From Pelomyxa schiedti (Eukaryota; Protista; Evosea): a stretch of 64,000 bases of DNA. Under the pieces are notes generated by a model that saw only the letters and a program-made list of their open reading frames with translations, had not been told where the DNA came from and did no database searches. The translations under genes and the position numbers were made by a program. Shown piece after piece: positions 1 to 64,000 of this stretch. Numbering within the stretch: the first letter of the stretch is position 1; the number at the start of each line of letters is the position of its first letter. The stretch covers positions 1-64,000 of the forward strand of contig JAHLWZ010000644.1 of NCBI GenBank assembly GCA_020536535.1, given 5' to 3'.

Positions 1-648
1 CGTTAATGGACAAATACAGAAGAAATAGAAACCTCAGTTCCTTGTTCATGCCTTGAACGGTCAAATGTGTCTCCAACACTTGATGTGATTTAGTATTAGT
101 CCATTTGGAAAGAAATCATCTATTACCTGTCTGATTCAATTGTGAAGTTTGTAGTATCCAAGGCTGTGATTTTTACTTTTTTGCAAATAAACCCCTCTGT
201 GGAAAACAAAAAAAACCACTCGTCCAAGAATGTATACAAAAGATTTTCTAAGTCATGACCTGTATTAAAAACATAAGAGTACGGAACCGAAAATTTCAAG
301 CCAGGACACTGTTCTTACAATTGAGTTATTTAGCCTGTAAAACTCCCCACACCTGAAACCGCAACGTGGTTTGTTTGAGTTTCTTGCACAGAATCGTTAA
401 GCGGAGTCATGTAATTCATAACACCACAGCACGCCCCTTCGAACGCCGCAGCCAAATTAGGACCCCATCCATGCACAATCACATCAGCTGGGTGGTCCAT
501 GTCTTGTTTGTTGAATCCCCAACCAGAAAAGCCACAAGGAGGAAAAACGGAAGGAATAAATGAGTTTTGGTGCCAGGGGTGAAGTCAAAAAAGAGAAAAA
601 ATGTGGGTGCCGCTTTCTGTAGGACACACATTCGAATTGCCCTGCCAT
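1..648 (-). CDS. Archease (RtcB tRNA-ligase cofactor), copy A; last exon lies outside the window
   Basis: Spliced translation MAGQFEY|MDHPADVIVHGWGPNLAAAFEGACCGVMNYMT...|GHDLENLLYTFLDEW...|VGDTFDRSRHEQGTE matches archease motifs (DH[T/P]AD, LL..FL.E, H..GTE). Confidence 0.9.
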
Positions 649-784
649 TTATTTGAACGACGAAACAATCCATCAGAAGGAAAAATTCAAATGAGCTGAA
701 CACGGAATAAATCAAACTGATATTGTTTGAACCGCGGGGTGGTAAGTGGTGAGAGTGCATTCGCAATGCCGAACGAAGTATGCA

Positions 785-1683
785 CTAGAGATGACGAATC
801 CATCGGGCAACTTTATCCTGCTGAGACTTTCCAGTCGTGGTTGCAGTGGTGTTTTGGAGTGATTCAATGTCATTTCGGACTTCCTGAACATGTTCTGCTG
901 TCAGTATGGGCTTCCTCTCACCCTTTCTTTGTCTTCTTCTCCATGCAGTCAGGCACATTCTAGCAAACACTGAAATAACGGCGCCAGTGGCTACCCACTG
1001 AATGGCAAGGCACACAATGGTCATAATGTGGAGTAAATCCTTGGAACAAGGGAATAAAATCTGTAGGCTAACTTGAATGAGGAAATGGATTACGTGAACC
1101 CAGAACTCACACTGTCCCAGCCATCATGTTGAAGAATTCCACTGCCATGCCCAAGTTGCATATGAGGGAATATTTAGTTATCCATGAAATAAAGGATTAA
1201 CCTACACGTTAGGGCCCAAATTACAAGGATAATAACCAGCCTTCCCTATACATTGGGAAACACCCGCAGTTAGTTCGATCTAGATATTATACATTTACCT
1301 CAAACAAAAGAGTAACTACAACTACAACGAAGCTATATGTACAAGCCACTATTTCGATGATGCCATAAATACACGTCTAGACCATGAGGTAAGCGACCAG
1401 TAATTTCGTATTTAATCCCTGTCCTCCTTTTCATGTTTTCGATTTATAAGCAGCTACAAACTGGGCACGCGAATCCATCGTCCATCTCCACACCAAAAAA
1501 CATAGCGTTGGTGAAGCTGCAAAGGAGAAGCGGAGCCCAGACAACAAAAGCAACAGGAAGCGCGAGGCACGCTTCTTGGCACAAAAAACAGTGGCAACCA
1601 GAGCACCGACCACAACACCCGCGAGTTTCACCCCACCGCCTCCTCCCACAAAATTTGGTCCTGTAGGCTGCGGGCATGTGCAT
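785..1683 (-). CDS. Small multi-pass membrane protein with Cys-rich N-terminus, copy A
   Basis: Five exons with GT-AG boundaries conserved in copy B: GCCGRCSGCHCFLC, TCIYGIIEIVACTYSFVVVV, GRLVIILVIWAL, LEFFNMMAGT, IVCLAIQWVATGAVISVF. Start codon uncertain. Confidence 0.65.
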
Positions 1684-1786
1684 TGAATTCGTGGATGCGT
1701 GCGCCCGAGATGTCTCAGAGTCCCAAATCAAATTGTGAAAAGGCATTCTACCGGCAAAAACGAAATAGTTGTCGCCTAAAAGATTG

Positions 1787-2558
1787 ATGAAGAAGAGGGG
1801 AGGGACACCGGTGGTGCCCAAGAGCACAACAAAAAGAATAACGCTGGCCAAACAAGGGTTGGAAGAAATACCTGGTGTGTGCAAAGTGTTTAGCCACTTT
1901 TTTTTCTTTTGTTTCATTTCTCATGTTGGAATGAAGTGGACCTCATCAGAGAACGATGTCCTGACGTTGTTGAGTTGGACTTAACTGACAACAACCTGGG
2001 CGAAATAATGGAGTGTCGGTTCTTTCCCACTCTGCAACTCCTTGTATTGGATGGCAATCACATTTCCTCTGACACTCAATTCCCGTTTCTACCGAAACTC
2101 GATGTACTACCCCTATCTTTACTTTCGTTTTCGAGTTTTACCTCCTCCCTTAATGGCTTTGAGTAATTAACCTTTTTTTCTTTCGTTTCCTTTGCATGCA
2201 ACACAACAACACCAAAGTCACAGACATGCAGACACTCTGGGTAAACAAAAACGAAATTACCAACCTAGCTCTATTTCTTGACAAAATTACATTGAGTACT
2301 CCCAACCTGAAGCATCTATCCATGCTCAAAAATCCAGTACTTTCCAACACCCGAATTCCCTCCCAATTTCGTTTTCCGTTTCGTTCTCCTTTTTTTTCCC
2401 TTCCCCTTTTTCCCCCTAATTCTACACCAAAGGCGTGCCCAAGTTGTTTCAATGGGGGTACTGTTGTTTTATATCAAGATTACAGATATTACACCCTCAG
2501 TCGACTGCCGCACCTCCTCAGTCTCGACAACTCCCCAATCTCTGAGGAGGAGCGCCGG
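1787..2558 (+). CDS. LRMDA/C10orf11-like leucine-rich repeat protein, copy A (truncated by gap)
   Basis: LDLTDNNL, LVLDGNHI, LWVNKNEI, LSMLKNP|ACP and an LRRcap (YRYYTLSRLPHLLSLDNSPISEEER). Confidence 0.8.
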
Positions 2559-2658
2559 NNNNNNNNNNNNNNNNNNNNNNNNNNNNNNNNNNNNNNNNNN
2601 NNNNNNNNNNNNNNNNNNNNNNNNNNNNNNNNNNNNNNNNNNNNNNNNNNNNNNNNNN
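2559..2658. other. Assembly gap (100 N)
   Basis: N run. Confidence 1.
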
Positions 2659-3116
2659 TTGTATGACCTGATGAACAACAAGTGAGAAATGAACAGACAG
2701 TAAGGACGTACATGACACCGGCGGTCCCCTTCATGGCCAAATGACGCTTGGAGAACAGCATCGGTGCACCTTTGTTGGTGGGGCATTCACCAGGAGGTTC
2801 CTCCAGAACTTTGCCCTAATGCGTTTGAGTTTCTATAAACTGGTAAATAGGAAGGTGACACACCGACTGAATGTAGTAATCAGGTTCAGAAAGGGTCTCC
2901 TGCAAGTAGTTGTCGATTCCTTGATAATTTGGTGAGGGAGTTACTATTAAGTCAAGAAATAGAGAGACTGTTAGTTGGCACACCAATAGCACAGCACCGT
3001 TTCTCCTTACAATCACGTGCCCACTCCTCAATCTTTGCCTGGAGAGGGTCTCCTGCACCCACTGTGTCTGCCATCTTGTGAACTGCTGCTGCGGCCGCGG
3101 AAGATAAGCTTTGCAT
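2659..3116 (-). CDS. Hypothetical protein, 3' end in gap
   Basis: Spliceable exons MQSLSSAAAAAVHKMADTVG...KEKR, TPSPNYQGIDNYLQETLSEPDYYIQS and GKVLEEPPGECP; no family recognised. Confidence 0.45.
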
Positions 3117-3423
3117 TGTCTTGGGGAGTATGTAGAGGTATTGTATTGGATGTCTCTGGATTTTTTCCTTGTCTACGTACTGAGAGCCAGCAACGCTTAT
3201 ATAGACCATGCGCAGGGAATTACTGTCACCGGACTTGACATGTCACGCAAAATTTCCTTCATTGCCTGTACACAAATCCTCGAAAACACGAGCAGGCCAC
3301 CAGCGTCACTCAATACGAAAAATCAACAATAGGTAAAAACAAGGGTTCCCCGAAACCATCAACAACATAAAAAAACAAGAACCGAAGAGGCGTGACGCTT
3401 AGGCGGACGATACAACAATTTAG

Positions 3424-4441
3424 ATGTCTACGTACCCAAATATTTCTGGTGCCATGAGGCACACCGAAGACAACAAGGTACCTTTTTTCTTTTTTTGTCA
3501 GGGAAATTAACCTCGGGTTTTTAGTTCAGGGGAAGATGGGCGCCACAAATCGCGACCCCAAAACCAAAGGTTGTGACCAAAATTATGGGTGGTATTAAGT
3601 AGGTAATTCTTTTTATTAGTTCTATGTGATAGCCCAACCAGCAAAGCCTGCTACCAAAACACCAGCCCCAGTAGCAGCTGCTCCCCCTCCAAAGGGTTTT
3701 TTCCTATATTCTCTCAGCTCATTTGTAATGTTTTGGGTTTGTTTTTACAGTCACCAAGCCAACTGTTCCTGCTCCAAGTGATGCTAAGTTTGTTCCCATG
3801 CTATTTTTTGGGCACTAATAGTTCTTACATTGTGTATAGGTTCACGATCATTGACAGAATGAAGAATTTCCGTAGTTACATGACTGAGGATGGTGCTTGT
3901 TACAACTCAGTTGGGGATGTACTAGGCTACATTGAGCAGTCCTCCTGGGAAGCTGGTTCAGCGTGTGTTTCTAGATTACATTTTATAACTTGAATAAATG
4001 TTAGTATTGAAGTGATGGGAAATTCCTTGGACGACTTCGTGATGACAACTTTGTTGAGAATGCTGTAGAAGTTGTTGTTGGTTGTGTGGACCTTGGTCGT
4101 GCATTGGTACCAAACACTGCTTTTGTTATTCCCAGCCCCCTCACCAAATAAAACAGATACGCGATGACCAAGATACAATTGTATGTGAAATGACAGGTAC
4201 GGGAGAGGTGTATGGTCACCAGGGATCCTACATTGGAGCATTTGACAACTTTGACTACCATCACATGAAGGTTTGTCCTCACAAATTTCCAAATATCCAT
4301 TTTCTGTGTCCCTAACCCTCAAACTACAAAAGATCATTACTCTCTACTTGTTACTTATTGACCCAGGTATGCTATCCACTTACCAACCAGCCCCATTTAA
4401 CGAAAATTCTCCAAGGCATGCTCAGCGAAATTGAAGGCTGA
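3424..4441 (+). CDS. Hypothetical multi-exon protein (Pro/Ala-rich N-terminus, small beta-rich C-terminal domain)
   Basis: About 8 exons splice in frame: MSTYPNISG..., FTIIDRMKNFRSYMTEDGACYNSVGDVLGYI, DGKFLGRL, GSYIGAFDNFDYHHMK|IITLYLLLIDPG. Confidence 0.7.
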
Positions 4442-4558
4442 AGGCTGTGTTGTTTGTCTCTGAGAAACTTTTTTTTCCTTTCTTGGAAGGGAACGCAACC
4501 CCGTAAAAAGAAAAGCAAAAACCGTCGAAACCCAAAACAAACAACCAAAATTTCGAAA

Positions 4559-7500
4559 ATGCAGCCACCACCCGCGACGGCGTCCACATCCACAGCAGCC
4601 AAGAAGAAAAGAAGCCGCAAACGCAACAAGAAGAACAAGAACACCCAACCCCCAGCAGCACAACAGCCTCCATCTTCTACTGCTACCACCACCACAACCC
4701 CCTCCCAACAGCCAGTGACTCCTCCCCCCGTCTCCACTCCACCTTCCTCTACTCCCGGTGCCGCCACTTCAACAACAGCGAGTTCCACCGCGAGCGCGAC
4801 TGCGAGCGCAACTGCCAGTGGTAGTACATGCGCCAGTCCTACCAGTACAACAACCGCAACCACCAGCTCCACCACCACCAGCAGCAGCAGCAGCGCCAGC
4901 ACAACGGGTGCTAGTGGGAGTGGGGCCACGACGGCTGCTGCTGCCACTGCCACTGCTGCTACTGCTACGGCGGCGGCGAGGGCCGAGGTGCCCAGGTACG
5001 GGCTGCCCTCGGGGCTGCGCGTGTGCGCGGTCAGCGGCAAGGGCATGGACGAGGCCGACCTGGGGCAGCTGGTGCACGTGGCGTTCAGGAAACGCCCAGG
5101 GATGGGCCCCGGCACGGGCAGGGGGGGCGGGGGCGGCGGGGGGGCCACGGAGGTGCTGCAGAGCGCCCTGGGGGACGTGGAGATATGCCCCGCCGTGGTG
5201 TCCAGGGTGGCCTACAACGAGAGCGTGGTGAACAACATCCCGCTGCAGTACGAGGGCGTCAGGGGCTCGGAGTGGCTGCCTCTGCTGCTGAGGAAGAAGG
5301 AGCACGGGTGTGTGTTGCCGCCTTGGCTTTGTGTGGACCACGAGATATTGGGGCCATTCTAACTTTCCGTTCCCTCCCCTCCCCCTCCCCCTCCCCCCGC
5401 CGCAGGTATCGTATGGCAGGTTGTACTTTGAAGACAGCATCGAAGCGGTCACAGGCAAGGCGGTATTCTGGAGTGTCTGTCTTCATTGGACAAGATATTA
5501 GTGGCTCAATGTCCTGCAACCTCACTGGATCCCTTACTACAAGGTTACAAGCTTGCCAGGAGAACTTGACTCGTATGCTTACTACTGAGCTCGACCCAAA
5601 TGCTACTATCAGCTTCTACACGTTTAGCAACACTGTCACCAGGCTAATGGCAGACCAGCCGCTTGCTACCCGTCGTGCTGAACTGCTCCGTGTAATCAGG
5701 GATATGCAAGAGAATGGCTCAACCCACTTCTATAGAGCGGTAAATAACATGGTTACTGACGGTGCAGAGTCAGTGACCCGAACGGGCATGCCTGCTGTTG
5801 TGGCAGTCTTTACTGACGGAGATGATACTGACAGCTCTGGCGATCTTTCCTTGCGCCAGCTCAAAGCAACACTCCAGAGAGTACGCGATAATCACGTTGC
5901 ATTGACACTCGTGATCATAGCCCCCTTGGGAAGTCCTCCTGTACTCGCTGAATTAGTTACGCTTGCACCAGAAGGGAGTGAACTACTCCAAGTAGATGTT
6001 AGCTCCAGATCTGATATTGGAACGGCGTTCGCATCTGTTGGAAAGAAAATCATAAGCAAGCAGCATGGTGGTGATGGTACAGATGATGGCGTTTACGGGA
6101 CCATGGATTTGGTGGAAAGTGCTCTAAGTGTTATTGCAACAGGAGAAAATGGGCACTTCGACCCCAAACTGATGTGGGCAGTCTCAGCTAAACTCCTTTG
6201 CACTGTTGTTCTCCGCCTAAGCAAGGCCGAGATAAATCTTTCCCAGAAAACTCTTCAAACTTACTGTGATATCCACCGCACTCTGCTGGAGTTCATGGCT
6301 ATGCGACCAGAAATTAAGCAAGACCTTCTTACAACCATGCAGTTGTTCACAAATAAATCGACGCCCCAGAACAGACTCCGATCTGCTGTACCTAACTTAG
6401 GAGAGGCAATCCAAGTCTTATCTCTTTTGGATGAAACCGAAATGAGCTGGGAACAATTCTCACCAGTATTTATGCCAGAGTTGTTTAGAAGAAATGCCAA
6501 GTGGCATTCAATGACAAACAGCAATAGGTAATTGTTCTGCCCCTTTTCCGCAACAATATAAATCTTACTTCTAGGCCTGTGGCTGAACAACTCTCTATTC
6601 TATGGGAGGGCTACAAAATCTCCATGCTTCTTATAGCTTTCAATGTTCTTTTTGTGAAGAGAGTTGTGCATGTTGGTGGTCGCACTCTTGCCGATCTTTG
6701 TCGTTATTATGACGGTACCTTGGAGTATGTCACGCCTGAACAACTGGCAGAGCTTGTTGGACGGTTCGAACGCCTCCGGTTATTGAGCTCTTTCAATGCT
6801 GTAATGACAGAGCTGGGGCTACCATCAGTATTCGTCAAATCCCACTCACCAACTATCTCACTGTTTTAAAGGGTGATAACGATGTTATGGATCTCGTTTC
6901 CTACGGCTTCACATATGTGGACTGTGAGAAAGGTGGGCCCACTCCAGGGGAGCGCACAATTCAACCAAGCCGCACAATGAGGAATTATACCGGTGACGCC
7001 AGCTCAAGCGGTGTGAAACCACTTGAGGAACTGGATGAAGATACAGATGCCGTTCTACGACTTGGGCGGATAACATTGGCACCCCCCACACCCCCACCAC
7101 CTGGACCAGGTCAAACTTGCACTCCGACTGCTTCTGCGTCTATGTACAGCTCACCCGTGAAGAGGAAAATGCTTCATGCTGGATGGGCAGTAACAGGTTT
7201 CTGTCGCCCGATTCAAACACCAAATTCCGCGCCAACTTATTCAATACACAGGCCTTCATACAGTGCCTGCTATTTTGGCTCTAGCTGCCCCACACCGGGT
7301 CAATAGCAAATGCTACACGGCTGTGGTGTTTGGAGCAGATACCGACCCCGCGTTAGCAGCTGACTGTATGAGCCGTGAAGGCCAAACGGTGCCGGCCGTA
7401 ATTGTAGCCATCAGGAATTCCAGAACCACCGGCTTGGTGGCTGATATAGCTGTTGAAGGTAATGTAATGCAGATGAACCTGAGCAGTCCCACAGGGGGTA

Positions 7501-7595
7501 TGAAGCCTCACGAAATGAAAAGAGCAGCCCTTGGATGGCCCCAAACTCCAACCAATGTTAGGGTCACAGTTACAATGGAAGTAACCTGGCAATAA
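4559..7595 (+). CDS. VWA-domain protein with low-complexity N-terminus and helical C-terminal region
   Basis: MIDAS DISGS, VAVFTDGDD; continuous spliced frame through ELFRRNAKW to the stop at 7595. Confidence 0.75.
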
Positions 7596-7795
7596 CTAGA
7601 AGAATAAAGAAATAGACCCTAGAACAGTGTTTACCTTCTTTTTTTTTTTGAGAGAAAAACAAACTGAAGAGGCCGAGGAGAAAAAAAAAGTTTGTTTTAA
7701 ACGAGTGAGGATACCCACCTTTTAATTTGTGTGTGGCTTTTTGGTTTTTTGTTTATTGTTATCAGATCCCCAAGTTTCTATGCAAAGAGGCATGA

Positions 7796-10700
7796 TTAGT
7801 TGTTTTCCAGAGGTAGTGGCGTTTCTTCTTGATTTGGTGGTAAAACTGGGTGTTCTTGCTGCACAGGTTCTGCCACAGACATTGGAACTGGTTCGGCTTC
7901 AGGAGCGGGAATGGGTTCCGGTTGTTGTACTATGTCCATGGTTGTTGTTGAAACCCCTACAGAAAGCTCCGGTTGTGGTTGCGGTAGTTGCGGTGGTTGC
8001 TGGTCCCCGCCGGTTCCTACGGGCTCTGTGGTGCTAGTGGGTTGCGGCTGTACAGCTTGATGTGGTAGGGGTGTATCTGTTTGGGCTGCCTCGGATGCTA
8101 CGGCCTCCGCGGGTTGTGCAACTTGCTCTTGTGTGAGTGCAGTACTCTCCATGGTATCTTGGGGTTGCATGTTAACTTCTGGGATGGCTTCCGTGTTCTG
8201 CAGTTCGGGGTGGCCCTCCAAATGTGACTCCACAGGAGGGTGAACAACGTCTGGTACTGGAATAGATTCTTCTTGTGGGGGGAGCGCTTGGGGCAGCATT
8301 TCTGGTTGCGGTTGCGGTAAGACTTCTTGTGGTACTAGAGGCATCACAGATTCGGGTTGTTGAGGAGCTTCAGCTTCAGCTTCAGTACCTTCGACATGTT
8401 GAGATGGCAGTGTCGCAGCAACCATCTCTTGGGGAGGAAGTTTTTCTGAAGGTGGTTGCTCTTGCTTGAGTGGCTGTAGTTCTTCAGACGTTTGAATAGG
8501 AAGAGCTTCTGTGTGTTGTTGGACTTCCATTGAGGTATTACCTTCTAGCTTTGTACATGGTTGTTCAAGCTGTCGCACGGGAGTAGGTTGCGCCTCATCA
8601 CTAGTTACCTGGGTTGTTTGCACTGTTGTAACTGTGTCGGTTTCTTGTTGAGGTTGTGTTGTCTGGGGTAGGCCTTGAGGTAATGCTTTTTCATTGGAAT
8701 GTAAGAGGGTAAATGAAAGGAAATGGTAAGATACCTTGTGGTCGAGGTTGTGGCTTTCCCTGCCCCTGAATTCTGGTTACGAGTATGATGTAAAGCCTGT
8801 CTGCTTGGCCAGGAGCTGCCCTGCAATTTTCATTACTACAGGGGATGGAAATAGCTGGAATCATTTTTTGAGGAGCTAAAACCACCTCAAAGTGGGATCG
8901 GTTCTCATGAATTCTGGAAGATCGGCTTCTTTTCTTACTGGAAGAAGGTAGATTTCTTCTATACCAACTGGGGGTTGCTTTAGAGCGTTATCTACGTTTG
9001 CATGCCCAGCACTAAGTTGCATTAGAAGAGAATGCTGAGGAAGCTTGTACCGTTCTCGCCCAGTGAAATAATCAAACACCAAATTGTATTGACTGCGATC
9101 TTGCTCAGTGACTGGTTCGAGGCAAATCGTTGTTCGCTTTCTAGTAGCACTTGCACCTAACTGAACCAAGTAACTGGGAAATATTGGTCTAACAAAATAA
9201 ACAAGACTGCACACACTTGAGGAGTCTATCTATAGGAAGGCGTCCTGTGACATCGAGAGTTTGAGGCAATACAGAAGAATCAATGGGTCTTCCACATGCG
9301 TAGGTTCCACATACAACAAATGGGGGGTAAGGGGGTTTGTTCACGGTAAACTGCCAGCCAATTGGTGAAGCGTCAGCATCAGTGGGAAGCCGTGCCGAAG
9401 GGGAAACATCACTACCTTGCCCAGTAGTACGGGACTTCTTTGGTGGTGGCTCTTGAAGTACGTTATTGGAAATAAAACGGAAATTAGAAGTACCTGCGGG
9501 TCGAGTATGACTATGAGTTGGAGGAGAGGCAGAGTCAGAGTATCGCGGAAGAGACTGTACACTTCCATCTCCTATCAGCTTGGCAGCTTTCTCAGCTTGT
9601 TGCTTTTCAATTACCATATCAGGAGCTGTTCCCTCTTGAACAACCACCTTTGTGCGATTAATTCATGACAAATGGAGCACACGTACAGTTTCCATGGATT
9701 TTTTTTCACGAGATTTTCTCCAATTTATGAGATCGGGATTGGCGAGCTGCTGTGGTGTCATTTGTGCCAGGTGTTCAGGTGAGAGCTCACCACTAATAAT
9801 TCTATCTCGTAGCAAAGGGTTCTTTGCATCCTGAAAAAAAATTTGATTAGTATTCATACAGTTAGCTGCTGCAAACCTTAAGGTTAGATTGCAGGCTTCT
9901 AATCTTGCTGGCATACGTTTTACTGGAATTGGAAAATGAATCATGGACTGCTGCCTCAATTTGCTCCGCAATGTCTCTCTTACCTCCCAGTATTGTACTT
10001 AACTTCTCAATGGCAGAATTGCGGGTGGTGATAGGTATTTGCTTCTGAGGCTGTCCTTTGACTTATCATACAATTGTGAGAAGAAAAAAAAAGGAAACAG
10101 TAACACACTTGTCACTTTGGTAGAATCGGGACTCGCCACCACGGTTTTTGTACCAGGAGCGGGCATAGAGGCACGTCGGGCTCTTTGATCAGAATCACTA
10201 CCATCGCTCCCTACACAAGAGAAATTAGAATTTTCTGTGGTAAGTAAAAGGGGTGTAAATGTCGGAGGAGAACCTGAAACGTCATCCTGGGATGAAGTAG
10301 GAACACTTGCTCGTATTTTTGCTGGTATTTTGGCAGTGGCTTTTTTGGGGGAATCAGGTGCTGTTGCCTTTTAAGAAGTAAGGGCACCGCCTCAAGAAAA
10401 TAGAGTATTTTTTGTAAGAAACGAGAAAGAAAACGCAGCTACCGGCACTGGCTGTGAAGTGCCTTGCGGCTTTGACTCTAAAAAATACAATCAAAAAAAG
10501 GGAGAAAATAGTGAAGGAATTGTACCACAACGCTTGCAAACGTAAGTTTTTATTCCCTTGGAAGCACGTTGGGATATGCCAACACATTTTCCATGGTACC
10601 ACTCTTCACATATATCACACTGGATCATAAAACTTAATGTGGGTTATTATGGGTAGAAAACTTTCGAAACCGAACCTCCCGTCATCCTTTGATCTGCAGA

Positions 10701-11428
10701 AACAGTAGAGTTTGTTTTCTTCATCCCCATCTTCATCATCAGATGATTTACGCTTCTTCCGTTTTGTTCCCGCACCACCAGAGGAACTTTTTGAAGGCCT
10801 AGGCCTTGCACCACCAGGAGCAGACTTTCTCCTGGCGGCACGCTTCTTCGCATCTTCACCTTCCCGATAATCGTCGTCGTCGTCGTTTGCATCGGGCGCC
10901 TCGTCATCATCGTCTTCCATATCTTCTTCATTCTCGTCGGGTTCGTCCCCGCTCTTGTCCTCTCCTCCTGCTCCACCTTCCTGGTCTTCGTCATCTCCCT
11001 TCCCAGCACCTCTGGGTTTGCCAGTTCCCCCACCTCGCCTCTGTTGTGGTTGCTGTTGTTGCTGTGGCTGTTGCGGGCGTGGCTTCCTGGAAGCTGGTGA
11101 CTTTGGGGGAGCAGCGGCCGTTGCTTGCGGTTGCCGTTGTGGTGACGGGGCCGTGCGTCCCCCTTGTTGGGGTTGCCCAGAAGTTGGTTTCGTAGGAGTC
11201 GGTGGGTTCCTGGCTCCTCCCTGTTGCTGCGGAGTTGGAGACTGTTGTGTAAGTTAGTTTTTTCTACGTGTACGTTAAGTTGCGTGGTGTTGTTGTTTGT
11301 TTGTGGAGGAGAGGAGGTGGTTTTACGTTTGCGCTCGCAGGTCTCTGCTGAGCTGATCCAGGGACGTGCACCCTTACGGTGTGGTGTCCCGTCGGCGTAG
11401 TTGGCGTCGTGTGCGGTTGTTGTTGCAT
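7796..11428 (-). CDS. PHD finger / TFIIS-central / SPOC protein (Bye1/PHF3/DIDO-like)
   Basis: LYCFCRSKDDGRF (PHD), NPLLRDRIISGELSPEHLAQMTPQQLAN (TFIIS_M), LPQTLDVTGRL (SPOC), Q/P/E-rich tail. Confidence 0.85.
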
Positions 11429-11893
11429 TGGACGTGCGAAATTGACGCTGCGACCCTTGCACCCTGTTGCAACACCTCCTTGGGGTTTTGTTTTTTTTTT
11501 GTTTTTTTGCCGTGCAGATGTTTGTTGGTTATTTATAGGGCAAACCGGTCAAAAGACATCAAGAAAAACCGACCAAGCCAACACTTTGTCTGACTCCAAC
11601 GTGAAGTTGTCTACGGTCCAACAGTGTACTATAGAGGCTTTTTTTTATTGGATCTGAGAATTTTTTTTTCCCGCTCGTTCGTTTCGTGGGCAGGGAACTG
11701 CTGTAACTAGTGACACCTTAAATGCCACTCGCTGTTTTATTCAATCATCGATTTTTCTCGTATTCTAATAGACAAAAACAAACAAAGTCAATACAAGGCA
11801 CGGTTCTGTGATTTATGGCCTACAGCTAAAGTAATAATTTTAAAATCGCGTAGCAATTCTGGATGGTGGGACCAGAGTAGAATACCTTGGGAA

Positions 11894-12644
11894 TTAAATG
11901 TCAACTGTAACATAGACATCACATCTACTAGGGGTGATAGAGAGATGCATATTGTGCATAGTGATAGCTTTTATCTACACACATTAATGGACAAATGCAG
12001 AAGAATAGAAACCTCGGTCCCTTGTTCATGCCTTGAACGGTCAAATGTATCTCCAACACTTGGTGTTTAGGTATCAGTCCATTTGTGGAAAGAAGTTATC
12101 TATTACCCATCTGATTCTATGGTGAAGTTTGTAGTATCCAAGGCTGTGATTTTTACTTTCTTGCAAATAAATCCCTCTGTGGAAAACAAAAAAAACCACT
12201 CATCCAAGAATGTATACAAGAGATTTTCAAGGTCATGACCTGATATAACAACATTAGTGTCGGAACTCAATAGAAATTTCAAACCAGTGCACTATTCTTA
12301 CAGTCCGTTATTTAGCCCATAATACCCCCACACCTGAAACCGCAACGTGATTTGTTTGAGTTTCTTGCACAGAATCATTAAGCGGAGTCATGTAATTCAT
12401 AACACCACAGCACGCCCCTTCGAACGCCGCAGTCAAATTAGGACCCCATCCATGCACAATCACATCAGCTGGGTGGTCCATGTCTTGTTTATGTTGTAAT
12501 CATCCCCAACCAAACAACCAGAGAGCCACAGTGGGGGGAAAAAAGGAAGAGAATGAAGAGTGAGTGACCAGGCGGGAAGTCAAAAAAAAGAGAAGAAAAA
12601 AGGGTATCGTTCCCTGCTAACACACATTCGAATTGCCCTGCCAT
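11894..12644 (-). CDS. Archease, copy B (complete)
   Basis: Same exons as copy A plus a final exon IKAITMHNMHLSITPSRCDVYVTVDI* (KAIT...DI signature). Confidence 0.92.
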
Positions 12645-14646
12645 TTTTTTTTGATTTCGAAGAATCAATCATTCGAAAAAAAGGAGAAACACAACACAGC
12701 AAAATTGTGAATTGGGAATAAAGACGCAGTGGGATGGGCTGAGTGCCTTTGCAATGCAGAACGAACTAGAGATGACGAATACGGCGGGCAGCTTTGTCCT
12801 GTTGGGACTTTACATTTGCAGTTGTGGCTGCAGTGTCTTGGAGTGATTCAATGCCATTTCTGACTTCCTGAACATGCTCTGGTGTAAGTATGGGCATCCT
12901 CTCGCCCTTTCTTTGCCTTCTTCTCCATGCAGTAAGGCACATTCCAGCAAACACGGAAATAACGGCACCAGTGGCTACCCACTGAATGGCAAGGCACACA
13001 ATGGTCATAATGTGGAGTAAATCATTGGAGCAAGGGTATAAAATCTGTAGGCTAACTTGAATGAGGAAATGGGATTATGTGAACCGAACTCACACTGTCC
13101 CAGCCATCATGCTGGAGAATTCTACTGCCCATGCCCAAGTTGCATATTAGATAATTTTTAGTGATCCATGGAATTTAAAGGATTAACCTACACGAGAGGG
13201 CCCCAATTCCAAGAATAATCACCAGCCATCCCTACACAATGGGAACAGCCACAGTTAGTTTGGTGTCAAGCCTATTATACATTTCATACCTCAAACAACA
13301 GAGTTCCTAGAACTACTAAGAAGCTGTATGAGGAAGCAACTACTTCAATCATGCCATAAATACACGTCTAGACAAGAGTTAAGCTGCCCGTTAATTTCGT
13401 CTTTAATTATTGTTCCTCCTTTTTTTGTTTTCAAATTATAAACCACCACAAACTTGGCACGTGAATCCGTCCTCCATTTCGACGCGAAACCACGAAGCAT
13501 TGATGGAGCTGCAAACAAGAAGCGGCACAAAGACAACAAAAGCAGCAGGAAGCACCAGCAACGGTTCTTGGCACAAAAAACAGTGGCAACCAGAGCACCG
13601 GCCACAACACCCTCGAGTTTCACCCCACCGCCTCCTCCCACAACATTTGCTCCTGTTCTGCATGGATACTGCTGCGTGCAATGAATGTTCAGAGTGCATC
13701 GGACCGTCAGGGTCCTGACCTTGTGAAGTCTAGAGTTTTTCGGTGTGACATTTCCGTTCGAGCAAAAAAAAAAGCAGAAGACCCTTTTTCTGCAAGATTC
13801 GGATTCTGTGATGAAGAAGAGGGGAGGGACACCGGCGGTGCCCAAGAGCACAACAAAAAGAATAACGCTGGCCAAACAGGGGTTGGAAGAAATTCCTGGT
13901 GTGGCAACTGTTTAGATGCCTCTTCTTCTTTTCTTTTTTTTTTCCCCCCCCTTCTCTTCCTTTCATTTCTCATGTTGTTGGAATGAAGTGGACCTCATCA
14001 GGGAACGATGTCCTGACGTTGTGGAGTTGGACTTAACTGACAACAACCTGGGCGAAATAATGGAGTGTCGGTTCTTTCCCACATTGCAACTCCTTGTATT
14101 GGACGGCAATCACATCTCCTCGGACACTCAATTCCCGTTTCTACCAAAACTTGATGTACTACCCCTATCTTGACTTTCTTTTCTTTTGTTTTCCGAGTTT
14201 TACCTCCTCCCCCTTATTTTTGCTTGTAATGGCTTTGAGTGATTAACCTTTTTTTTTTCTTTCGTTTCCTTTGCATGCAACACAACTACACCAAAGTCAC
14301 AGACACGCAGACACTCTGGGTAAACAAAAACGAAATTACCAACCTAGCTCTATTTCTTGACAAAATTACCTTGAGTACTCCCAATCTGAAGCATCTATCC
14401 ATGCTCAAAAATCCAGTACTTTCCAACCCCCGAATTCCCTCCCAATTTCGTTGTTTCGTTTTCCGTATCGTTCTCCTTTTTTTGTCCCCTCGCCCTTTTT
14501 CCCCCTAATTCTACACTAAGGCGTGCCCAAGTTGTTTCAATGGAGGCACGGTTGTTTTATATCAAGATTACAGATACTACACCCTCAGTCGACTGCCGCA
14601 CCTCCTCAGTCTCGACAACTCCCCAATCTCTGAGGAGGAGCGCCGG
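11982..14646 (+). repeat. Segmental duplication, copy B
   Basis: Aligns with 1-2558. Confidence 0.95.
12766..13663 (-). CDS. Small multi-pass membrane protein, copy B
   Basis: Paralogue of 785-1683 with conserved splice sites and an open frame. Confidence 0.65.
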
Positions 14647-14817
14647 ACGGCCCAGGGGATGTACGCATCTGTTAGCGCCGTCAGCACCACAAAGATGGTC
14701 CCAATTAAAATGCCGGCGCCATCTCCGCCTCCTGAGACATCCAAGGCCAAGAAAGGCACGCCGGCAAAAAAAGACGGCGGGGAGAGCAGCGACTGGACAG
14801 ACTCGGACGACGAGTGA
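13811..14817 (+). CDS. LRMDA-like LRR protein, copy B (complete)
   Basis: Same LRRs and LRRcap as copy A; ends ...SSDWTDSDDE*. Confidence 0.82.
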
Positions 14818-15003
14818 CAAGGCAAAAAAACAACACCAAGTTTGGCGTTTGGCAGTTGCTCAATTTGGAACTTTCTTCGAAGCAGCAGGCGCGACTCATG
14901 GATTTTCTTGAGATGCCAAAATCTGCGTTTTTTTTTCTTTTTGAAGTTTCTGGGGGGCGGTTGCTCACCCTGTTGGTTCCAACGCCGGAAAAGCGACACA
15001 GAA

Positions 15004-16468
15004 ATGACAACAGCGGCGAAGACCAACGCGGGATCTCTCTTGGTTGATAGGGATATTGATTTGGTGTTCATCGGCGAGGACTTGTTGTTGCATGGCGGAG
15101 GTTGTGAGCCTCAGATTTTTGCTGCTGCGCACCCCGCGGCTGTGACCATGAAAAGCTCGACACGCGAGAAAAATGTGACGTGCACGAGAAGAAAGCGACT
15201 GCCCGTGCGCAATGTCGAAGACTCTTCTGAAGATGAGATTGTGAACCCTGTGAGAAAGAGGAGTAGAATTGTTACTTGCAAGGCGAAACGCTCTACTGTG
15301 CGCAGCCGGTCAAAAAGAAATACAAGTAGGTTTACTCCCCACAATCTGCGTTAGTGACTATTCTTCAGACTCTAAAATCGGGTCGACTGGCAGTCCCCCG
15401 TGTACCTCAGAGAGTGAAAGTAGTTCGAGTGAAAGTGAGTGTCCCCCCTCGGACTCTGACTCGGACTGTGATACACCCTGTCAATCCACTTCAGACGAGG
15501 ACTCTAGTCCCACGCATTCGCGAAATCGGGAAACCGTGGTGCCACATGCGAGTCTTCGTGCTGGAGTTATCAGAACTGCGGAATCTTCAGATGAGTCAAG
15601 TGATGTCGACGAGAGCGACGAAGCTTCAAATACTGATAGTGACAGTGAAAGCGAAGATCTCCAGTGTACATTGCCGATTTCATCGAGGGGCCCGTTTGAT
15701 CCATACTTGTTCATCAAGAACTTGCCACCGCATGAGTCACTCATCCAGCAACCAATCGTCCTTCCTCCACAGTCACCTTCGTTACCTCGGCCGACCTTGG
15801 TGCTGGATCTGGACGAAACCCTTGTGCACTGCTCACTTGAATCCATTCCGGGCGAAGATTTGGTGTTCGATGTCACGATATGTGGCAAAGAATACCAGAT
15901 GCACGCCAGGAGAAGGCCACACCTGGAGCAATTTTTGCTTGCTGTGTCGGCCCTATTTGAGGTGGTTGTATTCACTGCCTCGCAGTCTGAGTATGCGAGC
16001 AAGTTGCTCAACCACCTTGATCCCAAAAATTGCCTATTCACGTACTACTTCCGTCACGATGTTTGCATTGTGACTTTAATGCTTCTTATCTATCCCCTCT
16101 CCCTCTCACCTTTCCGATTATTAGATATCGTATCTATCGCGAAGGCTGCGTTGCAGTTGAAGGGAATTACCTCAAAGATTTGACAGTTTTGGGCCGTGAC
16201 TTGTCTCGTGTGGTGATTGTTGACAACTCTCCCCATGTTTTTGGCTATCAGGTAGCTTGCTCTGTATTTTTTCTTCCCCAAAAAGCTATTACCGGGTGCT
16301 TAGATGGACAACGGGGTTCCTATTCTGAGCTTTATTGACTCCAACGAGGACAACGAGCTGTTGAAGCTCCTCCCTCTTCTTACCACGTTGTCCTCGGCAC
16401 AAGACGTCAGGCCGATTTTACGGGAGACTTACGGAACCCACAAGAGAGTGGAACTCTCCAACCCCTGA
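15004..16468 (+). CDS. SCP/CTDSPL2-like HAD CTD phosphatase (NIF domain)
   Basis: [40 protein letters not shown]...[22 protein letters not shown]. Start may be 15148. Confidence 0.93.
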
Positions 16469-16721
16469 CCCACAAAGTGAAAACATAAAACCCGGGAATA
16501 ATCAACTAGTCAACTGAGAGAATAAGACCTTGGCTTCTACCTGTGTAAGAAAAAAGCCAGCTGCGTGCCCCTCTGGAAAATGTGTTCTCTCACTCGTCCC
16601 CATGTTTGTGTGTGCCCTTGGCACCTGCACTAAGAAGAGAAAAAACAATTTTTTTTTTGTCACTCGTTTTGATCAAGGTGCACTTTTCAGAAGAAAGTGG
16701 GGACGTTGGAAAGAAGGAAGC

Positions 16722-19232
16722 ATGGCAGCGGCGAAAAGAGAGAGCTGCCTCAAGGTCGATATGCGCTTTGCTGGATTTTGATTGTGGGAGCAGAGAGTGC
16801 AGTGGGTGACTAACATTTGGTTGTAGGCACTCAATAACTTGAAAATGGTCATCTCGCACGAGGACCCAACACAAATATTTGAGATCAAACGCAAGCTTGG
16901 CAAGGGAGCCTATGGTTGTAATACCCTACTTTTTTGTTGTTGTATTAATTCTCGTTAGGATATGTCTATTCTGGGATTGATTCTCGCACTGGCGTGAGTC
17001 ATTAGTTCTTCCATTGGTTAAATTATATCGTTTTTATCGTTTTGTTTTGTTTTTTCTTTTTTCCCCTGTACCCCTTTGATGGTTCAATTAGGATATCGTG
17101 GCAATCAAAATTATTTGGTTAGAAGACGCTACAACCATTGAAGATGTGAGAAAGGAAGTTGAGATGCTCAGAGGTTGTAACACATGTTTTTTGCTCTGTG
17201 TTAAAAAGTGTGCTTAGATTGTAAACATGAAAATATTGTAAAGTACTATGGGTCCTATTTCAAGGTGTGATTCCGCTATTTTTTTCAGTAACTAAGTTTT
17301 GTAGCAAGGGTATCTGTGGATCGTGATGGAGTTCTGTGGTGGTGGTTCTGTTGGCGATATCTGCCAAACAATGGATACAGGATTAGAGGAGGCACAAATT
17401 GCTGTTATCTGCAGAGAGGCCTTGAAGGCATCCCGCATTTCAAGCCTTTTTTTTTTCCCTCTAATACGCTAAGGGATTGAGATATCTTCACCACAAACGT
17501 AATGTTGTACACAGGTTTTGCTACTTTTACCTACATTGTTCTAACTTCTTGACAGAGACATCAAAGGAAGCAATATTCTGTTGAAGGTTTTGGGCATCCT
17601 TGTAGCGTACAGATATAACTATCCTAAAAGGACCATGGAGAAGTTAAAATATCCGACTTTGGAGTTGCAGCAACCTTGTATAGCACCTTCAATAAAAGAA
17701 ATACCTTTGCTGGTATCACACGTCTCCCGGGTTTTCCTTTGACAGAGTTATAGGAACTCCATACTGGATGGCGCCTGAGGTAATTTTGGAGAGCAATTAT
17801 GACCGATCTGCTGATGTATGGTCAAGGTTATCTTTTACAAAATCACGTTTCAAAGATATGGTCCCTTGGAATAACAGCTATGGAAATGGCAGAAGTAGTT
17901 CCTCCATACGCCAATGTGCATCCAATGAGAGTGTTATTTATGATCCCAAGGGAGCCTTCACCTACTCTCAAGGCTGCCCATTGGAGCGACCATTTTAGGT
18001 ATCTGATTAGCGGTGAAGGAAGGCATTGACACATTGGCAGAGACTTTGTTGCAAAATGTCTGGTCAAAGATCCTGGACAACGACCAACCACCACACAACT
18101 ATTAAGCCATCCATTTATTGCGAAAGTATGAGAAGGTTTTTCCTTCTTTCGGCAAGCTCATTTTTCTAGGCCCCCTCCACAGAGATACTAGTTGATCTCA
18201 TTGCAAAATGTAAGTCTCTCAAGCATAACAACCAGCCTGAATCCTCTGAAACGTTTGTTCTGCCAAAATTTTTTTTTACACTAATAAATTTCAGGGAAGA
18301 AGAAGGTCTATCTTACGAAGAGAGTCTAAACTTCTGCACTGACGTTTCCCCTGATGGAACATTCCGCATTCATAACCAACCGTCCCCTACTCCTCCTCAC
18401 GCCTCAGTGGCTCCAGCTAATTCACCACTTTCCATGTCCGGAACTGTAGTTCCTCCCTCGTCACCTCGCCCTCACCATGCTCGCAGTAATAGTGCAACTT
18501 CTCTTACATCATCGACCGGCACTACTGTCCTACGTCACACAACCACCCCACCGTCACCATCAGTTATGCTCCACAACACCTCCACCCCCCTGCATCAGCG
18601 TCCCACCACACCCGTTTCACAATCACCATTGACTGCACTGATCACACCGCATGCCCCAGCAACTCCTCAATCTTCTTCCTTACTTGTTGAATCATCCAAT
18701 CGTTTTGTCTCGACTCCAACACATGCAAATCACCGTACACGTCAGGACCATTCTCTCAGCTCTACACCCTCCAGCTCAAGTGAGAGCAAAAAAGCCATCG
18801 AGGCAGTGCTCAAGTTGCACAGCAGGGGTGCAAGTGGTGTGGGTGTATCAGAAAGTGAATCAAGTATCCGCGCTATTTATGATAAAGACTGCACCATCCG
18901 AGTGCCCTTCTTGAACCTCAGCTACATATCTCCAGATGCAATGCTAACCCCTGATGATAATGACGACTGTGGTGCCACTCTGGTCGAACTATGGTACTCC
19001 CTCCTACCCCCGCAATACAAAATTCCCGTAAGATGACCTTTCATTTTGCAGCAGCGGGAAGCCTTTTGTGCAACCGGAATCGCTCTCCCCAACCCTAGGG
19101 AACCTCCTCAGCACTCTTGCCGACCACAAGGCCAAAGAAATAAATGTTCCCATGAATGTCCGCGAGTCTGAGCAGACATCCCGCATTGTATCTGATTTAA
19201 CCTCCACACTCAAAACCATATTCACCCTGTAG
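16722..19232 (+). CDS. STE20-family (MST/MAP4K-like) Ser/Thr kinase with conserved C-terminal helical domain
   Basis: [75 protein letters not shown]. Confidence 0.95.
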
Positions 19233-19380
19233 AAACAACCCGAGCGAATAAAAGAACAACACCCCAGCCCTTCCCGTCTCTTTCTGTTTGAGCTTTTCTT
19301 TTTCCTACAGAGAAAAACTGTTGTGAGTTTTTCTTCTTGGAATTGTGAAACAACCACTCATAAACCAGTCACTGGCCTGA

Positions 19381-22300
19381 TGGTACGCCAGGCTTTATCG
19401 CCTGGAGTATGATAGTAAAGCCTTCTTTAACACAGCGCAGGGTGGGCAAACATCATCGAGCCGGATACTTGACCTCCAAGAGCCGTGCCCTCCGCTTGCG
19501 CGTAGTGTCCCACAATTGCAAAATAAATACGCCAAGATCGGGAAAAGAGACGACGTTGCTCTTGCTGATGTTTGTGCCGAGCTTGCGAATCAGGATTGTG
19601 CTTGTAGGGAGCTGACCCTGGAACTCCCCATTGGAGACAAGGGAGCAGCAAGCATTGCAACAGCACTCGAGTCGAACAAGTCTCTGATGTCTCTCTCTCT
19701 ACAAGGCGTTTATATATATGACCCTGACAAAAAAATCGGGAATGAGGGAGCAACACTCATTGCAAGAGCACTCGAGGCAAACAAGTATTTGGTGTATCTG
19801 GAGATAACAGGTATGTCCTTCAGGCGCTCAATTATATAGCGTTTACGAACCATCCTCCACAAAATGCCTCAGAAAACAAAATTGGGGATGAGGGGGCGGC
19901 GAGTATTGCAAGTGCACTTGAATCAAACAAGTCTCTAGTTTCTCTGAATCTCGGGGGTATGTTGTACCATCACCCATTCTGCTCCTTTAATTCCAACATG
20001 GTTAACACTCCACACAGACAATAGAATTGGGGATAAGGGAGCAACAAGCATTGCAAGAGCACTCGAATCAAACAAGTCACTGGTGTCTCTAAATCTCAGG
20101 CGTATCCACCCCTCCTCCCCTCCATCATTCTGTTGTGTTCTCTCACTTCTTGATTGATGATTGACGATTGACTCTCCAAAACATCATCCAGGAAATAAAA
20201 TTGGGAACGAAGGTGCGAAAAGCATCGCGAGAGCACTTGAATCAAATAAGTCTCTTGTGTCTCTGGATCTCAGCCGTATGTCGTGCCATCGTTCCATTGC
20301 CTCCCAATTTATGACTCCACAATATCATCCAGGCCTCGCCCGGAAGGGGAACAAGATTGGTCCCGAGGGAGCAACGAGTATGGCGAGATCACTTGAATCA
20401 AACAATTCACTCGTGTCTCTTAATCTCGGAGGTATGTGCCAACATGGTGGTTAACCCTCCATGCAAAATCACCCAGGCAATAAAATTGGTCATGAGGGAG
20501 CAACAAGTATTGCAAGAGCACTTGAATCAAACAAGTCTCTAGGTTCTCTGGATATAAGAGGTATCTCCTTTGTAATTGAGAGAGCAAAGCTATGGACCAT
20601 CCTCCACAAAATGCCTCAGAAAACGAAATTGGAGATGAGGGAGCAGTGAGTATTGCGAGAGCACTTGAATCAAACAAGTCTTTGGTGTCGCTGAACATAC
20701 GAGGTATGTCCTACATGTACTCAATTGTCAAGTGGTTATGTACCCTCAAAATGCCTCAGAAAACGAAATTGGAGATGAGGGAGCAGTGAGTATTGCAAGA
20801 GCACTCGAATCAAACGCTTCTTTGGCGTGTCTGGATATAGAACGTATGTCCTTCATGCTAAAGTGGTCATTGACCCTCCTCCACAAAATACCTCAGAAAA
20901 CAAAATTGGAAATGAGGGAGCGGCAAACATTGGAAGAGCCCTTGAATCAAATAAGTCTCTGGTGTTTCTGCATCACCGCAGTATGTAGTACCATCGTTGC
21001 AGCTTTTTTCGGTGATCCGCAACTTCACCCAGACAACAAAATTGAGAATGAGAGAGCATCAGATATTGTGAGAGCACTCGAATCAAACAAGTCTCGGGAT
21101 ATCAATTGTATGCAATGCAATCGTTCTATTGCGTTTTCCCCCGTTCCAGCATACCCTCCTTTACACATCTGTAGCAACACTGTTCTTGTGGTTTACCTGG
21201 GTAATTCATCCTACCTTGGGTGCTTCCCTTATAGTCTTTCTTGAAAACGATTCTCTTGCACCTTTCAACAATATTTTCGTGGGTGGTACCAAATGCCCTC
21301 ATGTTCAGTTGAACTTTGAGCTATGGTTGCTAAGCTTGGAGCTCTGGTTTGTCCCAGGACTGCCTGAAACTAATCTCTCCGAGACACTATTTGAAAGTCC
21401 CTTTGAGATTCTTGATCAGGAGAATCGCCGGCCCAGTTAATACATCCATTTTTTTTCTGTCTATTGAATCCTCCCTCTCAAAAAGGGTCTCACCCAAATG
21501 CAATGGCCCTTGCCTCAGGCAAAGAATACTTTGAGAATAACTTCCAAAGCACACTCACAAAAGCAGCACTGCAGTCAGCATCAGTGGTGATGCCACAACC
21601 ATTAACAAAAACACGGTCAACCAAAGAAGAAATTCCACAACAGGGACAACCAAATTCCTCCACAACCACGGTTTCGGGACCTATAACGGCCGCACCAATA
21701 GCACTCACGTCTTCCTTGGATACCCCACCAACACCACCAGCACTCCCGTTAAGACCACTATCGCTTGCACCAAAACTGGATTCTGATGCTGTTTCTGCCA
21801 CCGCTGCTACCACAAGAACACTTGTGGTGAGCCCTGCTGCAACAACACCCTTTCAAATTCAAGTGGCCAACGCAGAACAAACGTGTTTTTGGCTTGACTC
21901 TATTGGTGTGGATGACGACTGCCTGAAAATCATCAGAGCGAACAAACTGAGAGGAAGAACACTTGCCAATTACTCTGTGCAACAATTGTGTGACCTTGGC
22001 CTGGTCACTGGTGATGCAGAATTCATTGTCGAGGAGGTGAAACTACATTTGGCAAGATATCTTCAAGAGCAACAACCACAGCAGCAACAGCAACCGTCGA
22101 CTGTTATTTCCTCCCCCCTTGAGGGCGGGACAGCAACAGGTGCCAGCAGACAACAGCAACCACCTGGTGGTATGTAGATGAGCAAACCTCTGGGTTTTTT
22201 TTTCTTCTAACCACTTTCTTTTTTTCAGTGGGAGCAGCACCTCTTTTCAGTGCTGGGATGAGCTACAAGTGCTTTGCCTTTGTTGTTGGAAACGAATCAT

Positions 22301-23339
22301 ACGGAAGGCGTTCCCTCAAAAACGCCATCAATGATGCGGAATCTATTTATGAGGTAAGTCTTTCTTTCCTCTTTTTCCATTGTATGACAAACAATCCCTC
22401 AGTTCTTGAAGACCAAATGCCAATTTGAGGTTGTCTGCCACAAAAACATCCCAAATCTCGAAGTCTTTGATGTAAACTTGCGAAAATTCAAAGAAACACT
22501 GATCAAGCAAAAGAGGGCAGGAAACAAGGTTTGTGTGTTTGTGCGTCTGTGGCGAACTTGTTTGTGTGGGAATTGGCCCGGCAGCCTGATAAGTTTCATC
22601 ACTATATGATCAGGTTGCCAGCATATTTTATTTTGCAGGACATGGAAGGCAAGTGGAAGGGCACAACTTCCTGCTGATGACAGATGACGAGACTGCTTTC
22701 GAGGAGACCACTTACGACCTCATGGAGATCAAAGCACCGATGCTTGGCTCTGTGATTGACGGAATGAAGAGGTACTCTGACCTCACAATCGGCATTCTTG
22801 ATGCCTGCCGCCAATCCAATGACAAGACTGCCTTCAAGGTGACGAGATTTGATTTTTCTTATTCCAGCACTAATGATCTCTTGAAATTGGCCAGACACGT
22901 GGATCAGACCCGACAACCGAACTCCAACTGACGAAAGAAGATTTTCGCGCTGGGTGCATTTTGATTTACCCAACAAGCCCAGGTTTTTCCCCTCTCACCC
23001 CATATTATTCAACAGCCACTCACTTCTGCCACATGGTGCAGGGAGGACAACACTGGATGTTTGCACGCTGCCGAACAGGCAGAACCATGGATTCTTCACT
23101 GGTTGCTTCCTCGAAGGTTGCTTGCTTTGTTTTGCCTCAACTCCTCATTTGCAACCCCACCCCACACCACCTATTCTTACATCACTCATACATGTGCTCT
23201 AGTTGTTGAGAATGCACAACACGGCACACCGTGGAACGACCTCGAGTCCGCCATTATTCAGATGGTGCAGACGGAATCTCATGACGAACAGACACCATGG
23301 GTCTCAAAGAGTTCGGGACTTCGCTTTGCTCTCTTCTGA
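19381..23339 (+). CDS. RI-like LRR array + SAM domain + caspase-like (peptidase C14) fusion protein; 5' end uncertain
   Basis: About 11 repeats of NKIGxEGAxSIARALESNKSLVSLNL; SAM-like FWLDSIGV...LRGRTL...LCDLGL; caspase motifs VVGNESY, LKNAINDA, YFAGHG, ILDACR, NHGFFT, QTPWV. A phase-1 intron at about 21436-21484 joins the LRR region to the SAM exon. Confidence 0.75.
19620..21100 (+). repeat. Tandem exon+intron units (about 140 bp), each encoding one 28-aa LRR
   Basis: Repeating aaattgg..atgagggagc...gagcact.gaatcaaacaagtc exons separated by gtatg...cag introns; several introns share ccatcctccacaaaatgcctcag. Confidence 0.9.
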
Positions 23340-23492
23340 GGTCAAGTAAAAGGCCACTGTACCACTGTATGGTGAAAAAGTAGCATCTGTCTGGTACTAC
23401 AAGGACATAAAGCTGTCAACTTGGCAACTTACTAAGTTGGACCCTTTTGTGTATTGAATAAAGACAGTGTTCGAGGAATATTTGGACGCGAA

Positions 23493-24740
23493 ATGAAACG
23501 CAAGACGGAACGAAAAGCGACGATTCGCCCAGTGATAGAGGCGCGATCGCAGTTTGTTGGTTTTGCCTGTTCGGGGTTGGACAGGTGCGGCAGAGGGAGC
23601 CCGGCGAGGTTGCTGTCCCACAATGGCGCGTTGCGCGAGCAATTCGGCCGCGAATGGGTCGTTGGTTGCTCCAGGTGGATAGGAACCACCGTCACGCTTC
23701 CAATTGTGGGAGGTGATGCCCAGGCACCACTAGACGCGAAATCAACAGTCAATTTTCACGTGTTCATGGGCTTGAGCGCAACACTTGGAGTTGTGTCATG
23801 CAAGTGTCTTGGGGAGTCACAGTTCCCCCCGAGGGGTGGCCGTATGTTTGGCAGTGTTCAGGGTTGTGTGGGTGATGACAGGTTTGTGGTGGGATCCTTC
23901 TTCGGGGGCTCATGCATCGCGAATAGCGAGGGGAAGGTTGTGGCATCGCTGGAAGGTGAGATTGAGTGTGACAGGTTTGGGTTCTGGCTAAGGAACAAGA
24001 AGTGGTTTGTGAGGGCTGAGCCTCATTCAATAGTCTCGAGAGTGATTGTGTGGAGGGTGGACAACAATGGTGCGCCTGTGTCCAGGGGTGTTCGTGTGAA
24101 GTGCACTGTGCCACTGAGTCGTGAGTGTGTGAGAATATCTCCATTTGATCCTTGTGGTGATGAGATTGTTTTCGTTGGCGAGCAGCCAGGTTCGGGTTGG
24201 GGTGCTGAGCCTGTGCCAACAACAATCTCATTTGTTGACCTTGAGAAGAGCATTGAAGCTGGTGTCACGGTGGCGGTCTCCAAGAGGAGCGTGTATCTCC
24301 CGCACTCAACCCCTTTCGACGTGATTTGGGCATCTCCCAGCACAATCCTCGTTCTGTACAGAGTTACCAGCGGCGGCCGCCCCATGTGTGCTGGCTTCAG
24401 TGTTCTCAACACTGTGACTGGTCAGGTGCGGTCATTCTCTGAAGAGATGTACACCAGCATTTCCACAGTGTGGCCTTCACACATCACTGCCTTGCGTAGA
24501 CGTCGTGATGGATGGTGGGACACCTCATCAGTGTGCGAGATCTATTGTGCATCATCAGACTTGAGTCATCCCTCATTCAGTTACGATGTCGACCGGAGAG
24601 GCCAACCACAAGGGGACCGCGGGGAAATCTACTATTCTTTCCTTCCAGCTCCAACTGTATCATGCCGTGAAGTTTCCATTTGTGATGTCATAACGGGGAG
24701 GGATCTGGCAGTTCTTACATACAACCATTTAATGAGTTAA
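23493..24740 (+). CDS. Intronless hypothetical protein of a lineage-expanded family (beta-rich)
   Basis: Uninterrupted ORF of about 415 aa; ARSQFVGFAC...RCGRGSPARLL N-terminus typical of expanded Pelomyxa-type families (from memory). Confidence 0.7.
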   Translation: MKRKTERKATIRPVIEARSQFVGFACSGLDRCGRGSPARLLSHNGALREQFGREWVVGCSRWIGTTVTLPIVGGDAQAPLDAKSTVNFHVFMGLSATLGVVSCKCLGESQFPPRGGRMFGSVQGCVGDDRFVVGSFFGGSCIANSEGKVVASLEGEIECDRFGFWLRNKKWFVRAEPHSIVSRVIVWRVDNNGAPVSRGVRVKCTVPLSRECVRISPFDPCGDEIVFVGEQPGSGWGAEPVPTTISFVDLEKSIEAGVTVAVSKRSVYLPHSTPFDVIWASPSTILVLYRVTSGGRPMCAGFSVLNTVTGQVRSFSEEMYTSISTVWPSHITALRRRRDGWWDTSSVCEIYCASSDLSHPSFSYDVDRRGQPQGDRGEIYYSFLPAPTVSCREVSICDVITGRDLAVLTYNHLMS

Positions 24741-24827
24741 AAGAATGCCAGACAAAAATCAACAGACCGGCCTGTTTTGTTGTGGATCGTGGTGGTGTGG
24801 AGATGCGAAGGGCCAATTGATTGTTTT

Positions 24828-27800
24828 TCATGGAAGGACTTTCCCCATAAACACAATAAGGAACACACAGGAGGATAAGGACAACCACACTGTGGGGAAG
24901 GATTGAGAAGCTGGGCACAGCCACAACTGCCCAGTGTCACACACACCCTCTGGGTGCTCCTCAACATCCGCATTGTTGATATCACACTCCAAACCGTGGT
25001 ACATTGTGAACGTGACTGTTCCCGGTGATGACTCGGAGTTGGTGCACTCAAGCCCCCAGCATTCGGTTGTGGTGCACACACAGTCCCCTCCTTTGTAGAA
25101 GTAAACATCCGTGATGTCTTCATATCCGCATCTGTCATTCGGCGAATAAAGAAGCACTGCACTGTTGGGGGAAATTAAAATCAATCGGGTGCAGAATGGT
25201 GAGGGTTATTACACAAGAAGAGGAAAGCACACACTCACCCTCCAACAAGAGATGTTTCAGTTTTGGATATTGAGGTCCCGTCAAGGCATGTTTGATTTAT
25301 GTAAGTCCCAGTGTCACCAAAAAGGTCACATGTTCCTTCAGCGGAATAGTCACAGAACCGAGTCACTGTGCCAGATGCGTAAAGCGGCTCTCTTGCACAA
25401 TCTTTTTTTGTTTTCGTTATTCAATGTTGAATGCCAAAACTGGATTAGCGACGAGTGAGATACAACCAACCTGAGCCGTCAACTAAGATATCCATGTTGA
25501 ATTTCTCGAGATCGTCAAAAGCGCCACAAGTCGTGAGTTGATAGTAACGGGTGATGTAAGGATCATCACGAGTATACGGAAACAAATTGCATTGGCTTGC
25601 TGTTCCAGACGGTGAAACCACGTAGGTGAGGGTTTGCACATCATGCAATGATGGGGGACAAGTTGGAAGATCAAACTGGGCCATCTGTGTGCCTGTGAAA
25701 CACAGAAAATGCAAAGGTGGTCATGCTGACAGTGATATGCATTTTACCTGCACGGTTGACCTCTCCATATTGCAATATGAGATAAATGCAGAATTTTCAT
25801 AGGGAGATAAACAGTCAAGAGAGTACCAGTTCGTGAAGTTCACTGTTGAGCAGGAGGAACCAGAGTACCATAAAATTTCAACAGGACTAACCACTTTAGT
25901 AAGCTGAAAGGTTCGATGAAGCTTAGATTTTCTTACTCGGTGGTGAAGTAATCCGTGGAAACTGGATCATCTGTTCCAATATCCCTGCATTCCGCTTCAG
26001 TGAAGTAACCATCAACAACGGTGCTGTATTCGCAGCAGTAAGGGTTCACATAGACAACAACTCGGTAAATTGGATCTGTTATTGAATTGAAATGAGAAGA
26101 GGAATCTCAAGAAAGCCTTTTTCAAACCGTCTTCCTGATAAAGGTGCTGTTTGAGAACTTGCCATTTCCTGTTTTGAGTCTGACAGTAATACAGGGTTGT
26201 GTAGGAATCCGTGTGAATCCCCTCGGGTGTTAGCAATTTCGATGTTGAGCTTCCTGAACACGCACTCGTGCTGTATGATAACTCCTTGAAGGAATGAGGG
26301 AAAGTAGGGAGTTGAAAAGGTCTCACGGAAATGGATCCTTCAAAGGAGACTTCATCCGAAAAACAGGAGTGACCATAGCTGGCAGTGCCTGTTTGATGAC
26401 TGATGCAGTGAGAATTGTATGCCCAAGTACTATCCCAAACGTCAACTGCGCCTTGCACCTGGGCCACAAATGCACTGCAGAAAAAGAAAAAATGAGCAAC
26501 AACTCCCAGCAAAAGTGACTTACTCAGGCCAGAGAGAACAAAGAGCAGGTTCGGAAGTGGTGCAAACAGCAGAATGAACCACGTTCTCAGTGTAATACGT
26601 TCCAGGAATGACGTACTCCACACAGTTTTCAGACCAGTAGTAGCGCATCTCAGTCATTTTACTTGTGTCGTCACCTGCACAGTGAGGGGTCGGAAATGGG
26701 GACTTTCCTTTCAGTTCACACCGAACACTGAGGGACCGGGGAACGTGTAAATTGATTGCCAAGCGGGATTGGGTGGTGCACATTGAACAGTCATGTATTT
26801 TCCTGTCTGGTCAGTGAAACACCCTTCTTTACTGGCGGATCCAGACTCCAATATTTCTTTTGTGCTACACTCTCCTGTGCAATCATAATAATAACTTTCA
26901 CGCTCTTCACACTCGTATGCCTTATATATGGTTAAAGCACATTTAAGTAACCTTACAAGGGAGGATACATTCACATGTGCATCAGAATCGTCCACATTAC
27001 AATCCACATAATAACAAGAATAAGAGGTGAAATCATAGTTATGGCATTCAGGAGAGTAAAAAGACCAACTGTTGGCTGGTTTACTGCAATTAGAGTCCAG
27101 ATACCGACTGACCGAAATTGGACTAACAAATAAAAAGGGGAGAGGAAAAAAGAAATAAGCGAGTAAGTGGTCACATCAGCACATTAGAAAAACGCACTAG
27201 TCGATCCCAAGAGAGAAAGTGGTAAGAGAAGTCAAGCAAGTGTTGTTAATCACGAAATCGGAAGAAGGAGCAACAGTGGTGCAGTACTGAGACCAATACA
27301 CATCCACAGAAAGCAGGTGCTCTGTTTGTTGTTATTTCAGCTTTGAGGTTGGTATCGTTTGGCAGAACTTTCATCAAAACGAAACGAAAACAAAAAAGGT
27401 GAGGGATAGTGAATCATACGCATTGCTACATCGGTGAAGCTCTTTCTGACTTGGAAGGCAGGGTTGGGAAGTTCGCAGTGCAAGTCAAAGAACCCCATGT
27501 TGTTGGAACCGGTGGTGTAGCACCACTCCTGTTCCGTTGCAGTTCCCGGCTGTACTATGTTCTGTGTTGTGCCTTCCGTTTCGCAGGTTGAATCTGTGGA
27601 ACCACTGGACAGCTGAACATAGTGTTCAATTTTGAATCATTTCTCGTGTTATATCCGTAAACATACCAGCAGCCCAGCGGCGCCTGCTGATGACGTGCAC
27701 TCCATAATGTGATATCCCTTGGAAGTATCTTGGTCAGCAACGCAATCGCGTGTGGCTGCCAGTCTGTACATCCACGCATGGCTCTCGGAGCATTTGCTGC

Positions 27801-29506
27801 TTGAGGAACCATACATGTTCGAAAGGATTGCACTGCACAACGAAGTGAGTGAATTGTGATTTTTTTTCTTTGGATAAATAGTCATACTCTTCCCAATAGC
27901 CAAACGGATCAGGCAAGTTGTCCAGGTCTGTACAGAACCAGTTTTGAAAGAGGTCATACTCTGAAGAGCCTCTTGAAACAGTTTTTGTTTCACAATATGA
28001 TGTATAGTACTGCTCTATCATCATCACGCTTGCTGAACGTTCAGTATTATTCAGAAAGGTAAATAATTGCGCAAAAAGAATTGACCTGATGCATCACTTC
28101 CAGCGTAATGTTCGATTGTTTGATAGCCCTGACTGAAGTGCTCTTGTGATAAAGAAAACCATGTAGCATCAGGAAAGGCAATATAGCACTGTGGAGTGTT
28201 CCCAAGACCCTTGCGGTAGTTAAAGGTTGTGGCACTCCCAGAACAGTCTGGATCTCTGTAATAGTCATAAAACTAAACAATTTTGAGAGGCATGAAAACA
28301 GATGAATTTCAGTCTACCACTAAAAAGACACCAGTATCCAACACATAGGCTGACGTAGAATCTGATGTTATACAAGTTGAAGCCCATACTTCAGTTGATC
28401 TAACTTTTTCACTGCAGAAGTTGTCATTGTTGGTGAACCATTGTAGAACATAAGGCCTGGATGCAACAAGTTGTGTCAGTGGATGTGACAATAAATCACC
28501 ATTTACTCCACATACGGATTTTCTGTGTCCGGAATAAGAGTCCATGGATCTGGTTCAGTCAGTGAGCATGCCCAACTTTCCATCCAGTTTAATCCCTGAA
28601 TGCAAGAAATCTCCTGGCAGTCATCTGTGAAGTAATACTCATACCCAAGAGCATCAGTGGCTCCAGAACAATCCAACACTTACGCCATTAAATGTTAATT
28701 TGAAGATAACACAGTGCCTACATTCATGATCCACCGGATAGTATTTTATGACTTGATACGCTGCAAGGTCGGAATCCAACGGTGCAGTGCAATCCACGGT
28801 GAAAGATCCAGAATCATATTCTAGACTGAAACAATTCCCGTGTTTCACAGCAATGTCTTCTGTCATCACGTCATGCCAGGACAGAGTGGAACATGTGGGA
28901 GAGGAGGACTGCTTCTCCTGAAACCGAACCATCAGACATCAGGAAGATCAGACAGATATCAATTATACCCAGATTTCCCCTCTTGCTTGGCTGCAATTGA
29001 AGGACAAATATTGGCCAGAACTGTAACTGCAACTGCTTGCATCGAAAATTTGGACCATGTACAGGTCTACACCATCACAGTAATCATTCCAGTACTTTAC
29101 TGTGTGATAACTATAATGAACAGTTAGAATTTTGTCTGAAAGGTGTTGTCCCACCTTTCAAAATACGAGTCAATGTCAGGCATTTCACTGTGACAAAACG
29201 TCCTGCGATTCCAGTCTATGTCAGGCCAACAGTCTGAATTTTCCGAGCAATACGAGCCCCACTCAAGTTCCACGTTTGTCAAAGCGCCACATGTGTCCCA
29301 TCCTTGTAGAAAATTACAGGCATTAGAATGGTAGGCGACGGCAACCGCTCAATCATTAACATCTTACTTATGACTCAATTTAATAGTTGTTGTTGTAGCA
29401 AGATCACACCTGTTGGTTCATAATACAGAGTCTCCTGCCATGTTTGAGGGTTGCAAGTAAGCACATGCAGTGCTATTAATATAGCACACGACACACCCGC
29501 CTTCAT
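24828..29506 (-). CDS. Large Cys/Tyr-rich secreted or GPI-anchored surface protein
   Basis: Signal peptide MKAGVSCAILIALHVLTC; many exons with YY..xC..C modules; hydrophobic C-terminus TVWLSLSSCVFLIVFMGKVLP*. May be more than one gene. Confidence 0.6.
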
Positions 29507-29938
29507 TCTTTGTTTCAACTACTGACCCCCCCAACTTCCCTTTGTTTTATTTGTCAATAGAAGCGTTATGGACGTTGGGACGTTTATCAAGATTTGCCGA
29601 TATTTTCCAATCGGTAAATCATAGCTTCCCTGTGAGACAGGTTCACACAGATTCCTAATCTGCCTAGATCTATTGTTCTGGTGTTCTGCTCACACCAACC
29701 TGTGGAGAAATCTTTTCACACCAACATTAGAACGTGTGGTTGTTTGCCCAGCTGCTGAATGATAAAACTGGGTAAAAACAACCAGTACATCAACAAAATA
29801 CCCTTTTCCTTGTACGGTCAGTTCGTGTATTTGACCCCCCTGCATCAAATAATAAAAGAGATCTCTTTTACATCAACACCCATTTTGGAGAAAAAAAAAC
29901 GAAAAAAAATATTTTCGTTTGGCTGCAGTGCCCGGACG

Positions 29939-32535
29939 ATGGCAATGTCGGAGGCGGATTGGGTGGGTCAACTGTCAGCCGCCTCAGGGTGCCCATCCAC
30001 CAACTTGGTCCGTAGAATGCAACATCGATTTCTTTTGTGTTTTGTTTTGACCTTTCGTTTCCGCTGGTTGTTTTCTATTTGCATTCTATTGTGGATTCGG
30101 TTTTTTACATATTTCCTTGTTGTTCTTTTTTTGTTTTGTGGTTTTAGTTGCAACTAACTCACGTAATATACACAAAACAGCAAAGTTTGGGACAGTATGT
30201 TCAGCAGGTGGGGAAGAGCACGGCTTTGTATCAACTGGGATTGGTGTTTGAGCAAAGAGGCATGACTGACAGGGCTGCACAGTGTTTCTTGCAAGCGGAT
30301 TCACCTGTTTCGTTGACGGCATTGGGTGTAAGCATGACTAACTTAACTACTTTTTTTTTTTTCATTTCTCTCGAAGGTTCTTTATGAAAATAAAGGTGAC
30401 GTTATGCGCGCTATGCAGACATTCAAAATGGCTGCCACTCTGTCTGCAAACCTTCATTTAGCCTCTTTACATTATTCCTGTGGAGACTTCAAGCAAGCTG
30501 AACAAGTACCTCGAATTCGCACTCTCTAAATTGATCATTGCTCTAGATTTTACTCAAATGCAATTCCCCTTCTGCCTGGTTACTTCTAGGTACTTTCTAT
30601 GCAAGAGAAGGCCTTCATCAAAAAGCCAGGTTGGCGCCATCGTGCATTTCCAGCTGTGAAATTTACAACCAAAATTGTTACGTACAGTGAAGCCTTCAAC
30701 AATTCACATCTACAACATGCGATTGACTGGTGGTCTGCAAATTCTTCGCCTTCTAATACAGACACTGCTGCCAAAGAGTACTTGGATGTACTAGCAGTCC
30801 ATGCTCGAGAGATGGCATCTCGGGAATTATCACCACCAGAAACTCGAAATAAGTCCGGTAACATTTCCGAAGACCGTCCTTTGATTACTACTAACTAATG
30901 GATGACCAGATGCGTCAACCTCTCCAACAGATTCTGTGAATTGCGGAGAAACATCGTCATCAGTAACTCCGGAAGATATTCAAACAGCATTGCACCAAGC
31001 AGTATGAAATGTTGCAACCTTCTCTCAAGGGAGTCATTTATAGTTCAGGACTCACCTTTCACAACCATGGACAGAAGAATGCACTTGTTCAAAACATTAC
31101 ATGCTATGCATATTTCCTCTGTAAGTGGAAACTTTTCGTCATGAACCAATTGTGAGGATGTTTAGAAAGAAGACGTGATCGCACTTAGGGGAAAATGTCT
31201 TATAATGTTACATGCTTTGCAATATAACTGCCGAATGCAACGTTACGCAAAGGAGTTTATAGAGTCACTCCAAAGCACTGCCTCCGAGCAAGAGATTGCT
31301 GAGGTTTCTTTAACAATAAATACCAGCCAGTCAAATTTTCATAGTGCATTCGGCTTGTACAATGCGCAACTGCGGTTCATTACTCCATAGGTGATGATAT
31401 CGCTTCTTGCAAACCACGCTCTTATGAGGTAATACTCATATTTTCCCTGCCGGGGTCTTCTGTCCAGTATGTAGAAGTGGTACAGTGATTTTTATCCGCT
31501 CTTCTTTTTATGTACTCTGGATTTCTCCAATATCTCTGTAGGAGTTCTCAACAATTTGGGGAATATTGGAAGACAAAGATCACACACGAGGAAGCTCTTT
31601 AAAGTTTCATTCCCTTTCATATGGAGAGGGTGGGAAGGAAAGCCTGCATATTAATCAACCTAGGGTTTCTATTGGGAATGTAACTTACTTTGTACTTGGT
31701 GAAAATTTGAACATCCCTCTACTGAATCGCTTCAGGCCAGCCGGCAAAGTTCACGCTCATGGTAACTTTCTCTAAGCAGTCGCCTCCTAAAAATCGAATA
31801 GGGGAAGTTCTTACCATAATGCACATCGCAATTCAAAAATTGCTAAATACCACCTTGAGTGTAGACATGTTTCTTTCTCTCGTGTGGGCACTCGTCGGTG
31901 GAATTCATGTCACTGGAGAATTACCAAAAGAATTTTTTGAACGTGGCATACCACACTCTCCTCCACAGTGTATGCCAGTGAGGAGGAATATGCCTGTACT
32001 TGTACAACAAATGGGAGTTCAGTTTCTTGTGAGTGTTATCAAAAGTGTTGTACACCTATCTATCCCTCAACCAGAATCAACTACATCCACAACCCCGAAC
32101 GCCGGTAACCTGCAAACCCCCTGCCCCAATTCCGAGGTAGCCTCAGATACCGGGCAACAGGTTCCCACCAACCCCACCCAAATCGCTGTTAATAGTACAA
32201 CTGACAACATTACCACCGCACAAACAACAACCACTGACACCCACACCACCACTGAATCCGGCAGCACCGGAATCAACATCAACAGTGATGGTATCACCGC
32301 TTCAACCCCCGGAACTTCTTCCCTCCCACAACAACCACTTAATCCGGCTCCATCATCCTCACCACCAACTCAAAGCACACCCATCACCCCAAACAACAGC
32401 AACAGCAACAACATAATAACCACTGATACTACTAGCACAAATACTACCAACCTGCCTGTAACACTTGCACCAGACTACATTCTATTTTCTGGAGCCACAC
32501 CCCCTTCATTCTTTGTAATGCAGCCAGACTTGTAA
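29939..32535 (+). CDS. TPR/Sel1-like repeat protein with Thr-rich C-terminus
   Basis: ALYQLGLVFEQRGMTDRAAQCF, LTALG|VLYENKGDVMRAMQTF, LHLASLHYSCGDFKQAE; exon chain continues to the stop at 32535. Confidence 0.6.
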
Positions 32536-32808
32536 AGAATTCGACCAATCCAAACAAAAAATCAAAATCCATCGGCCTTCTTTTGGTTAGTTTTGTTTGA
32601 ATTCCGATGAATTGATGACTTCGTGTAAATGTAACTCATCAGCCGTACCTACCTAACCAATTTGTTGGGTGAGATTTAAATACAACCAAAGACCAAAACA
32701 AGGGCAGGACGACAGGCCATCAAAGGATAGAGGAGATAAACCAAAAAAAAAATCATCCTGCCCCCGTCGCCCTCATAGTGTGACCGAGTCCGGGAGACCC
32801 ACCGCATT

Positions 32809-34366
32809 ATGGGATGTGGAGCTAGTGGGAGTTGGGCACGCCACGTGGGCTCTGCCGTAATTCCAACGACGCCGACGAATTCGCCAATGGGCAGTGCATC
32901 CCATAATTTTCGTGATTCCACGTCCATTAGGTCCGCGCCAACCGCGTCATTAACTACACAACAATGGTCTTCATCAGCCAACAACAACACAACAAAAATA
33001 AATAAAAAAACCAACACCAACAAACAGTGTCGAGTAAAAACCGGCACTGCATCGCCCCAGAAGCAAAAACAACAACAACAAACACAAAGACAACGCCAGC
33101 GCCAGTTTTCACAACAAAATCCACAAAGATACTATCACACATACGGCAACACTCCCATACAAACGCACCAGCAGCGGTCATTAAGTGTACACCACTGGGG
33201 ACCTTCAACACAGCCGCCCCGAACTACCTTTACTGGCAATTCAAGCGGCATTTACGTTGGAGGCGCAACCAATGCCACTGCCTCTGCGACATGTTGTGGG
33301 GACAGAAACGGGGTCGCTGAGGGGAGACGGCAGGGGAATGCGCTGAGCACAGCGGGTGTGGGATCACCCTCTGGGGAAAATGCTTGTCCAATGATGGTTC
33401 CTTCCTCTATCCGGAGTGAATGTGGATATTCTGGTGGGTTCCCTCTTTTTTCCCAATTTACTATACCGAACTCGAACTTATAGTCTCCTTCTTCGAATCG
33501 TAACAGACCGGTTGGACAGATTGGCGGCCGCCAGCTTCTCTACATGTGCCACTGGTGGAATAGTTGCGCATAAGACGTTCCATTCAACACAATATGGGTC
33601 CTGCAAAACACTTCATCACGAAACTAGCATACATGGAATGGGAGTTTATTCTGCAGCATCCCGGGAGGGGGTAACTGGACCAGCAACAAGTCGGTCAATT
33701 TTAATGACAGGCAGACTTTCATCTGGAGACATGACTGCCCGGGACTGTGATTTACCCTCTGGGGTATCCACAGGCACTATCACCACAATGCACAACACTG
33801 TGGAAGGTGGAAGTTTCAAACTACCATGCACCCGCAGTTTTGACCTGTCTCGCCAAAGCACTGCATCCAACCATATTGGCAGCAGTGGAAGTGACTATGA
33901 GGACACTGTAGCGCAACGAACTAGTTGTCTTGTACCAGATGACTGGAATGCACTTTTTGAATCTGTTGCCCAACATCACAACAAATCAAGTAATTCACTG
34001 CGATCCACTGTATGTACACAAACCCAGGAACTTTCTGCCTATACAACATCCTCACATTCGGAACAAAGTGATGATAATCTCTGCCTGAGAGTTGGTGGTG
34101 TTCTATACTCTGTACATGACAGAAGTTTACCTACATCAAAAACATCCGGCTCACAAGAGAACTTTTGTGGGGTATGCTGTGATGTAGAAGTAAATTGGTG
34201 TGTAGTTTTCTTACAACTTTATCAGTTGCTAACCAGTTTTAATAGTGTTCTTGTGCCCTGTGGTCATGTTGGACTTTGCTTTGACTGTGCTAACAAAATG
34301 CAAGGCCAGCTTTGCCCTTTTTGTAGAAAGACAATAGCTTCTGTAGTTAAAATATACAAAGTTTAA
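32809..34366 (+). CDS. N-acylated RING-HC E3 ligase-like protein
   Basis: MGCGAS (myristoyl/palmitoyl-type start); C-terminal CGVCCDVEVN|SVLVPCGHVGLCFDCANKMQGQLCPFCRKTI. Confidence 0.85.
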
Positions 34367-34499
34367 GACTTTGTGTTTTTATGAATTTTTAAGAACCATT
34401 TGTGAGGTTCATCAAGGCACTTGTTACAGCTCCATTTTCCTCACCAATTGCCCCAAAATCAAATTCGCCAACTGGATATGCAACAAGAACTGTATCTGT

Positions 34500-35146
34500 G
34501 GTGTTAAGAGGAGCTTCTATGGAGTGTTTAAAAAGATTGGGAAAAATGTAAAATACCCAAGGGCCTTTCCAGTAATGTGCCCAACATCCCTTGGAACTGT
34601 GCAGCCTCCACGGAATATCTGAGCACTATATACAACATAGACCAGAATCAATATTAGAAGAGAAATGAAATGTGTTGCATGCCAAGAGTGCCATGACCAT
34701 TTTCACCAAATAGTTTATCAGCCTCCAGAGTTATCTCTACATAATTAAACCAACGGAAATTCATCAGTCATAGCAACAAGCATACTTAAATGGCCCTCGT
34801 CATCAGTTCCAAATGAAATTGTCTTGAACCTTGGATCACTAATAGGCATGTTTATCACGGCCCTCGTAAAGTCAGTGCACAGCAGCCTGGCATCTTTTAT
34901 AATGCACAACTTAATAATTTATTTGGACATTTGAAACAATTCCATAAAAAAAAACCCTTGCAAAAGAGGTAACACCAAACTGGTCAATACAATGCAGCCC
35001 TTGTCTATTTTGGCACCCTGATTAACACGGGCACCAGGGGACCGCCATTGGTTATAATTCAGCCTCACAGTCACGCTCTCGGCACAAAACAAAATACCCT
35101 CCCCATTGAGGGATTCTCTTTGTTTACTTGATAGTGATGAGCCCAT
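34500..35146 (-). CDS. Small hypothetical protein with possible N-myristoylation; 3' end uncertain
   Basis: MGSSLSSKQRESLNGEGILFCAESVTV... splices to LCIIKDARLLCTDF. Confidence 0.5.
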
Positions 35147-35245
35147 CTTTTGTTTGTTTTGTTCTTGCGTTTTTTTTTTTTGTTATTCCTATTGCAGGGA
35201 TTGTACACAAAGGAGGGAGTGTGACAAAATTTGTTGTTTGCTGGT

Positions 35246-36946
35246 CTATGATTGCTTGCCGAGTTCAATTTTCTTTGATAAAGTGTTGAGCGAGTGATGC
35301 ACAAACCTGTCCACAAGGCCGGCAAAGGTGAACAAACCACCTGGAGTTGTTTTAGTAGAGTTCGCATTCCCACTTCCACTCACCCAAGACAGCAATAATT
35401 CTTATAACAAAGGAAGAGAGGGATTGTCTGTCTTCCACGTACTCGATTCTTACAGGAGAAATGTCATAGTAGAAGTACAGTCCTAAACAGATATAAACAA
35501 TGAGGGAAATAGTATTCATTACCTGGATATGCTTTTCCTTGTGTAAGGGTGGCATTTGAGGAACTGTCCTTAATTTTGAAAGTCAGTTACACATTTTTGA
35601 TTACATTAAAACCTTCACAGTTTCAGCAACACTAAATTGGTTTGATGTGATTTCCTTGGACGTCAAATGCTTGTATGTTGTCGGGATCACTTTAATGTAG
35701 AATTGAAAACTTGACGAGGCCGTTTCTATGGTAAAGGTAGGGGAGACCAGAAAAGAAGCCAACAAACCATCTATCTGCAGAGAATTATCAAGAGGGTTTA
35801 CCATTCCCGGGAATTCTTCGCCAAATGACAATTTGTGTATAGTATGAGTGACATTGACTGTCCTATGATCTTGTTGGCTTTATTTTAGGAGGAAGGCTAG
35901 CTAACTTGGAACTTGAAAGGTCGTGGACATGCATCATATTTTCCTGGAAACTAGTACCAGGGGCAATATGGAAGTTTCCAGCAACTTTGTTCACAAGAAT
36001 AAATCCATAGACGTTGCAACCCTCAGACGAAGAAGTGTCAAACTTAACCACCCCTTCTTGTATGCACTAGAGTCAGTGTCAGATCAGTTCAGTAATTCAA
36101 GTAACACACTTGCAAGATGTTTGTTGGGTTGAAGTTCCAGCCTTTCATTTTATATAGGTCTTTTACTTCACTGCACGTTTTGCAGCAGTGACCTATGGGA
36201 GCTGCACCATAACACGAACCACAGTCTTCAGTTGTAGACACATTCTGATGTTGTTCTTCATCAGACTGAGCATTTGGAATTTCTTCATTGGTAAAAAGAT
36301 CAACAGGGAAACTTTTCAACTTGACCATACGTTGCTTTTCAGGAATAGAAAAGGGTCTTCCATCCTTATTCAAACGACGCTTGAAAACGTCATGTTGTAA
36401 ATCAATGTGGTGCTCACCAGACACGTCCAATGAGTCCACACTCAAAACTAGGTTGATTACTCAACATGCAATAATATCAAGAGAGATGCAAAGTGACACA
36501 CATCCACAAGCTAAATGGTTGAAAGTGATGTTGAAATTGATTTTGAGCATCTCGTCCCTTGTTGTGTCAACCACAACCTCAGGGTACACAGTTATTTGCC
36601 TAAAAATTGTGTTGTAAGTACGCCCCAAATGTATAAATGAGGAATTAACAATAAGTGGTGGCATGCAACATAGAATTACAAAGAAAATGAAAAATAATTA
36701 AAACTTGAAAAGTTCTTGTTGTTGTGGGAAAAAGCGTGCTCACCTATACGCAGCAAACTCCCCAATGAACAACCATAAGAGAAATACGATGCAGCCAATC
36801 GTTACTGTTATAAAGGGGGAAGAGAACAGAATGAGTCACCAGATCTCGCGAGCAAAAAAAAAAGTACTTGCAGCGCCGTAAAGCGTTCTTACTCTGAAGT
36901 CCTCAATGAGACGCGGATATGCGTCCAGCTTCTGCACGAACCTCAT
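35246..36946 (-). CDS. ERGIC3/Erv46-family ER-Golgi cargo receptor
   Basis: KLDAYPRLIEDFRVRTLYGA, INFNITFNHLAC, CGSCYGA...CCKTCSEV...Y, EGCNVYGFILVNKVAGNFHIAPG, GLYFYYDISP, GGLFTFAGLVD, KKIELGKQS*. Confidence 0.95.
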
Positions 36947-37181
36947 TGTCACGTGGCCAAAAAAGAAAAAAGAACAGAAAGACCATCTCGGAACTGATGA
37001 GCTTGAAGACTTGGGTACCAAGGAGAAGATCTCTTCCAGTGGTTAAGTGCGACATGCTCACAAAGAAAAGTGCTCCCGCCCACTGACACTGGAAGGTCTT
37101 CTGCAGTTCTTTTCTCAACGTGAGTTGTGATTTCCCAGAAATGATCTCAAAAAAGCACTGGCCGGCACAACGGCTTCTGCC

Positions 37182-38979
37182 ATGGCAACAACAGCAACAA
37201 CGGCAACGGCAAGCAGCGGTGGCGTAAATGCACTGAAACCCAAGAAGTTGTTGGCGGTCGTTGGTACTACCGAGAATTGGTGAGATGAGATCTGCGTCGT
37301 TGTACCTGGGGAACACCAGTTTTTTTTTTGCTGGGCTCGTTTTCTTTTTTTGTTGGGGCACTCGTGTGTTGTGTCTCTAATTTTCTGGCTTCTTTTCTAT
37401 GTTTTGGTGTTTTACTGTTTTTAAAAAGGTACAGATTGGGTAAAGACATGGTTGTGTCTACCCCTCTTGGTGAGGTTCCTGTGGAAATTGAACAAGCCAC
37501 TTGGGATGATATCACTTGTTGGTATACTAGAAATATGCTAGATTTTCCTTCTCTTCATAATACCGTTATTAGTTGCTATTCTGACTCTGGGATAGAACTC
37601 CGACTGGGCCCCTCCAAAACGCCACTTTGTGGTACGTTTTTCAGTAGTTGATAACTCTCATCCTTTCCTAGAGCAGCAAAAGAATGTTCGCCGTTTCATT
37701 CCTGATTTTATCATTGTGAGGTGATCTCTTTGTCATTTAGCCTCTCAATAAGCAACAACAAATCAGGAATTTTTGTCGCAGTGTGGGTGGCAGGCTGGGC
37801 TCCAAGCCTGATTTTCGTAATACCCTCATGGCACTGTACTATGCTGGTATCCCAATGATGAACTCCTTTCAAGCTCTCTATGCTGAATTGGAGAGGTGAT
37901 GAACTTTTGTTTATTGCTCGTTTCCAATGGTTACAGGCCTATTATGTATGCAGCACTTCTGAGTATTGCAAAGAGACTGGGACATAACAAGTTCCCTCTT
38001 ATCCCACAAATCTTTTACCCCGACCACTCTGAAATGAAGTTTGTCCCTGCCCACCCTCTGCAATTTATCTCCAACTGGTTTTTTAGTATCACTCCTTCCA
38101 CTCCCTTTGTGGTGAAGGTAAGCTACCCTCATGCCGGATTTGGCAAGATGCTTATTCAATCCACTGAAGATTTCCAAGATCTTTCTGGAGTAATAGGCCT
38201 TCACAAGGTCTCTCTATGCACATACATCTTCTCTGGGTTAATATCGGGACTCAGGATTATTGTACGGCCGAGCCGTTTATTGAATCCGAGTATGAACTGA
38301 GAATTATCAAAATTGGCAACACGTATCGGGCACACAAACGTATGGGCTCTTCATGGAAAGTAAATGCAGGAGCTAGCTGTAGGGAACCAGTTCCCATGGA
38401 AGGTGTGAGTTCGCAAAAAAAGATTTTCCTTCACATATTACCTCAGAAAGATATAAACTTTGGGTTGATGAAGCCAGTAAGATTTTTGGAGGTTTGGATC
38501 TTCTTGCACTGGATGCTATTGTCGACAAGAATGGCAAAGAGTACATTCTGGAGGTATCAAATCCGATCCATTTATTTACCTTAAAACCAAAACTACAGGT
38601 GAATGGGTCCGCCCTTGGTCTTTCTCCAGAGCATGAGACAGAAAACTTAATAGCTATTAGGGACCTTGTGCAACAACGGATGAGCGAACTGTTCACACAA
38701 AAACCACTCTCACCCAACAGACTGGAGACACTGTCACCATCACCTACTGCCTCTTCCTTGGAAACAACGATTGTAAACCTTAAAAATGAACTCGCCACTG
38801 CCCTCTTGCAAGTAGAAGAGGAAAAAGCCGCTTATTCCCAGCTTGAACGGAGACTGGAAAATGAAAGAGCCAAACACAAGAACCCAAGTCACTTCATCTT
38901 CCCCTCCATTCCAGTACTTCTCCTAATTGTAATTGCTGTTCTGATTCCCGCCCTTATAGTGCCTCACCTCTTTGGGTGA
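37182..38979 (+). CDS. Synapsin-like ATP-grasp protein with C-terminal coiled coil and transmembrane tail
   Basis: FVVKVSYPHAGFGKM, DFQDLSGVI, YCTAEPFIESEYELRIIKIG, SWKVNAG, RYKLWVDEASKIFGGLDLLA, KEYILE|VNGS. Confidence 0.88.
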
Positions 38980-39046
38980 GATACACAACCCAACACAAAG
39001 CACCAAAACAAAATGAATGGAGCCTTGAAGCTCCTAAAAAAATTTA

Positions 39047-40877
39047 TTAAATGAAGACTGCAAAGATTGTAAAGAGAGTCCCAGCCATGACCAACAAGGC
39101 AGTAGTTGTTAATCCAGAACCAGCACATATGGAGAATGAATCCACTCCAATAACCACATCTTGTAGCGTAAGTTTTGAATTTTTAAAAATAATTAAACAT
39201 ACCTGAGGAGTACTGGTTTCCAGCAAAAGTGAGACCAAGAACATTGTAGTCAGCGTAACTGTAAATTGGTGTCCATCCTTCCTCTGTAAATTTAAATTAA
39301 AGTTAGTTCAGTAACTTCATTACTAGTTGCGTCAGCAATAGGGATGCATAGTATTATTCACGTACGGTGGCGAGCTATAGCCTGGACAAACCAGGGGCGT
39401 TCAGAGGGGTCGTAGTCATATGAGAATTCCTTGTAAGAGTATGTAAGGATTGGAAATGACTTTGGGGAAAAAGAAAAGTGTGTACTTACATCCATCTCAT
39501 CAGTGAGGTCAAATTCCCCAGAGTCATCCATTGGGAACAGATGTACCGAGTTATCACCAAGGAGGTCATTACTCTAGTGTGAAGGCGAAGTTATGTGATA
39601 TACTGACTACTAGTCAATGGACTGGCGAGCAATACCTTAACTTCGAGAATCCAGTTAGTGTCATCGCACCTATCAGTGTCTCCATACACCCAAGATGCAC
39701 ATGTATCCACCGAGAAGTAGTCATTGGATGTAATATATGCCGAGTAGCTGGGAATTGATTAATTCAATTGCTCTCGACTTGAAGTATTGGAAATCGAAGT
39801 ACACTCACACAGAAGATACTGTGCCACCCCCGTTTATTACAAGTGCTGACCAGAGCAACGACGCCATTGTGTGAAGCTCTTCTTCTGTGCTAATATCATC
39901 CAGCAAGTCAGCCCCAAGTGTCACTGCAGAGTAGTATGCCGCGGGAGCATTACTTCCGGTGAAGCACCACAGTGGATCACATTCGTCAGGTTGGTCCGAA
40001 TCCCTTTTGGATGATACACCCTCAGTCGAGCAACAATAACGATCGGACTTACATGTCATAGTCACAGTCCTCAAAGTTGTTGTCACTTGGGCAAAGTTCC
40101 ACAGAGACAGTATCAGCGGCCACCTGAAGAAGGTCAGTAGAAGACCTTTAGCTGAAAAAACACTCTACCAACCTTTCCTCCAGGAATATCGAGCGCATAG
40201 GTTTTGCACATCTGGCCTGAGAGGAAATCTTCATAAGTGTCAGTCCAGCCAGTTATCCACCTATGGCAAAATGAGTAAGGAAATGAATATGTAGCCTAAT
40301 AGTACCAAGGGCGAGTAGTAGGGTCGTATGATGAGTTTGAATGGCCAATATCGTACAAGTAAGAGCCGTCATTTGTTTCATAAAAGTGCACATATGTGTC
40401 ACCAAACACAGCTTCGTTCACAACAAAACCAACGTAGCTATAGTATGAAGAAATCAAATCGCAACCGCTGTAATAGAGTCAGTACCAAACCATTCAAACT
40501 ACAGAAAAAGAGGCCGTACTAGCCCTGAAATCCGAGAAGAGTGGTCTGTGTATAGCAGTCAGCCATTCCATACCACTCTCCAGTCTCTTGACCAACATAA
40601 ATCACACCAGAATACCCTGCTAGTGTTAGCCAAGAATAACCAAAAAAGGGAGTATAGCCTCACCGTTTGCGTATGCCTTCAGGTACTTCCACAGCAATTC
40701 CAGAGGTTCATCAAAGTCAGACTCCCAAGTAATACCACTAAACACAGTGGTCTCTGTTGCAGCCAGAGCAGTGGCTGCTGAGTAGGCCCAGGAGTTTTCA
40801 GCGCACCAGTAACCGCCCGTTCTTCCTACAAGCAACAGTGCCAAAGTTCCAACGATTACAGACAGGAACACCTTCAT
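39047..40877 (-). CDS. Secreted/GPI-like protein with two Cache-like modules
   Basis: Signal peptide MKVFLSVIVGTLALLLVG; YDPTTRPW|W...WTDTY and YDPSERPWF...GWTPIY...VVIGVD; hydrophobic terminal tail. Confidence 0.7.
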
Positions 40878-41596
40878 TGTCTTTTTTTTTTTTCTGTTTG
40901 CTATTTGGTTTTGCTGTGGCCTTTTAAGGGCGTGTCTTGACCAACTTCGGACGATCTCCAAGTTACTTCTTTCCCCATCAGATAACTTCACACATGTTCT
41001 CTGTATTGAAGTTTGTGATGTGTCAACTGACATACAGAAGGACCGAAGAATATACAGGGAAAAGATCAGGACAGCTGCCGCTGCGAACCGCGAGGGCTTC
41101 CTTGTCCCGCTCCGCCGCAATGGGCATAAGGAAACCAAGGGAACTTTCGTGGTATAGCATCATCTAGAACTCAACCTTACTCCTACTTGTTAATTTCAAA
41201 CGTGGGCCAGTGGGTTTTTTTTCTGAGCTTTTAATGCCACGGAGAGCCCGCTTACAAGCTTGGAGGATGTGGGCCCATTCTCATAAAACGGGCACCACAA
41301 GCTCGAGGGTCGAATCTCATGGTCAAACGGGCCGGTTGCCGGTTCCGGTCCAATAAATTATCCATAAATCAAGCTCTTGTGTTTTTTTCTTAAAACGAGT
41401 GGTGTTGATGCGGAAAGGCGGTGGCGGGTGGGTGGGTGGATCTGCGGTGGTGGAGACACGACGTCTGATTGGTGTTGTTGCGTGTGTAGATCACGCTGAC
41501 ACTCTGTGCTCCTGGTTCAATGATCCTGCCGTTTCAATGTTTTCTTTCTTTTTTTTTTTTTTTGCTTTGTTTTTTTCTTACCAAACAGAAAGGTTT

Positions 41597-42281
41597 ATGG
41601 ATGACCCAGAGGAGGTTGTCACTTTAGACGTTGTAAAAGACTGGTATCGCACTCCAGAAGATGAGGATGATGTATCCCTTGGTATTCGCATTCACATTTG
41701 AGATTATACTCAAGTAGAGCCACACAAGTATTCCTATGCCGTGATACCAAGAAATGCCTTGGTTATGGGGCAGTTTACAGCTGGAAGCAGAACCATACCA
41801 GCCAATGTATCCATGTTCTGGACCCTCCTTCAGTGGGGCAAGATCAATGTCCACTAGAAGAATCAGATGCCTCTGCAACCACCAGCAGCGCCGCCGCGGT
41901 TAACGATAATTCTCAGTCCTGTGATGTGGAACACTCATGCTCGTGTTCCTATACAGCTGAGTTCTCCTTTGTCGTGGGTGACGAAGTGGCACGTGGGCAG
42001 GGCTATGGCAGTGAAATTTTAGGAGCGTTGTGTGAACTGGCCTTTTCTCCTTCTGGCCCTTTCAAGTACCTTTGCTGCATGATATTCTTATATCAAATAA
42101 GGAAGCAAACAAAGATTTGTTGTGCAGGGTATCTAAACTGCTTTGTGACATAGTGGCAGATAATTCTCCCTCCGTCAAAGCTGTTCAGCGACTTGGGTTT
42201 CAAACCATGCAGGTTAGAAATGGAGCACACACCTACGCTGGTCAAGTTTATGACCTCATTGATTTTGAGCTCACAAAGTAA
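41597..42281 (+). CDS. GNAT (RimJ/RimL-like) acetyltransferase
   Basis: AEFSFVVGDEVARGQGYGSE (acetyl-CoA motif A), DIVADNSPSVKAVQRLGF. Confidence 0.85.
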
Positions 42282-42485
42282 AACCCCAAATGTCTGTTTC
42301 TCATTTTTTTTAATGTCTTTCTAGGGAGGAGTGGATGCCCAATAGAGACACCTCCATAAGACTGTTGCTTTGATTTTGTATTTGTAAGAATATTTCGAAA
42401 CATACTTTACCAAAGTGAAGCAGCCTTCACTCTCCTAAAGACATTGTTCAACAACCAAGAAAGGTATTTATTTCCCCTCTAGGGA

Positions 42486-43386
42486 TTACAACAATTTTGC
42501 AGCCCAGGCAGCCATGTGCGATACCATTTGGCAATGTCTGTGCTCTTCAAGCTCTGGGTGGGGCCCAGATAGGACTGTACGCCCATTCCCATACACATCA
42601 GTTACCATCGCTTCATAGCCCTCAAAGCCTGTATTATCATCATCATATGTGGCGAGTGCTGTGCCCCCACTCATAGCTGGTCCATTTACGTGATACAGCG
42701 TCACCTGTAGTTGTATTTAGCCTTTATCTAGGCAGAATTGGTATTTTACATCTCCACTGAAGCCAAGTATTTCAGTACCAGCATCAGTCATCAATACATT
42801 GGTGTCACCAACATAATCAACTGCATTACACACAACATTTGGGGCTACTCCCCATCCAGTGTAGTAATCAACTGTCACACTGCAAGCGGAATACGCCCCA
42901 GCGCATGTTCCATAGTAACCCTTACCCTTAGTCCCCACAAAGCTTTGTATGGCAGCGCCATCAATGTTACTATTATGCAAATAAGAATAACCCGACGTTC
43001 CACCTTAGTTTTTTTTCCCCCTTTTTGTTAGTTTCTTATTTTCCCAGTAAAAAGGGAACATTTCTTTGCTCTCAACGGTGTTGTCTTTATATAATAAAAT
43101 AGTATGTTGAAACAAAAGGAATTGAAACCACACCAGGCATTGCCACCACATCGTAGCTGGACAGTATTGTTGAAGTTATCTTTGTGGAGTAGGCGTGTTT
43201 GAACACAACACCAGGAGTGAGGTTGTAGTTGTTGGAGTAGTCCAGGCAGTATGCAATGCCCTCGTAGCTGTTGTAGGCCGCATCGTCCCCAGAGTATATC
43301 ACCACGTTGACTACAGTACTTCCACAAACTATAGTCACTGCCGTGAGGAGTACGAGATAACAGGCTGTTGTGAGTGTCATCTTCAC
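42486..43386 (-). CDS. Secreted BPL_N-type class I glutamine-amidotransferase-like protein
   Basis: Signal peptide; YDVVAMPG|G, GKGYYGTCAGAY (nucleophile Cys), YHVNGP, YGNGRTVLSGPHPE (His-x-Glu); two introns. Confidence 0.85.
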
Positions 43387-43542
43387 AAACCAAAGGAAAA
43401 AAAAGTTTTTTTTTTGTTGGAACTTGTTGATTTAGTTAGTGGAAAGGGAAACCGAAAACCGCCTGTTATGGCTGGAATGTGATGAATTTGATGTCACAAC
43501 TTTTGTTTGTGGAATGTTGAGGTGTTTGGCTCATAGGGATTG

Positions 43543-45994
43543 TTAGAAATTGCTACGAACGGAGAACACCTTGGCGCCGTTCAGTACTTGTGGATAGCCG
43601 GGAATTTCTTGGAGTGCTGTTTGTATGGCTTGTGAGCAGTTTATGTGTTCAATGGGGCGCTTTCCAATGAGCTCCAGAACTCCAGCAGTGGTTACTAGGG
43701 CACAGCCAAACACATCAACCATCTTCATTCTGCATACTCCGTCCTCATTGAGCGATTCTGCCGCGGTTGTGGATTCCCTCAGCCGGCTTGTTTCCATTAC
43801 AGTTGTCATGATGCTGAAATCGGCCCTGGCAACGGCTAGATGATGTAAAGCTACATCTGTAATTTGTGTACACTGCTGCAGAACAACCGTGGCAAGAAGC
43901 GGGCAGCGCCGCGATAGTACAGACACCCCAACGTCAGTTACAAGGCCGTTGTGGCTGAGGTCAATGTTGACAAGCCCTGGGCAGTGTTTGGCAATGGAGG
44001 TAATCGCGGTGTCAGTGAGCGGAACGCACTGCGCGTTGAGGATGCGCAGGGACCATATTGGCGGGGGAACCATTGGTGGGCACTGGCTGTATGACGCGTG
44101 CTGCACCGGCGGGCACTCTATAGGGTGGTTGATGGATTCTTCCGGTGCTGGCATGAGGGGAATAATAATGGATGAAGATGAGGTCGAAGGCTGAGGTGGT
44201 GGTTCTGCTACTGTTTCAGGTACTTCTGCACCTTCCGGAGCAGTGGGTTCTGCTGGTGCCACTGGTTCAAGCTCTTTCATGCAGAACGCAGTATCATCAA
44301 TTGCTCGGCAATCGGAAATATTCAAAGTGCGTAGGAGACTGCACTTAAGTACGAGCGAAGCAATACCAACGCCAGTAACATGTCTTGCACCAGCCATATT
44401 GGCAACAAGAAGGTAGAGCAGGTGTTTACTGAGGTGAACAAGTGCTTCATCATTTGTTGTGGCTGGAAAAGAAATTCCTTCCAAACTTATGCAGGATCCC
44501 AAGCACAATAAACCCTCTGGTGTAATTCGACTGCATCCAGTCAGAAAAATGCTCTTGAGAGACAGGCAAGTCTTCCCAATAACCCTCAGAACTGTATCAT
44601 CCACGCCACAACGAGAAAATACTAGTTGTTTCGCATGCGGTAAACGCCCACAGAGAGTGGACAAAGACCCCGTGTCAAGATCATAACATTCTGTGAGATT
44701 TAACTGCTGCACAGAACCCTCAGTTTTTGCCACAAGAGACAATAATGGCATGGGCTTCAGAACTTGGCATTTGAATAAAGATATCTCTTGTAACATTCGC
44801 ATGGGACTGACAGAGGTTATGGATGTTATATCCCAGCAGTCACTACAACCAAGATACATCAGGTGTGGCGTATTAAGAACTAAACCTGTAAGTTTGCTGC
44901 ACACACTAAATGAGCGAAGGGTTTCACTTTGAATGGTAAGGGTGCCATTGATGGCCATACAGTGGTTACAAGCAAGGAATTCAAGATGCCGGCAGACTGA
45001 AACCACATTTTCAATTGCTTGGCCACTCACCAGAGGACACTCGCTCACATCAATCTCCTATTTAGAAGAATGAGAGGAAACACAGTGGCAACAACAAAAC
45101 AGGAAAAAGCCAAGAGAGGAAAAGAACCAGTAAGAAAGGATTTGCCCGCGAGATTTGCTCAAGAACTGAGGAGGAGAGCTTGTGACATCTGCACAGGTCC
45201 AATGTAACAAGGTTGCTGCAGTATGTGGAAATGGGTGACAGAACACAGGAAGTGACTGGGGACGGGCCACGATCAAAAGAGGGTGAGACAACAAAACGGG
45301 TGAGGGATCGCCCCATGTGCTGAAGAATGGGAACAAGAGTGTCCGTGCAAACAAGGTTGTCACGCAATAATGCACTCAGTACACTATCAGCCACTTCTGA
45401 TGGTACAATGGTTGATGCTGAAAAAGAATATGAAGACTCAGGGCGTCTGGTGAGTGCCCTAGAGCAAAGAGTAACCAAGGAGGGCACCTTATTTTGTGTT
45501 ATTATGTGACAGCTTTGTCACATAATAGAAAAAGTGTACAAATAAGCACAAAAAAACCGAAAGTATTTCGGAATTGGGCTGAAAAAGGAAAAAAAAAAAG
45601 GGCCTGCCTGTTTATCCAACTGGGATATCTTTGACGTTGGCCTGGTGTAACTGCGGGCCCTTGTCAACTCATTGAAGTAAAATGTAACACCAGCGAGAGA
45701 CCGTCTCTCCTGCCAACCAGGTGGAAGTGGGGGAAGCTGCTGTGTATGGATGTTGGTTATCCCATAACGGAAGGAAGACTCATCTCCTAGGGGGAAAAAA
45801 AAAACTGCGCTGTAGTGGGAGGAAATGAAAAAACCTCATTGGTGGTCCTTGAGCTCGACGAAGTTGTTCTTGTGGATGGCTTGACTCCACTGGTGGGAAC
45901 ATAAATAAAAAGAAAAAAAAATGAGCGAGGAGGAACCAACGACTTATGGGACAAACCTGGGCAAAGGCGGGGGGGGCGGTGGTGCATCGTCCAT
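43543..45994 (-). CDS. WW domain + AMN1/FBXL-type cysteine-containing LRR protein
   Basis: Exon near 45608-45750 gives LPPGWQERRSLAGVTFYFNELTRARSYTRP (WW); then VPSLVTLCSRAL and many LxxLxLxxCxxITD repeats. 5' exon structure inferred. Confidence 0.75.
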
Positions 45995-46104
45995 GTTTTT
46001 CTTGTTTTTTTCTCTTCTTTTTCTTTCAGAATATTTCAGTGCAACAAAGTCGCATTTTGTTGTTGAAAGATTCCTTGGTTCCGGTGCCTGCACGGAAAAA
46101 CTTT

Positions 46105-46179
46105 CGGGCGTGGCAGGATTCGAACCTGCAAGTCTCCTGATTCGAAGTCAGGTGCGTTATCCAGTTGCGCTACACGCCC
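46105..46179 (-). tRNA. tRNA-Arg(TCG)
   Basis: Cloverleaf: acceptor GGGCGTG/CACGCCC, anticodon arm CCTGA-CTTCGAA-TCAGG, T arm GCAGG-TTCGAAT-CCTGC; TTTTT terminator a few nt downstream. Confidence 0.95.
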
Positions 46180-46645
46180 TTGAACTTTCTACGGAGGGTG
46201 AGCACTACCTGGAGCAGAACACGGAGGAAAAACCACTCACTAGAAGAGACAAGATCTTTAGGGTTCCCCTAATGTTGTTGCGATGTAACAACAAAAACTC
46301 CAAATGGTTTTTCCTTTTTGTGAGGAGCTGTCGTTGCCTTGTTCAGAGTACCCATGGTGGACGTATCCCCTTTGGGACGGGAAAAAGGACTAAGGAGTGG
46401 ATGGAAGAGTGAGTGGCATGGAAAGAAGGAGGACCCCAAGTTGGAAATTTTTGACTTCTGCGATCTATAAGATGGCAGCTTCTGCTTCTTGTTAGGGCAG
46501 GCCAATTTTTCTCGTTCATTTTCGCAGTTATTTATAACTCTTGCACAAGAACAAAAAAAAACACAACAAATCAAAAAAGCAACAGACAGAAACAACCCAC
46601 CCAATACAAAAAAACAAAACAAAAAAAACACACCGGACAGATCCC

Positions 46646-47623
<978 letters not shown>

Positions 47624-47770
47624 AAAACACACTTTTTTCTCTCGCGTTTTTTGGTGTAATGTAAAATCACAAGCCCTAGGGTGAGGCCTACTTTGTTAAA
47701 AGGGGAAAAAAAAAAATTAAAAACCCATCAAAATCCGTCTTTTTTCCTGTTCTTCATCAAACGTGACAAA

Positions 47771-49287
47771 ATGCCCAAGGCAAAGAGGGGAACCACGAGG
47801 AGGGAGCCTCCCACCAAGGCTGCAAATGCAAACAGACACGGATCCCATAAGGACGGTTGTGGGTCGTGCTGTTGCTGTTGTTGCGGGGCGAAGGGCTGTG
47901 CGTTGGTGTGCTTGGTGCTGGGGGTTGCGGCGGCTGCAGGGGCGGCGTGGCTCGTGAGGATGTCGGCTCCTTTGGAGCTGGACCTGGCCCCGTGCGGGGA
48001 CTGGGCGGCAAAATCGGGGGCGAGGCTACAGCTGGATGATGGGAGGAATCTATCTTACAGGGTTTATGGTGTGCCCTGCCCGGCGGGAGCCAATTGTGGG
48101 AGGGAAGCTGCTTGGTGCAGTCACATGTCTTCTTATTTTTTACTTTTAGTTCGAAGTCATGATTTGATGCTTAATTTAGTGTAATTTTTAGCCTGTATAT
48201 TGGTATTAAAATCTGAGTTAAATTAATATGATTTCCACCATAATAGGTTCTGGAGAACACGTTGTTTTCTACCTCCACCCTGACCCACAGTCTAGTGGGT
48301 GGGTTCATCCAAATATAGAAGATTTCTGCCGTGAAACTAACACTCGCATCCTGGCACTTGATCGACCTGGAGTAGGCCTCTCATCCCCACAACCCCGGCG
48401 CAATTTCCCCGACTATGCAGATGGTGTGTAACAATTTTCAGTAACTGCAACCTCACAGTAATTAATAAAGATGTCATTCAGTTGGTGACACACCTCGGCA
48501 TTACAAACTTCTCTGTAATTGGGCACAGTGCTGGAACTCCACACGCTCTTGCACTTGGAGCTGACCCGCGAGTAAAATCGCTTGGTATGTTTCTTTACAG
48601 AGATACCGTGGACTAAGTTCTTTAAGGTCTGCAACAAATTGCCTTGATTGGTCCCATATATCCCCCAAAGGAATTTAACAGCGGAACTTTGGAGGGAATG
48701 TCTAAAACGAACATCCTTGTCACTAAGCTAGCGAGGCGTTTCCCTTATGCTATCAAGCTTTATCTGTGTGTAACACGTTTCATGGGTTCCCTCTCGTAAC
48801 GGAGTTTAGTTCCTTGGTTCCTATAATGGCGAGACTGCTAGGAACAGAAACTACAATCAAGCTCCTTCTTTCTGAAAGCCCCAGAGACGTTTCTCTTGCA
48901 TTATCCTCGTACGTCAACCACCAAAACAACAAACAAAAACAACAAACAACCCACTAATTACACCTAAACAACAAAACAACCAGGCCTGAATGGATGCAAA
49001 GATTCGAGTGTTCGCTGGTAGAACACTTCGCGCAAGGATTCGCGCCGGCCGCACACGAATTCTACAGAATCGCCGAAGTGGACTGGCACTTTTCTCCCGC
49101 CAACGTGCAAGTACCCCTGGATTGCTGGGTGGGCTCAGACGACACCCTGACACCCAGTTTCATGGCCCATACCATATGCGAAATGGTCCCAATGTGCCGA
49201 GGAGTGCATGTCATTGACGGCGAGGGCCACTATAGCATCTACGCCAATCACTTGGAAGCAATTCTAAAGGGCCTGTTTGGGCATTGA
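47771..49287 (+). CDS. Membrane-anchored alpha/beta hydrolase
   Basis: N-terminal TM; LDDGRNLSYRVYG, LALDRPGVGLS, GHSAG nucleophile, WVGSDDTL, DGEGHYS. Confidence 0.9.
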
Positions 49288-49472
49288 GCGTCCCTCTCAC
49301 CTGTATCTCTTCTGCTATTTTCGCCATTTGAACAGCCGTAAAATGGTGCGTTTAACTTCGATGAATTTGTGCGGAAATGAAATGTGACCTTCTGAGAAAA
49401 TTACGTAATTAATCAGACCGAGACGCAACGGCAACAACAATAATAGGAATTCAAAACCAATAAAAAAACGAG

Positions 49473-52400
49473 ATGGCGAGATGTGCGGAGGTGGGTTGCA
49501 TTGCTGCGGTGCAGAGATTCTGCACAAACGACGGTCCTGGATTACGCACTACCGTGTTTCTGAAAGTATGGGGTTTTTTTACTGTTTCTTTCGCACCGTT
49601 TTTTGCTCTTGACTCGCGTGATCTCATCGAAAAATATATAGGGGTGTAATATGCGATGCGGGTGGTGTTGTAACCCAGAGTGCCTGAGTTCAGTTGTTCA
49701 ACAACGAATGGGAGAAACTACTGTTGGGTTTTATCAAACCGCTCAACAACTAGCGAGCCAACTTGTGCGTGATAAAGCATTCTGGAGCTATTCCTATGTT
49801 CCTTCTTCTGCGCCGCAACCAGTTTCAACAGCAGCAACGGCAATGCAACCAGTGGACCAGATTAATGGAATGCTTGGTAATCCCAGTTCCGAGGAAGTTG
49901 CTCGAGTACCCTCACGTGGAGGGGTAACCATTACTGGAGGAGAACCACTACTGCAATCTCAGTTTGTTTTGCACCTGGTCCGTGAGTTGAAAGCTCAAGG
50001 AATTCATGTTGCAATGGAGTCAAACGCTTCTCTAATTGCTCGTTCCGTCACCGCGAGGGAAGTCGTTAAAAGTCTGGACTACTGCATTGTTGATCTGAAA
50101 TGTGCTCATGAGTGCAAACATGAAGAAGTCACAGGAGTTGCTTTGGCTGATGTTAGGGAAGGAGTGGCAGTGGCAGCAAGTGAATGCCGTGATGTGCTTG
50201 TAAGAACTCCAGTAATCCCAGGAGTTAATAACACTTCTGAAGATATCGAATCACTAGCCAACTTGGTTGCATCACTTCCTTCTCGAGGTACCTTTTTTCT
50301 TGATACTATTTTTGTAAAACTTGTTGTCACTGATTCCTTGAAGTATCTTGGGAGTTGCTCCCTTATCACAACCGTGCAAAGGGGAAATACAGTTCCCTTG
50401 GTATACCCTACCTGCTGGGAAATCTTTCCCCTCTTTCACAGAAGGATTTAGCTCCACTTTCTGCTATTGCACAATACATCGCACCACCTCCAGATTTCGC
50501 ACCATCATTACCCAGCCCTCCTCAACAAATTTGCATCACTGGAGAACAAACCCACCGTAGTGCACGGACTGATACAATGTTGCGCGAACTATTAAATCTC
50601 CGTCCGAGTGTATCACATCATCGAGCCCAAGTTCTCACTGAATTTTTCCAAGATCTGGAGCATCAATCAATTCCAACACCAATATCCTATCCTCCCATTT
50701 CTCCAACCAATCCGACTACTATTAATGCCTCCAAGTCACCGGCCTTGGCTGTTGCTTTGGCATTCAAAAAGCTGTGTGAAGAAATTCCCGTGGGAATTCA
50801 TAGTAATGACCTCCTTGTGGGAGAGCGTGGAAAAGGCGGAGCTCCAAAAGTAGTTCCTACATACCCCGAGCTTCATGCGCACACAGCAGCAGAACTAAGG
50901 GAGCTAATATCAAGGAGTGTGCAGAAATTCGATGTTTCTGAGGACTGCGCTGCCCTTTTTGATCAACAAATCCACCCAAGCTGGCACGGAAAAACTGTTA
51001 CTGAAAACCTTATTTTTGCCAACCAATCTGAGTATAAAAACTATCTTACCTGTGGGGGTTTCACACAAGTATGTTTTGCAGCCAGTTAACACTTATCCAC
51101 TAAGACTCTGTCGTGTAGTTCATCGACTTCTTCCAGCCTTATACTGTCAACATGGATGATAGATTATACAGATTTGGTCTTGGGGGTGTTATTTCTGAGA
51201 TTCAGAAGCAGATTTTGCACCTACAATCCAACAAAACCTCTGCCGAAAGACCTGATTGCACAGAAGAATTCTATTCATTGTCCGCCATGTTAATCTCCTG
51301 CACTGCATTGATTAGCCTTGCCCATCGCTACGCTTCCTGTGCATTGCAGTTAGCTTCACAATGTGAGCAACCAGAAAGAAGAAATGAGCTCCAACAAATT
51401 GCACATGTATGCAATAGGGTTCCAGAGAATCCCCCAAGCACCTTGTGGGAAGCTATCCAATTTTATTGGTTTTTGCATATGGGGACTACACTAGAGAGCA
51501 ACAGTGATGCCCTTGGTCCTGGTTTTATTGACAGATACCTGGCACCCTTTTATTTTAGTGATGTATACGAAAAAAAGACCATCACCCATCAGTTCGCCCG
51601 TGAGCTATTAGAGGGTCTGGTATTAAAGTTGTATGCCCACTACACTACCCCAACAACGCTGGGAGAGAATGCTACATATGTCTATTTCTCTAATTTGCAA
51701 TTGGGCGGTGACAACCCAAATGAACTAAGTGCTATTTTTCTTGACATTTTAGACGACCTTCATCTATTTCAGCCACTGAGCCAGGCACTTACTCTGTAAC
51801 CTAAAATTTGGTTGTTAATACGCAAATAGGTTTTCATCTCTCAAAAAACACCAGATTGGTTTCTTCACCGAGCATGCCGTGCGATTCGACACGGAACTGG
51901 TTACCCGGCAGGTAGGAAACTTTCCATGGAGTTGTTTTTTTTTTCATCCCCCTATAGTATTCAACTTGGACAGTATCCGATCCCAGCTTCGCAATCACGG
52001 TTGCAGCTCAGAGGATGCTATGTCCAATGGGGGTGTTGTTGGCTGTGTTGAAACAATATGTGTTGGAAAGGAGTGCTTATTTACCGTCGGATACTTGAAT
52101 GCCACCAAGCCACTGGAACTTGCCCTAAACAACGGTTAGTACAATATTCCCGAAAACGTTTTCACTCTTTCAGGAGTTGACCCCTTGACCGGGCAATCTG
52201 TTGGCCCAGCAACGGGAGATCCTACAAAATTTACCTCACTCCAAGATGTCCTTGACGCCTATGTAGCACAGTTCAGGAACATGGTGAGAGTCAAGGTTGC
52301 GGGAGATTTTGATATCGAAACTCAAGCTGCCCGGAGATGGCCAACACCTTTCCGATCTGTTATAATAGACGGATGTGTTGAAAATCACGCACTGCTAGAA

Positions 52401-53333
52401 TTTGGCGGCGCCAAGTACAACTCCTCAGCCATTGCAGTATTCCACTCCCTCAATTTTTTTCCATTTTAACTAGCGTCCAAGGTTTCGTGCTTCGGAAGTA
52501 CTGTTGATAGCCTTGTGGCACTGGATCAAGTTGTATTTTCCAAGAAATTACTCCCCATGTCAGCAGTGTTGGAAGCACTCCGCAGCGACTTTGCTGGATG
52601 TGACAATTCCGTACACACACTCCTCAGTTCCCAGCCTAAATGGGGAAATGACTGTGACACAGCCGACAACATAGCCATTCAACTAGAGAGACTTCTTCGA
52701 GGAGAGATTGATGGTCGCAAAAACTTCAGGGGAGGTGTTTACAGAGCTGAATTTTTGAGTGTCACGGCTCACATTTCTTTTGGCAGTTCTACTGGGGCAA
52801 CACCAAATGGTGTGTGGTGTTGTCACACGAATTGTATTTTCACACTGCTTAGGCCGAAAAGCTCGTACACCACTTTCTGAAGGTCTTTCGGCCTCACAAG
52901 GCCAAGACAAGAACAGTCCCACTGCATTACTTCTCTCTGCTTCAAAGCTCGACCATACAGTTTCCAAGGGTAACTTACTGAATGTAAAGTTCTTGCCGGA
53001 CCTCCTAGCTGGCGCTGTACGAAATTCTGGTGTTTTTCGGTAATTTAACGATTTATCAGAGGGGAGAACTTGCATTGGCAGCACTATTGCGAGGTTATTT
53101 TTCGCTTGGAGGCCACGAACTTCAGTGCAACGTTGTCTCTGGTCACACTTTGCGGTGAGATTACTCTTTTAGTGTACTTCATAACAGTTCTTTCTAACAG
53201 GGATGCACAACTCAACCCTGACAAGTACCGAGACTTGATTGTGCGGGTGGCTGGATACAGTGACTTGTTTGTAGAACTGACCAAAGACATTCAAGACGAC
53301 ATCATAGCACGAACGGAACACGGCTCGGAGTAA
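49473..53333 (+). CDS. Fused glycyl-radical activating enzyme (radical SAM) + glycyl radical enzyme (HypD/PFL2-like), about 1,100 aa
   Basis: Activase: [18 protein letters not shown]|[41 protein letters not shown]...KY. Exon 50344-51068 continues without a stop into the GRE (LLVGERG...TYPE); then [15 protein letters not shown]|[20 protein letters not shown] and [15 protein letters not shown]...RTEH*. Confidence 0.92.
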
Positions 53334-53464
53334 TCGCTACTGTAGAATTGTGAATATGTTCATATATCCTCACATGCCTCTCAAGACTATGTGTGTACAG
53401 ATGTTTGTTTTTTTGGAATAAAGTTTCTCGTTACCACAGTTTATCTTTTATCACATTTTTGAGT

Positions 53465-54867
53465 TTAGAACTTTGTCTTGGGTTGTACCAACACAAACAG
53501 TGGCTGAATTTGAGTAACCATTTTATGCACAACACAAGCAGGAAGGTCCAAAACTTCCAGGTTGCTGTCCTCAGTACTGTAGGTGATTGAATACCAGTGT
53601 GTTGATAACTGTGTGAGGCCACTCGCGTACTGCCTTTTTCCTGTCTGGTTGGACAGGAGAAAAGTGCCACTGGCCCCTGTGATTCTATAGAATAAAGAGA
53701 ATGAGCCAAGAAAGGGTATGAAGGAATGGAAGGAAGAAACCGAAAAGGGTGTGTCTTTTCGAAGGTGTAGAGGAAGTAGATGTATTGGCTAGGTGTGGTT
53801 ATGTGCCCAAGAGCTAAAAAGTCCTCCCCCCGCTCGACTGCCACAGAACTTCCCCGTAAATGGGCGTCTACTTTAATTTCAGATTACAAAAGAAGGAAAT
53901 CGGACTACCTGGATATCCTAAGAGAATAGGAAGAGTGAGCCACGTGCTCTGAGAAACAACTTCACACATTCCACCATGTTCACATGAAACTATCGTGTGC
54001 GGCTCAATAGACTGGGCAAACACGGGTCGCGCGGCTCCAGGTGGCAGGAATGCAACCCAATTTTTTTCTACCTGTGGTCCACTGACGTTCACGGGCGGGT
54101 GTAGAAAAGTGATGTCAGAAACACTAAGGGTTTCAAAATCTACAGTGATTGTCACCATCCTTCTCAGGCATTTCTCCGTCAATGCGTTGGCCATGATCAT
54201 AACTGCAGTGGCACCTACAATCATCATCCAAGAAGCCAAAGTTATATAGGGTTTCTTTATTTTACCTGGAAGAATCAATGGACGTGGGTCCTCAAATCCA
54301 AGACCTCTGTTGCCACAAGCTGACCAATTGGGCTCATAAGGTGTTGTAATTATTGTTGTACTTTCAGAACCATCCATGAAAAAAGGGGGTGTCACTTGAA
54401 AACGTGACATTAATGCAGTACTACAGTGCAGTGAGGAGAAAGAATACCGAATTCATCAATAGAATATCTCTTAGCAGCTATTAAACTCGTTCCAGTGTCC
54501 CATTGAGCCACCCTGTAGAACATAAGCCATATCCTGGATCCCAGCAAACTCGGTGGCCAGACAGCAATACTTGGATTGAATTCATCACTTTCCACTCTCC
54601 TATTCCTATTCCCTACAAATATGCCATGTAAAATACTCGTTTTGCATAATAATGATCCGAAAAAAGGACAAAATGAAAACGAAAGAAAAAAACAAAACAA
54701 TAAAAAAAAAACCCACCTCAACCTTGCACAATTTCGTGGGACCAACGTTGTTTGGAGCACGAGATGGTTTGGTTGCTATTCCTGTTCAAACAAATCCACG
54801 TGAATGTAACAGACACCACGGTCGCCAGCACCAGCCAAATCACTTTGTTCTGTGGCGACCCTCCCAT
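53465..54867 (-). CDS. Type II membrane beta-propeller glycan-active protein (GH130 / beta-mannosyltransferase-like)
   Basis: N-terminal TM VIWLVLATVVSVTFTWIC; FNPSIA, GFEDPRPL, VEKNWVAF, GSSVAV...FLALGH, QYASGL...ITYSTED. Confidence 0.65.
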
Positions 54868-55241
54868 TATCTCCTGTGGCGCACTTGTCCCCGGCAGCTA
54901 CAAAAAAACCCCAGCGCCCAACTGGCACGTCAGTCTAGTGGTTCGAATCGGCTGCGGAGGTTTTCTTTTTTGTCAGTTGTGGCCAACAGACTTGCCTTCA
55001 TCAGACCCCAAGGGTACTGAATTGAATTTTTTCGTGTCAAGGAGGGGAGTTCCAGGCATCAAAAATCAGTCCACTGTGGAATTGGATTCAATCACGTGGA
55101 GGTGCACCCCACACTTTTCACCAATAGATCATCACGTTCACCATATGCCTCCTCCGTCTCCTCCCCAGCCGCTCACATCCCCCAATATCCGCTTATGGGA
55201 ATGGTAAAAACTGAAGAACGGACTGACTTTTTTGCAAATTA

Positions 55242-55619
55242 ATGACATCCCCCACATCAGCACCTTCACCTCTCCCATCATCGGCTCCTCCGCCTCCCCC
55301 GCCATCGTCATCAGCAGAAGCAACGGCGGCGGCCGCCGTGGCTGTGCCCGTGGTGGTGGTGGACAGGGGCGCTCAGCTCGAGCGGGCCGTGATGCAGTCC
55401 CACATCGTGTGGTCGATGCTGCTGCCGCGGTGGCTGCCGTGCTGCAGGCCAACCACGTGCCCCGTGGGCTTCACCACGTGGAGGTACGACCGGTCCACGA
55501 TGTTCGACGACGACTCGCTCACCACCAATATCACTCTGTCTGAGGGATTTGATATGCTCACGGTTGTAGCAGAGGCAATGTTTCCTCTGTACGTATTTTC
55601 CCTTCTATCTCGTATGCCG
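55242..55619 (+). CDS. Hypothetical protein, 5' fragment running into gap
   Basis: GC-rich ORF MTSPTSAPSPLP...QSHIVWSMLLPRW..., with an intron donor before the gap. Confidence 0.5.
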
Positions 55620-55719
55620 NNNNNNNNNNNNNNNNNNNNNNNNNNNNNNNNNNNNNNNNNNNNNNNNNNNNNNNNNNNNNNNNNNNNNNNNNNNNNNNNN
55701 NNNNNNNNNNNNNNNNNNN
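55620..55719. other. Assembly gap (100 N)
   Basis: N run. Confidence 1.
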
Positions 55720-56023
55720 TCAGGCAAAGAATACTTTGAGAATAACTTCCAAAGCACACTCACAAAAGCAGCACTGCAGTCAGCATCAGTGGTGATGCCA
55801 CAACCATTAACAAAAACACGGTCAACCAAAGAAGAAATTCAACAGGGACAACCAAATTCCTCCACAACCACGGTTTCGGGACCTATAACGGCCGCACCAA
55901 TAGCACTCACGTCTTCCTTGGATACCCCACCAACGCCACCATTACTCCCGTTAAGACCACTATCGCTTGCACCAAAACTGGATTCTGATGCTGTTTCTGC
56001 CACCGCTGCTACCACAAGAACAC
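55720..56023 (+). repeat. Near-identical copy of 21515-21821 (linker of the LRR-SAM-caspase gene)
   Basis: tcaggcaaagaatactttgag...accacaagaacac; differs by a 3-nt indel and a few substitutions. Confidence 0.95.
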
Positions 56024-56346
56024 CCTAACTCCAAAAATTTCCCAATTTGCGCGTCAAATCGGAACCAAAGTGAGCCTCCAAATTGCTTAACTAGTGCACA
56101 CTTTGGACAAAGTGGAGGGATTTCAAAGTGGCACCGCTTTGAGCATTCTCAAATCGGGCACAAATTGGGGATTTTCCCAGGTTGCCTACAAATTGGAAGA
56201 TACATAATTTATTTTTTTTTTCCCTTACTTACACCTGCATGGTTGCGTGGTTGCTAGCTGGTGGTCCAGTAACAGAGAGGCTGTCACGGTTGTACTCTTC
56301 AAAATAATTAAAATAAAATAAGATATGCGGAAAGAACAAACCTGCA

Positions 56347-56808
56347 GGCAGACTCTCTTGCTCTTTGGCAAGGGGCAAAGGTGCGTACATCAAATAATTG
56401 TCATGTGAACCTGTGTGGATGTTAGAAGCAGAAAGCCAATAAAAAGGACAAACCAAGTTTGCTGCCAACTAGCGGAAGTCTTGAACATAACAGCAGCTTG
56501 TCAATCTGTGCCTTGGTTAAGGTGGGGGAAAAAAAAGGGAGGAAGGACATACCGGAGTCGGCAACCGGGACCCAGGCAGACTCTCTTGCTCTTTGCAAGG
56601 GACAAAGGCGCATTATTTGATCAAATAATGGTCGCCTGTTGTCATGTGAACCTGTGTGGATGTTAGAAACAGAAAGTCAATAAATGGGACAAAACCAGCA
56701 AACTCGCTGAAGTCATGAACTTAACAGCAGCTTGTTACAAAATCTATGCATTGGTTAGCTGGGAGAAAAAAAAGAGAGAAGGCCATACCAGAATCGGCAA
56801 CTGGAATC
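56347..56808. repeat. Diverged tandem duplication, two units of about 228 bp
   Basis: Units start ggcagactctcttgctcttt at 56347 and 56575; both contain gtcatgtgaacctgtgtggatgttagaa. Confidence 0.85.
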
Positions 56809-57818
56809 CTTTAGCTGTTCCGCACTGGCTTGTCAGGTTAGTCGGAAAGAGAGAAGTAAGTTGAGGGCACACCCAAGAGGAGAGCCGCCAAAAAGGAAAG
56901 TAGCCTGGAAGCTTGGTGGAACTGCCGATCCAATTCAACCAAGCAAGTTAACGGGAAAAGGGAAAAAGGGGGAAAAGGGAAAAAAGGGAAACGCACCACA
57001 CTGCGATCAGCTATAAAGGGTGTGGAACATGCAGAGGGGAGGGAGCGTAGCGACACCGATGCGCGGCCGGCTACGCACTACGCTTGGTTTTTTTGTTGTT
57101 TTGTTTTTCGCGATTCTCCGAAGAAGCCTCCGCACATGCGGACTCCTCAAGCTGAGAAAAACCCAAGGTGGCTCAGCCACCATTGCGATGTGCAGTGGTG
57201 ACTAAGTACGGTGAGCGCACTCTGGGACACGCCATGAATTCGGTTGTCCTCTGGCGTTTGTGGATTGCACAGTGGATGGCTGATGTTATCATTGGAGGCC
57301 CCTCTTGTCAAATTCTAGTGACATTACCTGTGATGCACAGTAAGGTGTTGGCCTAGATAATAGCAAATAGCATCTTTGTCACTTCACCTGCACATCAAAC
57401 TACTACTGTATATGTCCAAATACAAAGGGAGATGTTGGGACAGTAGTGTTGAACCTAACTTTTCTCAGCCAGTAATAGTGGGCATTGCGACCACCCTAAG
57501 GAGAAGCACAAATATCACAGGTGGTTTCTTACCTCTACAGCAAGATAATCAATGAAGCAGTTAGTGCATAATGATTTACACTACACTTGGGTACCAATAG
57601 CACAAAGAAAGGCTTATGTAAATGAAAAAAGGATTGTAATTCAACTGCATAAAATAACCTCACCTAACACCAAATTACACCAGCCAAGGTATTATAAGTA
57701 CCATACAAAAGAAAAACCTTTTTCTATTCTCCTTCTATTGCGAATAAACTTATAAACAAAAGAAAGAAGGTGATAACAACCCGGCTAGCTCAGCGGTGCA
57801 ATTGCAAAATTCGCATCG

Positions 57819-59790
57819 GTGAAAGTCCGCTCCGACATGTCGGCAAGTGTTGACGCTCCCCACGCGTGCGCGGTTGCCCACACAACAACAACGGCAACAA
57901 ACAACAAGTCCAACGGATCAGCGGCATCAGCGTCTTCATCGCTTGCGAAGGAGGTGCCGGTGTCGTCGGGAAGACCGCAAAGGCGTGTCCCCCCTCCGTC
58001 GACATCGCACACAAGCGCGCAAACCCCACGGACATCGTCACTCGACGGTGGCGACGTTCCTGCGGAGGTGACGCGTTTCATCAGCGAGTGCAGAAATCTC
58101 TGCAGCAACGCAACAAACAAGGAATCCACTACCTCTGCTCAGGCTCTGCTTGAGAGGATCGGCATCATCTTCAACCAGTACTCACACATCAAGAGCCACC
58201 ATCCCACCTTCAAAGATGTGGTGAAGCCTTTGGTGTTGGAGGTGGACGGTCTGCGCCGTTCTGCTCGCCAACAAGTAGCGTCACCCATCGTCAACCCAAC
58301 ACCAATCCCGGCATCTCCAGCAAAGGAAGTTCCGCTCCCCAATGACGACGCACCACTAACTCCTCGCAATGAGCAACAACAGGACCCTTTCACTCCTTCG
58401 GGAGATGAACCTAAGGGTCCCACTACCTCGACGATTACCAATACTTCCACATCTTCTACACCAGACCACACCCCTCTCATGCCAACCATACCATCAGTAT
58501 TGGTTACAATGAGGAGGGGTAGGAAAACAGCACAACCTCTTCCGAAAATCCCTGGGCAAACCCTAGAAGGGATATTAAGGAATGGAATCCATCGAACTCC
58601 AAACCCATACATTCACCTCATTGCTCACCCACCACCTGGGCTCCTTGGAGACTACCTTAGCTCCATTTGGGCTAAGTTAGTGATAGCCATTGAGCAGACC
58701 CTGCAAAAGAAAATCCAATCCCTGAGCTATCTGAACGGGAAGTATCGTCTCAACTTCCTCCCTACACAAACACCGGCAGACAAATCAATCTCGGTACTGG
58801 TAGAAGGGTACCGATATGATTTTGCAACAACAACAAAGACCCTGCGGGCCATTAACCCAGGTCTTAATCCCAAACTCACCTACGAGTAGCAGCCAATGGG
58901 ACATCCCATTCTACACCATTTCCTCTGAAGGCTCAGTCCTCCTCCTTACAGATAGGATACACTTTACCCCGACTGCACCACAAGAAAAAGGAAAGATCAC
59001 GTGGCGAATCCTTGGATACCACATGTGCGATAGATGTGGTGCCCAAAACCACGATGTCAATCTTTGCCCTTTCACCTCAGCTGAACAGCGCATGCAGCTG
59101 GCTGCCTCGTCGAAGCAGAGAAGCCGCCGCCAAAGGAAGCGACGCCGCCCTCCACTGACCACTATTAAACCTCCTGACCATGACTAGTCTAAAGGTTTTA
59201 ACGTGGAATGTGAGGGGGCTAGCAGCAGCAACACACCAAAAACTCACCAACATAACAAAACTCATAAACATCCTCAACCCACACATCATCATACTCACAG
59301 AGACCCACTCCACCGAAACAGCAAATTACAATATCAGCCAGATAAACCGCAAGTTCTGGTGGTTTACCAGCGGACACTCCACCTCAGATGGAGTAGCGAT
59401 TGGAGTAAACCCATCACTCAACCCCAACAACCAAGTCTCTTTGATATCGGGACGTTTGGCAAAGGTTCAAGTAACCTGGAACAATACACCCTTGGAAATA
59501 CTAGGAGTGTATGCTCCCTACGTTGGACACACAGATGCCTTGGACTTCTGGCACCCAAACCAGAATGGGTTTTTCGAGGGCAGACTCATTGACAATAATA
59601 TCACTTCAATATCCAACCTCTTTTATGGAGCAAGGAGCAAAAGAATGCCTATTCAATTCCTCTTCACCAACTTCTCCAAGGCATATGATAATCTGGATAG
59701 GGATGCAATTATCCAGATTCTCCAGCACATTGAGATGACACCCAAATGGGTAAATGTCATCCAACACCTCATGCAAACCACGGAGGCTTA
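57819..59790 (+). mobile_element. Degenerate non-LTR retrotransposon (L1/Tx1-like): ORF1 with CCHC knuckle, ORF2 with APE and RT fragments
   Basis: CDRCGAQNHDVNLC (CX2CX4HX4C); ORF2 LKVLTWNVRGL, IIILTETH, LGVYAP, then directly QNGFFEGRLIDNNI...TNFSKAYDNLDR; ORF1 stop overlaps the ORF2 ATG (catgactag). Confidence 0.9.
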
Positions 59791-59890
59791 NNNNNNNNNN
59801 NNNNNNNNNNNNNNNNNNNNNNNNNNNNNNNNNNNNNNNNNNNNNNNNNNNNNNNNNNNNNNNNNNNNNNNNNNNNNNNNNNNNNNNNNN
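59791..59890. other. Assembly gap (100 N)
   Basis: N run. Confidence 1.
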
Positions 59891-60798
59891 CCCTTACCTC
59901 TCCCAAGGTTGTGCTGGAACAGGGAAATCTTTACTTCTCCGAAGAATTGTTGACCTACTGAAATCTACGGACTGCAGAGTAGCAGTGACAGCACTTACAG
60001 GTTCGTTTTGCTACTTTAATAATGCGCCTTTCTAATCCTTCATGCCTTCCCGTCAGGAATTGCGGCAGTCAACATTGGAGGTGTTACTCTTCATCACTGG
60101 GCGGGTTCACCTGGCTGTGTTAGACAGCATCATCTGCAGCTCATCTTGCGGGTGCCTGGGCAAGGAGGGATAACTGGGAAAATGCAGATGTTCTCATAAT
60201 AGACGAAGTGTGCCCAGCTTTTTTTCAAGGATTACTTGTTACCTTACTCACATTATACAGGTATCTATGCTGGATGCAGCACTTTTTCACAGATTGGATG
60301 CTATTGGTCGTAATATCCGAAACGATCTCTGATTTGATTGGAAAAAAAAAGGGACAAGGAGTTCCCAAGAATGAAAGTGTTGATGGCCATTATGCACAAG
60401 GTGGTTTCTTGCCAACAAGAATGCATACATTCCCCTCGTGAAATTCGATGGTATGGACAGACTGAGTGGGTAACCTCGCTGATGGTCAACCTTCTCTGAA
60501 ACTTGCTTGGGCCATTTCTATTCATAAAAGCCAAGGCATGACACTGGTTGTGATTGCTCAAACTGCCCATGCCCTTCGATTTTATGAGTTTCTGCACTCC
60601 AGACCAACTCCAGAAACAACACCAGGTCCCGTACAAACCACATCCACAAACTTCACAACTGTCACCACAAGTACAAAAAACGGAACCTCCGCCAAAGAAA
60701 TCCATCACACCAAAGGTCAAACAGTAAAAAAACCACTGCAACAACCACACAAACTCCCCTCTCAAGCACCCAAAAACACACACAACATACAAAACTAA
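59891..60798 (+). pseudogene. PIF1-family helicase fragment with frameshift and internal deletion
   Basis: GCAGTGKS, VAVTALT|GIAAVNIGGVTLHHWAG; frame change before WENADVLIIDE|VSMLD; jumps to LKLAWAISIHKSQGMTL. Confidence 0.8.
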
Positions 60799-61198
60799 AA
60801 GGCCTGAATTCAGAGAACATGAATGAAGAGGATGAGGATTACAGCAACCGCCACCCTTTCAAAGAATTGTTGATTCAGAAGCTCTCTTGCACAGAACCTG
60901 TACTTCCACAACAGCAGGACAGCATTGTCAGGAAGAACCTGGAAGGAAAGAAGAATCTAAGGGTATATATGTTCCTTTTTTTTCTAAATTTAAAACTACA
61001 CAGGAAAGATGTGGGAGGTCCGGTCGCCGTTGGATCATTTTGAGGACCAGGGTGTGCCGGGTTTGTGGGCAGGCACAAATGTACACGAAGGCAGTAGGGA
61101 GTGCAGAACAAGAGGAATCAGGAGGTGGTCCGGGAGATGGAGGAAGATATCATGCCGGAATCCTTCTTTACAAGTGTAGTGAGAAAAATAAAAACCAA

Positions 61199-62090
61199 AT
61201 GAGTGGGTCCACGGTTGAGGGTGCAGCAACAACAACAACGGCGGCGTTGCCAAACGACGAGGCGGGGTACATAGTGCGTGAGCTGTACTCGGCGGAGCAG
61301 ATACGGCAGCGGGTGAGGGCACTCGCGCAGCAGATCCACGACGAGTACCGCCCGCTGCTCACAAGCTTCGACGACCAGTTGGTACTGGTGGCGATACTGA
61401 AGGTTCCCGGCTCCGCTCCCCCCCCCCCTTTTTGGTTAATGGAAGTGAAGGGAGCGTTTATATTTGCCTCTGACCTGTCGCGGGAGCTGTCCGCACTTGG
61501 TCTGCCTAATTTCGTGGAGTTCATGGCCCTTGGTTTGTTGCTTGCCATTCACCTTTGTTTGTGGTACTGACTGTTGTGTTGTTTGTCCTGCATTGCAGCC
61601 ACGTATGGTGACTCTACTAGCACTACTGGTGCTGTTAGAGTTATTATGGACTTGAAGCGTAATATCGAAAATAAGCATGTACTTGTGGTGGAAGATATCA
61701 TTGACACTGGATACACCCTCTCATATCTCCGTGCAAACCTTCTGGGAAGACGGGTACAAACTCTCCAAATGCCATAATCCCACCGATCGCACTTGTGCCC
61801 TTATTGTCCCAAGCAAGTGCACTAACTAGTTCCTCACACACACAGCCAGCATCCTTGAGGATTTCCACATTTTTATCAAAGCCAGCTTCGCTGAGAAAAG
61901 TCGATGTACCAGTAGATTACATTGGTTTCGAGGTATTCCTTCCTCTCCCAAAACAGGTGCTTAATACTTCCAGTATGATGGCACAGAATGGGTTGGAGGT
62001 TATGGTCTTGACTGGGCAGAGCACTTCCGTACCCTCCCTGTTTGTGTTGTTCTCAACTCTGAACTTCTCAACAAAAGAAAGAAGCACTAA
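61199..62090 (+). CDS. hpt: Hypoxanthine-guanine phosphoribosyltransferase
   Basis: LVAILK|GAFIF, VLVVEDIIDTGYTL, VDYIGFE, WVGGYGLD. Confidence 0.95.
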
Positions 62091-62481
62091 GAACAAACAC
62101 GAAAACAACAAACTTGTTTCGCTTTTAGCTGGTGAAGGTTTTTACTGTTTATTCAATGTGGTTTTTCACAGTCGAATTGAATGGTCGCGATACGTTCGAT
62201 GGTTTCAAATCCCAGTGTACAATTCCTTGGACTCGAAGCACCCGCAACCCTTGAGACTGGGTGGTAACGGTTAGAGGTCAGCAACAACTCACCAACCAGA
62301 TACAGCCACCGTTCCAATGCACGACTGGAAGATCGTCTTTGTTTTGGGCAGTCTAATATCTTCCACAGATCTGTATTTACCCACTCCAGGATGAGCACAC
62401 TCTGAAAATTGAAAAGACAAGAAAAAAAGAGAATTCTCTTGAAAAAAAATTCTGTATTTATTGTTCTTTGTAAAAGTCTGT

Positions 62482-64000
62482 TCAGTCTTCCATGTCAGAA
62501 TCCTCCTCACTGTCGTTTTTTGACTTTCCCTTGCTCCCTCTTTCCCCTTCCTCTTCATCATCATTGTTCTCGTCATCCGATTCTTCTGCTTCTTCCTCAG
62601 CAACTAGTTGTGCTTCGTCCTCCTCTTCTTCCTCTTCCTCCTCCTCTGCTTGCTCTTCCTCTTCATTGGACTTGGTATCCGCTGATTCTTCAGCCTGTTC
62701 TTCCCCGTTCTCGATAAGTTCAGTCTCTGGTTCACCATCACTGTTTCCCAGCTCATCGAATCCAAAGCGGACTTCCTCGCCTTCAATCACAGGGGGTGGT
62801 GCAACTGCTAATTCTTCTTCATCGAGGTAGACAACGGGCTCTGTTTCGCTAAAATCGGGGTGAACACGGGAAGCCTGTAGGGCGGAATGTGAGGAAGGAG
62901 GTGGGTTTTTGTTTAACGGGAAATGTGAACCTGGCTCAAGGTTATTTGAAGTCTTCCTGAAAGGTTTACTAATTTCTTGTAGGCTGATGTTCGTGCTTGA
63001 AGGGTGAGATAAAGATCAGATAGTGCACTGTTAACATTGGGTATTGCCATAATATGAGTGGCATGCTCAGTGAGGATGGTTTTTACCCAAATCAGAGCGG
63101 TTTGGTTACTTCTAAACCAAAAGCGGTTATAGTGGTAATGAATTTCACAAGCGCACCCATCCAGTTCAGGAACAAGTGCATTCAATAACGGTATCACAGA
63201 ATTCACTGATAGCCGTTGTACGGTTGACTGTATGACAGACTGGGGGACATTAGCAACTCTCAAAAAAAAAAAAGAAAGAAAGAAAACACTTACCAGTTTG
63301 TTGGTTTTCAAACAGTCCTCTAGGAGTGCTTTGTCTTTTGTAATAAGGGCTTGCTCCAAGACAGACTGCAGAGACCCGGCCTTAACACTTGTGGTCTGTG
63401 CTACAGTAGGGTAAAACACTGAATCGTAGGAAGCCATCACAAAGGAGCAACAAATCAACAACTAGAACACACACCACGAAATAAAGGAACCTGATGGTGA
63501 ATCTTTAGTTTTCGTTACTTGGCTGTAAAGAGTATGTAGTTGTCCCTCGTAATCGGTGTCTACGAAATTAAAATTAGCCTAAGAACCAAGTTCAAGATAC
63601 CAAAGCACCTTTATCACTTCCGATAGCAGGAATGGCTGAAGTGGTGTCTGCCGTTGCAACGTCGAAGTCAATGTCTGTAACAGGCGCTTTCGTTGCTCTT
63701 GCCTGCTTGTGTAACAATACAAAACGGAAGAAGAGTGAGGTACCTTCGACATCGTTCTTTTGAGGTCTCGTTCAACAAGTGGGATTGTGCCATGCTGCAA
63801 AAGCGTGCATGTGGCATAATCGAAGACATTCTGAGGATGTAAGAACAACACAAGAAAAGTTGTAAATTGCACACAATGGTTTCAAACCAAGTTTCCACAA
63901 AGTCACTTCTGGCAATTGTAAGTGCCGATCCTGCGTTGGTGAATGATGCCGCAATCACAGGAAGTGATGAAGATGTGAACATCAAGTCAAATGTAATAGA
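62482..64000 (-). CDS. Utp5/WDR43-like small-subunit processome protein (3' part; 5' end outside window)
   Basis: Utp12-type domain GSLQSVLEQALITKDKALLEDCL, IQSTVQRL, WVKTILTEHA, LVNLSGRL, then a long acidic tail. Confidence 0.85.

Follow-up and report, generated by a model that had tools for sequence, protein, structure and literature searches.

Does a eukaryote carry a glycyl radical enzyme (GRE) and its activase in a single polypeptide, and if so, what would such a protein do and where would it come from? These questions are raised by a gene on the plus strand of a 64,000-nucleotide stretch of Pelomyxa schiedti DNA, hereafter the window. Outside bacteria GREs are difficult to employ, since an oxygen-sensitive activase matching each of them has to be supplied separately. 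The best explanation of the data, which we consider probable, is a genuine nuclear gene of P. schiedti encoding one 1123-residue chain of activase, linker, and CXE-type GRE, derived from an operon and capable of self-activation. Within this explanation the single mature protein, self-activation, the change of substrate, and the operon origin are the parts that we infer.

Gene Structure

The gene occupies positions 49473-53333, and the model, supported by Pfam matches, has 11 exons (49473-49565, 49642-50287, 50344-51068, 51119-51784, 51830-51911, 51958-52134, 52174-52436, 52482-52809, 52853-53016, 53060-53154, and 53201-53333). The coding sequence of 3372 nt yields 1123 aa. The ten introns are 39-76 nt long; nine are of the GT-AG type and one (51785-51829) is GC-AG. 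Exon 1 contains the start codon and encodes the N-terminal end of the activase, including DGPGLR (49530-49547). It is placed by homology only: position 4 of the activase HMM profile aligns at residue 8, and the BLASTP match of the fusion protein to a HypD-linked activase begins at residue 7. Intron 1 (49566-49641, 76 nt, GT-AG) is defined by the restoration of frame between FLK and GCNMRCGWC. The coverage of the cDNA contigs excludes exon 1 and introns 1 and 3-5, and the 5' end of the gene therefore rests on homology.

Exon 2 (49642-50287) encodes the radical-SAM core with the CX3CX2C motif (CNMRCGWC, 49645-49668), a Cys-free segment replacing the ferredoxin-like insert, GGEP (49936-49947), and RTPVIPG (50203-50223). 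It is separated by the 56-nt GT-AG intron 2 (50288-50343) from exon 3 (50344-51068), which contains the activase C-terminus (LLPYH, 50355-50369), the linker, and the GRE N-terminus. Exon 4 (51119-51784) encodes the part of the GRE barrel bearing altered pocket positions, as assigned by alignment with 6vxc and column counts in 119 homologues. Splicing of the 45-nt GC-AG intron 4, which is also used in the NCBI model, is the sole option preserving both the frame and the HypD spacing QP+3+V+x+I+3+TP; GC-AG introns make up 1.59% of P. schiedti introns (PMC8887013). Further downstream are the Cys loop GCVE (52041-52052), with the thiyl-radical Cys767 and Glu769 of CXE aligned to HypD Cys434 and Glu436, and the glycyl radical motif RVAGYS (53244-53261; residues 1095-1100, Gly1098), recognized by Pfam Gly_radical and aligned to HypD RVAGYSD. 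Thus all motifs from which the first-pass annotation had read a radical-SAM activase and a complete GRE in one frame are in place.

The protein is already present in NCBI (P0001, P. schiedti) under the generic name "glycyl radical protein", with a length of 1025 aa. This entry is 100% identical to the fusion model from residue 99 to the C-terminus, the GC-AG splice included. It starts at Met99, and the public annotation thus omits the 98 N-terminal residues bearing the radical-SAM cluster motif CX3CX2C.

The Fusion Junction

The junction lies within exon 3, in an uninterrupted 244-aa open reading frame (50355-51089) that has no stop codon, as had been noticed at first reading. The match to the activase HMM extends to residue 290, and GRE homology begins at approximately residue 320; between them is a Pro-rich linker ([13 protein letters not shown]..., 50484-50561) of about 25-26 residues (294-319). 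A Smart-seq2 cDNA contig aligned at 50150-50285 and 50342-50901 (X4 record 11) supports the junction at the RNA level: intron 2 is removed, and activase, linker, and GRE follow one another on one mRNA. In total, introns 2, 7, 8, 9, and 10 are confirmed by cDNA contigs. A 1106-nt contig (X3 record 10) omits exactly introns 7-10 (52437-52481, 52810-52852, 53017-53059, and 53155-53200), and another (X4 record 12) confirms introns 9 and 10. At the loose end of the X3 contig, the Smart-seq2 oligo precedes the final bases of exon 6, in keeping with removal of intron 6. Neither of two DNA runs has a stop or frameshift at the junction; their variants are intronic (for instance, T>A at 49574 within intron 1), upstream, or synonymous. 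The activase and the GRE are joined in one open reading frame on one mRNA, which is what defines an activase-GRE fusion, and the junction is real and located in a transcribed, spliced nuclear gene.

A Second Eukaryotic Locus and Searches for Other Fusions

The same read-through junction was found in a second eukaryotic locus, L001, which has two intron positions in common with the Pelomyxa gene and conserved domains. The position of intron 2 matches that of a 35-nt intron in L001. The linker of L001 differs from the Pelomyxa one in both sequence and length; both proteins contain the segment [14 protein letters not shown], in which two of the altered pocket positions described below are located. 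The activase-GRE fusion is therefore conserved in a second eukaryote.

The exon 3 junction used as a query against 1.84 billion representative sequences retrieved only the Pelomyxa protein itself, a fragment of L001, and three further fragments (P0038, P0040, and P0050) with an activase C-terminus and a GRE N-terminus. These three were rejected as true fusions, as the sequence between the domains drifts out of frame; P0038 and P0040 come from long-read metagenome contigs with the GRE split into several called genes. A search with the activase region limited to long proteins found only the query, a weak negative, since the method needs shared five-residue words. The ESM Atlas search with residues 1-420 yielded only generic activase clusters (score 0.80) and was uninformative. 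Two scans of JGI metagenomes, with exon 3 and with an alignment of exon 3 and L001, produced no match.

Host Integration

The first-pass annotation had regarded the gene as integrated into the host genome on account of about ten spliceosomal introns. Ten are modelled, the GC content of the coding sequence (46.7%) is close to that of the window (45.4%), and the flanking genes (LRR, VWA, RING, NIF-phosphatase, and LINE-like) are eukaryotic, which supports a host-integrated eukaryotic gene. Mastigamoeba balamuthi was rejected as the source of the DNA on account of its GC content (60.7%, against 45% here) and intron size. An artefact (contaminating bacterial DNA, a chimera created in assembly, or an indel error merging two adjacent genes) had to be considered, as single cells from a polyxenic culture, subjected to whole-genome amplification, were the source of the genome (PMC8887013), and frameshift-made pseudo-fusions do occur in long-read metagenomes, as in P0038 and P0040. 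Against it stand the ten spliceosomal introns, of which five or more have been removed in cDNA, the eukaryotic genes on the flanks, the agreement of two DNA runs with a cDNA contig at the junction, and the recurrence of the junction and intron positions in L001. We consider an artefact scarcely credible, the cDNA contigs, DNA runs, and L001 having already refuted it so far as such data can.

The Activase Half

The activase comprises residues 1 to about 293 and is complete, matching positions 4-291 of the 301-position HMM with 224.7 bits. It keeps DGPGxR (D20-R25), CX3CX2C (C33, C37, and C40), and GGE (G130-E132), and agrees with 34 of the 41 columns that are highly conserved in activases; exon 2 alone matches the Pfam families Radical_SAM (3.5e-10) and Fer4_12 (3.1e-07). 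Activases of non-PFL GREs typically contain two auxiliary-cluster motifs. The corresponding ferredoxin-like insert with two CX2CX2CX3C motifs is absent from the fusion activase, with no Pfam Fer4 family match for an insert, and none of the eight auxiliary-cluster columns contains Cys (they are occupied by other residues or gaps), while Cys is found there in 78-89% of 180 reference activases. Judged by these columns, the activase is a reduced one, with the radical-SAM core kept and both auxiliary clusters lost. The public entry P0001 scores 118.8 bits against the TIGR02494 cut-off of 174.35, with the 98 N-terminal residues carrying strongly conserved motifs missing from the scored sequence.

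Alternatively, the activase could be dead or vestigial, the protein starting at Met99 without CX3CX2C and the GRE being either activated by another enzyme or inactive. This is how the public model begins; RNA contigs are absent 5' of position 50150 in exons 1 and 2, and the auxiliary-cluster cysteines are all lost. However, the 384 nt upstream of Met99 are open in frame with DGPGLR and CX3CX2C intact and a canonical GT-AG intron, most of the conserved activase columns are retained, and the C-terminal activase motifs are conserved in L001. PFL activase, moreover, works without auxiliary clusters. A vestigial activase is thus very unlikely, and we favor a functional N-terminal domain. The loss of auxiliary clusters together with that of essential HypD residues (see below) could also signal decay; conservation in L001 argues otherwise.

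The Glycyl Radical Enzyme Half

The GRE, from about residue 320 to residue 1123, is complete and of the eliminase (CXE) type. Its membership in the GRE superfamily follows from RVAGYS in the Gly_radical domain and from a PFL-like barrel with a Cys loop, in which Cys767 corresponds to HypD Cys434. The Pfam PFL-like family (PF02901) is matched by exons 3-8 at profile positions 41-647 of 647 (in exon 3, by exon residues 131-240), and Gly_radical (PF01228) by exons 9 and 11. The sequence GCVE represents the CXE motif of the GRE eliminases (PFL2, glycerol dehydratase, HypD, and CutC group). The N-terminal region of the GRE contains a low-complexity insertion rich in Pro and Thr (50670-50735), which is missing in L001, where it appears as a 23-residue gap in the alignment, and in HypD.

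The best relative in PDB is HypD (6vxc, 546 bits; Cys and Gly loops intact), and the identity to 119 bacterial homologues is 38-43%. HypD is also the best NCBIfam match; with the equivalog NF043068 the protein reaches 661.9 bits (cut-off 1100), compared with 1348.5 and 1426.6 bits for the bacterial homologues P0143 and P0069. Other families are likewise below their cut-offs: the PFL2-3 subfamily TIGR01774 (489.7 versus 678.2 bits; 719.9 bits for P0143), the large subunit of 4-hydroxyphenylacetate decarboxylase, HPAD, NF033715 (243.9 versus 1150 bits; 182 and 247 bits with PDB entries 2y8n and 7e7l), and pyruvate formate-lyase, PFL, TIGR01255 (115.2 versus 994.2 bits; the Cys loop is GCVE, not CC).

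The HypD residues essential for acid-base catalysis and substrate handling are His160, Asp278, Asp339, Ser334, Phe340, and Glu436 (PMC7077986). In exon 4, R156 of HypD is replaced by F (51131-51133), H160 by T (51143-51145), S334 by N (51668-51670), and D339 by Y (51683-51685), whereas D278 is kept (51506-51508). In addition, Val replaces Thr645, and the counterparts of Trp277 and Lys326 are missing. Six residues invariant in 119 of 119 bacterial homologues are changed; among the replaced residues, His160, Asp339, and Ser334 are present in all 119. Phe152, Asp278, Phe340, Tyr450, Cys434, and Glu436 are retained. In the phylogenetic tree the Pelomyxa GRE is placed as a sister to the HypD clade, not inside it, on a branch of 3.3 substitutions per site; given this very long branch, both the sister position and any donor are uncertain.

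The protein could still be an ordinary HypD, that is, a eukaryotic trans-4-hydroxy-L-proline dehydratase fused to its activase and retaining the usual chemistry. HypD is its top match in both PDB and NCBIfam, its 119 closest homologues bear the full HypD signature, and it retains Asp278, Phe340, Tyr450, Cys434, and Glu436. These observations are outweighed by an equivalog score far below the cut-off, by the changes at Arg156 and Thr645 and the two deletions, and by the substitutions of His160, Asp339, and Ser334, as the single substitutions H160Q and S334A and an Asp339 variant abolish HypD activity (PMC7077986). An ordinary HypD is therefore quite unlikely. The position outside the clade, the changed pocket, and the score far under the cut-off indicate at the sequence level that the GRE is not a HypD, and, since the residues handling the carboxylate and the amine are replaced, its substrate is probably not hydroxyproline.

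A Probable Operon Origin

Activases and GREs were expected to be encoded normally by separate adjacent genes, and this holds for the relatives: among 80 prokaryotic HypD loci, 65 have the activase gene directly upstream of the GRE gene on the same strand. The median distance from the activase stop to the GRE start is 3 nt, and it is at most 20 nt in 55 of the 65 loci. This gene order and the short gap account for the fusion and its domain order, and make an operon-to-fusion origin the simplest reading. An ancestor would have acquired a bacterial or archaeal two-gene unit of the hydroxyproline-dehydratase type, activase then GRE; a single reading frame would have arisen by loss of the activase stop codon and of the 1-5 nt between the genes, thereby securing joint expression in a cell whose mRNAs are each translated into one protein. 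After fusion, the gene would have gained about ten introns and a host-like composition. So far, the proposal that a prokaryotic operon was acquired and fused is sustained by the gene order; its other element, co-transfer of the two halves, is not demonstrable because the activase half is equally distant from many activase families (28-35% identity). The closest activases (33% identity) adjoin not HypD but a different, shorter GRE family (713-728 aa); as their scores (159 bits) are near those of HypD-linked activases (141 bits), they allow no conclusion on co-transfer.

One Protein or Two

By analogy with the families concerned, the N-terminal domain would bind a [4Fe-4S] cluster on CX3CX2C and cleave SAM. 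The resulting 5'-deoxyadenosyl radical would abstract a hydrogen from Gly1098 of its own chain or of the partner chain in a GRE dimer; the radical would pass to Cys767, and the GRE would run an elimination-type reaction. The fusion enzyme may thus be able to switch itself on.

One mRNA could nevertheless give two proteins, if linker proteolysis or internal translation initiation released a separate activase and GRE working as an ordinary two-protein system. Indeed, the linker is Pro-rich, poorly conserved, and of a different length in L001, and bacterial GRE activases act catalytically as separate proteins. On the other hand, the junction lacks a conserved Met from which the GRE could be initiated, the linker spans only about 25 residues, and the frame through it has been maintained in two lineages. 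We regard processing into two proteins as unlikely and prefer a single chain.

More tentatively, with chances somewhat short of even, the Pelomyxa gene and L001 could represent a eukaryote-specific clade of self-activating GREs, in which the activase has no auxiliary clusters, both domains form one chain, and the rewritten pocket is conserved; the reaction would be an elimination on a substrate other than hydroxyproline, a new amoebal GRE chemistry. If so, together with the HPAD-type fusion of Mastigamoeba (see below), archamoebae would repeatedly have converted bacterial activase-GRE operons into single proteins.

Comparison with Known Systems

The HypD and HypD-AE pair of Clostridioides difficile (6vxc; NF043068/NF043069) contains the nearest GRE, with the same CXE Cys loop and RVAGYSD Gly loop, and its operon order coincides with the domain order in Pelomyxa. 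However, HypD systems consist of two separate prokaryotic proteins, whereas Pelomyxa has one chain; His160, Asp339, Ser334, Arg156, Thr645, Trp277, and Lys326 of HypD are replaced or deleted in the fusion, and its activase lacks the two auxiliary [4Fe-4S] motifs. The long-form choline TMA-lyase CutC (9f3w, 1150 aa), another GRE eliminase, is comparable in length and has some 300 additional residues at its N-terminus, which presumably do not form a radical-SAM activase. It is the top PDB match for exon 4 alone, but over the full length scores 352 bits versus 546 for HypD.

The first-pass annotation had known of no activase fusion for this non-PFL GRE type. Novelty is not supported in this form, the protein being already in NCBI and Nyvltova et al. 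having reportedly described in 2017 a 4-hydroxyphenylacetate decarboxylase of Mastigamoeba balamuthi fused with its activating enzyme and interpreted it as an operon transfer. That protein, too, would be a laterally acquired non-PFL GRE and activase in one polypeptide of an archamoeba; it belongs to another GRE subfamily, HPAD being among the most distant PDB relatives of the Pelomyxa GRE. Stairs et al. are said to have reported in 2011 eukaryotic PFL and PFL-AE in Chlamydomonas, Neocallimastix, and other protists. These also are a laterally acquired GRE and activase in (facultatively) anaerobic eukaryotes, with PFL-AE likewise lacking auxiliary clusters; PFL differs in its CC Cys loop and chemistry, and to our knowledge the eukaryotic PFL and PFL-AE genes are separate. 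In the literature covered, no paper pairs P. schiedti with "glycyl radical"; the word "radical" is absent from the P. schiedti genome paper (PMC8887013), and "fusion" and "fused" are absent from a 2026 review of the GRE superfamily, where fusions are apparently not discussed.

A natural single-chain GRE in at least two eukaryotes provides a test case for activation in cis or within a dimer, as well as for the dispensability of auxiliary clusters. It is also a clean example of a eukaryote keeping two operon genes co-expressed after lateral transfer. Finally, P. schiedti lacks PFL according to the supplement of PMC8887013, and the GRE pocket is unlike that of any characterised family, which may point to an unrecognised anaerobic pathway in this amoeba.

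Gene Structure and Transcription of the Fusion

The gene encoding the fusion of a radical-SAM activase and a glycyl radical enzyme (GRE) in Pelomyxa schiedti consists of 11 exons on the plus strand of the window (49473-49565, 49642-50287, 50344-51068, 51119-51784, 51830-51911, 51958-52134, 52174-52436, 52482-52809, 52853-53016, 53060-53154, and 53201-53333), assembled from window positions 49000-54000 and a listing of plus-strand ORF pieces with short introns between them. The coding sequence of 3372 nt yields 1123 residues. Intron length is 39-76 nt, and nine of the ten introns are GT-AG, the sole exception being a GC-AG intron at 51785-51829. The start, end, and junction exon (50344-51068) proposed in the first-pass annotation agree exactly with this model, and every motif named there was found at its expected position. 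Among Pfam domains, Radical_SAM and Fer4_12 were matched in exon 2, PFL-like is spread in order over exons 3-8 (profile positions 41-647 of 647), and Gly_radical is matched in exons 9 and 11.

The stretch 49400-53400 was compared with four public runs from one sample, two of DNA (X1 and X2) and two of Smart-seq2 cDNA (X3 and X4). X1 is identical to the window across the whole stretch. The fragmentary X2 lacks 6 nt at 49425, ahead of the ATG, and carries a T>A substitution at 49574 within intron 1 as well as a synonymous G>A substitution at 52031 in exon 6; these differences are allelic or cell-to-cell variation that leaves the protein untouched. A single cDNA contig (X4 record 11, 696 nt) maps to 50150-50285 and 50342-50901, with intron 2 spliced out. 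It begins in the activase domain ahead of RTPVIPG, crosses LLPYH and the proline-rich linker, and reaches 340 nt into the GRE. Since the junction is free of stops and frameshifts in two DNA runs and is crossed by a spliced cDNA, it is real and transcribed as one spliced RNA, in line with the earlier proposal that both enzymes form one frame. Further downstream, introns 7, 8, 9, and 10 are absent from a 1106-nt cDNA contig (X3 record 10), with boundaries exactly as modeled; its loose end closes on the last bases of exon 6, consistent with splicing of intron 6. The template-switch oligo is present at one loose contig end in the cDNA runs.

Exon 1, intron 1, and introns 3-5 lie outside the cDNA contig coverage and are modeled from the continuity of frame and of homology with trans-4-hydroxy-L-proline dehydratase (HypD) across each junction, and from the agreement of the splices with those of the public protein model, which begins at residue 99. 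For the 5' end, the activase profile is matched nearly full length (HMM positions 4-291 of 301, 224.7 bits, from residue 8), and a HypD-linked activase is matched as well.

Public Record and Host Setting

When the junction exon was searched against 1.84 billion representative proteins, the 100% match was P0001, a 1025-residue protein that NCBI already holds under the generic name "glycyl radical protein [Pelomyxa schiedti]", on an 81.9-kb contig and with Pfam domains PF04055, PF02901, and PF01228. It is identical to our 1123-residue model from residue 99 onward and uses the same splices, the GC-AG one included. Its start at Met99 leaves out all of exon 1 and 291 nt at the beginning of exon 2 (window 49473-49934), and thus P0001 is without the DGPGLR and CX3CX2C motifs. 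Upstream of Met99 the frame is open, and activase profiles match there from profile position 4.

In this free-living anaerobic archamoeba, the other genes of the window are eukaryotic, encoding LRR, VWA, RING, and NLI-type phosphatase proteins along with a LINE-like element. The GC content of the fusion coding sequence (46.7%, versus 45.4% for the window) is host-like. Together with the ten introns and the removal of at least five of them in cDNA, these features bear out the view that the gene is integrated in the host rather than being bacterial contamination. The P. schiedti genome has 7.43 introns per gene, with GC-AG introns making up 1.59% (PMC8887013). The same genome paper nowhere mentions a radical enzyme, and its supplementary table enters pyruvate formate-lyase (PFL) as absent. 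Elsewhere in the window, an ORF at 59180-59953 that combines an Exo_endo_phos domain with a weak match to reverse transcriptase looks like a fragment of a LINE-type retroelement. Three 100-N scaffold gaps lie within 1-4000, 54001-56000, and 56001-60000, none of them inside the fusion gene.

A Second Eukaryotic Locus

Among the 1.84 billion representatives, just one relative moderately close to the junction exon was found, P0002, with 49% identity over the matched part of exon 3. Its source is L001, a Logan contig from run ERR12035211 (1071 nt, 40% GC). L001 is a gene fragment (1-1071), the contig stopping before the remainder of the gene. Spliced by hand, it encodes, in order, the C-terminal part of an activase (RTPIIP, ELLPFH, KYSALG), a linker, and a GRE N-terminus, with no stop between them. 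Its two GT-AG introns, of 35 and 38 nt, coincide exactly in position and phase with introns 2 and 3 of P. schiedti. As the intron positions and the junction are common to both loci, the fusion and these two introns are older than the split of the two lineages (or of two paralogs).

The two fusions are 39-43% identical. The domains are conserved in L001, whereas the 23-residue Pro/Thr-rich insertion is not, and the linker is shorter and looks unrelated to that of P. schiedti. Judged from the sequences, this is the pattern that would be expected of a functional two-domain protein. Less probably, the protein made from the fused P. schiedti transcript is cleaved into two.

Class and Predicted Function of the Two Halves

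Compared with solved structures, the GRE half scores best against HypD (PDB 6vxc, 546 bits), followed by glycerol dehydratase (414), CutC (323-352), 4-hydroxyphenylacetate decarboxylase (HPAD, 182), and PFL (109). Nevertheless, it reaches only 662 bits with the NCBIfam HypD equivalog model, versus a cut-off of 1100 and scores of 1348-1427 for bacterial homologs. It is also below the cut-off of the PFL2-3 subfamily model and far below those of the HPAD and PFL models.

This departure from HypD is seen in the pocket, where residue roles were taken from PMC7077986, positions from the alignment with HypD, and column counts from 119 homologs. Phe152, Asp278, Phe340, Cys434, Glu436, and Tyr450 of HypD are kept in the amoeba GRE, whereas Arg156 is replaced by Phe, His160 by Thr, Ser334 by Asn, Asp339 by Tyr, and Thr645 by Val, and Trp277 and Lys326 are deleted. 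The counted HypD residues are all present in 119 of 119 bacterial homologs (Lys326 was assessed in the pairwise alignment only). In HypD, His160, Asp339, and Ser334 are each individually essential (PMC7077986), and most residues that hold the hydroxyproline carboxylate are gone from the amoeba enzyme. A 14-residue segment carrying the Phe and Thr replacements is common to L001 and the P. schiedti GRE; therefore the new pocket has been conserved and is not in decay. By this comparison, the substrate probably is a compound without an amino-acid carboxylate.

Of 41 columns with conservation of 90% or more among 180 activases, the activase half keeps 34, DGPGxR, CX3CX2C, and GGE among them. The eight cysteines of the ferredoxin-like insert, carried by about 85% of the same reference set, are all missing. 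Set against the retained columns, a dead activase half is improbable.

The data show a single gene and a single mRNA spanning the junction, the catalytic motifs of both halves being complete and the fusion being conserved in a second lineage. By analogy with the two enzyme families, the N-terminal domain, with a single [4Fe-4S] cluster, would cleave SAM reductively; a radical would then be formed on Gly1098, either in its own chain or in the other chain of the dimer; and Cys767 and Glu769 would next drive elimination from a substrate other than hydroxyproline.

Probable Origin from an Operon

About 120 homologs of the GRE half among the matches listed (38-43% identity) are all prokaryotic proteins of about 787 residues without a radical-SAM domain. 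We drew 80 loci with HypD-signature GREs from bacterial and archaeal genomes in a species-representative collection, spanning Bacillota, Chloroflexota, Aminicenantes, Planctomycetota, Bathyarchaeia, Asgard archaea, and others. In 65 of these loci the GRE is immediately preceded, on the same strand, by an activase ORF, and only one has the activase downstream; several of the remaining loci are truncated by the contig end. The premise that the two enzymes are usually encoded by separate adjacent genes is thereby borne out. Between the activase stop and the GRE start, the median distance is 3 nt (at most 20 nt in 55 of the 65 loci, with an overlap in eight), and if such a unit lost a single stop codon, exactly the observed domain order and a short linker would result. 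The fusion probably was favored because it lets one monocistronic eukaryotic mRNA express both operon genes together. The arrangement of a HypD-signature GRE with an upstream activase occurs in very many phyla, among them Bathyarchaeia, Thermoplasmatota, Theionarchaea, and Asgard (Promethearchaeota) MAGs. At two other comparison loci (L002 and L003), the neighbors are a proline racemase-family gene, an AcnX-type gene, and oligopeptide ABC transporter genes.

In the maximum-likelihood tree, the amoeba GRE is sister to all 40 sampled HypDs (SH-aLRT 98). Its very long branch (3.3 versus a median of 0.32) keeps a donor from being named. Many activases share 28-35% identity with the activase half, whose best matches lie 3-15 nt upstream of shorter GREs of 713-728 residues (L006 2961-5102, L007 4885-7026, and L008 4919-7105), and the neighboring SusD, GH92, RhaT, sulfatase, or AraC genes suggest a role of these GREs in sugar metabolism. 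HypD-linked activases score only slightly lower (141 bits versus 159 for the best match), and joint transfer of both halves is plausible.

Other Activase-GRE Fusions

The junction-exon search of the 1.84 billion representatives found no natural bacterial activase-GRE fusion. Three metagenomic proteins combining an activase C-terminus with a GRE N-terminus (P0038, P0040, and P0050) were rejected, as they drift out of frame between the domains. For P0038 and P0040 (L089 3001-4443 and L090 1785-3152), the GRE is split over several called genes on long-read contigs. All three look like indel or frameshift artifacts. P0020 (703 residues), whose N-terminal 553 residues match HypD and C-terminal 150 the iron permease EfeU, is probably a chimeric or frameshifted prediction.

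Neither "fusion" nor "fused" occurs in a 2026 review of GREs. The first-pass annotation knew of no activase fusion for this non-PFL type of GRE, but its claim of novelty lacks support in that form: Nyvltova and colleagues reportedly described in 2017 a "unique" HPAD-activase fusion in Mastigamoeba balamuthi, likewise interpreted as an operon transfer, and the P. schiedti protein has its generic NCBI entry. The architecture is therefore not categorically new. Taken with that reported precedent, the P. schiedti gene represents a second kind of such fusion among Archamoebae, distinguished by a HypD-sister clade, an altered pocket, and a stripped-down activase.

Follow-up and report, generated by a model that had tools for sequence, protein, structure and literature searches.

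Gene structure and expression

The window, a 64,000-nucleotide stretch of contig JAHLWZ010000644.1 from the anaerobic amoeba Pelomyxa schiedti, carries a gene whose product joins a radical-SAM activase to an oxygen-sensitive glycyl radical enzyme (GRE) (Table 1). The gene was delimited by mapping KAH3759939.1 (P0001), the protein that NCBI names for P. schiedti. Since the NCBI model begins at an internal methionine (position 49843), exon 1 and the start of exon 2 are our own inference. P0001 served as query in the full-length searches, and the joined 11-exon model, with the N-terminal activase exons, was used solely to check the reading frame, which is unbroken across all exons. The gene is interrupted by ten introns of 39-76 nt, nine with GT-AG and one with GC-AG borders. 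Four of them are confirmed by a cDNA contig of run X3, which is limited to the 3'-terminal 1.1 kb of the transcript and shows correct splicing of the last four introns; its loose 5' end is presumably a SMART template-switch adaptor. The GC donor lies outside this coverage and was assigned because no GT-AG solution yields P0001 at that junction.

The neighbouring genes, which include an alpha/beta hydrolase and a Rab-like GTPase, are eukaryotic; they give no functional clue, such a genomic context being uninformative. A bacterial gene or contaminant is ruled out by the introns, the cDNA and these neighbours, and so is a frameshift-broken pseudogene, each break being an intron. Given the spliceosomal introns, the cDNA contig and the eukaryotic neighbours, the locus is best explained as a functional nuclear gene of P. 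schiedti, spliced and transcribed, and bacterial in origin. The first-pass annotation had placed the enzyme at 51050-52800, a range that holds the pocket motifs while the glycyl radical loop falls outside it, and had overlooked the ten introns and the activase fusion.

Table 1. Features of the activase-GRE gene (window positions; residues in HypD numbering)
Feature	Position	Strand	Basis or remark
Whole gene, activase-GRE fusion	49473-53333	+	11 exons, stop included; exact mapping of P0001 (KAH3759939.1)
Exon 1	49473-49565	+	Inferred from sequence
Exon 2	49642-50287	+	Start of exon inferred from sequence
Exon 3, with activase C-terminus (LLPYH...), Pro-rich linker and GRE N-terminus	50344-51068	+	P0001 mapping
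Exon 4	51119-51784	+	P0001 mapping
Exon 5	51830-51911	+	P0001 mapping
Exon 6	51958-52134	+	P0001 mapping
Exon 7	52174-52436	+	P0001 mapping
Exon 8	52482-52809	+	P0001 mapping
Exon 9	52853-53016	+	P0001 mapping
Exon 10	53060-53154	+	P0001 mapping
Exon 11	53201-53333	+	P0001 mapping, stop included
Intron, GC..AG	51785-51829	+	Inferred
Intron, GT..AG	52437-52481	+	Absent from X3 cDNA contig, 45 bases skipped
Intron, GT..AG	52810-52852	+	Absent from X3 cDNA contig, 43 bases skipped
Intron, GT..AG	53017-53059	+	Absent from X3 cDNA contig, 43 bases skipped
Intron, GT..AG	53155-53200	+	Absent from X3 cDNA contig, 46 bases skipped
Activase (radical-SAM) domain	49642-50450	+	Pfam PF04055, NCBIfam TIGR02494
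CX3CX2C cluster motif of activase	49642-49680	+	Read from sequence
FIDFFQPYT (F152-H160): Phe152 kept, Arg156 to Phe, His160 to Thr	51119-51145	+	Gapless HMMER alignment to 6vxc
Asp278 loop (10 residues; Asp of NSDALGPG): Asp278 kept, Trp277 deleted	51494-51523	+	6vxc alignment
GENATYVYF: Ser334 to Asn, Asp339 to Tyr, Phe340 kept	51662-51688	+	6vxc alignment
Cys loop: Thr432-Ser433 to Val-Val, Cys434 and Glu436 kept, Tyr445 to Leu, Tyr450 kept	52029-52100	+	
GCVE of Cys loop	52041-52052	+	
FLSVTAH: Thr645 to Val	52752-52772	+	6vxc alignment
Glycyl radical loop (RVAGYSD 53244-53264; Gly765 equivalent 53253-53255)	53226-53270	+	PF01228, 6vxc alignment

The activase domain and its fusion to the GRE

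The activase aligns with PF04055 and TIGR02494 only at profile positions 123-241 and, with no more than this part aligned, scores below the full-length cut-off. It has a radical-SAM core with a CX3CX2C motif and a GGE motif, which reads GGEPLLQ. The CX3CX2C motif is shared by an orthologue (GCNMKCTWCCNPE) encoded on a contig of another eukaryote (L001; ENA ERZ21831265 / ERR12015701). Most non-PFL activases contain a ferredoxin-like insert with eight cysteines for auxiliary clusters (PMC13450708). We found no cysteine between CX3CX2C (NPEC) and GGEPLLQ of the activase, nor in the matching stretch of the orthologue, and this indicates an activase devoid of the auxiliary ferredoxin-like cluster domain. 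The radical is thus assumed to be installed by an activase of this pared-down type.

Since the junction of activase and GRE lies inside exon 3, the two are joined irrespective of splicing; in the orthologue, the junction likewise stands in one continuous frame. In comparison with HypD, the P. schiedti gene is eukaryotic, bears introns and is fused to its activase.

Relationship to trans-4-hydroxy-L-proline dehydratase

Matches to PF02901 or PF01228 were found on every GRE exon, and to both on P0001, which has the PFL-like barrel domain and the C-terminal glycine-radical domain of the GRE superfamily. It also has the Gly loop of the superfamily (RVxG, here RVAGYSD, as in HypD), and its Cys loop, with the catalytic Cys, aligns with Cys434-Val435-Glu436 of HypD. 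GRE 1,2-eliminases are defined by a C-X-E motif on this loop (PMC13450708), and the C-V-E of the P. schiedti enzyme is of this kind.

Among known families, the GRE comes nearest to trans-4-hydroxy-L-proline dehydratase (HypD), with which it is homologous over its full length. The HypD structure 6vxc is the top HMMER match in the PDB (546 bits; the runner-up scores 413), and the HypD model NF043068 is the best one in NCBIfam. On that model the P. schiedti GRE scores 663 bits and does not reach the equivalog cut-off of 1100, while the canonical HypDs P0007, P0156 and P0151 score 1321-1427 bits. The AF2 model (pLDDT 92.6) resembles solved GREs with TM scores of 0.84-0.94, and Foldseek again retrieves 6vxc first (TM 0.94, rmsd 1.7 A, 37% identity in the structural alignment). 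In the phylogenetic tree, the HypD clade is represented by 22 members (21 canonical ones and P0005), and the amoeba clade branches as its sister on a long stem of 1.07 changes per site. Support is high both for the joint amoeba and HypD clade (SH-aLRT 100) and for HypD monophyly (SH-aLRT 94).

Remodelling of the substrate pocket

Residues were numbered from the HMMER alignment to 6vxc_A, in which 20 has to be subtracted from the chain number to give native HypD numbering, as a check by hand confirmed at 13 positions named in the HypD paper (F152, R156, H160, W277, D278, K326, S334, D339, F340, C434, Y450, T645 and G765). The P. schiedti GRE keeps Gly765, Cys434, Glu436, Asp278, Phe152, Phe340 and Tyr450 of HypD (C. 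difficile, PDB 6VXC/6VXE), but differs by R156F, H160T, S334N, D339Y, Y445L and T645V, the replacement of Thr432-Ser433 by Val-Val and the deletion of Trp277 and Lys326, the latter removed by a 3-residue deletion immediately 5' of GENATYVYF. Within the acid-base set, Asp278 and Glu436 remain while His160 and Asp339 have become Thr and Tyr. From the carboxylate clamp (Ser334, Tyr450 and Thr645) and its counter-charges (Arg156 and Lys326), Tyr450 alone is left, the others being Asn, Val, Phe and a deletion. Phe340, the aromatic contact to the proline, and Phe152 are both still Phe.

All motifs quoted in the first-pass annotation occur on the forward strand, and most of its by-eye readings agree with the 6vxc alignment: EQRAPGH reads DFFQPYT, ESSTYTDF reads ENATYVYF with Phe340 kept, the Ser ahead of GCVE (Ser433) reads Val, and the Asp278 equivalent, the catalytic Cys and the Glu are retained. 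Its statement that Tyr450, taken as the Tyr of GKEAY, reads Leu was mistaken: that residue is Tyr445, whereas Tyr450 is the Tyr of TGYMN, which persists here as VGYLN. The change of Thr645 and the losses of Lys326 and Trp277 had escaped it. The catalytic core of HypD thus persists, but most of the residues with which HypD holds hydroxyproline are gone.

In C. difficile HypD, His160, Asp278, Asp339 and Glu436 are the acid-base residues and essential by mutagenesis; the tested variants of His160, Asp339 and Ser334 (S334A is named) have no detectable activity, and T645A lowers efficiency by 2-3 orders of magnitude (PMC7077986). As His160, Asp339, Ser334 and Thr645 are all replaced here, loss of HypD activity is expected. 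The enzyme might nevertheless remain a hydroxyproline dehydratase, or act on another isomer or on N-methylated hydroxyproline, with the carboxylate bound through Asn334, Tyr339 and Tyr450 in place of Ser334, Thr645, Arg156 and Lys326. The sister position of the amoeba clade to canonical HypD would fit, as would the retention of Asp278, Phe340, Phe152, Tyr450 and C-V-E; moreover, a P5C reductase to which the product could pass is present in P. schiedti (PMC8887013), and other GREs with different pockets use hydroxyproline isomers (PMC13450708). We nonetheless consider it unlikely, in view of the inactive HypD variants, the disappearance of both charge-balancing residues and a score (663 bits) short of the HypD cut-off (1100 bits); furthermore, HpyG, HpzG and HplG are far more distant (306-325 bits versus 546).

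Across 115 HypDs, 257 alignment columns show no variation; the P. schiedti GRE retains 72% of them in all, while it differs at 6 of the 10 positions that contact the substrate (p=0.03, one-sided Fisher test). Change in the pocket thus goes beyond general divergence, but the enrichment is modest and, given the long stem, part of the change could be general fast evolution.

Orthologue, selection and distribution

The orthologue on L001, a 57%-identical protein with the same fusion, is the only other bearer of the remodelled pocket that was found. Its contig comes from a different organism, with 39% G+C against about 45% for the P. schiedti window. The two proteins agree at 12 of 12 named pocket positions and are identical in FIDFFQPYT. 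Twenty-nine HypD-invariant positions are changed identically in both, 20 of which lie in four active-site segments. With pS at 0.78 (saturated) and pN at 0.29, the gene is under strong purifying selection.

These data also bear on the idea that the gene is what remains of a transferred HypD, in decay or without catalytic function, and that its pocket changes are drift. Such a remnant might be expected from the long stem branch, from an activase lacking the auxiliary cluster domain and from the absence of essential HypD residues. It is very improbable, however, for a gene whose frame is intact through 11 exons, which is transcribed and correctly spliced, and whose pN stays at 0.29 while synonymous sites are saturated. 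In both species the Gly loop, the Cys loop, CX3CX2C and GGE are kept, the changed pocket residues are identical between the orthologues, and the structure is modelled with confidence (pLDDT 92.6).

The nearest prokaryotic relatives (38-45% identity) all have the canonical HypD pocket. The pocket changes are derived, since the bacterial outgroup P0048 retains Arg156, His160, Ser334, Asp339 and Thr645. When exon 4 was searched with HMMER against 1.84 billion protein representatives, only P0002/P0270 exceeded 50% identity among the best matches. A scan of metagenome and genome contigs for the FIDFFQPY pattern (241 million metagenome records and 185,579 species genomes) returned no locus above 43% identity; the 160 loci kept from the pattern scans all lack FIDFFQPY, and each carries two or all three of the canonical HypD motifs examined. 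A prokaryotic relative sharing the pocket was thus found neither among the best protein matches nor in the scanned genomes and metagenomes. We found no literature linking Pelomyxa with glycyl radical enzymes; the P. schiedti genome paper mentions PFL in passing only.

Proposed reaction and candidate substrates

We consider it likely that the gene encodes an active HypD-derived 1,2-eliminase, joined to its activase in one polypeptide, which acts on a substrate other than hydroxyproline that probably has no carboxylate. Trans-4-hydroxy-L-proline is disfavoured because the carboxylate clamp, its counter-charges and two acid-base residues are replaced or deleted. The earlier suggestion of an active eliminase or dehydratase acting on something other than hydroxyproline is supported in turn by the intact radical motifs, transcription and splicing, purifying selection, HypD mutagenesis and the sub-cut-off HypD score. 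The activase domain would cleave S-adenosylmethionine at its CX3CX2C cluster and place a radical on the Gly of RVAGYSD, from which it would move to the Cys of GCVE; these three motifs are present, and the steps linking them are predicted. The thiyl radical would then take a hydrogen from a substrate carbon adjoining a heteroatom, and Glu436 and Asp278 would manage the hydroxyl and amine protons while water or an amine departs as the leaving group.

The ammonium-holding Asp and aromatics have been kept or added to (Asp278, Phe152, Phe340 and Tyr450, with Phe156 and Tyr339 new). Our best guess from these residues is a small hydroxylated amine or a diol that has no free carboxylate, although Asn334, Tyr339 and Tyr450 could still hydrogen-bond one. 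The aromatic-plus-Asp arrangement is reminiscent of choline trimethylamine-lyase (CutC, PDB 5FAU) holding a cationic amine with no carboxylate. CutC is likewise a C-X-E eliminase but a distant one (about 324 bits), its Asp and aromatics occupy other positions, and choline itself would be a speculative substrate. The catalytic His of GD is His164 (PMC13450708). The B12-independent glycerol and 1,2-propanediol dehydratases (1R8W, 5I2A, 9RCO) share the 1,2-eliminase fold and C-X-E with the P. schiedti GRE, but with much weaker similarity (368-413 bits). We take His164 of GD to be equivalent to HypD His160, which is Thr in the P. schiedti GRE. Some non-HypD GRE representatives share with it hydrophobic residues ahead of the Cys-loop Gly, presumably a diol dehydratase trait.

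The same scaffold could instead support a different reaction class, such as a redox-neutral ring-opening isomerisation like that of HplG, YbiW or PflD, with no net elimination. GRE isomerases likewise keep C-X-E (PMC13450708), and the loss of His160 and Asp339, the proposed proton-relay residues, could alter the fate of the radical intermediate. This alternative seems to us quite improbable, as specific likeness to such enzymes is lacking (7vua 325 bits, 8id7 284 and 8yjo 310, against 546 for HypD). Isomerisation and elimination are not separable from sequence alone.

Returning to elimination, we tentatively envisage a GRE lineage, to date seen in two eukaryotes only, in which a transferred HypD has come to eliminate from an amino alcohol or diol that lacks a carboxylate (ethanolamine-, aminopropanol- or choline-like), as a self-contained activase-enzyme polypeptide whose activase has no auxiliary clusters. 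The enzyme is in this respect a candidate for new glycyl radical chemistry; if the carboxylate-free eliminase is real, both the GRE reaction and the activation arrangement would be ones not yet described.

Significance

The pair of orthologues has the look of a natural experiment, in that the parent specificity, that of HypD, is known atomically and mutationally while the derived pocket has become fixed in both of these divergent eukaryotes. The single activase-GRE polypeptide devoid of auxiliary clusters could suit studies of activation. Knowledge of the substrate would extend the GRE repertoire by a reaction, fill in part of the metabolism of anaerobic eukaryotes and reveal how few changes redirect a radical enzyme.

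Gene structure and expression

A single bacterial ORF was ruled out at the locus, which consists of short ORFs strung together in changing frames; a domain search assigned each piece to a radical-SAM activase or else to PFL-like and glycine-radical domains. Compared with 1.84 billion protein representatives, the longest exon retrieved a 100% identical protein of 1025 residues, P0001, which a word search and cluster look-up identified as KAH3759939.1, "glycyl radical protein [Pelomyxa schiedti]". P0001 maps to the window as 10 exact blocks, and eight of the nine junctions have GT-AG ends; the ninth is apparently a GC-AG intron. The start of the deposited protein is an internal Met (49843). 5' of it we read an ATG-opened exon, followed by a 76-nt GT-AG intron and then by a 13-residue stretch with the radical-SAM cluster motif; this exon and the downstream motif together indicate a gene of 11 exons, and KAH3759939.1 thus appears N-terminally truncated. 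As the activase end, the linker and the start of the glycyl radical enzyme (GRE) share one exon, the fusion is independent of splicing.

The locus is present in public runs, all from one study. The last four introns are spliced out of a cDNA contig in one of them (X3), exactly as in our gene model, and the loose 5' end of this contig is presumably a SMART template-switch adaptor. This shows transcription and splicing of the gene, the RNA covering the 3' 1.1 kb only. The Pro/Thr/Ser-rich insertion in the GRE is probably real coding sequence since no splice signals occur there. No functional tie to the GRE is evident for the alpha/beta-hydrolase and Rab-like GTPase encoded upstream.

Features of the window and of orthologue contig L001
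Feature	Sequence	Position	Strand	Remarks
Rab-like small GTPase	window	46600-47400	+	upstream neighbour
alpha/beta-hydrolase	window	~47770-49287	+	upstream neighbour; intron-bearing; poly-Cys hydrophobic N-terminus
activase-GRE gene	window	49473-53333	+	11 exons, the first read from sequence
upstream exon	window	49473-49565	+	opened by ATG at 49473; read from sequence
cluster-motif exons	window	49473-49842		missing from GenBank model KAH3759939.1
region with Cys-free stretch	window	49642-49960		between CX3CX2C and GGE motifs
fusion exon	window	50344-51068	+	activase C-terminus (LLPYH...), Pro-rich linker, GRE N-terminus
Pro/Thr/Ser-rich insertion	window	~50664-50740		~22 residues, GRE N-terminal region; missing from orthologue and all HypDs; low pLDDT
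intron	window	51785-51829		apparent GC donor (GC..AG); no GT-AG solution reproduces P0001; outside cDNA coverage
C-terminal motif	window	53226-53270		
region with Cys-free stretch	L001	~9300-9600		between CX3CX2C and GGE motifs
HSP70	L001	12659-14880	-	intron-split

Relationship to HypD

The GRE part (P0001:226-1025) aligns along the whole chain of trans-4-hydroxy-L-proline dehydratase, HypD (6vxc_A; HMMER, 546 bits, E=1e-162), the second-best solved GRE being glycerol dehydratase (413 bits). Against the NCBI HypD equivalog model the amoeba protein reaches 663 bits and misses the cut-off of 1100. Three canonical HypDs score 1321-1427 bits, one of which, P0007, gives 1255 bits against 6vxc. In a maximum-likelihood tree (LG+C20, 67 rows), the P. 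schiedti sequence and its one eukaryotic orthologue form a group (SH-aLRT 100) whose sister is the HypD clade (joint clade 100; HypD monophyly 94). Given the length of the eukaryotic stem, 1.07 changes per site, the pair may be nested inside HypD. AlphaFold2 predicts the GRE part confidently (pLDDT 92.6, pTM 0.93) except within the insertion, and 6vxc is the best match to the model (TM 0.94, rmsd 1.7 A).

The bacterial HypD-like variant P0048 branches outside the joint clade (support 99) and retains Arg156, His160, Ser334, Asp339 and Thr645, so that by parsimony the amoeba states are derived from a HypD-type pocket. A search of protein representatives yielded the bacterial proteins P0048 and P0025 (788 bits, under the HypD cut-off), which lack Asp at the Asp278 position (ESNSY-A, thus Tyr or a gap), as well as P0004 and P0005, also bacterial and both with Asn for Ser433; His160 is Cys in P0004, and P0005 is a fragment that does not include that position. 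These pairs look like two uncharacterised specificities near HypD.

A remodelled and conserved pocket

Chain numbers in 6vxc_A equal native numbers plus 20, an offset checked by hand in the printed alignment, where residue type agrees at 13/13 positions named in PMC7077986. The first-pass annotation, which had described a HypD-like GRE with a rewritten substrate pocket at 51050-52800, read the residues correctly except at Tyr450: the Tyr of GKEAY that it found replaced by Leu is Tyr445, and the true Tyr450, in TGYMN, is kept (VGYLN). The C-terminal motif it quoted is present but lies beyond that interval.

Active-site residues of HypD and their counterparts in the amoeba GRE (roles from PMC7077986)
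HypD	Amoeba GRE	HypD role
Phe152	Phe	substrate contact
Arg156	Phe	charge balance for carboxylate
His160	Thr	acid-base, essential
Trp277	deleted	substrate contact
Asp278	Asp	acid-base, essential
Lys326	deleted	charge balance for carboxylate
Ser334	Asn	carboxylate clamp
Asp339	Tyr	acid-base, essential
Phe340	Phe	proline-aromatic contact
Thr432, Ser433	Val, Val	Cys loop
Cys434, Glu436	both kept	catalytic
Tyr445	Leu	none described
Tyr450	Tyr	carboxylate clamp
Thr645	Val	carboxylate clamp
Gly765	Gly	radical site

The canonical signature (Phe-Arg-His-Asp-Ser-Asp-Phe...Tyr-Tyr-Thr-Thr-Gly) occurs in all 115 nearest full-length relatives from two protein searches (each 40-44% identical to the amoeba protein in pairwise comparison). 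At each of the best 80 metagenome and best 80 species-genome loci (38-43% identity, confirmed by tblastn), two or more of the canonical motifs FMEQRxPGH, NxWD and ExxTYxDF are present; 144 have all three by strict pattern, and none of the 160 has FIDFFQPY. Among the best matches of the protein, metagenome and species-genome searches the new pocket otherwise occurs only in P0002/P0270 (57% identity), on the 43-kb ENA contig L001. This contig comes from a eukaryote other than P. schiedti; its other genes are eukaryotic and intron-split (HSP70, SH3, Sel1). It has 39% G+C, and the Sel1-repeat genes are several. The L001 orthologue shares the activase fusion, intron sites after FLK and after GxFTQ, the CX3CX2C motif, the Gly loop and identical residues at 12/12 named pocket positions. 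Where most non-PFL GRE activases have a ferredoxin-like domain with eight Cys (PMC13450708), both orthologues have a Cys-free stretch of similar length.

HypDs have 257 columns with an invariance of 97% or more; the amoeba protein retains 72% of these, against 4/10 substrate-contact positions (Fisher p=0.03). At 29 invariant positions both orthologues show the same change, and 20 of these lie in four active-site segments (Phe152-His160 loop, Lys326-Asp339 segment, Cys loop and Thr645). Between the orthologues pS is 0.78, with synonymous sites saturated, and pN 0.29; the protein and its new pocket have therefore long been under purifying selection. That the gene is decaying is thus highly improbable, being countered by this selection, by expression and by motif conservation.

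Predicted function

The motifs that radical chemistry requires are all there: CX3CX2C, GGE, the Gly loop and C-V-E. In HypD no activity could be detected for the tested variants of His160, Asp339 and Ser334 (S334A is named), T645A lowered efficiency by 2-3 orders of magnitude, and the charge of the carboxylate is offset by Arg156 and Lys326 (PMC7077986). All six residues are replaced or deleted in the amoeba GRE, mostly in favour of hydrophobic or aromatic ones, while Asp278, Glu436, Phe340, Phe152 and Tyr450 are retained. From these residues we infer an active 1,2-eliminase whose candidate substrate would keep a hydroxyl, and probably an amine, but would have no free carboxylate. That the enzyme takes a hydroxyproline-type substrate by a different mode of binding seems unlikely. 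A 2026 review counts six C-O, one C-N and three C-S eliminases, plus three isomerases (PMC13450708); an isomerase-type reaction here we consider slightly less likely still than bound hydroxyproline, and an eliminase remains our preferred reading.

That review uses "eukaryot" once, on ribonucleotide reductases, and neither "fusion" nor "fused"; we found no literature linking Pelomyxa with glycyl radical enzymes. The protein itself was already in GenBank, under a generic name only. What is new is its reading as a HypD-derived GRE whose remodelled and conserved pocket is so far found in two eukaryotes only.
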